From Kondoa subrosea (Eukaryota), in NCBI GenBank assembly GCA_039545335.1, contig BCIN01000011.1:1-64000 (forward strand): a stretch of DNA of 64,000 nt. The letters are read 5' to 3'. The notes beneath the pieces were generated by a model. The model worked only from the letters and a program-made list of their open reading frames with translations. It was not told the DNA's origin and did not search any database. Shown one piece after another: positions 1 to 64,000 of this stretch (its first letter is position 1; each line of letters begins with the position of its first letter). A program made the translations under genes and the position numbers.

Positions 1-95
1 AGTTTGTCTGCTGGAGTTATGAAGTCTTGCACGAGATCTTTCAAGCCAGGTTCTGCGTTCAAAGGATCTTGCTCGTGCGTTATTCGTTCAGTCAT
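1..95 (-). CDS. Possible 5' end of a gene running off the window edge (MTERITHEQDPLNAEPGLKDLVQDFITPADK...)
   Basis: ATG at 95 opens a frame to the window edge; no recognisable motif. Confidence 0.25.
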   Translation of the reverse strand, partial: MTERITHEQDPLNAEPGLKDLVQDFITPADK

Positions 96-439
96 TTGTA
101 AGTCTTGGAAGCAGTGGACACGGCGCAATCGGGATGGCAGGTATAAGGTCACTGTCGGGCGCCAGGAGGAAGTCTCAGGATAAACAGCGTCATGATTCGG
201 GTCGAGCAAGTCTAAAAAAAGTAATACAGTAGCTGAGAGGCCAACATAGAGCACAAGAAAACCTTATTCTTATAGTCAAATACACATGGTATATATGGCT
301 AAAGATCTGTAGATGTAGTACTAGAAGTGAATGTTGCATATAGCACCATTGACCCGTGACATGCTCGTAGCGAGGATTGTTGAGTGGCAGACATAACGTG
401 GAGTTATAGCCGGTAGAACGAAGACATCGACCTGGATTA

Positions 440-2130
440 ATCAAAGTCGGAACGATCTTCATCCAGAGCTGATCATGGCTCATCTTCATAATTCGGTACA
501 TAATCAAGTTGTTCTTCAGGTGTACAGATCTTCATGGCAAGGTGATGTTGTGTAGCAGAGTAAGACTTTTCTTTTTCCCTTATATTCGAAGCATCAGCCT
601 TATCACTAGGACAGACCGCAAGGAAGCGAAACTTGCCATTCAGCTAAAGGCTCGAGCATTTCAGTCTGCCTATCTCCCAGAACACCACTTTTCAGTATTC
701 CCTTCAAGTAAGTATCTCCTGAATTTCCCAGTATTTCTTTGTCGTCCTTAATTGCATAGATCGATTACCCCAAATCAATTGCGTGTCCTGGTTGATGATC
801 GTATTCTGGTCTCGTGGAAGCGTCACATCGAGGATAGTAGCGAAGCTTGACTTTGCTCTGCTGATCGAAAAGTTTGTCACACGTGTCGTTAAAGGAAATT
901 AGCGCATTCCTGCAGGAAACTTTGTCCTGATCTCGATAGGATGAAGATCGAGTGTACAGAGTCAGTTTCTCTAAGATAGGACAGGCGTCTGGACGAATTA
1001 CGATATGCACTTGCGAATATTCAAAGCTATTGATACTCCATGCCAAATTTCGCAATTGAAGCTTATGGCGGCCAGCATGCACCAGCCTATACGTTTCGAG
1101 AGTATCGCGTGTGTCAAAGGGCCGATGATCCAGAGTATGAAGAGCAGGGAATGCTCGCGGTAGAAGAGACCATGCATGGGTCGTAAGATCCACATGGCTC
1201 AGTACCAGTGTATGGAGATGAGGATATATCCATTGAAGGTGGAACAGATGAAATCCACAAGGCCGCGAGCAGCATCGTTGGACCTCAAAGTGAGCTTACG
1301 AATTGTCCATCTTGAGAGCCGAATTCCATCACGAAGTTACGCCAGTTGAATTTTATCACCCAACCAAATCAGTTCGGATAGATGTCTGTGCACTCGACAC
1401 AAGGGCGATACTGCTTTAGGTATTCTGCCCTCGTATCGAATAACCTTTAATCTTGGTAAGGTTGGTCCCCAGTGGATTGGGATTACTTGCAGACTTTCTT
1501 CAAGCGGGAGATGGTGTTCTTTTATAGTTACCTCTTCAAGTAAGGGGAAACCGCCAACATTATCGACAAAAATACTGCTAAAGCTCTTCAAATTTTGTAT
1601 TGGGACTTTGACAGATTGGGGTGATTTGAAGACAATCTCGATCTATCTCGATCTTGAGTCGGACTAGATGTTTGCACAGAGAAAGATTATGTAGAGAGCG
1701 TTCTTCCGTACCATATTGCTTTAATCTCTCTTTGTCCAAGACAAGTGCAGCGACACCCTTGATTCATCCAGGAAAAGTGGTTTCGTGTGGATCACAAGTA
1801 GTCCTGACAGCTACTTCGCGAACGTGCTGAGCCAGATCAGGATTCGCGAACAAGACTTGATTGCTGAGGTGATCGGCATTGAGCGAACTGTAGAGGTAGT
1901 TTTCGCCGCACGCGCTCCATAGCTCTACTAACTATTCAACTACAGCATAAGAGAGGTCATCAAGGCTTACTCGACACTCGCGACAGCCTGGCAAATAATC
2001 CTGCTTTCTGGCCGTACTCGGTCCGGACCTCATACTGATCTGTTTCCTGCGCCAATAACTCAAACACCAGCAAAACCATATCTTCAGGCAGCTGGGGTAT
2101 CACAGCGTGGATATTTGTGACCGTCCGTGT
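440..2130 (-). pseudogene. Degenerate F-box / LRR-like protein gene
   Basis: F-box-like PQLPEDMVLLVFELL...ARLSRVS, an intron, then LWSACGENYLYSS...LFANPDLAQHVREV and LRR-like YPHLHTLVLSHVDL. In-frame TGA at 1764-1766, TAA at 1337-1339, frameshifts near ~1600 and ~1225. No clear in-frame ATG; boundaries approximate. Confidence 0.65.
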
Positions 2131-2212
2131 CCAAACATCGACTTTCAGTAAATGACGATTGCTTGCTCTTGAACCACACGGACTACTGTAAAGACTCTTC
2201 AGCTCCCGAAGG

Positions 2213-3773
2213 ATGCCTCTAGTTACTCGCTCTTTCTCAAAGTATTCTGGACCAAGTGCTGTTGGTCTTGCAGACTTCGAAGTGCCGATTCCTCATCAAC
2301 ACTTTGGCAATTTCAAGCGCAAAGGACACACTGAATCTGGGTTTCAGCTCGCTACAGTGAAGTTTGCGGGTAATTGAGACTAAATTCATGCATCTATGGG
2401 TCACCGAGCTGATGATCGTGCGTGTATCTCAGTGTTCTATCCCACGAATGACAGCAAAGGAACTCATCCACTTTGGTTTCCTGACTTCTCATCTACCTTC
2501 AATGGGTACCTAACTTTCGCGAAACGAGCAAACTCAATAATCGCAAAGCTCTTGTCCTGTCAGTGGTGAGAAGAAGCGCATTCAGCATGTCGCTGATGCT
2601 TGTTCTTCGTCCATTGACAGATCCAATAGCTTGGACTCTATTCAAAGGCACTACCATCCCAGCTTATCAAAACGCAAGTCTAGCCGAATTACCATCAGGC
2701 TCTAAACATCCTCTCGTATTCTTCTCGCACGGTTTAGCTGGCAATCGATTCTTATACTCTGCTTTCTGTGGTGAACTCGCTTCAAGAGGGTATATTGTAG
2801 CTGCTGTAGAAAGCAGAGATGGTAGTGGACCTTCTACGAACATCCAAAACCCGGATGGAAGTACTCAGACAATTGATTATATTCAAGCTGAAGATATTGA
2901 GTAAGTCTATCTTTCTTGGTTTACCTGTTTGATTGATATACTACAAATAGATGGCCAGATTCAAGCAGTAGCGATCCAATGAAACTCAGACATGTACAGC
3001 TTGAAGTTCGCCGAGCAGAGTTCAAAGCACTTCTAGGCATTTTCCAGCGAGTAGCATTAGGTCAAACGGAATCGATACCTTTACCAACTCATGCAAACTC
3101 ATTCGACTGGTCGAGGTGGAAGAACATTGATATTGATAACCCAATTATGGCTGGTCATTCGTTTGGTGGAGCGACGGCTTTGAGTTGCGCTGAATCGGAA
3201 GAGACTTTTTCGAAGACGATAGTGTAGGTGATGGCAGAGCAGAGTGGAATTAGCTTGTAGCTAATTTCTATTCTGTCTTTGTATCTACAGACTCGATCCT
3301 TGGCTCGAACCACTTTCAGATTCAGTCATCAAAGCATCTAAGCCGCTAGTCATTAACAGCGAAGATTTTACTGTTTGGTCTTCTTCTTTCACTCGATTGC
3401 GCAGCGTAGTCAAGAAAGCGGGCGGAAGTCTCTTCACAATCGGTAAGTGTAATAACTCTTAGCACAGAGAGCCCAATTTCATGGTTCCTTTCAGCTGGAT
3501 CATCGCATCACAGCTTCTCAGATGTGAGGCTTAGCTTCTTCACAATCCATTTGTCAATTGATTATATACTAGTTCCCGCTTCTATTGCCAGATTACCTCA
3601 ATAAGAAGATGAATCTTACCCTTTCCGCGCCGCTGGTGATGAAGCATATTGTAGAGAACGTGGTTTGCTTCCTGGAAGGCAAAGAAGCTCCTGCTACGGT
3701 TGTCAAGAGTACGGAAACTCAATTCAAGAGACCGATCGCGGAGCCTGGTGTAGTTCTGCAGCATGAACTATGA
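2213..3773 (+). CDS. Platelet-activating factor acetylhydrolase (PAF-AH II family alpha/beta hydrolase), multi-exon
   Basis: N-term [52 protein letters not shown]; nucleophile motif GHSFG; LDPW; HHSFSD. Confidence 0.9.
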
Positions 3774-3889
3774 CCGGCGAAGATGTGATGGACTCTACAC
3801 GTAGATTGCGACTGTACATATCACATAGGCGATCTTTGCTACGGACTCGACTATGTACAGCAACTACGACAGAACCTGCCACAAGATCA

Positions 3890-4934
3890 ATGCTTGGACA
3901 TCACTTGGGTACTCGGACACTTATCAATCTTGCCCTATCAAGTTCATACACTCGACAGGAATCATCGCCCCATTTGGGTGCTTTGAAATTCCTCCTGTTT
4001 CTGCCATATCAATTCCTCTTTCCCGTAATGATGTATATCATTGGTGTATTCTGTTGCTGATCTCTTATGGCTATCACGATTTGGGCAATTGAAAGCTCCG
4101 ATGACGGATTCCAGTTGTCCTTTGTTGCCTGGAATGGTGATCCCGGGGAGATTTTCGTCTTCATTCTCTCTTTCGTTCTCTACATCTCTCTTCAACTATC
4201 TGATCAGTTCTCCTCGAACTTTCACGACGAAATCTTCTCACTATCATGTCACAAGAAAAGGTACGATATGTCTTGAGCCATCATGTCTAGAGATAGTACT
4301 AATTAGCCTGTTGCTAGATTGGCTCTCTTATCAGGACACCTGCAGAGGAGCGTCATCTTACACATCTCGTCTGTCAATCATACCAAAGAGCAAAGAGCAC
4401 GTCTCAGTCTTCTCTAGATTACTCATGAAGGCGCTGCAGCTTGGAATCACGATCATTCCGTATGGGAGACAGAATGTCAGAACATGAATAAGGCATTGCA
4501 TTACCACAATGCCCATGCGCGTGTCTGGAATGAACGAGATTTTAGGGTCAGAAGCATACTTCTGTCCACAACTAATTGCTGACGCCGACATCCTGTTCAG
4601 ATCGCTGTCAAGCATCGAGCTGATGAAATGGAGGCGAGTGAGATCTTGTATCTGGCAGTGAATTGGCTGACATTGTATCTAGATCGAGAGGCACATGCAG
4701 AATATGGCTCAACCAACATCACGGGCTTCACCATCACGGGCTCCGAACTTTGCATCATCTGTAGCTTTCCCACGAGAGTCGGAATCTATGCAGCATGTAC
4801 AGCAGGTGCGCTATTCTGTTGGGCCTTTGAAGTCAGCTAAACCTCTAAACGACTGATCTGTCTTCCAGCCTACGAGTCACCAGCCTCAGCCTTATTCTCC
4901 CAACAGACAAGTTCATCAGTGTCCCTCTTCCTGA
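3890..4934 (+). CDS. Conserved fungal hypothetical protein, multi-exon
   Basis: Spliced frame gives WNGDPGE...SNFHDEIFSL...TPAEERHL...LHYHNAHARVWNERDFRIA, which resembles an uncharacterised fungal family (recalled, not searched); start codon uncertain. Confidence 0.6.
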
Positions 4935-5532
4935 ACCTTTTAGGATGCGACTTAGTCAGATCAATCAATTGTATACTGCATGCCACTTTTCCCACTATAC
5001 TCGTCCCCCTCTCATTCAAGCGATTGATGCGCTGGGTATTCCTTCTGAATATGCTTGACTTATGCTCGCGATAGACTCAATCGCTGAACGCAAACAGCAC
5101 GCGAACTCCGACGCGTTTCCGCTCGTGCTTGTAACCTGTTTTACCCTCTTTCTATCTCGCAAGTTGTTGCAATATGTCTCTATGAAGCTTCCACATCGAG
5201 CTGCCCATCAGACCGATTGACAATGAATTTGCCGTCGAATAAAAGACAGAACATGCCAAAAGGCGAAGTACCGAAAAAGAACAATGAAAAGCGACTGACG
5301 CTGCATTCGACGCGTTTTAAGACGGAATTTGAACAAATATTCAGCAGGAGTAGGAAAGCCGTGCAAGAAGGTAAGTGTTAGCTAGAGGTAAAGACCACAG
5401 CTTTGTTTGGATGGGCAAATACAGTGGACAACAGGAGAGATTACGCAGCAGGGTCATGAACAGGGAGGAAAAGGCAGTTAGATCAGCATATACTGATGGG
5501 CATGGCTTATTAAAAGACCGCGAGAGCTCAGT

Positions 5533-8216
5533 TCAATGAAAAGGCTCGTGCAGCGCATAATTATCGTCCAAGCCTGCCTCACGCATCAACGCTGACATGT
5601 TTGGGCTGGAACCACCCAACTGGTCAAACATCTCATGCTGTCCGAATCGACCAGCCGCAAAAGTTGTTTGTTCTTCGTAAATCGATTGATCTTTACTAGG
5701 TTCTGCTAGCGTAGGTAAGTCCATGATGTTCTGATCGTGCGGAAGAAACTGGATTTGATTCGATGAGTGATGCCCGATTTCGCCAGGTACATGATATTGA
5801 GGATTCAATTGTGATAGCGCTCTAATGAGATCATGAGTGCTGATTTCCAGAGCTTAGAATGAAGTTACGCTGTCTGCTCCAAAGTGAATCGTTGCAAAGC
5901 ACCATTATTGTACTCAAAGTCTGCGGGTGACGGAGCATTGTTCGGTTGGACGAGATCAAGCTCCCAAGGCTGAGTTTCTAGCTTCCTCATCTCCTGTTGA
6001 AGTATGATAGCTAGCTGTTCCACATTTGGCGGTACATAACCCATGTGGAATGGCACTAGAGCGAAAGAATCTTCATGGTATTGAGGATCGTAGGGAGTCT
6101 GGATTTAACAGGAAGTCAATTTCCAACAACCAGATTACAATGAAATATACACTCACCGAATAGTGTTCGACCTTCCGCTGCTTCGGCAAGAACGTGAACT
6201 TAGTTTTATCTTCTCTCAACCAATGTCCTTTGTAAGCTGGTGACTGTTCGTTCTTGATCCCATCGAAGTGCATGTAGGAATAATGTGCATCCAGTTCTGG
6301 AAAGGTGGGCGTTGACTGATATTGGACAGGTGGCACATGAGGTGCAAAGATTGGGGGAGGTTCATATTGTGGTTGAAAATAGTCTGAAGGTTCTGGATAA
6401 GCTGTATGGATGTTATCGTATAAATCCGAGTAATCTCTTTGAGGCGGAAGAGAAGGTAGATGAGGTGTTGGAACATATGCCTACAGCACAGTCAACATAA
6501 TCAATATGTCTGGTTGCGTTATCACTCACCTGATGTGCATGCTGCGGTTGATGACGAGACTGAGGCATATAATGCGTTGATTGAGGCGTTCCAGGAGAAC
6601 GCGGAAAAGGTGTACCATGCGATCTAGTCGCATTCGGAGCAAACGGTTTAGAAGGCATAGGCGCAGCTCTAAAAGTCTCGTCAGATGGTTCCCCATCCAA
6701 CAAAACTCGGCTCACCTATACTCTGGAAAGCGAGCAGGACCGAAGAAAGGGCTATCACTATCTCTACGTCCAGATTCAGGCCGTACACTTGGTCGATGCT
6801 GGCTGGGCATTGTATTCAGTCGAGATGTAGCTGAACCAGGACCAGCTGAAGGTCTTAGAGCAGGACCGCCTCGAGATGGGAGTTTCTGACCCATCATAGT
6901 ACGAGGAGATGGTCGCTTTGCGCTACTTGAGGGTGTCGGTTTCTTCTGCTCGCTTGATCAGATACATGCTTTTCATGCATACATTAAAACTTACCATACT
7001 GGACTTTCTAGGCTTGGAACTATCACTTTCTGAATCGCTGTCGCTGTCTCTGGAGGAAGATTTGCCTTTCTTTTTCAGATCAGCTTTCTTAGGCTCGACC
7101 TTCTTTGGCAGTTCAGGCTTTTTGACGACAATCGCCGGTTTGGGCTTCAAGAGCTCCATCAACTGCTTCAGCTCCTTTTCGAACAGATCAGACAGATAAT
7201 TTGTAACTTATATATACGTACTGGAGGTATTTCAGGCGCTTTTGGTGCGGCCTACCCAAACAAATGATTGAGATTTCGCTCAGAAAATGTATTAGAATTA
7301 GGTATAACATACAACTGGAGCTGAAGGTTTAGGCTGAGGTGCGGTAGCAGGAGCAGGAGGTTCTAAGACAATACAAATCAGCTTAGGCATCGCCAGAATT
7401 TCGTCGAAGTATCGAATGACTGTCTTTTTCTCAGCGATGACTTACTAGGCGGAGCTTGCGCAGCTGGTGCTGGTGGTTTAACAGGTGCAGGAGGTGGTGG
7501 AGGTGGTGGCTGGAAAAGGCTAATATCAGATGGATCAATTAGTTAACGAATCGCAGCAATATACTGGAGGCTGTTACGATGGCTCAACAAGCGTGCGGAT
7601 TAGATACTAGGGTAGTAAGCTTACCATTGGACGAGGCTAGTAGCGGCAGATCATCAGCACAAAACATAAAGTGAGAAAGTATTGCAGACCGGAATTGGAG
7701 CACTTTTTGATTACAAAATCAGTCATATCCCGCGCCAATATCATTTCAGAAATGGACGTACGGAGGAGGTGGCGGAGGAGGCCTAGGAGCTACCCATTTC
7801 AATCAATAGTTGGCTAAGATTTTGATACTCAGGCCCAAAACATACGAGGTGGAGCTGGAACAGGCTAATTACTAGTCAGATCTGAATATGAATACGATAT
7901 GAGACTTACTGCTGGCCCAGAAGCGGGTGGACCCATAGGACTAGGTCCAAGAGGTACAATAGGGGCGTCTAGTCCAGCCCATCTATTCGCACGATCAGCA
8001 CCGGCCTATTCCTTGGTAGCAAGACACTCACTTTTGTAGCAACATTTGGCCTTGTTGTGCTCTTTGCTGAGTAGCTACGTTGAGTTCGCCAGCAGTTTGC
8101 ATGCGAGTTTGATTAGCTATTTGAGCCATAACTTCTTGTCGTTTCTCTTCAAGCTTCTTTACGTCTTGTTCTGTTGCTTCTGCTACTTCCATACCACTGC
8201 ACATAGCCTGGCCCAT
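5533..8216 (-). CDS. Hypothetical protein with N-terminal MGQAMC (possible myristoylation/palmitoylation), coiled coil, micro-exon-encoded polyproline linker and a low-complexity C-terminal half
   Basis: ATG 8216; chain of phase-compatible GT-AG exons (19, 28, 13, 12, 6, 64, 50, 30 nt between 7222 and 7864) joining ORFs 6923-7162, 6712-6897, 6073-6336, 5865-6056 and 5533-5808. Confidence 0.65.
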
Positions 8217-8611
8217 ATTGTATCGGATCCAATTCAACAATTCAAAACGAGGAGCGAAGATAGCTCCAAGCCAAATGAAAGCCAGAGAAGGCAGCAAGAA
8301 GTATAGGCTTGATTGTATATGGTAGCGCCTCTCGAGACGTCTTAACCAAGGTCTTTTGACTAAAAAGGCAGTGCTCTATTTGAACGAAGCTGCTGTGCTT
8401 GGCCTCTGCTCTCGGGAAGAAAACTCCATTGCGCGGCCACCCAACGGCGTGCGATATATACTGTCGGGCAGCGAGACGTGAAGCGAGTACTTTCGGAAGT
8501 CATTGAAACTCAGAACGAAAATCAAGCCAAATTTTGTAGCGAAAGGTCAACGCAAAGACAACAAGTCAAGCAAGACTGGCAGAACGGATACCATAGCTGG
8601 ATCATCACCAA

Positions 8612-10378
8612 ATGTCAGGCGCTATAAGTGAGCTTACGTAATGAGAATGGCGGCATCAAGAAAACCTGAGTCAATATTTCTCTTCCGTAAGCAGTCATGG
8701 CCTCTCCTATCAACAAAGTCAATGGCTTCGCACAGCGCAAATCATCTTCAGCTCAACCCATAGGCATTGCACTGGCTTCTCATCCATCTCAAGCAGACCC
8801 TTACAACCCAGCTTCGCCTAGCTCACCTTCAAATGTGGTATACAGCTCACCACCTATTGTTGCGCAAGCTTCAGCGAGTCCTGCATCTGGTAGATCAAGG
8901 AAAGCCTCGACTTTGCCTCAGCCAAAAGCTTTGACGGAATTCAAAGCTGGAGAAGATGGGTTAGTTGAAGAGACCAAGAAGGGCGTGAAGGCTCTATTAC
9001 TGGAGAATGTATGTCTCTGGCTTATAATATACTATCTGTACTCAAAAAGCTTTCGACATACAGGTCAGCGAATCTGGTATTGCTATACTAAGAGGCCAGA
9101 ATTATGTAGTAGATACTGAGAAGGCTTCATTATCGGAAGATGAATTGATTGCAAGGCTGAGAGACGGCCAATATCAGATATTGGGTATCAGGTCGAAAAC
9201 AAAAGTTACACGGAAAGTAATCGAGTCATGCACTAATGTGGGTGGTCGAGCAAGGAATTGAGTATCGTCTCATGTTCCATTGTTTGATGTCCACAGCTGC
9301 TTGTCATTGGTTGCTTCTGTATTGGAACAAACCAAGTCGATCTCCTCGCAGCTGCGAAAGCTGGTATCGCAGTCTTCAATTCTCCTTTCGCAAAGTAAGT
9401 CCGCACCTTCAAAGTATTGTACTCGCTAATGATCGTTATAGCTCACGATCAGTCGCTGAGCTGGTAGTCTGCGAAGTCATCGCTCTTTCTCGACAACTTT
9501 GCGACCGAGTGAATGAGATGCGTCAAGGAACCTGGAACAAAGTCTCCAAGAACTGCTGGGAAGTGCGAGGCAAGACTCTAGGCATAGTAGGATATGGTCA
9601 TATTGGTTCTCAACTTTCCGTCCTGGCTGAAGCTCTGGCTATGGATGTACTCTACTACGATGTTGTCCCTCTTATGCCGTTAGGATCAGCACAGCAAGTG
9701 GAAACTCTCGATGAACTCTTGGCCAAATCAGATTTCGTCACTTTACATGTACCGGAAATTCCAGAAACAATGAATCTCATTTCTGCTCCTCAATTAGCGA
9801 AAATGAAGAAAGGTTCTTATCTGCTCAACAACGCAAGAGGCAAAGTGGTTGATCTACCCGCTTTGGTTCAAGCGCTCAAATCAGGTCATCTAGCTGGTGC
9901 AGCAGTTGATNTTTTCCCAAAAGAGCCAGCAGCAAACGGAACTTACTTCACTGACAATCTCAATGGATTCGAATCGGAATTAAGAGAATGCCCAAACATT
10001 ATGCTCACTCCTCATATTGGTGGATCAACTGAAGAAGCGCAAAGAATGATCGGAGCAGAAGTTGGTGCCGCTTTAACTCGTTACATCAATTTCGGTTCTT
10101 CTCTTGGTTGCGTCAATTTCCCAGAAGTCAATCTTCGACCAATCATTGGAGATAAAGTGGTTCGGTTATGTTATGTTCATGCCAATCAACCTGGTGTGCT
10201 TAAAGCGGTCAATGCTATTCTGGGTGATTTCAACGTCGAGAGACAATTGTCGGATTCAAAAGGTGACACGGCTTATTTGATGGCGGATATTGCGGATGTG
10301 AGCGAACAGAAAGTAAGGGATATTTACAGTGCGATTAATAGCACTGCGGCCAATGTTCGCACAAGGGTTTTGTACTAG
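8612..10378 (+). CDS. SER3: D-3-phosphoglycerate dehydrogenase with C-terminal ACT domain
   Basis: IGCFCIGTNQVDL; GKTLGIVGYGHIGSQLSVLAE; NNARG; TPHIGGSTEEAQ; HANQPGVL. Short first exon at 8612 (alternative start 8697); one ambiguous base at 9911. Confidence 0.95.
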
Positions 10379-10478
10379 ATTTTCACATAATAGACTAGAT
10401 CTGCATTTAGACTTGTTTGCAAGGGGCAGATACATTCCTCGTATTGTGATGGCACTATTGACATCCATACTGAATAGC

Positions 10479-12434
10479 TTACTTTCCGACTGAGTGACCT
10501 TGGAGAGGTCTGGCCCCTTGGACAAAGTCGAAGGTACCTGTTTGCACATTGTTAGTGAGAGCGCACATCGAGTGAGAAAGATGACCAACCAGTAAACTTC
10601 ATAATGAAGCTCAATTCACCACCATTGGTGGTAGGATCAGTACCGACGAAGCTGAGTGGACACTCAGTATTGTTACAGCTCGTATCTGGAAGACTGACTT
10701 CATCGGGAAACCAATCTCGAATTTGGAAGCTTCTTCAAGCGTTTTGATCTGCCAAAAAAAATCAGCATGACTCGATGACTTGACATGCAGAGACGTACGT
10801 GTTCAGGAGTCAAGGTGATCTTCAAAGCATCGATGTTGCTGTGAAGGTGCTCGACTTTACGGCCACCGCTGTATATCATCTAATACTTGAGCTGACAGCC
10901 AGCAATAGACCGATGCAACATACACAATAGGTACAACATGAGTAGCTTTTTGTGAAACATAACTACAGGACGCGCCTGTATCAGCTTAGTACTCTGTACA
11001 TATAGGTCATGACTTACGCAAGAGCAACAGCTTGAATGCCAACACCAAGCTCTTCAGCTACTTTCTGCAAAGCTTCAGAAATCTTCTCCTCTTCTTCGGT
11101 CTGATCTTCGCTGCCCATCATGCTTCGCATCTTCTCACCACCTTTCTTGCGCTCTTCGATCTGTTTCCTATGGTATTCAAGGATATAGACATGAGCAACC
11201 AGGAAAAGGGTTACAGCAGAGAGCTGACTTCGTTTGGAACTTTCCTCCACCTAAGAAAACAGATCGAATGTTGAGCGCGACACAACAGATACGATATGTT
11301 AGGACTCACCGATGGCATCCCACGGAGCGATCTATAGAGGATCAACATCATATACACAGGAGAGAGTAGTGCAATAAACTTACTGCCATGCCCTCTGCGC
11401 GAGCCATAGGGATGATATCACGTTCGAGATCACGGATCAAAAGATTCCAGCGACCTTGATAGATCACGAAGGCTGCAGAGTGGATCAGCATCTCGAGGCA
11501 CTGATCGAAGAAAGTACGAACGAGCTAATCCATGGCAACGAGCATACATGTTGCACTTGGTGACAAACCAAGCTGGAGTGTCGCTAATACCCAAATACAA
11601 GACCTTGCCAGACTTGACCAAGACATTGAGACCTTGCATGATTTCTTCCACTGGAGTAGTCCAATCGAACCAATGCAAGTAGAGAATGTCAACGTATGAA
11701 GTCTGAAGTTTTTTCAGCGAAGCTTCCAAAGATAGAGACATCGACTTGAAGCTGTTACCAGAGTAGTTTGCTCTGACTTTCGCTGTGGGCTCATAGAAAG
11801 TGGTGAATTTGGTAGCAATGACCATTTCGTCACGATTGCCCTTCTTTTGCATCCATTCACCAATCCAGGTTTCGGATTCACCATCCTGGCTGAAAACAGG
11901 CTGTCAGATATCGCAAACCAAACAGAAGGATTCGGCTCACTAATTGTTCCTGTTTCCTCGCAATGTCAGACCTGCATCGATCGCAAGCAAATTGGGCTCA
12001 CGCAGTATCAATCATATTACTACACGACGAATAAGCTCATGTGGTTGCACAGCAGGCGATCTACGCACCCACCAGCCTCGCTGTCAGTTCGAATGTCAGC
12101 AATATCAGCAGAAAACGTGACCGCAGCGTACTAGAAAGCGTCGAGCAGCTTGAAACTATCTTCCTTGGTCATAGTGCCCATGAACTTATCCCAAGCTTGA
12201 CCGATAGACCTATGACCATTTGATCTATCTTAGAACTTGCTTGCGAAAGCACAAGGAAAGAGAGCCAACATAGCTCCGAGCTGTAGAGGGGAAACACGAA
12301 GACCGCATGAAGGCGAGAGGATTCTCAGTCGTCCTAAGGGAGTAGTAGGTTCACTGTCGACGGAAAGATCAGCGGCAGCATGCGAATCATTGGGAATAAG
12401 ATGCTTACGGTGCAGGTCCGAATGTGGTGCTCAT
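10479..12434 (-). CDS. Aldo-keto reductase, aryl-alcohol dehydrogenase (AAD-like), many introns
   Basis: [99 protein letters not shown]. Confidence 0.9.
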
Positions 12435-12672
12435 CTTCTTCGATGTAGTGGTGTTAGCAGGACAAGCCCGGACTGCTTACTGATGCCATTACATAAAGAT
12501 CGGAGAGTTCAAGTCTTTGTTTACAACGGCCGCTGCACATTCGGCATATAGCAAGAGACGCGTAGAGAGACTGTGCAAAGGCAGGCGAGAACAAGGAGAA
12601 GGAAAGCAATTGAGCAAAGACTGAGCAAAACTGGTTTTGGCAACGAATCGGAAAATTGAGCGAAACAGATGA

Positions 12673-14667
12673 ATGTCAAGCTGGCCAGAACGCAGAGCGC
12701 GCCTTGAATCGCTCTTGAACCTGACAGATGCAGCGCTGGACTCATATTTCGATGAAAAACGTTCTGGACAAGCAGCTCAACTGGTTTTGCATCCAAAGCA
12801 AGATTTTAGGCTTTTGGACACGATAGCAAAGTCTCAGCAAGGCGCAGTATGTATCGTCTCGACACCTCTCGCTCGAATGGGTACAGTCTTTGTGCGGAAA
12901 TCAGTGTCAAAGGCTTGGGCTGATCGAATGAAGGGCGTGAGTATCTGCCCCTTACTTTGCCGTAAATGCTGAAGAAGATTATAGCAAACATCTCCTTCCA
13001 TAGAACGACGCATCCTATGTCAATCTACTCAAGCGGAAAGATCAGATGTGCCTCGTTTGCTTTGCGCTCTCCAAGACACCGATACGCTCTACCTCTTCAT
13101 AGAGTATGCTGCTCGAGGCAGTCTGTGGGATCTAATGGAAAGCTCACCTGAGGGCAAAATAAATGAGGATGCACTGCGAGCATGGATCAGGCAAAGTGTT
13201 GCAGCTTTGGGCTGGTTGCATTCTGCTGGATGGGTACACAGGTGTGCAACGCTGTGGCATTGAGTGCAACCTATCGTCGAGCTCTTTTGTCGCAGAGACA
13301 TCAAACCACACAACATGCTCATCTGTCTTTCCAACACCATTCAAATTACAGACTTTGGAAGTGCCGCGCCCCTAGAAGGACCAGAGCACAATGTACCTTC
13401 AGCATACTGCACTTGCGTAGTCGGTACTATCGTAAGTCGACATCTAAGCTTAGTTGCTGGAAACTTAGGTTTGGGCTTGATCTACAGGATTACATCCCCC
13501 CTGAAGTCCTGCTCGCTCATCAGGATGCGTTGGCTCTGATGGATCTCTCTTCTTCCATCGCTCCTGAACCTCTGCATATTGATGAAGGCAATTTATCTTC
13601 TTTGGACTGTCGGATCGATTCTTGGAGTCTAGGTGTAGTTTTGTATGAAGTATGTTTCGAGATTTAGCATCAATCATGTAGGAACTGATCATCGAACAGG
13701 CTCTGTATGGCGTGGCACCGTTCTTTCATGAAGCTATAGCAGCTACTTACCAAAACATCCTGGATCACAAGGTTGGTAGATATCATCAATGAATTGAAGT
13801 TTGGGCTCATTAGGCTTGTTGTCATCAACAGAAGAGCTTGCAATATCCTTCATCGGATGATATGGAAGTTTCTGAGGACTGTTTGGATTTCATGCAAAGG
13901 CAAGGACCTTCATAATATGATTGCGAAGATGCTGACAACATGTATAGATGTCTGACCAAGCAAGAAGATCGAGATCATATGCATGAGCTGCTTCTACACC
14001 CTTTCTTGCAGCCCAAAGGTGTGCTCTTTTATACATTAGGCTCTACAATTAGCTAAGACAGGGTAAAGCTTCTACGCTCGCCATCTGCCCCCCTGTCCGA
14101 TATGCAAGGAATCCTCTGAGTGTCTCAAAGACATTCAGTACCACTCAATCCCGACCATTTGACTTTTCAATGTTCTTTTCCTCACCGGGATTAGAAGCAC
14201 TTCGCCAATCTCGAGCTTCTCGATCTCCCTCCGCACCACCGAACGAGTCTTCTTGGTCTGGTTTCACTTACTTACCTTCTTCAGACGCATTCATGCACCC
14301 TTCTTTCAACCCACTTCCACCTCAACCAATCCTGAAGAAACCTTCACCTTCACCTGTATCCTTCGTCACTCCAGCTAGACCTACTGTTCGATATGGAGTT
14401 GGTACTACCACTACAGCGAGAAAGAAGCGGCCTGTAGAAGGTTTTGAAGCTTTTGCTCAGACTATGGAATATGGATTATTGAGTGTGAAGAAACGGTCGA
14501 GTGCATCAAGATCTCGTTCGCCTAGAACTATCGTACAAGTGGAAGAGATAATACGGTCGGAAAAGAGACAGGATGAATGGGCTGAGTTGGAAGAAAGGCA
14601 GAAGAAGTTGTTGCAGTCCCTAGATGGACTGGAATTAAAGTATAAAGGGGTGTTATCCAGAAGATGA
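12673..14667 (+). CDS. Ser/Thr protein kinase, AGC-like (DMPK/NDR-related), with Ser/Pro-rich tail and terminal coiled coil
   Basis: ALQDTDTLYLFIEYAARGSLWD; VHRDIKPHNMLI; ITDFGSAAPL; VGTIDYIPPEVL; DSWSLGVVLYE. Confidence 0.88.
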
Positions 14668-14789
14668 AGAAACTGTACACAATGCAATTATGGCATGTAG
14701 CGAAAGGACGCACTTTTGATTCGTCATGCACGCTTTGAACATTTGCTCGAAGAAATCTCGTCTTTGCTCTCAAACAGCTATCTTTACAA

Positions 14790-16166
14790 ATGACTACTAC
14801 ACACCCACCTGTGTAAGCTGCTTTTTAAGGGCTATGTGAGGACCCGGCCTGACATTGTGGCCAGCGTATGGGCACAAAGAAGCTCGGATTCAAGCGCTGA
14901 GAAAAACAGTACGTAATAGGCTCAGCGCTTCGCCTGCTGTGATGGCTAAGTGTCTGATCTGCGGCGTACAGTCCTCTTCGTGACTCTTGTCGTCCGTCAG
15001 TTGCCATACAATCTTGGGATATTTTCATGCAGCTCAGATTTACCTCATCCCAATACAGCTGATCTGGAAAGCGACTACAAGCTCTCGTTCCCATCTGCTA
15101 CTCAACTCGTCTTCGAAGGCAAGTCCAAGTTGGACAAAGCAAAGACGTACAAGCTAGATCTAGAACTTTACGGAGAGGTTTGTTGAACGCACGCATTATC
15201 ACTCTGGTCTGATTGATATTGCTGCTCTAATGAACAGGTCGAAGCTGAAGAAGGCAAGAAAGAATCAGTGAATGGCAAAGAACTCAGTTTAGTACTGAGG
15301 AAAAAAGGTGTGAGACGCGCGATGGCTGCAGACGAATGTCTTACGCGCTTGTCGGTTCTTGCACAGTCCTTGCTGAGGAATACTGGCCAAGATTATCGAA
15401 AGACAAGAAAGTCGCTTTCATCAAGACCGATTTCTCAAAGGTGCGATTGGATCCAGTCAATATCAGGCTCTTATGCTGATTGGTTTGGGTCGTATCGTGC
15501 AGTGGGTCGATGAAGATGAACGTCAGTACCTCCGATGACTGCGCAAGCCATGTGTTGATGTTCCGAGCAGAGGACGCTGCACCTGAACCTGAAGCAGATC
15601 AAGCTGGACCTGGTAGCGGAATGGACATGGCCAGCATGATGCAGAACAGTGAGTGAAATTTTCAGTCCAGCATGCCGAGTGCTGATTTGATTCTTTTTTT
15701 CCCACAGTGTGAGTTTGATAAAACCCTACGACAGAATAACTCGCTGAGTAGTTATCCAGGGGTGGTAACAACATGGGTCAAGGAGGAATGGGTAAGCATG
15801 CTCGATAAACGACTAGTAATACTGCTGATGCGTAGCCGTTTCTGCTTACAGGCGGCATGGAGTAGGTTCTTCTTGCAATCCCTGTTCTGCTCGCTAACCA
15901 TCTGATGTCGCAGTATGGAAGCTCTTATGAAACAAATGGGTCAAGGAGGAGCAGGAGGCAGTAAGTTTCTCCTCTATCTGCTTGCATTGGTATATACTAA
16001 TCGGTTGTAATTAGTGCCAGACTTCAGCAAGATGGGCGGAATGGGCGGCATGGGCGGCATGGACATGGGTGAAGACGATGATGATGATGAGATGCCTTCC
16101 CTCGAAGAAGCTACTCCTGTTGGAAAAGGCAAAGCGAAAGCACCAGTAGAAGATGACGATGAGTAA
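14790..16166 (+). CDS. SBA1: Hsp90 co-chaperone p23 (Sba1/Wos2), many small exons
   Basis: HPPVVWAQRSS; EYWPRLSKDKKVAFIKTDFSKWVDEDE; GGM repeats and acidic tail DDDDEMPSLEE. Confidence 0.93.
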
Positions 16167-16642
16167 GCCTATGTGTCTCTCTGTGCGGCGGACGCTGATG
16201 TTGTTCGTAGCGATGATATGCCTCGTAAGTCAAATGCCTGAATGACAATGCCTTCGCTCGTTTCTGACTCTCTTCATTATCCTAGCTCTTGAGTAAAATC
16301 TTGCGAAAGCAAAAGAAAAAAGAAACGTATCGCTTGGTACATTGAAAGAAGAGAAAGAAGTGAAACAGTATGCTAGTTCAGTCGTAAGAGTTCTTGCAAG
16401 AGAAATAGAAACATCAGATCTGCCTATGCAAATCAACGACTTGACTTTGTTTTGCCCTAACTTTGTTTTGCGCTAGTTCGCAAATTATGCTTTTGCATTG
16501 TATCAAGGCTGAGTAAAAGTAGGATAGAGAGTCTTGCGATACTGCATTAGCGGAGAAAGGGAGATCGATTGATGCAACAAGCGACCTAGGAAATATGAAC
16601 TACAGATGATGCATTGCAATCGAACCAGCTCCAGTACAATAT

Positions 16643-17224
16643 CTAAGCAGCATGTCCAGCTAAGTGACCTGTACGTAGCACGCAAACACAAGAATCAGTC
16701 GAGACCGAAAGCCTTGACTACCGCACGCACCAGCTTTCGAGTTGTAGTACTCGTTCTTCTTGCTAGCCCATTGCATAACAGCGTACGCAGCTACGAAAGG
16801 TGGCACAACATATGGAACTTGAGCCAAGATTCTTGAAGTGCCTTGGAAGAGTGTGTGCTTTAAAGCGCCTTGGAAAGGGTTTTGACGGTATTCAGAGATG
16901 GCTGTTCGCCAAGTGAGATCTTACTTAGCACTGAAATAATGCAAAGCAGCCGATAGACGAACAGTATTGAGTGATGCGCTTTTGAGGCAATCCACCGACT
17001 ATGAAAGGGCTGAGCTGGGTTTGCATGATCAGATAGAAGAACACTTACGATCTCCCCACCAACCCATCTGATTATCCTGTCAGCAAAGTCACAGATGTCA
17101 GGCAGAAGAAGGACATACGAATTTCTTGCCTGTGGAATGGCAGGCTCATTAGCTCATACAGAGCTGAAATTCAGACCATCCTACCTGTTGGCATTCCGCT
17201 CAGCTGAGAAGATGTTGGCTTCAT
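16643..17224 (-). CDS. QCR8: Cytochrome b-c1 complex subunit 8 (six exons; absent from ORF track)
   Basis: Manual splicing: MKPTSSQLSGMPTGKKFMGWWGDLGGLPQKRITQYSISEYRQNPFQGALKHTLFQGTSRILAQVPYVVPPFVAAYAVMQWASKKNEYYNSKAGHLAGHAA*. Confidence 0.93.
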
Positions 17225-17866
17225 CTTGATATGATCTATTAAAGAGAATGCAAGTAAGAACCAGTGTTTGCTTGTTTTAGGATTTTCGATCAAGACAGAG
17301 CAGAAATGGAGCTTGCGGTAGCTTGATCTAATCACAGAAGTCCAGAGTATACGTATGAATGCATTGCGACACAGCCAGACAAGCCGCAGAAGTTAGCCAA
17401 TCTGTGGCCAGCCAAATCAAAAGGAAATCACGATCGAATGATATCTCGAGCTCAGACGAGGTATAGGAAGGCAGCATCCAGACAGCAGACAACGACAGAA
17501 CAGCTACTTACATTGATTCGAATGGCAGAAATCGGATAACCTTGCTAATTTCACTCTTCCTGCAACAAGCATTCGCTCTTCACCTCAAGCTGTGCTCAAT
17601 TGCTATGGACTACTACATTCAACTGAGAACTCTGTGCTCGGAGCTTGGAAATCGCAATATATGCTTGGGCCGCTTTTTTGTTCTCGGGTTGTGCTTTTGT
17701 CCTTCTTTCCTGTCCCGTCACCTGTTTGCTGCTGTTTTTCCTGACATCTGTGCTCTCTCTATTGCTGCACCTATTGCTGCACCTTGCACTGCTTCATTGA
17801 ATCATTCGAGCGGATTTCCCAGTTTGGGTCAAAGAGCTTTGGTTCGCAGCTTGACTACAGCTCACA

Positions 17867-19762
17867 ATGCCTCTGAATACAAGATCTTCGTTTGATACCT
17901 CTCATAATCCTACTACACCTGGTCGCAGAAATGATACCCTTCTCGCATCACCTGCTTTGAGCGAAGGCAATACGTCAATAGCAAGCTCTGAAGGACCGAT
18001 CACGCCTCGCTCACACTATGGCTCTTCATCTGTCATCGTCTCTCGAGATGCTTTAGGCAAGGAATCCAGCTGGTCTACTTTCGATACCGTCGATAGCAAC
18101 CTTTCTTCTTTTTCTGGTAGAACAGTTCAAAGCAATACTACTACATCAACTCAGTCTTCACCACAACAAAGATTACATCCTAATCGAATGTCAACGTTCA
18201 TGCCTTCGATGCAATATCAGCATCAAGATGAAGAGAGCGCTTCGGGTACCAGTTCATCTGTGCATGTTCATTTGGATTCAAGAAGCGGAGGAGGAGAAGG
18301 AGTAGAATGGTTCGCTACAAGGAGAGGGAAACGACATTCTCCTCTCTCGGTAAAAGAAGTACCGTATCTTTTAGGCTACGAGAAATCTGTCGAGAACTGG
18401 TGCGTCGGAAGGGCAAGTCTGGTTTATATGGCCTGACTTGATCGGCTACGTCCACAGGTCTTCTATCGTCAACGCTATCTTCCAACAATCTTTCTCCAGC
18501 ATTACCTATGCTCATTCACCAAAAAGAACATCGAAAGATATTTCCTCTTATATACACAAAATCGTTCGACCAGCAGCAGCTGCTAAAGCGCTTCCTACAT
18601 CTACAGAACCTTTATCGCCTCCTACTCGATGTCTTGATATAGGTTGTGGTTATGCAGGCAATTGGATCTTACAAGCCGCGCAAGAATGGACGTCCACAAC
18701 TTTCATTGGGTTGGATGTAGCACCAAATCTAATACCAATGGAACATTTACCAAATTCGATTTCAGAACGTATTTCCTTTGTACAAGCCAATTTCTTAACA
18801 GAACAATTACCTTTCAATGATGGAGAATTCGATTTCGTTCGATTAAGTTTATTAGGTTGTGCGATACCTGAACATGCATGGAATGATTTAATAGAAGAAG
18901 CGAGTCGAGTTTGCTCGGATGATGGGTTTGTGGAGGTCCTCGATTGGAATTCAGAATCGACAAGAGATGTAGCTGCTTTGAAAGTGGACGAAGAGACATT
19001 GAGGCAAGATGTGTATAGCGTGAACTTGAAGAGTCCATATGTGGATCTGTGAGTCTTTACTTACCTTGCATGTGGTAGCAGCTGAATTAGAACAGAGCTG
19101 CCCATTCTTCCTTGGATTCTAGACTATTGTCACCTTTCCCTCTCTCTACTATCCCACCTGCTTTAGTTCTGGGTCTCAAAGAAGTACATTCAACAGGTAT
19201 AATGCATATGTCTCTTGGCGATGATCCTTTCCAAACTTTGCCAAAGCAAGAAAACAGTCCATACGCTTCAACATTGGACGATACTTCAATCCGAGTTCTA
19301 GCTCATGCTCATGTTGATCGATTCTCTTCTATCTCTGATACTTATCACCAAGATTTCTCGCTCGAACGTCCAACGGCAAACATTTCCCTCAAAGACTCTG
19401 AAGCGATGTTTGCCGCATCGAGAAAAGAGAAGTTGCACGCTATTAATATGGCATCACTTTTGGAAGAGAGTTTCGGATGGAAGTGCACCTTTGATGCGAA
19501 AAGCGAACAACTCATTAGTCATAACGTGCAAATGTTATCTCAAGAGTACAACATCGCTGCAAAGAGTGCTGGAATGAGTGAAGCTACTGCTGCTGGTGAT
19601 GCTACTTGCGCTGAATTGAAGAAGAAGATCAGGGAAGCGGAAATGGAATTGGCTGCTATAAGACAGAGATTGGGAAGAGGAGATCAATCTAGAAGAGGAT
19701 CGATAGGGGGAGAAACGAGTAAGATGGAAATCGCCGCATTTGTAGGGCAACCGAGAAGATAA
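17867..19762 (+). CDS. Class I SAM-dependent methyltransferase-domain protein with disordered N-terminus
   Basis: RCLDIGCGYAGNWIL; FIGLDV; FVQANFLTEQLPFNDGEFDFVRL; two short introns join ORFs 17867, 18438 and 19112. Confidence 0.85.
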
Positions 19763-19856
19763 ATTAGGTGTGTAGAATGATTCTATTTTTCACTTTCTGG
19801 GTAATGCGAAAACTGAATGTGTGCTCTAAATGTACAATAAAAGGTGTATATGAATG

Positions 19857-21074
19857 CTATGCATGATTGAGTATGACTGTGTTTCGTGCTTTTACCCTCT
19901 CAAGCATTGAATCACTCGTGCGTGTCTTTTAATGTCAGCGATCAGTTCTTCGACGCTCTTTCCGTTAGGAGCAAAGGTAATCTTCACTGTAGCAGAACTA
20001 ATTCAGCTCGATTGGTCATCAAAATTCAAAGGTGACTAACCTCCATCGCTGTAAACTGCTCGGACATAGCAGGCCGTCTCGGAACCGTTCAGAACAGTCG
20101 TGGTGATCTGAGGAGGCGGATAGCGTTTACTAGAAGGCGGAGGAGAAAAAGAACCAAGCGAGAACTCCCCCGAAGCTGTTGATTGTACTGGCGAAGGATT
20201 TGGATCTGATAATCTTCTAAGCTTGACTACTAGTTGACGACACACTCCGGCGCTAGGTAAAGTTGAATGCCAAGCGACTTCAAGTTTGGTGATGTAGGCT
20301 CGACACATCAGATTGGACGGCAGATCTTCTGGTAAGAAATCGGGAGTGACTGGAGATACGGGTCGAGAATTGCTGCTACTTCCGTGAGAATTTGTAGAAT
20401 TTGTTGAGAAGCTTGGTGCGGTCGAAGAAGAAGTGAGTGGTGCAGTGAAAGTGAGGTAATTTTGGATGGTAGACGAGATACTAGCTAGAGTGAAGGCTCG
20501 CGGGCGAGGTTTTAGCTTGAAGGTGTTTGCTTCCTAGATGAAAGAAGGAGACTATATGTCAGCTGACAGACAGAAGAGGCAATCGAAGGAATCGCACCTT
20601 TACGGAAGCTTTTGATTGGTTAATGGCTTTAGCATCGAAGTTCGACGACCGACTTGGACTCGTTGGTCGAGATGCAGTAGCTTGAGCAAAGGTCTTGTCT
20701 ACCAAAGGAGTGCTGAGCCATGCGTAATTTAGCTGTTTTCTCAATGTTGCTCCGCGAATGACCTACGAAGGTTCTGACTTCATCCTATTCTGCGAGCCTG
20801 ATTCAGGATCGCTTGCTCTCCTTCCCTTGAAATCAATGAGGTCGGCTGACTTGACTGAGCCCCAAGAAGGTCTTCTGAAGGAATTCGCAGAAAGGTCTAG
20901 TGTTGGGTATGGGGATTCGCTATTGAGATTGGACAGAGCGAGAGAGCCAGGACACGAAGGACTACGCTGGAGAATAGAGGGAGCTTGAGGAGGACTCAGC
21001 AGGACTTCTTGTTCACCCTCAGGAGAAGAACCAAGCGCTTCCAAGACTGCTTGAGACAGCTCCTCGGGCTTCAT
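19857..21074 (-). CDS. Ser/Pro-rich hypothetical protein, multi-exon
   Basis: Exon ORFs 20763-21074, 20559-20744 and 20036-20308 plus a final exon (KITFAPNGKSVEELIADIKRHARVIQC...) joined by GT-AG introns; start uncertain. Confidence 0.6.
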
Positions 21075-21503
21075 TGGGCAACAAGGACGGACGTCGCTGA
21101 AGAAGGAGAGGCCAAGTCGAGCAAAATTTGCTCTTAAGCTTTAGAACGCAAACACTAAGGCCAAAACACTCAGATTACGCGAGTAATTGCAAGAAGCTGG
21201 CTGTATCGTCAAGTGATCGGACTCGAATGAGCTGAGCAAGAGACGGATGAACAGCACTGCATTCGCCATCGCGAATTGGCAGTCCAAGGCGATGTTCTGA
21301 TCAGAAATGAAAAGCGATGTTAAGCGCTTCTTTTCAAGGACAAAGATTGGAAGATGCATCTTAGTGAGCTCTAACAGCGCAAAACAGTGTAGAAAAAAGC
21401 AGGACTTGACGACCCAGATGGTTGTCGACGATGAGGAACCTTGGTATAAAGGCACATCGAAGTTGTACAATCATGACCTAGGAGCGAGCCTCTTCTCGCC
21501 AAA

Positions 21504-23274
21504 CTACTGTACACATTTATCCGCTTCCTTCGCTTCTTCCAAAGGGCTGCCGCTTCTCCGAAATGAGTCAAGAGCAAAATGCTCCGTACCTATGACACAT
21601 GAGCACAAGACACCAAGATTGCTAGGCAGAAGACTCACTCTCCGACTTGCTCATCATCTGCACACTGACACGAACAGGCATTGGTCCTGTTATACTTTGA
21701 TTTCTGCTTCGTGTTTCTCGTTTGATCCGGCAAGCTCTATAAGAGACATGAAGCAAAATCACGCTGATCGGCCTATGTGAAAAATAGCGCTGTTAATAGG
21801 TGCGAGAGGAGTACCGAACAAAAAGCGCTCACGTTCCCAGCACTGCATAGATTAAAGCTGTGCCCATCAAGAAAGCTTGAGTGAATTTGGGATCGAATGG
21901 TCTGACGCTTGTCTTAGCATAGCTTTAACGTACATGTTAATCACTCACAGGGCCGCTGCATCCTGAGTAGCCGGTATCAGAAGTACTCCAACATAGGCCT
22001 ATATACCTATGAGCTCAGTTTACCTGAATCTGATAATGAAGAACTGACTAAGCCCATTGCTAGACCAATACTTGCGTTTGCTGTCCTCTCGCGACAAAGA
22101 ACAATCAACCGCTGAGGATCTTGCCTGAAATTTGCTCCATGAGAATTCTTGCTGTCGATGCTGTCGACGTTAACGAGATGACTTCTGTGCGATAAGAATT
22201 GGATTTGATTTCGATGCAATTTGATATTCAGCATAGCTAAGGGGATCCATATCTGTCAAGCTCTTTGAGGCCACTTTTAGAATCTGATATAGAAAACGTA
22301 CGAGCAACAGTAAGCAATTCCAAGTCAGTTCAAAGATTGTAGCTATTCGTTCCCATCTCATCAACTCCCTGAAATCGCGTTCAATAGTAATGAAATGTTC
22401 TCCAACGCTTTGCATAAGAGTGAGGTTCAGTTTGCCTCCTTTCCATTTAGAAGAAGCAGTATTGAGTATTAACATGATCGCTTGAGCTGCTGTCATTCCT
22501 GAATTATACGAATGATTGACTCGAACAGTAAAGATTAGAGCCGTAGCTATGTAGATGCCTGGAATTAGGATGACCAAAGAGTTGAAGAGCCATGCTGGAA
22601 CAAAGAGTCTTGATTGTGTCGGTCTGGGGCAAGCTTTGTTAGTTGAACTTGTCGCGGAAAGGAGTGCCGACTCACAATGCTGCCGAATCAACGCAAGCAA
22701 ATACCGAACTCGCGCAAGACCAGATTTCCATATACGCCAAAAGAGTAATACACAATAGTGAGAGAAGAGGGAAGAGACTGTACAGAATGGCATCAGCTCA
22801 GCAATTCAATGACATGACAGAAGAGCTTACAGTATGTGTTGCTTTATTTCTGGAAGAATAAAGAGTGCCAAGAGGGTATAAGAGATGATTGCTATCACAC
22901 AATAGATGACGCCTAGACACGCAAAAGCTACAGCGACATTTGGTCTGTCTCGTAGAAGATCAGATTACTTGCAATAAAATATCTGAAATTACAGCTCACG
23001 TCAGATATCGGCCTTCCGGCGTTCGATGTAACCTAACTATCCAAAACCTGCCTGCTTTTGCTCGTAATATCAATGTAATCAAATTGCATAGTAAAGCCAA
23101 ACAGTGAGACGCGACAGAGAACCAAAGGACAATTCTGAAAGCTTGGGAATTACATTGAGGTAAAAGATCGGATTTGATAGTCTTTTCAAGCCAGCGATAT
23201 GGATCTTGATCGATTGGTAAAGCTAGAGCTGTAGTTACAACTTTGGTTATCACCTGCGCGGATATGATGGGCAT
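21504..23274 (-). CDS. Multi-pass membrane protein of unknown function
   Basis: Several hydrophobic helices; the motif GRFWIVRLHRTPEGRYL..PN resembles lineage-specific rust/red-yeast hypothetical membrane proteins (recalled); lacks STE3 hallmarks. Confidence 0.7.
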
Positions 23275-24112
23275 TAAAAAGAAGAGCAGGACAGGAAGAG
23301 GACGAAAAGTCTGCACGTCTGGACTAGCGTGACGTAGATGCGTAAAGAAATGCCACGACGCACAAAAGAAGTAATATAACAAATGGAAGGCTGAGATGTG
23401 AATCTATTGGTCATGCGAAACATAAGAAAACTGTACGAAAGGGAGGAGATGTCGAAAGAAGCTTGGAGATGAGCAGATAGTCGTCGATCGGTTCACCGAA
23501 TAACAGATACATATTATGTAGAGGAAGGCTTGAGATAGGCCTCGGTATAGGCGCGAGCTATAGCTTTTGCTCCTGCTACACTGGACAAATGGAGAAACAA
23601 ACTTCGAGTCAAGAAAGCTTGGCTATGCAAGCCTGCCAATCGGAGAAGAGCAAGAGCAAAACAGAAACGAATAAAGCAACGAATGCAACCTAGACGCCCA
23701 CTGTTTAGCGGACTTGCCCCAATATTTGCACTCCCGAATAGCTGGGGCTCATTGCATCCAGACAATTTCCGGCCACAGCGTTTGTTGGGCGAGAAAGTTT
23801 TGCTGCCGGATCCATGGTTACCTATTCGAGCCTTGTCAGCTAGCATCTATCTGAAAATTTGGACAGAAGGCTGATTTCATTTGGAATTCGCTGTTTGACG
23901 CAAAACCCGCACCCGATCCTCTCGTTGCTTATCGACGATACGCTTGAGATTAAAGTCTTCAGGTCTGCTCTGGCAAGCGTGCCTCTTCCTCGTAAGTCTG
24001 CCTTCACAGCATATCTGTTCCCTTTCTTCCATCAGAAGATTGGCGAAGCTCAATTTCAATTTTACAAACACCGAGCTCATTATCTCTTGTCCACACAGAA
24101 CCAGCTCACGTA

Positions 24113-26691
24113 ATGGCACCACGTATGTCTTACACTCAGCTCTGCTCTGAAGCACCATTTATTGGCTATGCAGAATTCGCCTTCGTTACGCTACTAACAA
24201 CAGACCACTACTTACCTGGCGCTCTCACTTGTATACACTCTCTGCTGGATGTGGAAGGCCCAGTACCTGCCAATGACCACGATACAATATGTCTGGTCAC
24301 GCCAGAGACTGTCAGCGTGGAAAGCATCAAGGCGTTACGTCAGGTCTTCAAGTTGGTAATAGGCGTGGAATCGATAGTATCAAGATCTAGGGAGGAGCTA
24401 CAACTACTAGGTACGCTTCTGACTATATAGTATCGGCCGTAATCGCTGATTTTAAACGCTTGAATTGAATAGGCCGACCTGACTTGGCAGCTACTTTGAC
24501 TAAGCTACACTTGTTTCGCTTAACGCAATACAAGAAAGTCATCTATCTGGACGCAGATACTTTAGTCCGAAGGCCACTATCACACCTGTTCTCAACGAAA
24601 GAACCTTTCTCAGCTGCTCCAGATATTGGTTGGCCAGATTGCTTCAATTCTGGTTTTATGGTCGTCACGCCGTCCAATGACACTTTTGATGCGTTAACGA
24701 ACATGGCTAGTCAAAGAGGGAGCTGGGAGTAGGTTCTGGTCGATCTCTTCTGAATCAATTTAGGCTGACAAATCATTTCAATCTTGTGCAGCGGTGGTGA
24801 TCAAGGGCTGCTCAATGGTAATTTGACCCTTCACATACCTCAGAGTGATCACTCATTGGACCGGCAGACTACTTTGAGAATTGGAACAGGCTTAGCTTCC
24901 TTTACAATGTTACACCTTCGTCGCTTTATCAGTAGGTCCACATTTTATTCTGCCGAGGTCGCAGCTCATCGGGTATGTAGATACGAACCAGCAATCCGTC
25001 GCTACGGTGGAGGCATTTCTCTTGTTCATTTCATCGGTCGCAGCAAACCTTGGGATCGCTTGAACCGCTCAAGACCAGGTCCATCTACAGGCGAAGCGAA
25101 GAATGACTACAATGGTCTACTTCACAGCTGGTTCGATGTTTACGAAAAGCATTACGGCCAATTGTCTACCGCGGCTTTATCAACCAAGAATTTCGGTGTT
25201 CCACAATCAGAAAACTTTGTTGTGCCTCAATATCAAGCAGCTTGGGATTCAAAGAGTCGGAACATTAGCTATCAACCGCCTAGTGATGAACAGCTCAAGA
25301 ATATGTTTGGTGGTGCATTGGCTTCCATCAGCGGGATAGGCATGTATAGGACAATGCCCTGGGAAGGCAAAGCGGCTTTCGAAAGTCAACCCGAAGCATC
25401 TACTTCTCAGCAACCAGAACCATCTCAATCCCAAACTGAAGAGACACCTCGACCTCCTTCTCCTCCTATGCTGCCTTGGAACCCAGCCGTTTCAGGTCCA
25501 GATAACACTCAGCTTCAAATGCGTGAACCTATCGATGCACATTATTCAAACGCGTGGGACGAACACTCAAGGCAATCGAACCAATTCTTCTCTGCACCTA
25601 CTTCTTATGGCCAGATACCTCAATCCGTTCAATCGCACTATGAATCAGTCATGCGTTCCAACAGAGGAGAAATCAAACCTGTTTTCCCATGGGAAGAATC
25701 CAAACATCAACGCAAACCTTCTCGGGTCTTTCCTGGTGAAGATCCTATGCCCACAAGTACAGGTCTACAAGTTCCTCAAGTCAGCTTACAACCTTCTACA
25801 CCTCCAACATCAAACCAATTTCAGACCCCACAATCGCAACAGAAAGGTCTGCCAATCGACTTCAATTACTCGAATGCTTGGGATTCGATCAAGGGTATCA
25901 AGCAGTATGCAGATCAGTTAGCGAAACCGAAAACTGGCACTTCTTGGAAAGTCACCAATTCTCCTCAAAAATCATCTAAATCTCGATCAAGCAGTTCGGA
26001 GCGACAAGCTTCAAGTCCCGATGAGAGACCATCGGGTAGTGAGAAAGAAGGTGAAGATGGGGATGATGAGGATGAAGCCGACGAAGAGGAAGAAGAGAGA
26101 GTACCGATCAAGTATAAAGTCAAACCTGCTACACCTGCAGCCAGAGGAAATGGTCATCATTCACCAAGAGGAAGTGTATCGAATCGACCTTACATGCGAC
26201 GAAGTGAAGGATCTATTGGCTCTTCTTCCCGAGTGCCTCAAGCTGCCGATTATGGTATTTCGGGTACTGGAGCGTCAAGACCATCAGGTTATCACTCGAA
26301 AACTCCTTCTTATTCTAATTCCCCCGTCAATTCTCTTCCAGGCTCTCACAACACTTCTCCCACCACTTCTCGTCTAGCTCCGGATCCATCTTTGGTTGCT
26401 CCTGCACCAAGACAACCACCAGCTCGAGTGTTTGCACCTTCGACAGATACAAACATGATCAAGCAAGAAGGTTTAGCTGCCTTGAGTCGCTTCGTAAGGC
26501 AAATGGAAGCGCAAGGGAACAATGTTGTCAGGTCGGCTGGATCTTCGGTAAATAACAGCGCAAACGCAAGTCCAGTTAATCGATCACCTCAATCAGCTAC
26601 TTCATCTCTACCCAGTGGTTCACCTCAATTTTTGGCTCGACCATTACCAGTCAATGGTTCACCTCGATCTGCTTCAAGACCTCTTCATTAG
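24113..26691 (+). CDS. GLG1: Glycogenin (GT8 family) with long disordered C-terminal extension
   Basis: AFVTLLTTDHYLPGAL; GRPDLAATLTKLHLFRLTQYKKVIYLDADTLV; FSAAPDIGWPDCFNSG; GGDQGLLN; VHFIGRSKPW. Confidence 0.92.
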
Positions 26692-27470
26692 ACCTCATGG
26701 AAATGTCAAATTTCAATATAATGACTATTCTGCAAGATACCTCTCATCATGTAAACATGTCTCGACTTCTACTTTTTTTCTTACACTGGCTGGGCAATAC
26801 GCTTAATTCTCCGTTTCTCCTCGATACACCACATAAAGCATGGGAATCAAAATTCAAGGGTAAGGTAAGGTTATCAAAGGCGGGGTTTCCTCTTACATTT
26901 AGTACAAAATTAGACAGGGTAGGGGACCGGTATGTATATAGTTAGCGCAATGAATGTGCGAAAATTGCATGTTTCCCATTGTTTTAAGGTCAATTCCCTC
27001 CTCTTAGATCGATGTAACGTAAGTATACCTGACACCTCAGCCGTAGCGAGCTGTTCATCGTCATCGCACGCGTCGGCATTCGGAATAACATGGCGCTGAG
27101 CAGTCAAAGTTGTGAAGTCTCAAATCAATGCAAGAATTCATTGCTTTAAACTTTGGCTTCGGCCATTACCTAATCAGCACCAAACTCCCATGACACCTTG
27201 ACACTCTATAAAGTGTACGGTAGCACCCTGGACTGAGAAACTCACTGCTTAATGGCAGGAATCGCGAATGTTTGGTTAGGGGACATTCTCAGATTCTTTC
27301 ATGCAGCAATATTTCTTTCATGCATTTGAAGAGGCCGTGTCCGATGTGACTGCCTTCCATAAAAGGCGCTCTCTTCCTTCTCTTCCTCTTCTCTCCTTCT
27401 CACCATCTCAATTGTCTTGCTCTCATTTGTCTCTAACTTCTCTATACAGTCACTCATTTACTAGAGAAAG

Positions 27471-28955
27471 ATGTTGCCCATCTTTTTAATCACACTCCTT
27501 TCTTTCAGCTTCACTGCTCAAGCTTCCTTCACTTCCTTCGAGAGTCGTTATCACACCAACCAAGTCGACACTCGTATGTTGCGTATGCGACTTGCTGAAG
27601 GCTCATCCCGTGTCGTAAGTATTTTCCCCCTAGCAATAGATTGCCCCTGAACTGTCAAGGAGCAGAGAACAGCAAGATCAACAGCTGTATCTCCGGTTTC
27701 CTGTAAAGGTGCAGGTGCTTCATACGATACTAAGACGGGTTTGTGTGGTATGTTTCTGAATTTCTTGTTTCGTTTTCTGGCTTATTCTCTTTTAGTCTGC
27801 CCTGCTGGTTATGTTTCTGTCGGAACTGGCAGCACTTTGTCTTGTCAAATCTGCCTTACCACCAATGGCTTCATATTCGATCCCGTGAAAAACACTTGCG
27901 GTAAGCACAATTTGCAATGGCATGATTTCACTTGACCAATATATACTACTCAGGCTGTGTTGGTATTGTTTCTGGATCTGGAAGCACTGCCGTTTGGTAT
28001 GTTTTCTCTGTGTTGTAAGTGAAAGTTCGCTTACCAGTCATTTTAGCACCGCCTGTCCGGCTGGTCAAGTTCCTGATACACCGAATAACTCATGCAGTCA
28101 GTTTTCTCCGCAACTCCCTGCAATTCTGTGGCCCATGCTGACTCGTTGACGGCTGATCAGAATGCGATACTTCCAACCACTTCGAATCGATATCAAATAA
28201 CCCTCTATCTTGTGGTAAGTCTGATTTGCCTATCGAAATCCGACCCTCTCAATAATGGACTGCATAGATTGCATGGATGGTTTCAACAATCAAAGTGGCA
28301 TCTGCGTCAAGACCCTTTACCAAGATTGTCCAACTCTTTCGGGCTTCACCTTCTCTAGTGCCACTGCAGATGGTAGCACGCTCATATGCGTAAGTGCTGC
28401 CAAGTGATTTTAGCACCCCAATTGACCTCCCCTTTGTACAGAATTACAACAAACCAAGAAGTTCCTCAACCAAAGTGAGCGTGCTCAAAGGAACCCAATT
28501 TGAGGTCTCTCTGATTACGCCTCATTAGACGTGCAAGTACAGCCAATCAAGCGGTGCAACCTCCTCTAGCTGTCCTCCCGCTACGAAGGCATCCGCTCCA
28601 AGTGCGACAGGATACAAATGCTATAACACCTGCCCAAGCACAAATACCTACGACTTCTTCTTTACTGATGTATGTGATACTTCTGTCGATCTCGGTCATC
28701 TCTCATTTGTCATCTTGCTCAGAGTCTTGATTCTTCTTCTTTCACGACAACAGACGACACCATTCTCTCTTGTGTATACGATGCTCTGCTAACTAGCGAC
28801 TATACATGCCAATTCGACACAAGGAAGGGTACACTATCGGGAAACAACCCAGGCAAGTTTCTTCCTACTGCTTGTAAAAGCCTCTTGTTGAATTCCATAC
28901 TGTCTCAGACAAATGCGCAGACGCAATCGCTCGTAGCGCTACTTGCTTGGCTTGA
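27471..28955 (+). CDS. Secreted cysteine-rich protein (~24 Cys, 11 exons, final intron GC-AG)
   Basis: Signal peptide MLPIFLITLLSFSFTAQA; CPAG repeats; two C-terminal CP..LxCxY..TCxY/F..G..C modules; reading frame conserved across 10 introns. Confidence 0.8.
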
Positions 28956-29691
28956 TGATCAAAAATGGAAGTGATTTTGGCAGATGTATATATCGATTCT
29001 AGTTATTGCTTTCTTTGTACGAATTTGTTTTGAGTATTATTATTCAATGGACATTAGAAGGAGCTCGCCTCTATATGGCAGGAGCAATAAGTTTGCTTGG
29101 ACTGCTTCTCTCGCCTTCAGCAATATTTGTTTGAGACTGCACAGCTCTTGACAACTGTCATCTGCGCTTGCTTGACTGATATGAGCTCACGACTGTGCTG
29201 AGCGGACAGCGTAGCCTTGCCAGTCGAGTTTATCAATTCAAGTGTGACGAGAGTGCGACATCATCGAGGAAACAACGTAAGAGACAGGAAGAGAAGTAGA
29301 AAAGTCTCGTGAGCTTCATTATGCCATGTCTACCTTGCCCTGCTGCGATTTATCGATGTATGGTACGAACAGCTGTTGAGATCAACAGTTTTGGCATCGA
29401 AATAGCCCGAAGAAACAGAAGAAAACGTAGCGGACGTAGAGATAACGCGAGAGAGTGTCGAGAGTAGATGAGTGGATCAAGAGCTGAAGAAATCGAGAGA
29501 CTAGACAGAAAACACTTTCGATCATATATCATACTGCATACATCTTCACTGCATTTGCACGAAACGCCTAGGAGGCTCCAAGCCTTATCATTTGAGCTCT
29601 GTATCAGGTATATCCATTTCTAAATCATCGACATCCTCCGCGGTTTGCAACAACCTTTCGCTTGTTGCAAACGTCGAAGATCTAGCCCAAG

Positions 29692-30271
29692 ATGGTGCGT
29701 TCCAACGCAGCACTATCAGTATATACTGATCGAGTGTGGTTGGATTGCACAGTTGATGTTCTCAGCCTTTAAAACGCTCACGTCTGCTCATTTCTCTCAT
29801 TTGCATTGGGTTTCAGCTGAACAGCTTTCAATAGGGATCAGAAAGTCGTTGTAGAACTCAAAAATGATCTAGCGATAGAGGTTCGTTCTTGCTGCTCTAT
29901 GCATTTGTGCATGCGGTCAACATGGAATTGAACAGGGCATCCTCAAATCTGTCGACCAATTCCTCAATATCAAGCTGGATAAGATCACAGTACAAGATCC
30001 GGACAGACATCCACATCTCGTTCGTTTCCCTCAGATCTGTCAGCTCGGAATAATAGCTAAGAATCAGGGAATGCGAACAGGCAGCAGTAAAGAATTGTTT
30101 TATACGTGGTTCTGTTGTGCGATATGTTCAATTACCTAAAGAAGCGGTGGATGTTAGCTTATTAGAGGATGCAACAAGGCGAGGTGAGTGGTGAAGGCGT
30201 TACAATCAGTCGTTTGCTGATACCTCTCCCTTCATTAATTTACAGAGAATTCTGGAGAAAGCAAGCGGTAG
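29692..30271 (+). CDS. LSM2: U6 snRNA-associated Sm-like protein Lsm2 (ATG-only first exon; absent from ORF track)
   Basis: Spliced: MLMFSAFKTLTDQKVVVELKNDLAIEGILKSVDQFLNIKLDKITVQDPDRHPHLAAVKNCFIRGSVVRYVQLPKEAVDVSLLEDATRRENSGESKR*. Confidence 0.95.
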
Positions 30272-30518
30272 CGTTTCATTCATTAGAGATACATAATGTT
30301 CGACCGGACAAGGCAGCAACACAACGTTCCGTTCAGCGTTGAAACTTGGGATTGAATGGGATGATAGGTCACTCTAATTGTCTTTGGAGTAGCCAGCCCA
30401 GGCAGGAGAAGTTATGGGACCATTGTAAAGTATAACGCGTGATTGAGGAGTCCCGATAGATTGCCACGTCTCCTTCTGAATTCACGAATGTTGCTCTTGA
30501 CCCAAAGCAACGAACGAA

Positions 30519-31331
30519 ATGCAAGCACCAGATTCGTCCTACCGAGGGCATCCAGCTCATTCAGTAGCTTCTACTTCATCTACAACGCAGCTCTACTCTC
30601 CCACCTTCTCACAAGCGAGCGGTTCTCCAGCTTTGGACGAGATCTTGGAGGATGATATTGATTGGAACGCTGTGGACTCTGACTCAGATGCTGTGGAAGA
30701 AAGAGAAGCTGATGAGCTGTTTGGACAATCCCAGCATATGGTCAATCAGCGAGCTAATGGTGAACTCAAGTTATCGGCTGTAGGACATGATAAGGAGGAA
30801 GTGCTGAGATTGCCTCTGTTCAAGCCAAAGACTCATTCAAAGGGTGCGCTATTTATCCCTGATTCGATGTGTAAGCTGAAGGAACGATTGGATTCAGAGG
30901 AATTGACTGCTATCCCTGAAGTCTTCTTCCAGTATCTCGAACACCTGGATCAGACAGATTGGCAGTACCCTACACCAGCTACTTTCCAACCGTCTCACTA
31001 CGCTTCAACAAATCAACACGCTTTAGCTCCTTCAGCTACTTTCTCAGCCCAACAGCAACCTAAACGAAATTTAGATTTACCTAGTTTTGTTAAAAGGAAA
31101 GAAATGAACTGGTTAGATGCTGCTGATAATATTTTGGATGTGGATCCTTATTCTGGTAGCACTTATGCTGATGATCCTGTTGAAGAAGGATTGGAAGGAG
31201 GAGAAAGATGGGTTAGGGAAGCTCAAGCGGAATTGGAAATGAGTTTCAGTAAAGGATCATCTACTACTGGAGGAGGTATATTGGGTGGCCATTTGGAAAG
31301 AGGAGTTAGTAGATTGGGGATGATGGGCTAA
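30519..31331 (+). CDS. Hypothetical acidic protein (270 aa, single exon)
   Basis: Long uninterrupted ORF with plausible composition; the short motif YLEHLDQTDWQY weakly recalls small APC/C subunits (unverified). Confidence 0.7.
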   Translation: MQAPDSSYRGHPAHSVASTSSTTQLYSPTFSQASGSPALDEILEDDIDWNAVDSDSDAVEEREADELFGQSQHMVNQRANGELKLSAVGHDKEEVLRLPLFKPKTHSKGALFIPDSMCKLKERLDSEELTAIPEVFFQYLEHLDQTDWQYPTPATFQPSHYASTNQHALAPSATFSAQQQPKRNLDLPSFVKRKEMNWLDAADNILDVDPYSGSTYADDPVEEGLEGGERWVREAQAELEMSFSKGSSTTGGGILGGHLERGVSRLGMMG

Positions 31332-31684
31332 GTCGAGTCGAACGGCATGCGAACTAGGGAGAATGTGTGCTGGACTTGATGCTGCAGCTCCAGTGAGTCA
31401 GATGTGCTATGTCTGTTGTCGTATATACTAATGCTGCTTGAAAGCGTGGAGTTTGGATAGTGCTACGGTCATACATGGTTGTCGACAAGATGCTTCTCCC
31501 CGATCAGCAGAGCTTGAATTCTTCACCCGCTGCATCACTTTGGAATGCTCAGCTACCATCAGCTGTTAAACGTCTGTGGAAGCAACGAACCTATTTTTGG
31601 CGTTGCTCAAACATCAGAAGATTCTGCCTGCCCTCTTTCACCTCACTTTTTGGTCGTTCTCCTTCTTACCAGACAGCCATCTCA

Positions 31685-32585
31685 ATGGCATCAGTATCAG
31701 ACGAATTAGGCAAACGCGAATGCCAAAAATGTGGTCTCGGGGAAGGCAAATCCGGGCGAAGCCTTTCGATCTGTTCAGATTGTAAAAGTACGTAACATAT
31801 CTTGATCAACTTTGCGTTGCTGAAATGGAACCACAGTGGTCAGATACTGCGTACGTCTCTCTCTTTCATTTCGTGTGCCTTTGGGATGCTTACGCGATGT
31901 GAATTGGTAGTCAAGAAAATGTCAGAAAGCAGATTGGCAGCAGCACAAAAAAGGATGTCGTCGTGCGTATCAAGAAGTACACCAAGCCGTACGAACGATT
32001 TTGCAGTCGTGTAAGGTTGAAGATCTCACAATGCTCGAAACAAACGAACTCTTCCGTTCCTTCACCCAAATCTATCGTCACTACATCGAGCGAGCTACTT
32101 TTCAAGCACTTGGCCTCATCGATTACTCCTTCGACCGTTATGAAGAAGTAGAGCCCCGCATTCATGTTATTCAGCTCAAGTTATCGGAAGACTATAAGTC
32201 AAGAAAAGCTAAATCGGCATTTATTATCCATGATCAGTACATTTCCAACTTTGATTATTATATCAACACCGCATTCCCTAAAGAAAAAGCAAGGCTCTTA
32301 CGAATCCAGCAAGAGAAAATGACAAGCGTACCCAATGCGGCTTTGGTAGTCTTTACCGTTCTTATGTGTCAAGGTTGCTCTTTGTTCTATACTATTCCGC
32401 AAACTATCTGCAATACTTCTCAACAGCGAAAAGAAAGAGCTTTGATGGCTTTGCTCGGTGACGAGGTCATTGACCATCAAATGACAGTACTCGTAAAAGG
32501 CGAAAGGATAGATCCGACGGTGAATCATTTTGAGGTCTTGAGGGAACTAGTCGCAAAAGGAAAGGGACGGAGAGGCGACGAGTGA
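31685..32585 (+). CDS. MYND-type zinc finger protein
   Basis: CQKC...LSICSDCK..RYCSRKCQKADWQQHKKGC assembled across two introns. Confidence 0.85.
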
Positions 32586-32682
32586 GAAAGCTAGCGTTGT
32601 AATCTATATCAAGAGGGAAGCTTTACAGCGGATCGTATACATCATAGTGAGCAAGATTCTGGTAAAATGAGATACAAGGCCT

Positions 32683-33402
32683 TTATGCTCCAGGATGGTG
32701 TTCCAATTCCAAAGTAGGAGGTCTGTGCAACCTAGGTATAATTGGCCGCTTAGGCCAGAGAGCAGAATCCATTGCGGCCGATTCTATATCATCCTTAAAT
32801 TTGGGGTGAATCAGATCACTGATCATCTCAAAACAGTCCTCCTTGTCGGGATCACGATGATACTGGTGTTCTATCCTAATCAAGACCAACTTCTTGTGAT
32901 GAGCTTTAAGGCGTCCTTCTGCGTCCTCCCCGACCCAGTATGTCAATTGGATGCGGCCTTTTTTTTTTGTACAGGGGTGGTTGAGTAATATTCTTCTCGA
33001 CTGCAGCATTTGAGTGTGGATCAAGCGTGTGAACTACCAAGGTTACATCTACGTAAGACGATGATTCAGCTTACTGACAACGAGATACGAGCTAGACCTA
33101 CGGTAGTTTCCAACAGGCAGGTACTTGTCCAGCGGCTCAGGCATTGAGAAAATACCAACTTCATGATCCCATCGTAAAATCTTTGGTCCCTTTGTCATAT
33201 CCTTGAATTTGATAGAACTAGGTTGGCCCAGTCTCTGGAAAGGAACATGATGTAGTGCGTTCGGGGCTGTCGCTGGCTTGGATGTAGAGACGTGCGAGGC
33301 CTTCATCTTGGGGAGAAGAGGTGCACTGGAAGAAGTGGAGCCAGCCGTTCCAGGGCGTGAAGGAGTTGTATGAGAAGCAGCAGAAGAATGAAATGAAGCC
33401 AT
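32683..33402 (-). CDS. Hypothetical protein, two exons
   Basis: ORFs 33049-33432 and 32683-33024 are joinable by one intron; ATG 33402. Confidence 0.6.
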
Positions 33403-33912
33403 GCTGTGGCGTATGCTGAGATCAAATGACAAGCGATTCGTTGGGAAGACGAAAAGAGATAAGGAGAGCGAATCTCAGACGCCTCCAATGTTGAACAAAG
33501 GGAATTTACCGAGTCATACACCGTGTATATTTCTAACAGTGGATAGACGAGGCGCGAAACTAGTAGGTATCGGCAGCCGTAAGAGACAATCTCGAGGAGC
33601 TCAAGTCTGCAAAAAATGCATCAGGCTGGAGAAGATCGAACAGAGAATGTTTGAGAGATCGAGAGATGACCGCAAGCAGAGAAGAAGCGGTGAAAGGTAG
33701 CAGTACTAAGACCTGTAACTATCAAGCTGGACGAAGGTGAATGCTGGGAACAACCCAGCATTGCAAGGCGATGCAGAGGGCAGAAGAACTCTCGTCAGAT
33801 CTAAAATAATGACGAGTCTGAACTGACTTGTTCGCAGATGCTCAAACAAGAGAATGCATGCATCGTTTGCTTGAAAAAGTCGGTTTCTCAAAACCACCGC
33901 ATAGCACTCAAT

Positions 33913-34563
33913 ATGGCCACTATCGTACGCAGCGGGCTTGCGGTCAGGTTACTGAGCTGATCTCTGTACTCTTGCGACCGCTAGTCTCGTAAGAAAGCTC
34001 GCAAAAATCGAGGCAATACATCATTGATCCACTTCAACTAGAAACCGAAACTCACGCCAACGATGGTGACCAAAAGGCTCAAGAATCCAACATCCAGAAC
34101 ACCAGAGAAGAGTTGTATGTCTTGTCCAATACAAGGTCTAATTCGAGTCTTACACAGTTCATTAGCGTCGGGACCAAGGACTCTACTCATCACCTCAACC
34201 AGCCCAGAGATGAATACAGCTTAGGTAACAGAGCCAAGGCTGAGAAGAAAGCTGAAAAGGATGAGGCGGAAGCTGAAGAAGCTAAAAAAGCTGTCAAGCC
34301 TACCGATATCGCTCGTTCTCACGGTGTAAGCTACACATCTAGCTAATTGAGACAACTTGTGCTTATGATGCATCTAGAACGAACCATCAAGGGGAGCCAA
34401 GATCGATGAGTATGCTTTGTATTCGAGTAAACTTGATTTGTTTGCTAACTTTTCTGTACAGACAAATTGAGAAGGAAGAACGTGAAGAGCTTGAGAGAAA
34501 GGGTGAGTTGATATCTTGCAGGTATGTATGACGGAACTAATCCTCAATTCAGGCAAGGCATAA
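33913..34563 (+). CDS. Small conserved fungal hydrophilic protein (HGNEPSRGAKID family), 7 exons including a 4-nt micro-exon
   Basis: Spliced MATISQTETHANDGDQK...ARSHGNEPSRGAKIDEQIEKEEREELERKGKA*. Confidence 0.8.
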
Positions 34564-35131
34564 ATGTCTATAGCAATTTGAATTTACGCAAAACGTTATC
34601 CCTGCGCATGCATTGCTCTCGACAATTGATGCAAGCTGACATTCCTGGCAGCTGTCCAATTGCAGGAGTCTCTTTTTATCGCTTCAGTCTTAGTCTTATT
34701 GTCATACCGTCGATCTGTTTATTCCCGGCGACTGTCCCGTCGATTGGTTCGCTTGCGCTGTTATTCAAGTCTGACCTTGATGAATCTGTGCAATCGCTTG
34801 ATCGCTTTTGGCTGACATGATGATTCAGTCAATGCAGACGTATGAAAGTATCAAGTCGTGCGAATGTGCTAATCGGCCAGTTGAAGGAAGAGAGCTGTTC
34901 GAGATGAGATGTGTCAGAAGTGCAATTAAGGGCTGCATTGAGAATGACTGTTAACTCGAGTGAGGAAAGACGTCGCGTTAGCCAGGGAGACGGCAACACA
35001 AGCCTGCCACAACCGCGTTTCTTCGGATCAGGTAGACTGTGTAACGATAATAATACAATGCAGGCCGCTCGACGAAAATGCATAATACAAGGGAACTTCT
35101 GTTAGGAGAGATGGAAGTGCGACGAAATGAT

Positions 35132-37129
35132 TTACTTGGACTTGCTTCCGCTGGCTTTCTTAGCTGCTGGCTTCTTGCTTTTCTTGTCTTCCTTTTCGCC
35201 GTCCGTCTTCTTGCCTTTCCCCTTCTTGGCCTTTTTCTTTTCAGCTTTTTCAGCTTCTTCTTCGGCCTGTCATTCCAAGTCTCTATCAGCTCAATTGAGC
35301 GCATAGAGATGTAGGACTGACCAGTCTCTTGATTCGAGCAGGGTTGATAGCATCTCCGTCTGAGGAGGGTGCAGCTTTGAAGAATCCGTCCAATCGACCT
35401 TGTTGCTTAGCTCCCATAGCTATACGAAGCTTGTCTCCACCCTTGCGAACACGTTCTTCGCTGTGCGTTAGAGAGAGACAAATATCAGCCCAGCTGAAAG
35501 CATCCCTTTTCAAACGCACTTGAAGCCTTTCTCCGTCACTAAGAATTGCACAAGACCTTCCATGTCCGGTTGTTCCCATTTAAGCTGTACAGTAAATGAA
35601 ATTCAGATGAGAAGACAAGCTCAAGCTTGATAATATTCACGCACATCACATTTGTCGGCCGGGATCACATCTGGCTTCTTGAACAATTCCCTCGCTTGTT
35701 CAAAAGGCCAATCTTCCGGAGGTGGGTTAGCGACCACTCCATCCTTGTTCTTCTTAGTCTTCAGGAACTCAAGCACATCTCCAACATTGTCATGTTCTTT
35801 AATCATCTTCAAAGCGGTTTTCGGTCCCATTTTCTTCAACGGATCCAAATAATCGCAACCGCAAAGCAAACAGAAATCAATGAAATGATCCATATCCATT
35901 TCTAAACCTTTCAAAACATCGTCCAATTTGATAATGTCGATTGGCATTTTTCTTGCTTCAGAGAAAGTCAAATGTCGCAAAAGAATAGGTGAAGCGAAAG
36001 TTAAAGTGTCCATGTCTTCGGAGCCTGCTCCATAAACCAGACCACCTCTACAGAGCTCTGCGCATTGAGCTTCAGCTTCAGAAGGAGCCTGTCGACACGA
36101 AAGGAGGCACATCAGACTTCAATCTGACAACTCTCTCAGATCGCCGACCTCTACATAAGGAACACCCATAAGCTTTAGAAGACGTCGACATTCTTCATTG
36201 TGTTCTTTCGTAACTTTGACTGTTCTTCGAGATTGACGATCCATGTCTTCCACCGTACCTGTACAATTGAACCTGCGTATCAGACTCGATCTGAAAACGC
36301 AAGCAACACTCGCACCTGTCTCTTTAGCTTCTTCTCCATCCTCTTTCGCATCTTCTCGTTTCTCATAACGTTTAGCCAGCTGTGCCATGCAAACTTAATC
36401 CTCAGCCATCGAAGGAGCTGGAAAATTCACGTTTCACGCACGACACCTTTTTTGAGATCTGGTGGTTTGCCATCAAAGACGTAAACAGGTTTGATACCGT
36501 TCTCAGCCATTCGAATAGTACGGTAGAAGATACCCATTAGATGTCTGTTCATGGTGCCATCTTAGAAATGAGTCGAAACTCAAAGCCAAAGATAGAACAC
36601 GAACGAAGTAGTTTCGCCTGATTCGTTCTGAAGCTGTTGACCATCTCTGTAGAGCAAATGTAAAATTGATTAAACGAGTACACGGCAAATCAGCTTATTT
36701 GCCTACTGTTGTCGCACAGCAATCAAGAATTGGCTGTCATTCAAAAAGCGTGCAGATCAGTCAAAGCTGATCGGACCGCTCCCTCACTGACTAGATACTC
36801 ATAGCTAAGGAAAAAATTGAGCGACCGTAGCATACAAATACGTATAAACTCACATGCATCGATAGCGATTTTACGTCCAAACAGGGTCTGTACATGTTTC
36901 TCGCGTCCAGCTAAACAAGATAGATGGGAAGCAAATCAACGTACTTTGATCTCTGTTTGTTTAATTGCATTGGGAGCATACTCTTGACTGGAGTCGAGAC
37001 AGCCGGACGTAAGCGATAGAATGCTGCATCAACAGCAGACGTACATGATCTGAGTGAGTCCCTTGATACCTGTAAGAACCACACCAGATGAAGCTAGAAT
37101 GTAGCGAAAGCCAGCGAGTTCTTACCCAT
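35132..37129 (-). CDS. FEN1: Flap endonuclease 1
   Basis: [69 protein letters not shown] box QGRLDGFF. Confidence 0.97.
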
Positions 37130-37479
37130 GTCGAAATCTGGAAACGAGAAACAAGAGAACCGCGACGGACAGGCAAGCAAAGGTTTGAAACGCGCGTAGT
37201 CTACTCAAAGAACTGATCTGTGAGAATCTGAGTTGTGATTAGCACGCCTTTATGCCAGAGAGAGAGAGAGTCGCTGGAACAGGAAAACGTGAATGCCTTC
37301 TATTCTCAGCTCTACTCGACGACTCGGGATATAGACAGGCTATTGCAGCGCAGTCTCAGCTTACACCTGAGCTCACTGTACCCCCACCAGCCGCAAGCTT
37401 GTTGTTGTTCTCTGTCGCATTCGGTCGGAGCTGCTCGTGCGATCGACTTGCATAATAAGCTGCCCATTCCTTGTCTGTG

Positions 37480-40248
37480 ATGGCTCAAAATGCTCCTATT
37501 CGTCGAGGTGGTGTAAAGATCAAAGCACCTCGCACTTCTGTTCAATCATCAACCGAAAACTGGACCAAGCTCGCTAAAGCCATTGGAGAAATTCAGAACA
37601 AACGAGCAGGTCGTTTATCTTTCGAAGAACACTATAGATATGGTTATCAATTAGTCTTACATAAGCAAGGCAATGTCTTATATCAAGGGTTGACTAAATT
37701 GATTGAAGAACATTTGAAGGAAGAGACGAGCAATAAGATTGGACCTGCTTTCCCTTCAGATGCTGCTATTGAGAATGTAGCTACTCAAGCCGGAAGAGAT
37801 GCTAATTCCACTTCGGGCGAAGCTTCAGCTCAACAAGGAGAAACGTTTCTTACTGCTGTCAAACAAGTTTGGGACGATCACCTTGTGTGCATGTCCAAGC
37901 TGAAAGATGTACTCAAATATATGGTGCGCGATACATCCCAGTCATCTGTATAATGCTGATACCAGTCCATGTATGGTGTACAGGACAAAGTCTATGTCAC
38001 TTCAACCGTTCCACCGTTGCTATCCACCTATACTCTCGGTCTCTCACTCTTCCTTACAACAGTCATCCGTAACACTTCTCACACAGTACAGAAAACTCTT
38101 ATAGCAGTCTTACTTTCCCAAATCAGGCTCGACAGACAAAATCAAACCATCAATAAATCAGCTATCCGATCTTGCGTCTCCATGTTGACAGTACTGAAAG
38201 ATAAAGGAGGAGAAGAAGGACCATCAGTTTATTCCACCTTGTTCGAAAAAGCTTTTTTAGCAGATACTCAGTTATTCTATTCAAACGAAACTGAAGAATT
38301 ATTATTGAATGGAACAGCTGTTGAATATTTAATCAAAGTGGAAAGAAGATTGTTTGAAGAAGATGAAAGGTTACATCATTACCTGAATTTAACAACTCAA
38401 TATCCTTTGGTGGAATTGTTGGATCGAACTTTTTTATCCGATCATTTACCTCAAATCCTTTCACATTCTTCTGGTGGCTTAGCAAACTTGTTGGAAATGA
38501 ATCAAATACCTGAATTAAGTAGGATGTATCGTTTGTTTGCAAGAGTGTCGGAAGGTCATAAAGTACTGAAGAAAGCGGTGAAGGAATGGACAGTTCTTAC
38601 TGGATTAAAGATTGCCGACACGCTTGCGACGTCAGCTAAAACTGTAGTAGCGGAAGATGAGAAAGGCAAAGGAAAAGAAGGAGCTCCTCCACCGACTGTT
38701 CAAGGTTTGGGTGTTACGAGCGCTTTGATGTGGGTTCAAGGGGTTTTGGATCTGAAAGATAAGATGGACAAGATCGTCAAGGATGCTTGGGAGAATGATC
38801 TTATCTTCATGACCGTTGTCAATGAGGTGCGAGATGATGTCGTCAGTTATAGTAAAATGCTGATGTTTTGTCGATGTAGGCTTTCGAAAGCTTCATCAAC
38901 CAGAATCAGAAAGTAGCAGAATTCGTCTCTCTCTTCTTGGATGATCACCTCAAGAAGGGTCTCAAAGGCGTGAGTGAGATGAGCGTCTTTTTAGCGTAAA
39001 GCTGATTTGCCTCTCGTCATCACGTACAGAAATCAGATGACGAGATCAATACCGTTATCGACAAAGCTATTACCATCTTCCGCTTCATTTCCGACAAAGA
39101 CTTCTTCGAAACTTTCTATAGACGACATCTTGCTCTTCGTTTGCTTTCGAAACGATCTGTTTCGGACGATGCAGAACGAGCAGTCCTTACCAAGCTCAAA
39201 GTCGAATCTGGCGCTGGCTTCGTGCGAGACCTGCAAGGCATGCTTACGGATATCAAGCTCAGCGATGACACCATGCGAGATTACAAAGCACATATTCAGA
39301 AATCAGGAAAGGTTCGTTTGATGCACTCTTTGCTGACAATTAGTTAACGATTGTTTTGATTGAACGAACAGGAACTACCTCACGATTTGTCAGCGCAAAT
39401 ATGTACTTCTTCCTACTGGCCAATGACCGATTCTTCTCTATCTTCCTCCTCATCACAAACAGCTATCTTCCCTGAATCTTTCGCTAAATCGATAAAGTCT
39501 TTCGAATCTTTCTACCTCACGCGGCATACTGGTCGCAAACTCGCTTGGAGAGCGGATATGGGAACAGTGGATGTTCGGGTCCAATTCAAGGCTAGGAAGC
39601 ATGAGTTGAACTTGACGACGCATTGCATGATCGTCTTGTGCCTGTTCGAATCTTTAGCTGAAGATGAGACACTTTCTTTCTCCGTGAGTGCGAATGCTCT
39701 GCAGGTCCAATTTGTGACTAAGACCGCACTCTTCGCTCAAAGGAAATCGCTACCGGCACTGCTATACCTACTTCTGAATTGAAACGAGTCTTACAATCAC
39801 TAGCATGCGGCAAGCATCGAGTCCTGACCAAAGAACCTAAATCAAGAGATGTAGCGGAAACGGACAAATTCTATTTCAATGAAGCCTTCACTTCACCGTT
39901 GGCCAAGATCAAGATTCAGCAAATTGCTAATAGGGTGGAAACGACCGAAGAAGGCAAAGAAACTAGAATGAAAGTAGAAGAAGACCGAAAGTATCTCGCT
40001 CAGGTAGGTCCTCCTCATTATTGCTCAATAAACATGACTGATGAATTCATCAGGCGTGTATTGTTCGCGTCATGAAAGATAGAAGAACTATGCAGCACAG
40101 CGATCTGGTGCATGAAGTAACAAGACAGCTGGCGAATCGATTCCAGCCTAAACCTATCATGATCAAGCAACAGATCGAAATCATGCTTGAAAGAGAGTAT
40201 CTCGAACGAGACGAAAGCAACAGGAAGATGCTCAAGTATCTAGCATAA
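37480..40248 (+). CDS. CUL3: Cullin-3
   Basis: LSFEEHYRYGYQLVLHKQGNVLY; AEFVSLFLDDHLKKGLKG; LKRVLQSLACGKHRVL; neddylation motif ACIVRVMKDRR. Confidence 0.95.
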
Positions 40249-40770
40249 ATTCTCAACATCGCGCTAGCGCGCTCGTGGCATTCGAACAAGAGAACCCAAT
40301 CTTGCTCGTGCATCAGAGCATGACTACGAGGCTTCTCTTTCTTGCTTGGATTTTCATCAAGCGGGACAATCAGCTCCACTGTCTCCGATACGCAATCTTC
40401 TCTGTCACGTCACGAGATACATGCTATAGAAGTCATTTGTTCTGGCGGCTTGTAGGCACCGTAGTCACTTTTCAAGAGTCGAAAGGGAGCAATACGGATT
40501 TGTGGAGATCTCTCGATCTGTCTTTGAAGATATGCTAGTTTACAATACGTGGTCGAAACTACCGCTCTCCTGCACTGTCTATCGCTTGAGAAGTATGAAT
40601 TATCAGAGACAGTAGAGGACTTTCTATTTCTGCGAGACATCCAAAGCAACGAGTCAGGGCTGGCTTGAGCAATAGAACGTACCAAGACCCAGAAAATCGG
40701 TTACGAATATGATGACCATCTTTCTCCCAATTCAGCTCTATCACATTTCATACAGTATCTCCTGATGATT

Positions 40771-41040
40771 GAAAGCCAGAAGAAATTTGATACAGTCAAA
40801 GTCTATCTGCTCTCCAAGGCATCCGAGCAGCCAATCTCAAGCTAGCGGGCGAAGCAGGAAGTCCGACCACTTGACTTCCTGCCACATTCTTGCCTCATCC
40901 CTCTGGACGACCAGTCGCGAGGCTGATTGCCCTTCTCGAAAGCAGAGCAACCTCTGGAGCACGCTGACTAGGGGGCGCACTAGCTTGATTCTGTTATCGG
41001 ATTCCCCTCATACAGGCAAAGATAGAATGGGTATGAAAGT
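40771..41040 (-). ncRNA. Candidate structured ncRNA module, copy A of a diverged tandem pair
   Basis: Closing stem 40837-40847/40978-40988, two branched arms and a 3' hairpin; covaries with copy B; G-U pairs form only on the minus strand. Confidence 0.6.
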
Positions 41041-41122
41041 AATAGAATGAAAAGGTTGAGCTTGCATCTTGAGCCTTCCCATTCCACTACAAACACTCCA
41101 TACACTATTGAAGAATGAATGT

Positions 41123-41376
41123 GAGCGCGAGAACTTTGAACCAAAGTCTCCTTCGCTCGCCAACAGGACGAGCAGCCTGTACCAAACCAGTGGGCGACGC
41201 GAAGAAGTCCGACCAATGAACTTCTTGCGCCCTTCTTGCCACAATCCTACTTTGTCCGATCGCGAGGCTGATTGTCCTCATAGGAAGACAACCGCTGGAG
41301 CACGCTGATCAGGGAAGCACTGGTTTGGTTCTGTCTCGTCGTTGCTTCATTAGACAGATAGAATGGGGCTGGAAGT
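41123..41376 (-). ncRNA. Candidate structured ncRNA module, copy B of a diverged tandem pair
   Basis: Perfect 12-bp closing stem 41181-41192/41318-41329; same architecture and identical loop motifs as copy A, with different stem sequences. Confidence 0.6.
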
Positions 41377-41919
41377 GAAGGAAGTGAAAAAGGGAAGGAA
41401 GATGTTCAGGATGAAGAAGAAATAGAAGCGCAAGCGGCCTTTTTGTTCGAGCTTGTTGTTTCGCCATGGTCTGGTTTGATATTGAACACGAGAAATGGCA
41501 AGCGCCAGATCTGCTAGCGGAACGCAAGCAAAGCGCTGCCCAAAGATGGCTTGACGGAGTAAGAGATGCGAGACTACAAGTAGACGATACGAAACTAGGG
41601 ACAGCAATGACCAGAGCAGGAGACAGAATACAGTTGAAGTCACAAAAAACGAAATGTAAATGAAAGCTTTTAGAGTTGCTGCAATTGCAAGCGACAGACA
41701 GCCTGACGAGAAGAGAGCATACGCGCTAGATCCTTGAGCCGCTGGCGTGCACATTTGCTTCGTATGTTGCGGTTCGGACAGAGAGTGACAATGTCAATGT
41801 CCGTTGATGTTCGAGTCAATATCTTGAGTTTTTGCTACACGCAATGATGCTCAAAGTTAAGTAAAGTCATATGTTTACATTCACAGGTAGTACAACACTG
41901 TCTCCCTGCATGCTTTCGC

Positions 41920-44900
41920 TTACGCTTCAGATCCGTTTGTAATGATTCTGGGAAAAAGTATAAGTTGGCAGCCAAGTGTCACAAGGATAATGCGACATAC
42001 CGTGTAGCGATGTTCATGGCTTGCAACTCCTGAAAGAGTAGCTTCGCAGCATATGGCAGCAAGACTTGAGAGACTATTCAAAGCACGTCAGCTTGTGCAT
42101 GCAACAGAACGCGTAGCCTACTGTTCGTCTTGTTCCTGCACGACCGACATTCAAAGGACTGCTTCTTCAAGTTTGCAATGGCTAAAAGTCCGCAGAAATC
42201 GCAGACATGAATTCTAGATCGCAAGTGAGACAAAATTGTTTCAGGACAAGCAGTCACGTACCGATAGCCATCTGAAGCTTCGAACATCCTCTCTTTCAAG
42301 AAGCCAGCAATACCATGCGAGATCATGCAATCACGTTCCATTTCTCCGAAACGCAGACCACCATCTCTAGATCGACCTTCAACAGGTTGTCTTGTAAGTA
42401 TTTGAACAGGTCCACGAGCACGCGAGTGGATCTTGTCGTCGACCCTGGATCGACCTGATCAGCGGGGCAGGAGCAACCCGTTAGACTACTCACATGTGCT
42501 TCAATCGCTGGTAATACGTTGGACCAAGGTAAACTTGGGCTTGTAATTTTCTTCCAGTGTGACCATTGTACATGACTTCCAATCCACGACTGTGGTAGCC
42601 ATGCTGCTTCAACATATCTGAAATGCCTTCGACGGTAACATCGGTGAAAGGCGTGGCATCTCCTTCTTTTCCACTCAAGGTACCGACTTTACTCAGCAAA
42701 CATTCGACCAAATGCCCAATTGTCATACGCGAAGGAATAGCGTGAGGGTTGATGATAATATCTGGAGTAATACCATCTGCAGTGAAAGGCATATCTTCTT
42801 GACGATAAGTAATGCCGACTGTTCCTTTTTGACCGTGACGTGAGGCAAACTTGTCACCGACCTGCGGTATCCGTGTTGCGCGAGTCCTGATTTTAACGAA
42901 TCTTAGACCTTCAGAGTTGGTAGTGAGCATGACATGATCCACGTAGCCAGATTCAGTTGACTTGAGCGGTGTTGATACGTCTCTTTTGATGTGATCTTTG
43001 CTTCGTAAACCTAATTCTTCACTGTCTGGCGGAAGAGGAGCAGTCTTTCCGATAATAATATCATCTCCAACCACATTGCAGCCGACTCCGATCAATCCAT
43101 CATCTTCTAGCTTATCGTAAGTGCCATGCTTGAGTCGCAGCGTCTCCCTTCTATTTGGTTTCTCAAACTCTTCCATCTGGATGATACCCTTTTTCTTTTC
43201 TTGATCCATATAAGTTCTATAGTATAGCGAACGGAAGAGACCACGATCAATGGAAGATTGAGCCATGATGACGGAATCTTCCTGGTTGTAGCCAGAGTAG
43301 CAGAGAATTGCCACGATCGCGTTTTGACCAGCAGGCAGATCCCGAAAGTGTAGATACTCCATACTCCGAGTTGTCGCGAGAGGTTTTTGAGGGTAATACA
43401 GAATGTTTGAAGAGTTGTCGAGACGGACTTGATAGCTGGTGAGGTAGATTCCCATAGCTTGCTTGCCCATAGCGGATTGATAGGTGTTACGAGGAGACTA
43501 CGGAGATTGTCATGATCTATGCGAGCATATGTTAGAACGAGACAGCATACCTGGTTGTGATCAGGGAAAGGAATAATACTTGCGCAGATACCAAGAATCA
43601 TTGCTGGGTGGATCTCGCAATGTGTCCAAGTATTTGTGCTGACAAAGTTCTTGTGTCGAGCACCGCCAGCGATCTCTGATCTCATTTCTCTTGCGGCTTG
43701 TTGGTCTCTGGACAATTCGATATCTCCAGGTGCCATACAGATCATGACCGTCTCTTCCTCGTCGGCATCCAGGTATTCGACTACACCCTTCTCGAGCAAA
43801 GTAGACCAACTTGTATCTATCGGACTTCCGCCTTCATCGTATTCTTGCTCATCGCCGACAATCTTGCGCACATCGGACTTTGTGATGAGAAGTTCTTGCT
43901 TTTTCTCATCAACAATAAAAAGCGGTCGACAGACTCGACCAGCATCCGTGAAGATTCGTAGCTCGCGCTCTCGCACATCTCTGACCACTGATACTTCATG
44001 ACTGATATCACCACAACGTCTGAGCCTCTTGATTGTGTTGACTAAGGAAGCAGGTTCTCGATGAATACCTTGCCAAACACCATTGACGAAAACTTTGGTG
44101 CCTTTGCCTAGATCAGACGATAATTCTTCCAGATTTTCTAGACCCCATTCCTCCAAGAATTCCACTATAGGAGCTGAAGGTGAACCGACAGAGACATAAG
44201 ACATGAGAGCGAGATTCTTGACCAGACCACAAGCTTGACCTTCAGGAGTTTCAGCAGGACATACCATTCCCCAATGCGAGTTATGTAGTTGACGAGGTTT
44301 AGCAATCTTTCCATCTCGTCCAATAGGTGTGTTACATCTTCGTAAATGTGAAAGCGTTGATGCATAGGTGTAGCGGTTCAGCACTTGAGATACGCCAGCC
44401 TTTGCAGACATTGATTTCTTTTGATCTCCCCAATTTCCTGTTGCGAGCGAATAACGCAGACCATTGGTGATGGTAGAAGATTTGACAGCCGAATTGAGTG
44501 TGAAAGGTTTCTGAGTTTCGACGCACTGTACGATGACGAAGGGAGTAAGCTGCGCCCGACAGCTAATTCACAAGTCACACACCTTTTGTAGATGACGGTA
44601 CACATCTCTTGTTAGCTTGCGGAAGAGCATTCGGAACAGAGCAGCTAAAAGAGGTCCAGCCAAATCCAACCTCTTCCTACCAAAATGATCTCGATCGTCC
44701 AACTCTCTGCGCTCCAAAACAGCAAGCAAAAGACGATGAACCATATAGCCAAAGAAGTAAGCTTTCTTTCCTGATTGTCCTTCCATCATTGAAATATGCG
44801 GTAACATTTCTTTCTGCAGGATTTCATGCGCATACCTCACTCTTCGTTCTCTTGTCAGACCAGTAGTCGTTCCTCTTCTTCCAATGAAATCCAAAGCCAC

Positions 44901-46287
44901 ATCTTGTTCTTGAATAGGGAAAGCTTCTTCAATAGAAGGTTTGAGCATTTCGAAAAGTTCGATATCGTTTCGATCGTAGCAGATATGATCAAGAATATCC
45001 CTATCTGCTATTATTCCAAGAGCACGGAAAACGACCACTATCGGTATATCTTGCTTGATGTAAGGTAATGTTGTTCGAATAACTTTTCCAGTTGCTGCTC
45101 CGCCTTTATCTCCACCTGCTTGTTTGTAGATCTTCACTTGCATTGTAGAAATGGTCTTGCCTCCCTTTTCTACTGCTGAACGAATTTCTGCTAAATGAGT
45201 GACTGCTGAGGGCGCGGCTTTCGCGAAGACATAGACATGGTTGGCTGCCATCCTTTCTTGAGCGATCAAGACTTTCTCAGATCCGTTGATGACAAAGTAG
45301 CCTCCCTGTGATCCGAACGAACTTCTGTACTGCACAAATGGACTACAGATCTCGATTGACCCACCTTATCAAACTCGCACTCGTTCATCTGCGGCAGTAG
45401 CGTAGATTCTATCGAATTGAGAATACAAAAATCCGAATGAAGCATGATAGGGACCTGTACGATGCTGGAGATCATGATCTGGCATGCAGATTATAACCCT
45501 CACGGCGCACCTTTCCGATGTAGACTTTTGATTTCGCTTCATCAGAATGATCTTCTTCGTCAGGTATCCATTTCAGATCTCCAGTTTCAGGATCTACTTC
45601 TCCAGCATCGTTGACAAAGACTTGTTTAGCAATATCGATGTAAAGTGGTGCAGAATATCTGTGCCATCAAAGGAAGCTTTAGCAGAGAGTATGCTAAGTT
45701 TCCCGGTTAACGCACGTCAAGTTTCGCATTCGAGCTTCGTTAGGCGACATAGGCGCTACTGTTCCTTCTGCTTCGGTCATAGTAGGTTTCGAAAGATAGA
45801 TTTGCCCAAATTCGATATTATACCGTCGCTGTAGACACACCCGATTGACCGAATGAGCAGAAGCTCACACGACATAGGGATGACCTACAGCTACATCTGA
45901 TTCTTTCCCTGTATGCTGCCTATTCTGATCTAGAGTAAGAGAAGCGTTCTCATCCACCAATTCCTGTCGTGGGTAGAATGGCTTATGAGATTCAATCTCA
46001 TACTGTCATTCCACCACTGACCTGCATAGTATTGTTCACATATTCATTGAAAGAAGCAATTTGCTGATAGACCAGAGATTTCTCTTTACTGTCCGTCGAT
46101 AACATTCATAAGCTTTCAAATGCTTAGAACAGAGCCAGATAACAGACAAATAAGCGTTGATGACTTCCCAACAATCATCATGCGAGATTGTGCCCTCCTC
46201 ATCTTCATTCAAAGCAGCATTAGGATCCCAATAACCTTGATTTTGTGAAGCTAAGCCTTGACCAGCATGTTGCGCTTGACTACCCAT
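41920..46287 (-). CDS. RPB2: RNA polymerase II second-largest subunit
   Basis: [77 protein letters not shown]. Confidence 0.99.
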
Positions 46288-46592
46288 GAAAGTTTGTTGC
46301 TGTGAAGCTTCTCCAAAACCAAAAGATTGATTCTGAGAATCGCCAAACCATGCTACAATAGAAATATAGCAAAGGTTCTGAATATTTCAATAAGCCTGGG
46401 TAGATCACCTTGTGACATGCTGCCCTTGTACTCAGACGGGGTATAGAGAGCTCTGGTATTCGCCTAGAGCCTTGCGCTGAGGTATCAAGCACAGCAGCTA
46501 ATTCGTGGCGGCACGCTGTTTTCGAACGAGAAACGCGAATTAACAATTTGGCAGAGTAAGTATAGAGGAATAGTACAATGCAAAGCTGCGGT

Positions 46593-48034
46593 CTAATCCG
46601 AATCACTACCATATGCTAAAGAACTCAATCCGACCGTTTGCTTCTTTTGAGTTTGAGGTTGTTGCGCTTTCATACTAGCAACCATTTTCAACCCTTCCAA
46701 CGCACTAGAACTCAACAATCCCCCTAATACAGGTTGTTGTTTCGGTTCAATCATCTTTTGTCTTTTAGCAGCAGGTTCTTGATCTTCTTCTTCTTCAGAT
46801 GAAGGTGGTACTTCTTGATCTGGTAATTCAGGTAATGGTTCTACCAATCCTTCCAGTTCATCCATTTCCCTGACTGCAGCAACGAATTCAGGTTGTAAAG
46901 CTTTAGTGATGCCTTCTTCTCCCGTTCGGACTAAATAAGCTGCTTCGGCTACTTTTGCAGTAGGATTTGGATCTTCCGTTGCCCATCTGTCAGCAGGGAT
47001 TTCCGCTTAAGCAAAGATATTGCACAAACAGACTTATTCACTGACCGGACATTGCACACTTCATCGCCATCTAAAGATTGATTCATCATTGCTTCTTTTG
47101 CGAATTGGGCTTGATGTTCATGTATATAAGTAACAAAAGCTACACCTCTAGCTTGCAATATCTTAACTGTCATATTCAAAGACCACCCAATCAGAACTAA
47201 ATCTGAAAGTAGCGAAGGAGATGAACTGACTTTTCTCAATCTCACCAAATTCCTCAAAATGCCTTTCTACTATATTATCAATATCTTTAGTAGTCTTGAT
47301 TCGACCAATATAAAGCGTTCGGTTCTGTCTTGTGAAAGATCCAACACCTCCCTGTGCGCGAGAACAACTTCGAATCAGTACAAAGACTGAAGTTCGAGCT
47401 GTTCAACGAACCATGTCATCCCTGTAATCTGCATGTTTCTCACGACCAAACACATCCAAAGCAGAATCTGGTAGTTTGTGGGAAGGTAAAGGTAGTCGAT
47501 GTAAGAAATCGCAATCTCTTCCTTTCGGGCAACATCTGTGCATACACAAGTCAACGGTAATCAGTGAGAAACTGATGTGCTGAATGTGTACGCACCCTCT
47601 TGCGAAAAAAAGACAGCAGTAGTTGTTGTTACCTCCGTCTGCTCGAGTGAAACCAGAATCCAGCGCAATATTGACTCGAGATTGAGATTTCTCTTTCCTG
47701 TAAGCCATGCATTCATGTTCAGCACACGATGTTGCAACAGCGAATGCAAGCCTACGCATTGTACTCGTCGTATTTATCACCTCCAGCCCATTTGTTGTAC
47801 CCTGTACATCCAGAACAAGGCTCTAAGCTATAACTAGCTGATAGAATGAGTAGACGTACATAAGTTGTACACTTGACCTGTCTGCTCAGGTGCCTTCTTC
47901 TCAATCTGGCCAACTTCGACCTGCATTTCTCGTTAAAATCGCATCCACTGCTTTGCTCTGCGTGCGACGGGACTCACCTGCTTCCTCGCTGGTCTACGCT
48001 TGACTAGTCTTTTACCCGGTGCAGGCGTAGGCAT
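46593..48034 (-). CDS. CWC2: Pre-mRNA splicing factor Cwc2 (CCCH zinc finger + RRM)
   Basis: RRPARKQV; YNKWAGGD; CLFFARGCCPKGRDCDFLHRLP; DVFGREKHADYRDDMGGVGSF; AQFAKEAMMNQSLDGDEVCNVRWATEDPNP. Confidence 0.95.
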
Positions 48035-48100
48035 ATTGCTTTGTACAACACTCATATCTCTTGCTCGTTCCTATTCAACCATCCTCTCAATTCTCAGAAA

Positions 48101-48839
48101 ATGTTACGTCTACCCTTACTCCGGCGAGCACTACCAGTCCTACAAACTCGAGCAGCATCCACAGCAGCACCCTTTATAGCCAAAGAACCAAATCAAGTAA
48201 CACTTGCGGAATCAAACACTGAAGAAGACCCTCAATTGGTTGGATTGGGTTATCCTACTTTTAAAGGAGCTAGTAGACAATTGAGACCTGCTAAAACTGG
48301 TTGGTGGGATGAACAAGATCGGTTAGTCCTATTCCCTTAGCCTCATATTACTCTATCTCATGATATTTGGCAGCTTAAACCCGGAGGAGACTGTATGTTC
48401 TCGCATTTATCCTTGAACGGAACTTACACTGTGTACAGCTGGCGGAGAACGATGATGTACAGACAATGTGGGGACCAGATCAACATGCCAACTTCCCAGG
48501 TCCATTAGCTTTTAAATACCTTTCCATCGCTTCCGTCGTAATGGCTGGCAGTTGCTACATGATTTATCTCTCTAAACCTGATAGACCATTAGTAAGTTGC
48601 GGTTTGAAGCATGAATTGGATTTAAAGAAGCTGAGAGAATGAGGGGGATTAGGAAAAGAGAAGTTATCCTTATGATGGGTTGAAATTGGAGATGAATGGA
48701 AGAGCGGACTCTCCCTTCAAGGTCGGCGATGACGTGAACATATAAGCTTGGGCTTATTCGTTCTGTTTTGATCCGACAGGCAGCGAGATCGGATTCAGCT
48801 ACTGATGAGGAAGAAGGAGGAGAGGATGAAGAGGAATAG
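48101..48839 (+). CDS. NDUFB8: NADH:ubiquinone oxidoreductase subunit NDUFB8/ASHI
   Basis: Arg/Leu mitochondrial presequence; DPQLVGLGYP...RQLRPAKTGWWDEQDR..PGE..AENDDVQTMWGPD; one TM helix; YPYDGL..ELG. Confidence 0.85.
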
Positions 48840-49991
48840 AGGTATAGGGTAAGTGCTTCATTTAACCTACAAACAAGCCTGCTGATAATCATCGCAGGAT
48901 CATTGTGCAAAATATGAATTCTGAAGAACAGCTCTTCCATCCGTTCCAGTCCTTTCTCTGCCTCATATTGACTTCTCTATGCACGCTCTACTGTGCTTGA
49001 TTGCTCCTTGGCCTGCGCATATCTGGCAAATCATGCTGCTCTTCTGTCACTTGATTCTGCTTTGTCACTTAACATTGACAAACTTCAACGCAACTGGCTA
49101 TGTCGTGTATGAATCGGTAAGCATGCTTCTCTTTAGCTGCTTCGCCAGCTTGAGAGTTATAGTGTGTGTTACAGTGTGAAGAAACCTGTATGGATTTTTG
49201 AACTATGCTTCAGCGCAACTACTGGCTTCTTTATGCTCACTTCTATTCCTTTGATTTTTAACTTTAATCTGCTCTTGCTTCTTGCCCGAAGTGACGAGGT
49301 CCTACTATACTCGCTTGACTGCAGTGTGCTGCTTATCTCAGCATATCTAGCTGCAGGTTGTCATTCACTGGGTGAGCGCTCATTAATTTAGCTGGTATAC
49401 CAGCTGAAGTAGTTGAGCGCGTCACAGATTGCGTTCTCTCGGTACATCATGTGTTTTGGCAAGCATGCAGAACTTGTGATCAGCACGGCTTGTTCAGTTT
49501 TTTCTCGAGCTACTCAATTCAATCTATGGCGTCCAACCTCATAAATCCTGTTCAGCTGCTGCGTTCTCCGGAGATCACGGTAATTAAGTCGGAAGCCTGA
49601 AGGACAAGGTTTCAGACATTCAGCAGTTTCCTTTCATGGCTCCTTCGTGGGCTAGCTGATCAGTTTGCGTTTCCGCACAGCTACCTTCTACCCGGCTGCA
49701 CTCGATCTGCTGGCGGATATCTACTTTCTTGTTTTGGCGCCATATCGCCTCGCTCAACTTCGGACTCGCTTTTTCTACCCTTTCTCCATCTTTCGCGTCT
49801 GTGCATGTAGCTTATCCGACGCGCTGTCTACGAAATCCATGCCTCTGTCGGCGAGAAAGACTTGTCATGGACAAAAACCGTTACGATAAAACGGTCGATC
49901 GCCGCTGTTTACAAAATCTTGAAAAGCGGAATCTTTGTTAACTTCCGCTCTTCCATCGCGCTTCTCTCTTTTTGTTTTGCAACCATCAATC

Positions 49992-51810
49992 ATGATTTCT
50001 GCAATGTCTTCACCACGCATTCGGAAATCACCTAGAATACCTTCGTCAACTTCACCTAAATTCTCACCTAGATCCGTTCTTTCTCCTAAACCGACTTACT
50101 CAGAGTTCCCGTCTGACCGGCCTATATGGCGCCATAAACGTTACCTTCAATTAGCTATCCTCTTACTCCTCTGTCTAATATTTGGGGTGTTAACAAGATC
50201 TTGGCATACACAAAGAGGACAAAAGACAGTAAAGCAAGAATGGTCAAATGATGGATGTTTGGAGAGCATTACGAAACAGAAAGAGATTCTGCATACTACT
50301 TTCAGGGAGATGTTTAGGGATACAAAGAAAGTTGCGCTTATTGGGATTCCGGATCATGCAAAGTAAGCGAGGTCATACTTTCAGCGAGTTTCGCTTAAGG
50401 GATAACAACCGTCTTACAGTAGTCAGTGGTGAATTCAGAAGATGTACTATGCTGATTTGAGTAATAGAGGGCGACAGCATTATTTCGGTAGCGGAACGAA
50501 TGCTTTTGGCTTCATTAGGCATAGAAGTCAGTCTTCTCCTCGTCTGTAAGAATACTGACCGATTTCACAGCTGTGCAGATCATTTATGAATGCATCTCCA
50601 TGCCATTTCACGAACCAGTACCGACAGAGAAAGTTTACAATAGAACAGCTCTAGCGGAAGCTATCGAGGGTCAGAAGAACGTCATGATCGCTCTACAAGG
50701 TTAGATATGCTCTCCGAAGCCGCAGTCGAAAGCTCAGACCATATTACAGGCGGAGGGAATATCAATGATCTTTACAAACCTGAACTTCTCTTGAGATTAG
50801 ATGTGATCGAGCACTTCCCTCGTGAGTGTCCGCTGATTATGCAAGGTCACCTTGCTCATTTTGGTGAACAACTCACAGATGTTCCTATCGTCTCTTTCCC
50901 TCAATCAGTATACTTCGAAGATGCAGAAAACCTTAAATGGACTGCAGATATCTTCGCCCAGCACTCAGATCTGCAGATGGCTTGGCGCAGTAAAAAGTCA
51001 TATGACTATGCAATGAAGCATTTTGCTCCGCGAGGCGTGAAGTGCTATTTTACACCAGACATTGCCTTCTATATCGGTCAGCGTCATGGTGAGCACATAT
51101 TCAGACACCCAGGAGAGTTCTCACTGATGCTCCTTAGATCTGCGGTCTTTCTACAAGCCAAAGCGAGATCTGTATGTTGCGCTGAATATCATATTTGCTC
51201 AGAATGGCATGGTACTGACTGATTGAATAGGCTGATCTTCCAGCGCTTGGATATGGAAGGCACACAGTGGTTCAACGAAAGCATGTTGCGAGACTTTACA
51301 ATTCCTCTCAAAGGTCGATTAGCTGGATACAGGGCTGTAGACTATCTGGCAGGAGAGTGAGTATGTCGCTGCATCATGCGTCACAAGCTGACGAGCTGCT
51401 GCACAGCTGGATCACAAATGACATAAGGACTGACGAGAAGCTCGAATCAAGCTTAGCCCAAATCTCGGTAGGTTTCTTGTCATCCTGCAGAGCCGTCAAC
51501 TCATCTTCCACTAGCATCTGCGGTGGGAGCTTGGTGCTGAAGCTGTATCAGCCAATGGAAGATTTGCTGTTATCGATCGCTTGCACGGTAAGTCTGGTCC
51601 AGTCTTTCGAGACACCCTTTTGGTAATCGAGTAGGTCATATTACTGCCACTCTGCTTGGCGTTCCGCATGTGCTTCTCGATAACAAGATCGGCAAGTTGT
51701 CGGACTACCATAACTCTTGGACTTCTTCTTGCAATCTGGTCAAATTGGCTACAACACCAACTCAGGCGATTGAAATGGCACAGACGTTCTTCTTAGATGA
51801 GCAGAGGTAG
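49992..51810 (+). CDS. Polysaccharide pyruvyl transferase family protein (Pvg1-like, type II membrane), many introns
   Basis: N-terminal TM anchor; IPDHANRGDSII; GGGNINDLY; FPQSVYF; TPDIAF; DRLHGHITATLLGVPHVLLDNKIGKL. Confidence 0.85.
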
Positions 51811-52128
51811 ACTCCACATCTTTGATTGCAAGACGATGCTCATCGCTCGCTCGCTAGCTATGCATCAAAGTTCGATTGAGCAAGTGCATTTTAGGGCATC
51901 ATACAGCGCCGAGAATCAACATCACGATATCATACATGTAGAGCAACCAGAACAGGGAGTGCATAGAGTACCGTTCATATCGATCATATACATTTACAAT
52001 TCTGCTATTGAACAAAACTGAAATCATATATTGTACATCGAATCCTCAGCTATGTCCTCTTTCCTCTCCGTCTACACTCTACTACTAATCTATCAGCTAT
52101 TTTATCTCACGTGATTTGAGAACTCACT

Positions 52129-53500
52129 TCATTTCTGCAATCCAGTCTGATCTGTGTCCAGTGGGAATAACCCAGATAGATCGAATTCCTGTTCCCAAAG
52201 TCCATCACTCGGTGCTCCTTCACTAGACAATACCTCTTGACCTGTCGACTCTTGACCCTGCTGTACTCCTGCTGACCAATTCTGCAGTAGCAAGTGCAGC
52301 TCGCTATTGACTGGTGCAGGTTCGGTAAAGAAAGGTGGAGCTTGATAGAAAGGTGTAGCAGGTGTAGCTTCAGATGTGATAGTGAAGGAAGGCAAAAGAT
52401 CTGTTGAAAGAGTAAAAGTGGGTTCAGCTGCTTTAGTTTCGGGTTGGAAGAAGGAAAATGGATCTGCAGTCGATGAAGTATTGACTATTGCAGGTTGAGA
52501 GTTAGCTTGGAAGAGGGGGTTAAGATCGAAAGAGAAGTCTGGCTGAGATTGAGGTGCTGTTGAAGGTGATAGATAAGGTGAAGAAAGAGCTTGAACTGGA
52601 ATATCTTCGTATGAAGAAGAGCTGGAAGGTGAGGATGCGCTGGAAGTAGAAGAGGAGAGGGAAGGGCAAGGTGAGCATGAGCGGTCCGAGCGAGAAGAGT
52701 TGTCAGATGATGCGATTGAAGAGTCAGAAACGGTTCGCTTGTTTTTGCGAGGTGTGGCCATTCCTCTTCTCACTCGAGCATTCTGGAACTAAAGAGAAAT
52801 GAGTGGTGAAGTAGACAAAAGACCAAGAGCTTACCCAATTAGCAACTTGCTGAGGTGTAACACCTAATTGCGCTGCCAGAGCCTTCTTTGCTGCTCCTTT
52901 GACGTTGGGCGTTTCTTTAAAACGTGCCTCGAGAATTTCTTCGGCTTCATCAGTGAAAATTCGATTTCCTGTTGGTTTCAAGACTCGGCGCTTCTTGTTG
53001 GAAAGAGATGAAGGGGAAGAAGGGGAAGATTCATATACAGGAGTCTGTGAAAGCTCTATTTTAATGTCTTCTGCAATGCGATTTGTATCTTGCTGAGCAG
53101 AGCGTGCTTGATTTGCCAGAGAAAGAAGCTTCTCCTTCATGTCAGCGACAGACCGTCCAAACTTAATGTCTAAAGCCCAAGCCAGTTTTTCGGCAAGCTT
53201 CGAAGTAAGTGCTGGTCTTCTGAGCTCAAATGTAGTAGAGTAGCTGGTCGCAAGCTCAATGCATTTAGCTTCAAAGGTATGAAGAAGACGCTTCTTGCAT
53301 TCGTCAGTTATCGAAAGCTCGATCAGGTCTGATGAGATGCAGGGTATTGCGAGATGAAGATCGATGGGTGCAGTGGATGGGAGTGCATTGGTCCGTATCT
53401 TTGGCGTGACCGGCACCCCCTCAAGGAAGCGAGAGCTGGCGGACCCAATCTGGCGTAACAGGGATAAATGTTGCATTCGTTCGACAAGGTCGTATGTCAT
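52129..53500 (-). CDS. HD2: Mating-type homeodomain protein, HD2 class (bW-like), ~441 aa
   Basis: Exons 53500-52835 and 52788-52129; the 46-nt intron falls between W and F of helix 3: RIFTDEAEEILEARFKETPNVKGAAKKALAAQLGVTPQQVANW|FQNARVR. Helical N-terminus; Ser-rich and acidic C-terminus. Confidence 0.88.
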
Positions 53501-53642
53501 CGTGTGAGCAGAGATGCGAGCTGTGTTCGTGTGGATGTATAGAGAAGAGATTGAAAAGAAAAGACAGTGCATTGTCCCTTGGTCTATTGTCCTCCGAATG
53601 GCTTTTTGAAGTGGCACCGGACAAACTTGCCAAAGCACAGCA
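53501..53642. promoter_or_regulatory. 142-bp bidirectional intergenic region of the HD2/HD1 pair
   Basis: Lies between the divergent ATGs; contains ATTGTCC twice (53571-53577 and 53586-53592). Confidence 0.7.
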
Positions 53643-54663
53643 ATGAACGAAGCAACACTCAAAGAACAACTCGAAGAATTGCCAGAGCGCTTCCTACAGG
53701 CAGCAGAAAGACAAGATCTGGCAATGCTTGCGCAGTTGGATGAATTCTTGCTGCAGCTAGTCTCAGCAAAGGCCAGCTTACCTAAGGCTATGGCGCAATT
53801 GATGACGGACGTAGTGTCTGTAGTCCAGACATTAGCCGTAAATCTTGCAGATTGGCACTACGAAGAAAACGAGATCATACAAAAAGCTCGAAGAGCGAAT
53901 GAAGCTATTCTCTTCTCATCTGACTGCCCCTTCACCGACCTCTCTCCTTCCTCTGACTCTTCTCAAGAATCCTCCTCTCCTATAGATCCCAATCAGGTAA
54001 GCACTTTGACCCTTTCCGAGACATTCGCGTCATTTACCGCGACAATAGCCCAACTACACTCCAGCCTACTCTTGGTTCAAAGCTAATCTCTCAGCTCCTT
54101 ACCCTAACCTCGTTCAGCAGAAAGAACTCGAAACAGCATGCAATTGTACCTCAAATCAACTGAAAACTTGCTTAGTAAATACTCGGAAACGATCTGGATG
54201 GAGTAGATTGAATGATGCTACGGATAAGAGTGTGCAGATGATTCAGGAAACGATTACTTCTTACGAAAGTGGGACATTGCAAGGAGAAATGAAGAAAGTG
54301 ATGGATGATCTGTACCTTTGGCTCAAGCGGAAGATCGAATGTCCTTCTCCACCTCGGAAAGTATCTGGAAAGACTGCGAAGAAGAGGAAACGCGTTGAAG
54401 AGGAAGAAGAACCACAAGTTGAACCTGTTCAATCTTTCCCTTCTCTTGATTTCAGCACTAATCAGTTCAACGATATTTTCTCCACCCCTTCTTTCGACTT
54501 TGGCCCTACTCCTTTTCTTGATTTCACTTTGCCAGCTACTTTCCCTTCTTCCAACTTTACACCGATACAGCAAACTGGAAATTGTGCAATGGGAGCATTC
54601 ACTGGGTTCAACATGGATTGGAACGCGATGGATCTAGATATGGGTAATTGGGTGTCGACTTGA
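53643..54663 (+). CDS. HD1: Mating-type homeodomain protein, HD1 (TALE-like) class (bE-like), ~322 aa
   Basis: Exons 53643-53996 and 54049-54663; PAYSWFKANLSAPYPNLVQQKELETACNCTSNQLKTCLVNTRKRSGW; helical N-terminal domain; NLS-like KKRKR. Confidence 0.85.
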
Positions 54664-55172
54664 TACTTCGCTTGAGGTAGGCGAAAGTACAGGCTGATCA
54701 TCATTTGCTGATCTTGCAATTCTGATGCCTACAGGTCGAAGATCGGACGATGGCATGCTTTTACCTTGCAGCGCTTTTGTATCAAGCTAATCAGCTCTTA
54801 TAGGTATTCTTAACAGGTTGTGGTCTCATATAGCATGATTTCAGTATGCGGTATATTTTCTTCTTTTGTGTATTATGCTCGTCTGTATGCGGCATTCGCT
54901 TCATGTAAATCTTATACGTATTTCATGCATTATCATACTTTGTTCTGCCTGTTCTTCTTCGCGGCTAGAAGCTAGGTATCTCGATCACCGGAACTGAGTC
55001 TCTTTTCAAAGCAATGACGCATACAATGCGCATCCGGCTATCTGCGCTCAAACGATGGAAGAGACATAAGCATTGCATGCTGCGGTCTGCTGCTCCAGGT
55101 TCTGAGCTTTGACCTTCCTTTGCCTCAGGCCTCGTTTATAATATTTCTTTATCATGCTCTGTCTTGCCCAAC

Positions 55173-57370
55173 ATGAGCGCTGCTGGCTGGACATACTGCT
55201 CACAAAGTCATGGACTAGTCATTCTTACCTCTCCTAATGGACACGATCGCTGGGAACCTCTTCATCCTTTCAAGACTCAAATCTCGAATTATGGTCAAAC
55301 AGTTACTTTGCTCGTTGATCCACCTACACCTGACTCGTTCTTACGACTTAGTCAAATGAGTTCTTGGAGATCAGCAGATTCACCAGAAGCAGAAGACTTC
55401 GCTTTCGAGAACACCGCAGTCTATACTTATCTGGATCCTGATGCTCTCGACAGCTTGGAGCATGGAAGGAATAGACCACCATCTTACAACTCTCGTGCTT
55501 TCTCTACTGGTGCGGTTTTAAAACACGTCGAAGAGAACAGATTGGACCGAGATCTTTACTTTGACACGGAGAAGATGTATCAATTCATGCCTTTACCCGC
55601 GAATCGATTGCCTCGAGGTCCAAAAGCTGACAGGCATGGCGAAACCTGTATGGCAATGGCTTTTCATCATTGTGCTTTCACGGCGCAACCACTTGATTCA
55701 CCTTACGAACAAGATCCCCTTGCAGATGTACTGCAGCCTCATGAAGAGACTATAAAGTTGAAGTGAGTTTCTCATCTGTATGAAATTCAGGTTTGCTGAT
55801 CATCATATAGGAATGGCATTTCTTCAGACAAATACATCTTGCATCATTACGATCGCACGAGGGAAAATCTTCATTCTGTACGAGTATCCAAGAAACCCTT
55901 CTTGATCATTCGTATCGCTTCGGAAACAGAAAGTCAGGCTGGCTAGAGTAAGTGTCCTGCTGCGGCTAATTTTCAGAACACATAGCTCTTGTCGAGGTGG
56001 AAACCGTCAGGAAGCGCAGAAGCACGACTGATATTGGTCAAGAGAGATTGCAAAGACGGCGTAGCTCAACCTCCTCGATTTCTAGCTTCAGCAGCTCCAA
56101 CCGTAGTCGCCGAGCAAGCGATATTTCTGCCTGTCAGCCTCTTCGCGCAACCTTGCCAGCCGATCATCGCCCTATCAGCTACTCGCGCACTACTCCAGGT
56201 CTTGGATCTCGTCGGTCTGCTTCAACACTATCGTCTGCACCTTTCGATGATTCTCACGCACAAGCATCCCATTTCACTCAGCCTCGAGTCTCTTCCTGTC
56301 GAGATGACCCCACTAAAGACCTTCTACCACTTCGACATCCATCAACGACTCCGTCGCTACCAGAAGAAAGACAGATCGAAGAAGGCGAAATTCCTCCTCT
56401 TTGGTATGCTACCCCACCTTCGTCGACCCTTGAGGAACCGAATACTGGCACGGATGATGTATCTTCTTCACCACCTTCTATCTGCCAGTACAGCAGCCCT
56501 TCAGACGAATCTTCCCTTTTGAATCTTATGGATCAAGCTCAGAACTTTTCAGCGAACGATTTGTATGGTGATCTAGATGATGATCAAAATGACGCGCAGA
56601 GAGATGGAAGTAGTATTGAGGTGGAGATGAGTAGAACAGTAACCGGGTCTTCGGCTTTCACTGCTTCCTCCAGAAACGAACCGGTCGATCTACCTTCCAG
56701 TACCAGCAGCGAAATCGAAGATATTTCGATGGCAGAAGATGCCACTTCGCCCAACAATTCGTTCGATCTAGTTTCAACTGAAGGATATTCCGTAGATGCT
56801 GAGGCAGTCCCAGCATCTCAATGCTCTGGGCTTATACTGCAGGGAATCGAAGCAGTTCATGCCTTTCTTGATCAAATCCCTCTGGCTCGTTCCCCTTATG
56901 CCCCAATTCTCTTCGACTTAGGTTTTGATGGTACTCTATTTCAATTCTTGGCTTTGTTTCGAGGCATTAGTGATACAGAACGAGAAGAGATGTACAAAAT
57001 CATGAAGAAGGAAATCAAACAACTACCATTCTTCCTTATCCGCCGAGCGATCGAGCGAGATCTGATCAAGCAAGAAACAGAGGACTTCTTCTTCGTCTCC
57101 CAAAAGCATCAAGAAGTTCAAGCTCTTCTTATTGAAAACAACCTCGATCCAGCTCGGTACACTTCTGCTTTGGTCGAGAAAGGGTTTGATGGATCCAGGG
57201 AAGAGTTCATCTCGCTTTTCCGGTCCGCTACGATCGAGGATAGAGAAGGGTTGTCTGAGATTTTGCATGAGGGTATCAAGGACTTGCCGTTTTTTAGGAT
57301 CAGAAGAGGGATTGAGAGGTGCATGCAAGAGAAAGGTAGAAGTGCAGAAGAGAAGAAGATGCTTCGCTAG
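55173..57370 (+). CDS. Hypothetical protein with Ser/Arg-rich linker and two C-terminal SAM-like repeats
   Basis: ORFs 55164-55766 and 55997-57370 joined through a short middle exon (55811-~55948); internal repeat Y...L...GFDG...F..LFR......RE......IK.LPFF.IRR.IER. Confidence 0.7.
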
Positions 57371-57626
57371 ATTAATAGGTGAGCACAGCTCAATCAGCAG
57401 ATTTGTCATGTGCTCATGCAGAAAGGGTTCAAGGCTTGCGATTGCCTTGCTTTGGGCAATGGGTTGAAGCGATTGGCAGCGGCACTGTGAATATGCTGTG
57501 TGATGTACTACTCAGATACCTATGTACCTCGCATCCCGATTATGTCCGATCTGATAAGCCTGTTGATTTGTTCAAGCGTTTTTTGTTGCTTTGATCTTGC
57601 TTTTTGGTCACCCATAACCATTCACA

Positions 57627-59807
57627 ATGTTCAGCAAAAGCTCAGTAGCCCGTGCGAGCGCTGTAAGCGACAGTCACTCACGAAAATGCGCATAACATTC
57701 TGAAATTTGGCTTCAATTGTCGACAGTCTCTAAGGCAGTCTGCTCCTCGAAGGCAGGCAGCAAGATCTTTTGCTACTTCTTCAGCATATCTCGTAAGTCT
57801 ACTTCCCTGTATTGCTGGACTTCCGCCATTACCCGATCATATGCTCGTCTCGTCGCGCATCGCTCCCGCTTGAACCACCAAAGCTGATTATTACATGATG
57901 GCTGCACCACAGAGCGACAAACCATATAGGATAGAAAGAGATAGTCAGCTGCTCTGCTAGAGTGAATTGTCGAGTGAAGAGCTAATGCGGGGTTGAACAG
58001 CGTTTGGTGATCTTGAAGTGCCTTCAGACCGATACTATGGCTGTCAAACACAACGGTTCGTCACCAGGTAGCTTTAGTCGCGTTAGTAGACTTAAGGTTG
58101 TGCGGGATGAACAGATCTCTGCTCAATTTCGATATTGGAGGAGATACAGAACGAATGCCAGCACCACTCATCAAAGCATTCGGTGTACTCAAAAAGGCTG
58201 CATCTATTGTCAACACCACATATGGCCTTGATCCTAAAGTAGCCAAAGCTATTCAAGATGCATCAGATGAAGTGCGCTCGACCTTCGCTCCCATCAACTC
58301 GCGCTAATGCTGTTACGTTACAGGTCATCTCTGGCAAACTGATAGATCACTTCCCTCTTGTTGTCTTCCAAACTGGATCAGGAACTCAAACGAACATGAA
58401 TGTCAACGAAGTCATTTCCAACCGAGCCATTGAAATGCTTGGAGGAGAACTAGGATCCAAGAAACCTGTTCACCCTAACGATCATTGCAACATGTCCCAA
58501 TCTTCAAATGACACTTTCCCTACCGCTATGCATGTTTCAGCAGTAACGGAAATCGTCAACTCCCTCTTACCTGCTTTGAAAGAACTTCGGGACGCTTTAG
58601 ATGAGAAAGCGAAATCGTTTGATAAGATCATTAAGATTGGACGAACTCATTTACAAGATGCTACACCTTTGACTTTGGGTCAAGAATTCTCTGGATATGT
58701 GCAACAAGTCACTTTTGGGATAGCGAGAGTTGAAAGTGTTCTACCGAGATTGTCTTTGTTGGCTCAGGGTGGAACTGCTGTGGGAACTGGTTTGAATACC
58801 AAGACTGGATTTGATGTCAAAGTTGCCGAAGAGATTTCCAAGATTACAGGCATTGAATTCAAGACTGCTCCCAACAAGGTTGGCATTGAACAGCTTTAGC
58901 AGGATTCATGCTAAATTTGTTGAAATGTCCAACAGTTCGAGGCCCTTGCAGCCCACGATGCTATTGTTGAAGCCTCTGGAGCACTCAATACCCTTGCGGT
59001 CTCATTCATGAAGATCGCAAACGATATTCGATACCTTGGTTCCGGTCCTCGTTGTGGTTTAGGAGAACTCAATCTACCAGAAAACGAGCCTGGAAGTTCC
59101 ATCATGCCTGGAAAAGTCAACCCTACTCAATGTGAAGCGGTCAGTAGCATGACCTCGTATCATCTTTCATCCGATTGAGCGGTCCTTTTATTCGACAGCT
59201 CACTATGGTCGCTGCTCAAGTCATGGGAAACAATACAACCATCAGTGTGGCAGGCTCGTATGGTCAATTTGAGGTCAGCGCAGACGCTGGAAACTCAGCA
59301 TCAGCTGATCTCCACGCGCTTGTGTGTGACAGCTCAACGTCTTCAAACCTGTACTCATCAAGAACTTGTTGCAATCTATTCGTCTGCTAGCTGATGGATC
59401 AAGGTCATTCACTAAGAACTGCGTGGTTGGTATTGAGGCGAATGAGAAGAGGATTGGACAGCTGTTGAACGAGTCGCTCATGTTGGCTACTAGTAAGCTC
59501 GTTCTCATGTGCACCTCAACGCCAGCTCATTTTGGCTTCAGTCTTGAACAAGAGACTAGGTTATGATAGTGAGCGGTCTGTTTTCATCTGAAATGTCACC
59601 TGCTAAAGCTATGGCAGATGTGGCCAAATGTGCAAAGAAGGCGCATAAGGAAGGAAAGACATTGAAAGAGGCCACTGTTGAGCTAGGCATGCTTTCGCCC
59701 GAAGACTTCGACAAGGAAGTCAGACCAGGTCCGTTTTGTTCTAGTCCTTATTAGGGTTTTGCTGATTGCATCTTGCAGAGCTAATGTTGGGTCCTACTGA
59801 TCCTTAA
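57627..59807 (+). CDS. FUM1: Fumarate hydratase (class II), mitochondrial precursor
   Basis: Presequence exons; [62 protein letters not shown]. Confidence 0.97.
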
Positions 59808-60014
59808 AATGTACTTGAAATGTATCATTATGGCCGCATCTGCGTCTGGTTTGCGCGAACTGACATCCACCCATCGCAACGGAGTGCAGTCTCCTCTGCC
59901 CTCTGATGATGGCATTCGCAAGCCACAGGAACTCTGCTAATTTGTGGAAATCTGCTATAGTCATGGGCATGTACGTCTTCTGGCATTGCAATACAAGAAA
60001 ACTGCTCAATCAAC

Positions 60015-60626
60015 CTATTCTGGGATCATTGACTGGCCGCCTGATAGCCGTTGACAATTCTGGCCACCTGTGTTACTGAAGTGGGTATCTTCATTCACGT
60101 ACAGTCTTCGACTTCCGTCGCTGGCGTAATACTGAGGACACCTCTTGCCCACTGGGCACCTGTACTTGATCTTTCGAGTATTTCCTTGTGAAGTCGTAGC
60201 AGCCGTTGGCTGGCCCGCATGGAACTGCGCAGCCTCTTGATGGTGAACTGCCGTCGTTGGTCCATACTGTCGGTCATTTTGTGCACGAAGCTGAGCATAT
60301 CCTTCTCTAGCATCTTTCTCGAAGTTCTCAATCTGGTTCGGAGTCATTGGCCATAACTCGTATAACTGAGGCAGATCATGAGCAACAGATAAGCGTTTCG
60401 CTCGTGCAACAGGTACTGACTTGGCATGAGCCTGAGTGTTAATCGGAGGAATTGAACTTCCAAGATTTCCATGGCTGTGCATATCTGAACCATGAACAGG
60501 CTGAGATGAATAGAAAGGAGCATTCTGCTGATGAGCCGTATACTGAGTAGGTTGGTGAGTAGTTGGCGTGGTAGAAGTTGGAACCGAAGCAGTCGATTGA
60601 TGGGCGTAAGAGTTGGTTGGAATCAT
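60015..60626 (-). CDS. Hypothetical Gln/His/Thr-rich protein; C-terminal Cys/His cluster possibly metal-binding; 3' end uncertain
   Basis: ~200-codon ORF; KIKYRCPVGKRCPQYY...H. Confidence 0.5.
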   Translation of the reverse strand: MIPTNSYAHQSTASVPTSTTPTTHQPTQYTAHQQNAPFYSSQPVHGSDMHSHGNLGSSIPPINTQAHAKSVPVARAKRLSVAHDLPQLYELWPMTPNQIENFEKDAREGYAQLRAQNDRQYGPTTAVHHQEAAQFHAGQPTAATTSQGNTRKIKYRCPVGKRCPQYYASDGSRRLYVNEDTHFSNTGGQNCQRLSGGQSMIPE

Positions 60627-62000
60627 ATTGATTGAGATAATGAGTATTCGGATAAGATACGACATTGACGATGCTGATTCTGAAGGATATGGAGAGTTGA
60701 GAGAAGAGGAACGAAGCAGAAATCAGGCCAGAATAGTAGACCAAGGCAACAAAGGGAATATGGAACACCGCTTGACTAATCGCTGACTCGGGAAGGACAA
60801 GACTAGCCCGAACTAAGCTGAAGTAATCTGGAAAGGTATTCTGAGCTGATGGAGCTCCGCCAGACAATAACAGCGAAATATGCATTCCAGCTGCGATTCC
60901 GGCGACGAGACTTCGTCTTGACAAAAGCCGTAGTTCGTTCTGTCCAGTTCTAGCCAAATGCTGCTTACGCTAGTTTACGATTCATACATAATTCAATTGC
61001 TCTAGATCGCTCATTTCCGAGTTGATTGAGCATCGTTTTCGGCCAAAGCAGTGTCATTGAGAATTGGAGCAGCGCCTGATGGCAAAGTGATCAGGAAGAC
61101 GTATCTCAATCATTGCAAGCCTCGGGCCTGATCAGAATGTTTGGAGTCTCGATCGGTTCACTAAGGTTACAGACATACATTAATGCTGATAATATATGGG
61201 CACAAAGTCCGGAGATCCACTTCAAGGACTCATAAGTACATACGCAGGTGGAGGCTCAACCCGAGTATCCAAATATCTGCTGATAAGTTAGGAGCTAGTT
61301 GTAAATCAGGAAGAGATGCTAACCCTGTCTCTGATTCCCGTTGCCGTTCAAGAGCAGCTATCTTGAGCGATTCACCGGGCGAGATCGTTGGCGGATCTAT
61401 GGTTATGCAGAGCAACGGAGTTTGTACGAGACGACTCCAGGGTAGGTTCTTCTGTAGACACATGCAGAATCAGCACTCGATGGTGTCAATATTGTTGAGA
61501 TTCAGACATCCATATTGCTTCCATACTTTAGCATGTATCGCAGACAGACTGCCGGTAATTTGGTCAGCTTCGGGTCACTTCTGTGTACCGTTCACTGACT
61601 GGCCAAAGTTAGCCACTATTCGGAAGAGTCAGTTATGTAGAAAACATAGAATGCCTATACAACCTACAATAGAGAGAGCATTTGGCTGACCATCCATTGT
61701 CACATCTTCCAGTCCTTGCTTTCGGAGGATATTCTGAGCTGTCGCATTGGCTATGGCTATATGACATTCTTGCTTGACCAGACCAGCAGATATTATATAT
61801 TTGCCATAAATATACTTGTCTTCCTCTGCCAAATATCGGAATGCGTTGCAAGACCTTTTCTTCGGGCGAGATTTGGTCTTGAAGAAGCGAAACCTCATTC
61901 CAGCCAGACACAGCTGTCTGTATACTGGTTGCGATGCCGCAATCACTAAATCATTCCGAGATTGCACATTTCGATCAAAGTATCGTTTCGAACAACAAGC

Positions 62001-63536
62001 ATGTCGACCGAAAATGGAATAGCGCTTAACGGCAAAGGTATCACAGAAGGTGCGTGTCAAGCGGTCCAGCCTCTTCATAGGCTGCGATTCTGATAGCGCG
62101 ATGCACAGACGAAGCCGCTTTATATGACAGACAAGTTCGCGTTTTTCTGGCATTGATCCTAGCTGCCCGCTGATCTGGACTGCCAGATCCGTCTATGGGG
62201 CGTAGAAGCACAAAATAGGTGAGTCCTTCTACTCACATGCTGAGATCTCTTGCAGAAACGTAATGAAACCACAGAATGCGTGAAGCATCAATACTTATCA
62301 TTACCCTGCGTGGATTGGCCTCAGAAGTATGCAAGAACATTGTACTGGCTGGAATTGGTTCTCTTACTTTATTGGATGATCAAGATGTGACAGAAGAAGA
62401 TTTGGGGTCGGGTTACTTTTATCGACAAGAGGAAGTTGGGCAGAAGGTGAGAACATTTGGATATTCTGCTACGTGAATGTAGCTCAAACGCCAATATTGT
62501 CACAGAGAGCCCAATCTGCTTTACCGAGGATACAAGCGCTGAATCCTCGCGTTTCTGTTTCCGCTTCCAATGACATGTCAATCCTATCGAACGAAGGAGC
62601 ACTGCAGAAGTACAGTCTGGTCTGCCTGACAGATTCAAATACAGAAACTATTGTTTGTCATTTATCCCTGCCTTGAACAGAGTTGCCTGATATGCTACGG
62701 TCCAGACCAAAGTCAACGGTCTGTGCCGGAAAGCTGAAGTCAAGATGTACGCAGCATCAAGTTTAGGACTAAGTGGATATATCTTTGCCGATCTGCTCAA
62801 ACATACTTATACAATGTACGAACGGTTTCATTCTCTAGATTGATCCAATCTTAGCCCGAACCTGTCGTACAGACAACGAACGGATCCGAAGGCCAAGATT
62901 GAAAATGGAATGGAACCACCGAAAATCACAGTCAAGAAGCAGCAAACTTTCGTTCTTTTTTCAGAAGCTTTATCCCATTCTTGGTCAAACGCTAAACCTG
63001 CTTTAAGAAAGAAAAATTTACCTCGGATGACTGGCTTGTTCGATACGCTTGGTGTGTTCCATCCTTTTACAACTGAGCATCAAAAGGCTAACAAGTTGTA
63101 TCAAGTACTATTGGCTTACCAAGCTGAAAATGGTGGGAAACTACCGACGGAAGAAACCAATGTGGATCATTTAATGCAAATTGGTCAAAAGCTCTTACCA
63201 AGTAAAGGCATTGATGCTGCCATTCTGGATAAGGGTCGTCTAGAGTCAGTCCAGTTTTTGTTCAGCTGTTATTCAGCTGGAAGAATTCCTGGCATGACAG
63301 AATGCTTTGCGCAACCGCTACAGCCGATTTCAGTCCTTCCTGTGCTGTGGTTGGAGGTGTATTAGCTCAAGATATCCTAAATGCTGTAGGAGGAAGAGAA
63401 GCGCCGTTGGTGAACTTCTTTGTCTTTGATGGTGAACAAAGTAGGTCTCACATCAATTCGCTCAATGTGAGCTATCAGTGATATCGATTCTATAGATACG
63501 GGCAGTATATACAATCTGAGCGTAGAAAGAACATGA
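62001..63536 (+). CDS. AOS1: SUMO-activating enzyme E1 subunit 1 (Aos1/SAE1)
   Basis: ITEDEAALYDRQIRLWGVEAQNRMR; SEVCKNIVLAGIGSLTLLD; LPRIQALNPRV; FSPSCAVVGGVLAQDILNAV; NFFVFDG. Confidence 0.93.
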
Positions 63537-64000
63537 AATCGCACAGCATCTTGAACAAGACATCGAGCCCTTGACTGAAATAGCCCTCTGGATGTATAGT
63601 AACCTAGCGCTGAGTTGCTATTCAGTCGTTGCCGCATATGATCAAGCTACAACAAAATGCGTCACTAGCTATGAAATGGTCGGCTTGCGCATATGTCTGT
63701 CTACTACTGGGAAGCAATCGCATGAAAGCTCTCTACTGATCGCTCTGTGTACTAAGATAGCTAGCATTCAAAGCGTCACTCTTGGCCAGGATCAAGGTCT
63801 TTCCTTTGCCTGCTGTCTCGCTGTGGCTACATTGAGCTGAAGCCTTTGCGCGGGAGTGTTGATAAGCTTACCGAACTCCCATTTTTCCTGTTCCTGTACT
63901 GTATGGTTTGCTTTAATATGCGTGCGCAGTTGGTCCACTCTCGAAGAATTTGATAGGGTTGTTAACCATTTGACAAAACGAGCAGGAACTAGAGCTTTTG

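What the first reader, a model, noticed from the sequence alone, without database searches (positions are those of the whole stretch)
40771..41376. Tandem pair of diverged elements with a covarying multi-branch RNA structure: candidate undescribed ncRNA family
SEEN: between CUL3 and RPB2 lie two ~260-nt copies about 340 bp apart, with no shared ORF. Read on the minus strand, several blocks are identical in both copies (CCCAUUCUAUCU, UCAGCGUGCUCCAG, CAAUCAGCCUCGCGA, GGCAAGAA, UGGUCGGACUUC, UCGCCC, GGCUGCUCG), while the stems change sequence but keep pairing. Closing stem: UCAAGCUAGUG/CGCUAGCUUGA (A) vs ACCAAACCAGUG/CACUGGUUUGGU (B). Arm 1 base: CUAGUC/GACUGG vs CUGAUC/GAUCGG. Arm 1 tip: GGUUGCUCU/AGGGCAAUC vs GGUUGUCUUC/GAGGACAAUC. 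Arm 2: GGCAGGAAGUC/GACUUCCUGCU vs AAGAAGUU/GACUUCUU, around a conserved UGGUCG loop. Outer stem: AUCCGA/UCGGAU vs GACGAG/CUCGUC. G-U wobbles work only on the minus strand. KNOWN: it lacks the hallmarks of U1-U6, U3 (boxes B/C/D), SRP (helix-8 GNRA), RNase P/MRP, 5S, telomerase template and hammerhead cores. INFERENCE: selection on RNA structure with invariant internal loops (UGCUCCAG/AGCCU) suggests a protein- or ligand-binding RNA module, duplicated and retained.
Basis: partly seen in the sequence, partly recalled or inferred. Interest (0 to 1): 0.88.

Follow-up and report, generated by a model that had tools for sequence, protein, structure and literature searches.

The report
Two tandem copies, unknown structured RNA
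Two neighbouring, diverged copies of a roughly 240-base sequence in a basidiomycete fungus keep the same intricate RNA fold through many paired mutations, which marks them as likely genes for a structured non-coding RNA that matches no described family.

Summary
Two copies lie head to tail on the minus strand: B about 41350-41123 and A about 41011-40771. They sit in the 1.7-kb gap between a cullin gene and RPB2, which converge. The cores are 82% identical.

Both fold into the same shape: a long rod, a branched head with two long arms, and a 3' hairpin. RNAalifold finds 58 shared pairs, 11 of them compensatory. In my own helix-by-helix register, 63 of 63 pairs hold in both copies, and 17 changed on both sides. 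The consensus fold has z = -7.7 on the minus strand and -4.6 on the plus strand.

Rfam 15 gives no relevant match, even at E up to 10. The sequence lacks C/D boxes, H/ACA boxes, a standard Sm site, GNAR loops, a credible B box and a tRNA shape.

The window holds only these two copies. The whole 340-nt unit was duplicated, and the spacer has diverged more than the RNA.

I could not test relatives, because no fungal genomes were on hand.

Verdict: most likely a new structured ncRNA gene pair of unknown function.

The parts
41054..41394 (-). Duplication unit B (the upstream unit on the minus strand): CT-rich leader, RNA body, 3' hairpin and spacer, ending at a T-run.
   Evidence: The two units align end to end: 373 columns, 80% mean column identity. 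T-runs lie at 41391 and 41053.
40693..41053 (-). Duplication unit A (the downstream unit).
   Evidence: A TTTT run starts at 40696.
41123..41350 (-). Copy B, minimal structured RNA, from the conserved AUGA to the end of hairpin H1 (228 nt).
   Evidence: CM R1 scores 214.6 bits over 41351-41157.
40771..41011 (-). Copy A, minimal structured RNA, from the conserved AUGA to the end of hairpin H1 (241 nt).
   Evidence: CM R1 scores 230.5 bits over 41011-40812.
41356..41367 (-). Invariant leader block CCCAUUCUAUCU, copy B. It is either a single-stranded 5' element of the RNA or a core-promoter element.
   Evidence: Identical in both copies. These are the only two exact matches in the window.
41020..41031 (-). 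Invariant leader block CCCAUUCUAUCU, copy A.
40978..41007 (-). Copy A rod, 5' strands: P0 GGGG 41007-41004, P1 AUCCGA 41002-40997, ACAGAA 40994-40989 (its CAG is paired), P2 40988-40978.
   Evidence: every pair is standard in both copies. Pairs changed on both sides: P0 4 of 4, P1 5 of 6, P2 3 of 11.
40816..40847 (-). Copy A rod, 3' strands: P2 40847-40837, invariant GGCUGCUCG 40832-40824 (CUG paired), P1 UCGGAU 40826-40821, P0 CCUU 40819-40816.
40911..40971 (-). Copy A arm 1: P3a, P3b, P3c and P3d with invariant internal loops (blocks UCAGCGUGCUCCAG and CAAUCAGCCUCGCGA). The tip is variable.
   Evidence: P3a has 2 of 6 pairs compensated. P3b and P3c are invariant.
40895..40910 (-). Copy A mini-arm UCGUCC/GGAUGA (ACAA/UUGU at 41255-41241 in copy B). 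An alternative pairing is CCC/GGG (UCC/GGA in B) extending arm 1.
   Evidence: The single-copy folds give the mini-arm. RNAalifold prefers the alternative. Not settled.
40848..40894 (-). Copy A arm 2: GGC/GCC base, invariant GGCAAGAA, an 11-bp stem, and a loop with invariant UGGUCG.
   Evidence: The 11-bp stem has 2 compensated pairs and 1 pair changed on one side.
40771..40814 (-). Copy A 3' hairpin H1. It holds the conserved GAGC and GACUUUG.
   Evidence: Both copies fold this hairpin. Of the 5 base pairs, 1 is compensated and 1 is changed on one side.
41318..41344 (-). Copy B rod, 5' strands: P0 CAAC, P1 GACGAG, ACAGAA, P2.
41161..41192 (-). Copy B rod, 3' strands: P2, GGCUGCUCG, P1 CUCGUC, P0 GUUG.
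41193..41312 (-). Copy B head: arm 1 41312-41256, mini-arm 41255-41241, arm 2 41240-41193.
41123..41158 (-). Copy B 3' hairpin H1.

Best explanation
These are two paralogous genes, made by tandem duplication of a ~340-nt unit, for a structured non-coding RNA of at least ~230-240 nt read from the minus strand. It belongs to no described family.

**The fold.** The RNA has a ~24-bp interrupted rod (P0, P1, CAG/CUG, P2) and a three- or four-way junction. Arm 1 is long, with invariant internal loops. Arm 2 is shorter, with an invariant UGGUCG loop. A 3'-terminal hairpin (H1) follows.

**Shown here:** the fold has been kept by selection since the duplication. Stems changed sequence but not pairing, while loops and bulges stayed identical.

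**Inferred:**
- The invariant unpaired blocks are binding sites for proteins, so the RNA is the scaffold of a ribonucleoprotein particle.
- Each unit is transcribed by RNA polymerase II from just downstream of its CT-rich leader, or the two units are read as one precursor.
- If the invariant block CCCAUUCUAUCU lies within the RNA, it may be a single-stranded element that pairs with a target RNA, as the 5' ends of U1, U3 or U11 do.
For: - **Shared fold:** RNAalifold finds 58 pairs, 11 compensated and 0 broken.
- **Hand-registered helices:** 63 of 63 pairs are standard in both copies. 42 are unchanged, 4 changed on one side and 17 changed on both sides.
- **Against shuffles:** consensus-fold z = -7.7, with 0 of 300 shuffles as good.
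- **Strand:** the minus strand is 9-12 kcal/mol more stable, and its z is -7.7 against -4.6 for the plus strand. The helices hold 10 G.U cells.
- **Structure from one copy alone:** double changes keep the pair in 12 of 15 cases from copy A and 11 of 16 from copy B. On the plus strand the figures are 7 of 13 and 8 of 12.
- **Uneven constraint:** the spacer after H1 is still alignable (z 5.6) but far less alike than the RNA body (z 46).
- **Not coding:** indels are not multiples of three, and Pfam finds nothing on the local ORFs.
- **No known family:** 0 of 4227 Rfam families reach their gathering score anywhere in the window. At E up to 10 there are three stray matches, to two miRNA families and one bacterial sRNA family. 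All are far below their gathering scores, and one is on the wrong strand.
- **Copy number:** only two copies in 64 kb.
- **Setting:** a 1.7-kb gap between two genes that converge, which leaves room for a separate transcription unit.
Against:
- **No homologue outside the window.** The metagenome pattern scan gave 19 stretches, all GC-rich bacterial chance matches. They fit the model only over the typed pattern or score 10.8 bits or less.
- **Other scans empty.** The prokaryote-genome scan gave 1 chance match and the viral scan gave 0.
- **Only two sequences.** Covariation cannot be tested on a tree, and I chose the registers of P0 and P1 by eye.
- **No class hallmark.** No protein partner can be named.
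- **Promoter problem.** The promoter of copy B was not part of the duplicated unit: the sequence upstream of B does not resemble the B-A spacer (z 0.5). How copy A is transcribed is therefore open.
- **Rfam coverage.** Rfam seed alignments probably hold few sequences from this subphylum (my own impression, not checked).
Confidence: 0.5

Rival explanations
1. It is a strongly diverged, lineage-specific version of a known housekeeping RNA that Rfam's models miss. Candidates are an snRNA, a U3-like snoRNA, or RNase P, RNase MRP or SRP RNA.
For: - **Topology:** a 5' tail, a helix-closed multi-way junction and a 3' hairpin, as in U1 or U11. The rod with a two-armed head recalls the SRP S domain. 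Both comparisons are recalled, not computed.
- **Lineage quirks:** snRNA genes in this subphylum can be unusual. Reference lists cite spliceosomal introns in the U1, U2, U5 and U6 genes of Rhodotorula hasegawae (titles seen). U12 and U4atac candidates were reported in Phakopsora (passage seen).
- **Isolated organism:** the best RPB2 identity is 86%.
- **By-eye resemblances:** the leader resembles U3 box A'/A, and part of copy A resembles the U6 ACAGAGA-AGC region. This is recalled and was not tested.
Against: - No Rfam family reaches E of 10 or better on the right strand apart from two miRNA families.
- Hallmarks are absent or not conserved between the copies. There is no box C/D pair, no ANANNA/ACA and no GNAR loop. 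The AGC of copy A is AAC in copy B. The ACUUUG lies inside a stem (read).
- Covariation runs through the whole body, so no intron interrupts it.
Confidence: 0.17
2. The two folds are cis-acting modules inside a longer polymerase II transcript. That transcript could be a long RPB2 3' extension or a non-coding host transcript. The modules would act as stability, localisation, processing or ligand-sensing elements rather than as free RNAs.
For: - They lie on the same strand as RPB2, starting about 600 nt after its stop.
- The unit was duplicated without B's upstream region, which fits co-transcription.
- An intron-like stretch (GTACGT ... CTGAC ... CAG) lies about 100 nt downstream of copy A on the same strand (read).
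- The pattern of conserved junctions and loops with covarying stems also fits an aptamer.
Against: - A 1.2-kb 3' UTR would be long for a compact fungal gene (my own expectation, not tested).
- No coding gene follows on the minus strand: the local ORFs have no Pfam match.
- Each unit carries its own conserved leader, 3' hairpin and spacer blocks, as separate genes would.
Confidence: 0.15
3. It is the RNA of a selfish or repetitive element: a SINE-like retroposon, or a satellite or retrozyme-like repeat whose transcript is rod-like and branched. It happens to be present here as two units.
For: - Head-to-tail units of ~340 nt are bounded by similar CC-TTTT-C stretches at 41394, 41056 and 40700.
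- T4-T5 runs lie at the unit ends.
- In unit A the leader and the spacer can pair into a long terminal rod (z -3.7 and -2.5).
Against: - Only two copies in 64 kb.
- The copies are 18% diverged yet keep every pair, which dead repeats would not.
- No ribozyme family matches.
- Leader-spacer pairing is not better than shuffles in unit B (z -1.4 and 0.0).
- The B-box-like stretch matches the recalled consensus at 7 of 10 positions and lacks its key C (read by eye).
Confidence: 0.1
4. No RNA function. The paired changes arose at the DNA level, by template switching within inverted repeats during replication, or by chance.
For: Template-switch mutation can make apparent compensatory changes in hairpins in a single event. 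Only two sequences are available here.
Against: - The helices whose strands lie 150-190 nt apart (P0, P1, P2) hold 12 of the 17 compensated pairs.
- All 10 wobble cells are G.U on the minus strand, and that strand folds 9-12 kcal/mol better. DNA hairpins would not show this bias.
- 0 of 300 shuffles reach the observed consensus energy.
Confidence: 0.05

Closest known systems
U1 / U11-type spliceosomal snRNAs (topology only; recalled)
   Same: A single-stranded 5' region, a multi-way junction closed by a helix, and a 3'-terminal hairpin. Size is around 200 nt. Such genes are often present in several copies.
   Different: - There is no 5' sequence that could pair with a splice site, and the two leaders differ where that sequence would lie.
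- There is no standard Sm site. The only candidate, ACUUUG, lies inside hairpin H1.
- The closing helix is a ~24-bp rod rather than 4-5 bp.
- No Rfam U1 or U11 match.
SRP RNA, S domain (helix 5 rod with helices 6 and 8)
   Same: A long interrupted rod ends in two arms. One arm carries conserved internal loops.
   Different: - No GNAR tetraloops. The arm tips are UUCG-like or CUAU, and the arm 2 loop is a 9-nt loop holding UGGUCG.
- No helix-8 motif and no Alu-domain hairpins.
- None of the Rfam SRP families matches at E up to 10.
U3 snoRNA
   Same: A conserved single-stranded 5' block lies upstream of a closed, branched 3' domain. By eye, the leader loosely resembles box A'/A (recalled).
   Different: - No box C', B, C or D. 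Only AUGA is shared by the two copies.
- There is no hinge region between the leader block and the body.
- No match to the Rfam U3 families.
RNase P / RNase MRP RNA (P3-type arm)
   Same: Arm 1 is a helix-loop-helix hairpin with an invariant internal loop, like the protein-binding P3 arm. The ends of the body are paired.
   Different: - I found no CR-I or CR-V motifs and no P4 pseudoknot partner by eye.
- The order of domains differs.
- No Rfam match.
'Conserved intergenic structures' of Ascomycota (Gao, Jones and Rivas 2021, PMC8216456; abstract and passages seen)
   Same: Free-standing intergenic fungal RNAs recognised only by covariation, with unknown function.
   Different: That screen covered Ascomycota only, and the paper says Basidiomycota were left out. 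Three of its four intergenic structures are single hairpins with an H box. This RNA is larger, branched and lacks an H box.

Membership tests
Any Rfam 15 family (4227 models) | Covariance-model score at or above the family's gathering score | tested here: not met
   0 matches in the whole window. At E up to 10 the only matches are mir-6301 (17 bits, cut-off 70), DUF2693-FD (13.9 bits, cut-off 44.5, plus strand) and mir-1228 (15.6 bits, cut-off 88).
Box C/D snoRNA (including U3, U8, U13, U14) | Box C (RUGAUGA) near the 5' end and box D (CUGA) near the 3' end, brought together by a terminal stem as a kink-turn. The consensus motifs are recalled. | tested here: not met
   Only AUGA is shared (UAUGAGG in A, AAUGAAG in B). 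No CUGA or shared GA partner sits in register on the 3' side of P0 or P1 (read).
Box H/ACA snoRNA | Hairpin, hinge (ANANNA), hairpin, then ACA three nt from the 3' end (recalled). | tested here: not met
   Both arms are enclosed by the rod P0-P2. The copies share no ANANNA between the arms and no ACA near the end.
Sm-class snRNA | A single-stranded Sm site (purine, A, U4-6, G, purine) between two stems (recalled). | tested here: not met
   The only candidate, GACUUUG(A/G), has C where the first U should be. It forms the 5' strand of hairpin H1 in both copies.
RNA polymerase III type-2 gene (tRNA-like promoter) | Internal A and B boxes, and a T-run terminator just after the RNA (recalled). | tested here: inconclusive
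   - The B-box-like GGTCGGACTTC matches 7 of 10 consensus positions by eye and lacks the conserved C.
- The A-box-like stretch lies in the covarying P2 stem and differs between the copies.
- On the minus strand, no T4 run lies inside either RNA body.
- T4-T5 runs come only at the unit ends, about 70-75 nt after H1.
SRP RNA | Helix 8 with a GNAR tetraloop and conserved symmetric and asymmetric loops; helix 6 with a GNAR loop (recalled). | tested here: not met
   No SRP family matches.
tRNA / tmRNA | Cloverleaf found by ARAGORN | tested here: not met
   0 genes in the window.
Small self-cleaving ribozymes (hammerhead, twister, twister-sister, pistol, hatchet, hairpin, HDV-like) | The family's conserved core, as modelled in Rfam | tested here: not met
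   No match. Neither strand carries a CUGANGA ... GAAA core shared by both copies (read). Cleavage itself cannot be tested here.
SINE / MITE | Many dispersed copies, target-site duplications, and a polymerase III promoter or terminal inverted repeats | tested here: inconclusive
   Only 2 adjacent copies in 64 kb by nhmmer and by the CM. A genome-wide count is not possible because no genome is held.
Protein-coding exon pair | A shared open frame, indels in threes, and mostly third-position changes | tested here: not met
   - Indels are 4, 1, 1 and 4 nt.
- The ORFs over the two copies share only one short peptide.
- The local ORFs have 0 Pfam hits.
- The ORF over copy A matches 0 of 1.84 billion representative proteins.

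The most novel reading that the evidence does not exclude
This is the RNA of a previously unknown ribonucleoprotein particle in a deep-branching Pucciniomycotina lineage. It has a U1-like layout without belonging to any snRNA or snoRNA class. Its invariant 5' block (CCCAUUCUAUCU) would pair with a target RNA, while its invariant internal loops hold lineage-specific proteins. Equally new alternatives: the conserved junction and loops could form a catalytic site or a ligand-binding pocket.
Probability: 0.3. Interest if true: 0.75.

Novelty: categorically new. Interest (0 to 1): 0.58.

Why it matters
Systematic screens for structured RNAs in fungi have been confined to Ascomycota. The 2021 screen that found 17 new structures says it left Basidiomycota out (PMC8216456, passages seen).

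A ~240-nt RNA with about 60 conserved base pairs, invariant loops and no class hallmark would be a new entry in the short list of large structured eukaryotic RNAs. It could point to an unknown RNA-protein machine.

Two old paralogues in one locus also work as an internal comparison. That makes the structural case unusually strong for a single genome.

If it turns out to be an aberrant form of a known RNA, it would still show how far such RNAs can drift in this subphylum. It would also give Rfam a missing seed sequence.

The label 'categorically new' is provisional. It means only that no known family or class feature was met here. The function is unknown, and expression and homologues are untested.

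Tried and rejected
- **Whole-genome search:** no genome is held for the window.
- **Earlier notes of this scan:** nothing by place, by sequence or by words.
- **Metagenome scan** with two invariant blocks of arm 1: 19 stretches, all in contigs of 55-74% G+C. None holds the other long blocks. I therefore could not fetch the closest RPB2 relative, a 3.7-kb JGI contig whose protein is 86% identical.
- **Prokaryote-genome scan** with two other blocks: 1 chance match in an actinomycete MAG.
- **Viral contigs:** 0.
- **CM R1** over the window and the 20 fetched loci: only the two copies match as a whole. Of the other 16 matches (20.4 bits or less), 14 cover only the typed pattern and 2 are spread thinly over the model at 10.8 and 7.5 bits.
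- **Stray gene calls in relatives:** I looked for homologous DNA through spurious protein predictions, using the plus-strand ORF over copy A. 0 of 1,835,955,588 representatives matched.
- **Literature:** no paper holds the 15-nt invariant block. Searches on Pucciniomycotina snoRNAs and on Microbotryomycetes ncRNAs found nothing relevant.
- **Kink-turn** from AUGA and the 3' tail: the registers do not fit in either copy (by eye).
- **Leader-spacer terminal helix:** RNAalifold predicts one with 1 compensated pair, and the single folds give other registers. Duplex energy beats shuffles in unit A only, so I left it as tentative.
- **Pseudoknots:** leader with the arm 2 internal loop, and the CCAG bulge with UUGG in the tail. 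Both are possible on paper and untestable with two sequences.
- **Resemblances to U6, U6atac, U12 and RNase P CR-V** in copy A: not shared by copy B, and not supported by Rfam.
- **Tandem Repeats Finder:** it does not report the 340-nt period, only two 9-nt micro-repeats.
Full report
**Setting.** The window has 45% G+C.
- On the plus strand, a cullin-family gene (Pfam PF00888 on three exons) ends near 40246.
- On the minus strand, RPB2 (Pfam domains 3-7) ends near 41960 after a last short intron.
- The two genes converge and leave about 1.7 kb between them.
- The RPB2 exon is at most 86% identical to anything in the protein collection. That best hit is an unnamed JGI metagenome protein. The best named hits are Leucosporidium at 84% and other Microbotryomycetes at 81-83%. 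Puccinia striiformis is at 80%.
- The cullin exon finds only 3 relatives, at 33-43% identity.
- The organism is therefore a Pucciniomycotina-like basidiomycete without a close sequenced relative in these data, and it is not a rust.
- I could confirm the left gene as a cullin, but not specifically as CUL3.

**The repeat.** The repeat finder gives six collinear direct-repeat families spaced 336-346 nt apart.
- The two minus-strand copies align at 81-82% mean column identity.
- A local alignment and end-to-end alignment show that the whole ~340-nt unit was duplicated. Unit B runs about 41394-41054 and unit A about 41053-40693.
- The ~90-nt spacer after each copy is still alignable (z 5.6 against shuffles) but far less alike than the body (z 46). 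The sequence upstream of B does not resemble the B-A spacer (z 0.5).
- The body has thus been held more tightly than its spacer since the duplication. B's upstream promoter region was not copied.
- Similar CC-TTTT-C stretches stand at all three unit borders.
- nhmmer and a covariance model find no third copy in the 64 kb.

**The fold.** The copies taken singly fold with z = -2.4 and -3.2.
- RNAalifold on the sequence alignment gives 58 shared pairs. 11 changed on both sides, 4 changed on one side, and none is broken.
- The consensus energy of -62.45 kcal/mol is reached by 0 of 300 column shuffles (z -7.7). The plus strand gives z -4.6.
- The minus-strand cores are 9.3 and 12.4 kcal/mol more stable than their complements.
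- To avoid circularity, I took the minimum-energy structure of copy A alone, over the whole 290-column region including the flanks, and read it on copy B through MAFFT's alignment. Of 85 pairs, 43 were unchanged, 9 plus 12 were changed but still paired, 8 plus 3 were broken, and 10 fell in gaps.
- From copy B alone, of 86 pairs, 52 were unchanged, 4 plus 11 were changed but still paired, and 14 plus 5 were broken.
- The plus-strand figures are worse: 6 plus 7 kept against 21 plus 6 broken from A, and 10 plus 8 kept against 24 plus 4 broken from B.
- Most broken pairs lie in the flanks, or in the outer stem, which MAFFT misaligns.
- When I registered the helices by hand (13 segments, 63 pairs), every pair is standard in both copies. 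42 are unchanged, 4 changed on one side and 17 changed on both sides. There are 10 G.U cells.
- I chose the registers of P0 and P1 by eye, and they hold 9 of those 17 pairs. Without them, 8 double and 4 single changes remain, and all keep the pair.

**Anatomy** (copy A coordinates; copy B is in the parts list).
- A CT-rich leader with the invariant CCCAUUCUAUCU (41031-41020), followed by a shared AUGA.
- A rod made of P0 (GGGG/CCUU in A, CAAC/GUUG in B), P1 (AUCCGA/UCGGAU in A, GACGAG/CUCGUC in B), an invariant CAG/CUG set in ACAGAA and GGCUGCUCG, and P2 (11 bp).
- Arm 1 (40971-40911). Its base and tip covary. Its middle is invariant on both strands: GCG/CGC, GCU/AGC, the bulge CCAG, and GGUUG/CAAUC.
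- A short middle hairpin (UCGUCC/GGAUGA in A, ACAA/UUGU in B). The alternative is a CCC/GGG extension of arm 1, which RNAalifold prefers.
- Arm 2 (40894-40848), with the invariant GGCAAGAA, an 11-bp stem, and a loop holding the invariant UGGUCG.
- A 3' hairpin H1 (40814-40771) that forms in both copies and has one compensated pair at its base.

**How far the RNA extends.**
- RNAalifold on whole units adds a helix between the leader (including CCCAUUC) and the spacer block GAAU.GGG, with one compensated pair.
- The single folds choose other registers.
- Leader-spacer duplex energy beats shuffles in unit A (z -3.7 and -2.5) but not in unit B (z -1.4 and 0.0).
- I therefore treat a ~330-nt RNA closed by its two ends as possible, but not shown.
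- On the minus strand, T4-T5 runs stand only at the unit borders, about 70-75 nt after H1. No TATA-like box was found in either unit or in the ~310 nt upstream of unit B.
- Part of B's leader is a 9-nt micro-repeat.
- I recall, but did not check, that CT-rich tracts just upstream of start sites are a known core-promoter feature in filamentous fungi. That would give each unit its own start.

**What it is not.**
- Rfam 15: 0 of 4227 families reach their gathering score in the window.
- With permissive filters and E up to 10, the region and each copy alone give only three stray matches, all far below their cut-offs: mir-6301, mir-1228 and DUF2693-FD. The last is on the plus strand.
- ARAGORN finds no tRNA in the window.
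- Read against recalled consensus motifs, the copies share no box C/D pair, no H and ACA boxes, no free Sm site, no GNAR loops, no hammerhead core and no convincing A/B boxes (see the membership table).
- Copy A alone shows loose resemblances to parts of U6, U6atac, U12, U3 box A and RNase P CR-V. Copy B does not share them, and they fall in covarying stems, so I count them as chance.
- It is not coding.

**Homologues and expression: not obtained.**
- No genome is held for this window.
All are in GC-rich, bacterial-looking contigs without the other blocks. Under the covariance model, 14 of the 16 extra matches cover only the typed pattern, and the other two score 10.8 and 7.5 bits.
- The prokaryote-genome scan gave one chance match and the viral scan gave none.
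- No predicted protein anywhere resembles the ORF over copy A.
- No paper in the library holds the 15-nt block.
- An exact pattern can miss true relatives, so these blanks say little about how widely the RNA occurs.

**Interpretation.**
- *Shown:* two old paralogues keep an elaborate minus-strand fold through many paired changes, while their loops stay fixed.
- *Inferred:* they are genes for a stable structured RNA that serves as a protein scaffold. It may act through a single-stranded 5' element.
- I put 0.5 on a new ncRNA family.
- The rivals are a diverged known RNA (0.17), cis modules of a longer transcript (0.15), a repeat-element RNA (0.10), and a DNA-level artefact or chance (0.05).
- Background for the second reading: snRNA genes of a yeast in this subphylum carry introns (titles seen in reference lists), and minor-spliceosome RNA candidates were reported in Phakopsora (passage seen).
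- Background for novelty: the main fungal structure screen covered Ascomycota only (passages seen).

**Verdict.** Function, expression and distribution remain open. I set interest at 0.58. The structural evidence is strong and no family fits, but the case rests on two sequences from one locus.

Noticed in passing
window 41960-42060, minus strand: The RPB2 reading frame seems to run on past an apparent stop through a short last intron (GTATGT ... CCCAG). This gives a C-terminus of ...[13 protein letters not shown], so the RPB2 stop lies near 41960, about 600 nt upstream of copy B.
   Followed up: partly
window 40625-40690, minus strand: An intron-like stretch (GTACGT ... CTGAC ... CAG, about 60 nt) lies about 100 nt downstream of copy A. 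It follows a short ATG-started frame. It may belong to a spliced, possibly non-coding, transcript on the same strand as the RNA copies.
   Followed up: no
window 41391, 41053 and 40696, minus strand: T5, T4 and T4 runs, set in similar CC-TTTT-C stretches, mark the three borders of the two duplicated units. They could be micro-homology used in the duplication, or polymerase III terminators.
   Followed up: partly
window 41371-41401 and 41085-41107: Two 9-nt micro-repeats: GGAAGTGAA x3.6 and CACTACAAA x2.6 on the plus strand. The first makes up the CT-rich leader of copy B. In copy A's leader, CATTCTAT occurs twice.
   Followed up: no
window 40700-40775 and 41054-41122, minus strand: The spacers after the two copies share conserved blocks (UGUAUG.A.UGU, GAAU.GG.AG, AAGAUG). 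They are purine-rich and broadly complementary to the pyrimidine-rich leaders.
   Followed up: partly
window 42490-43497 (RPB2 exon): No protein in the 5.8-billion collection is more than 86% identical to this highly conserved exon, and the organism's own RPB2 is not listed. The genome seems to come from a lineage with no close annotated relative.
   Followed up: partly
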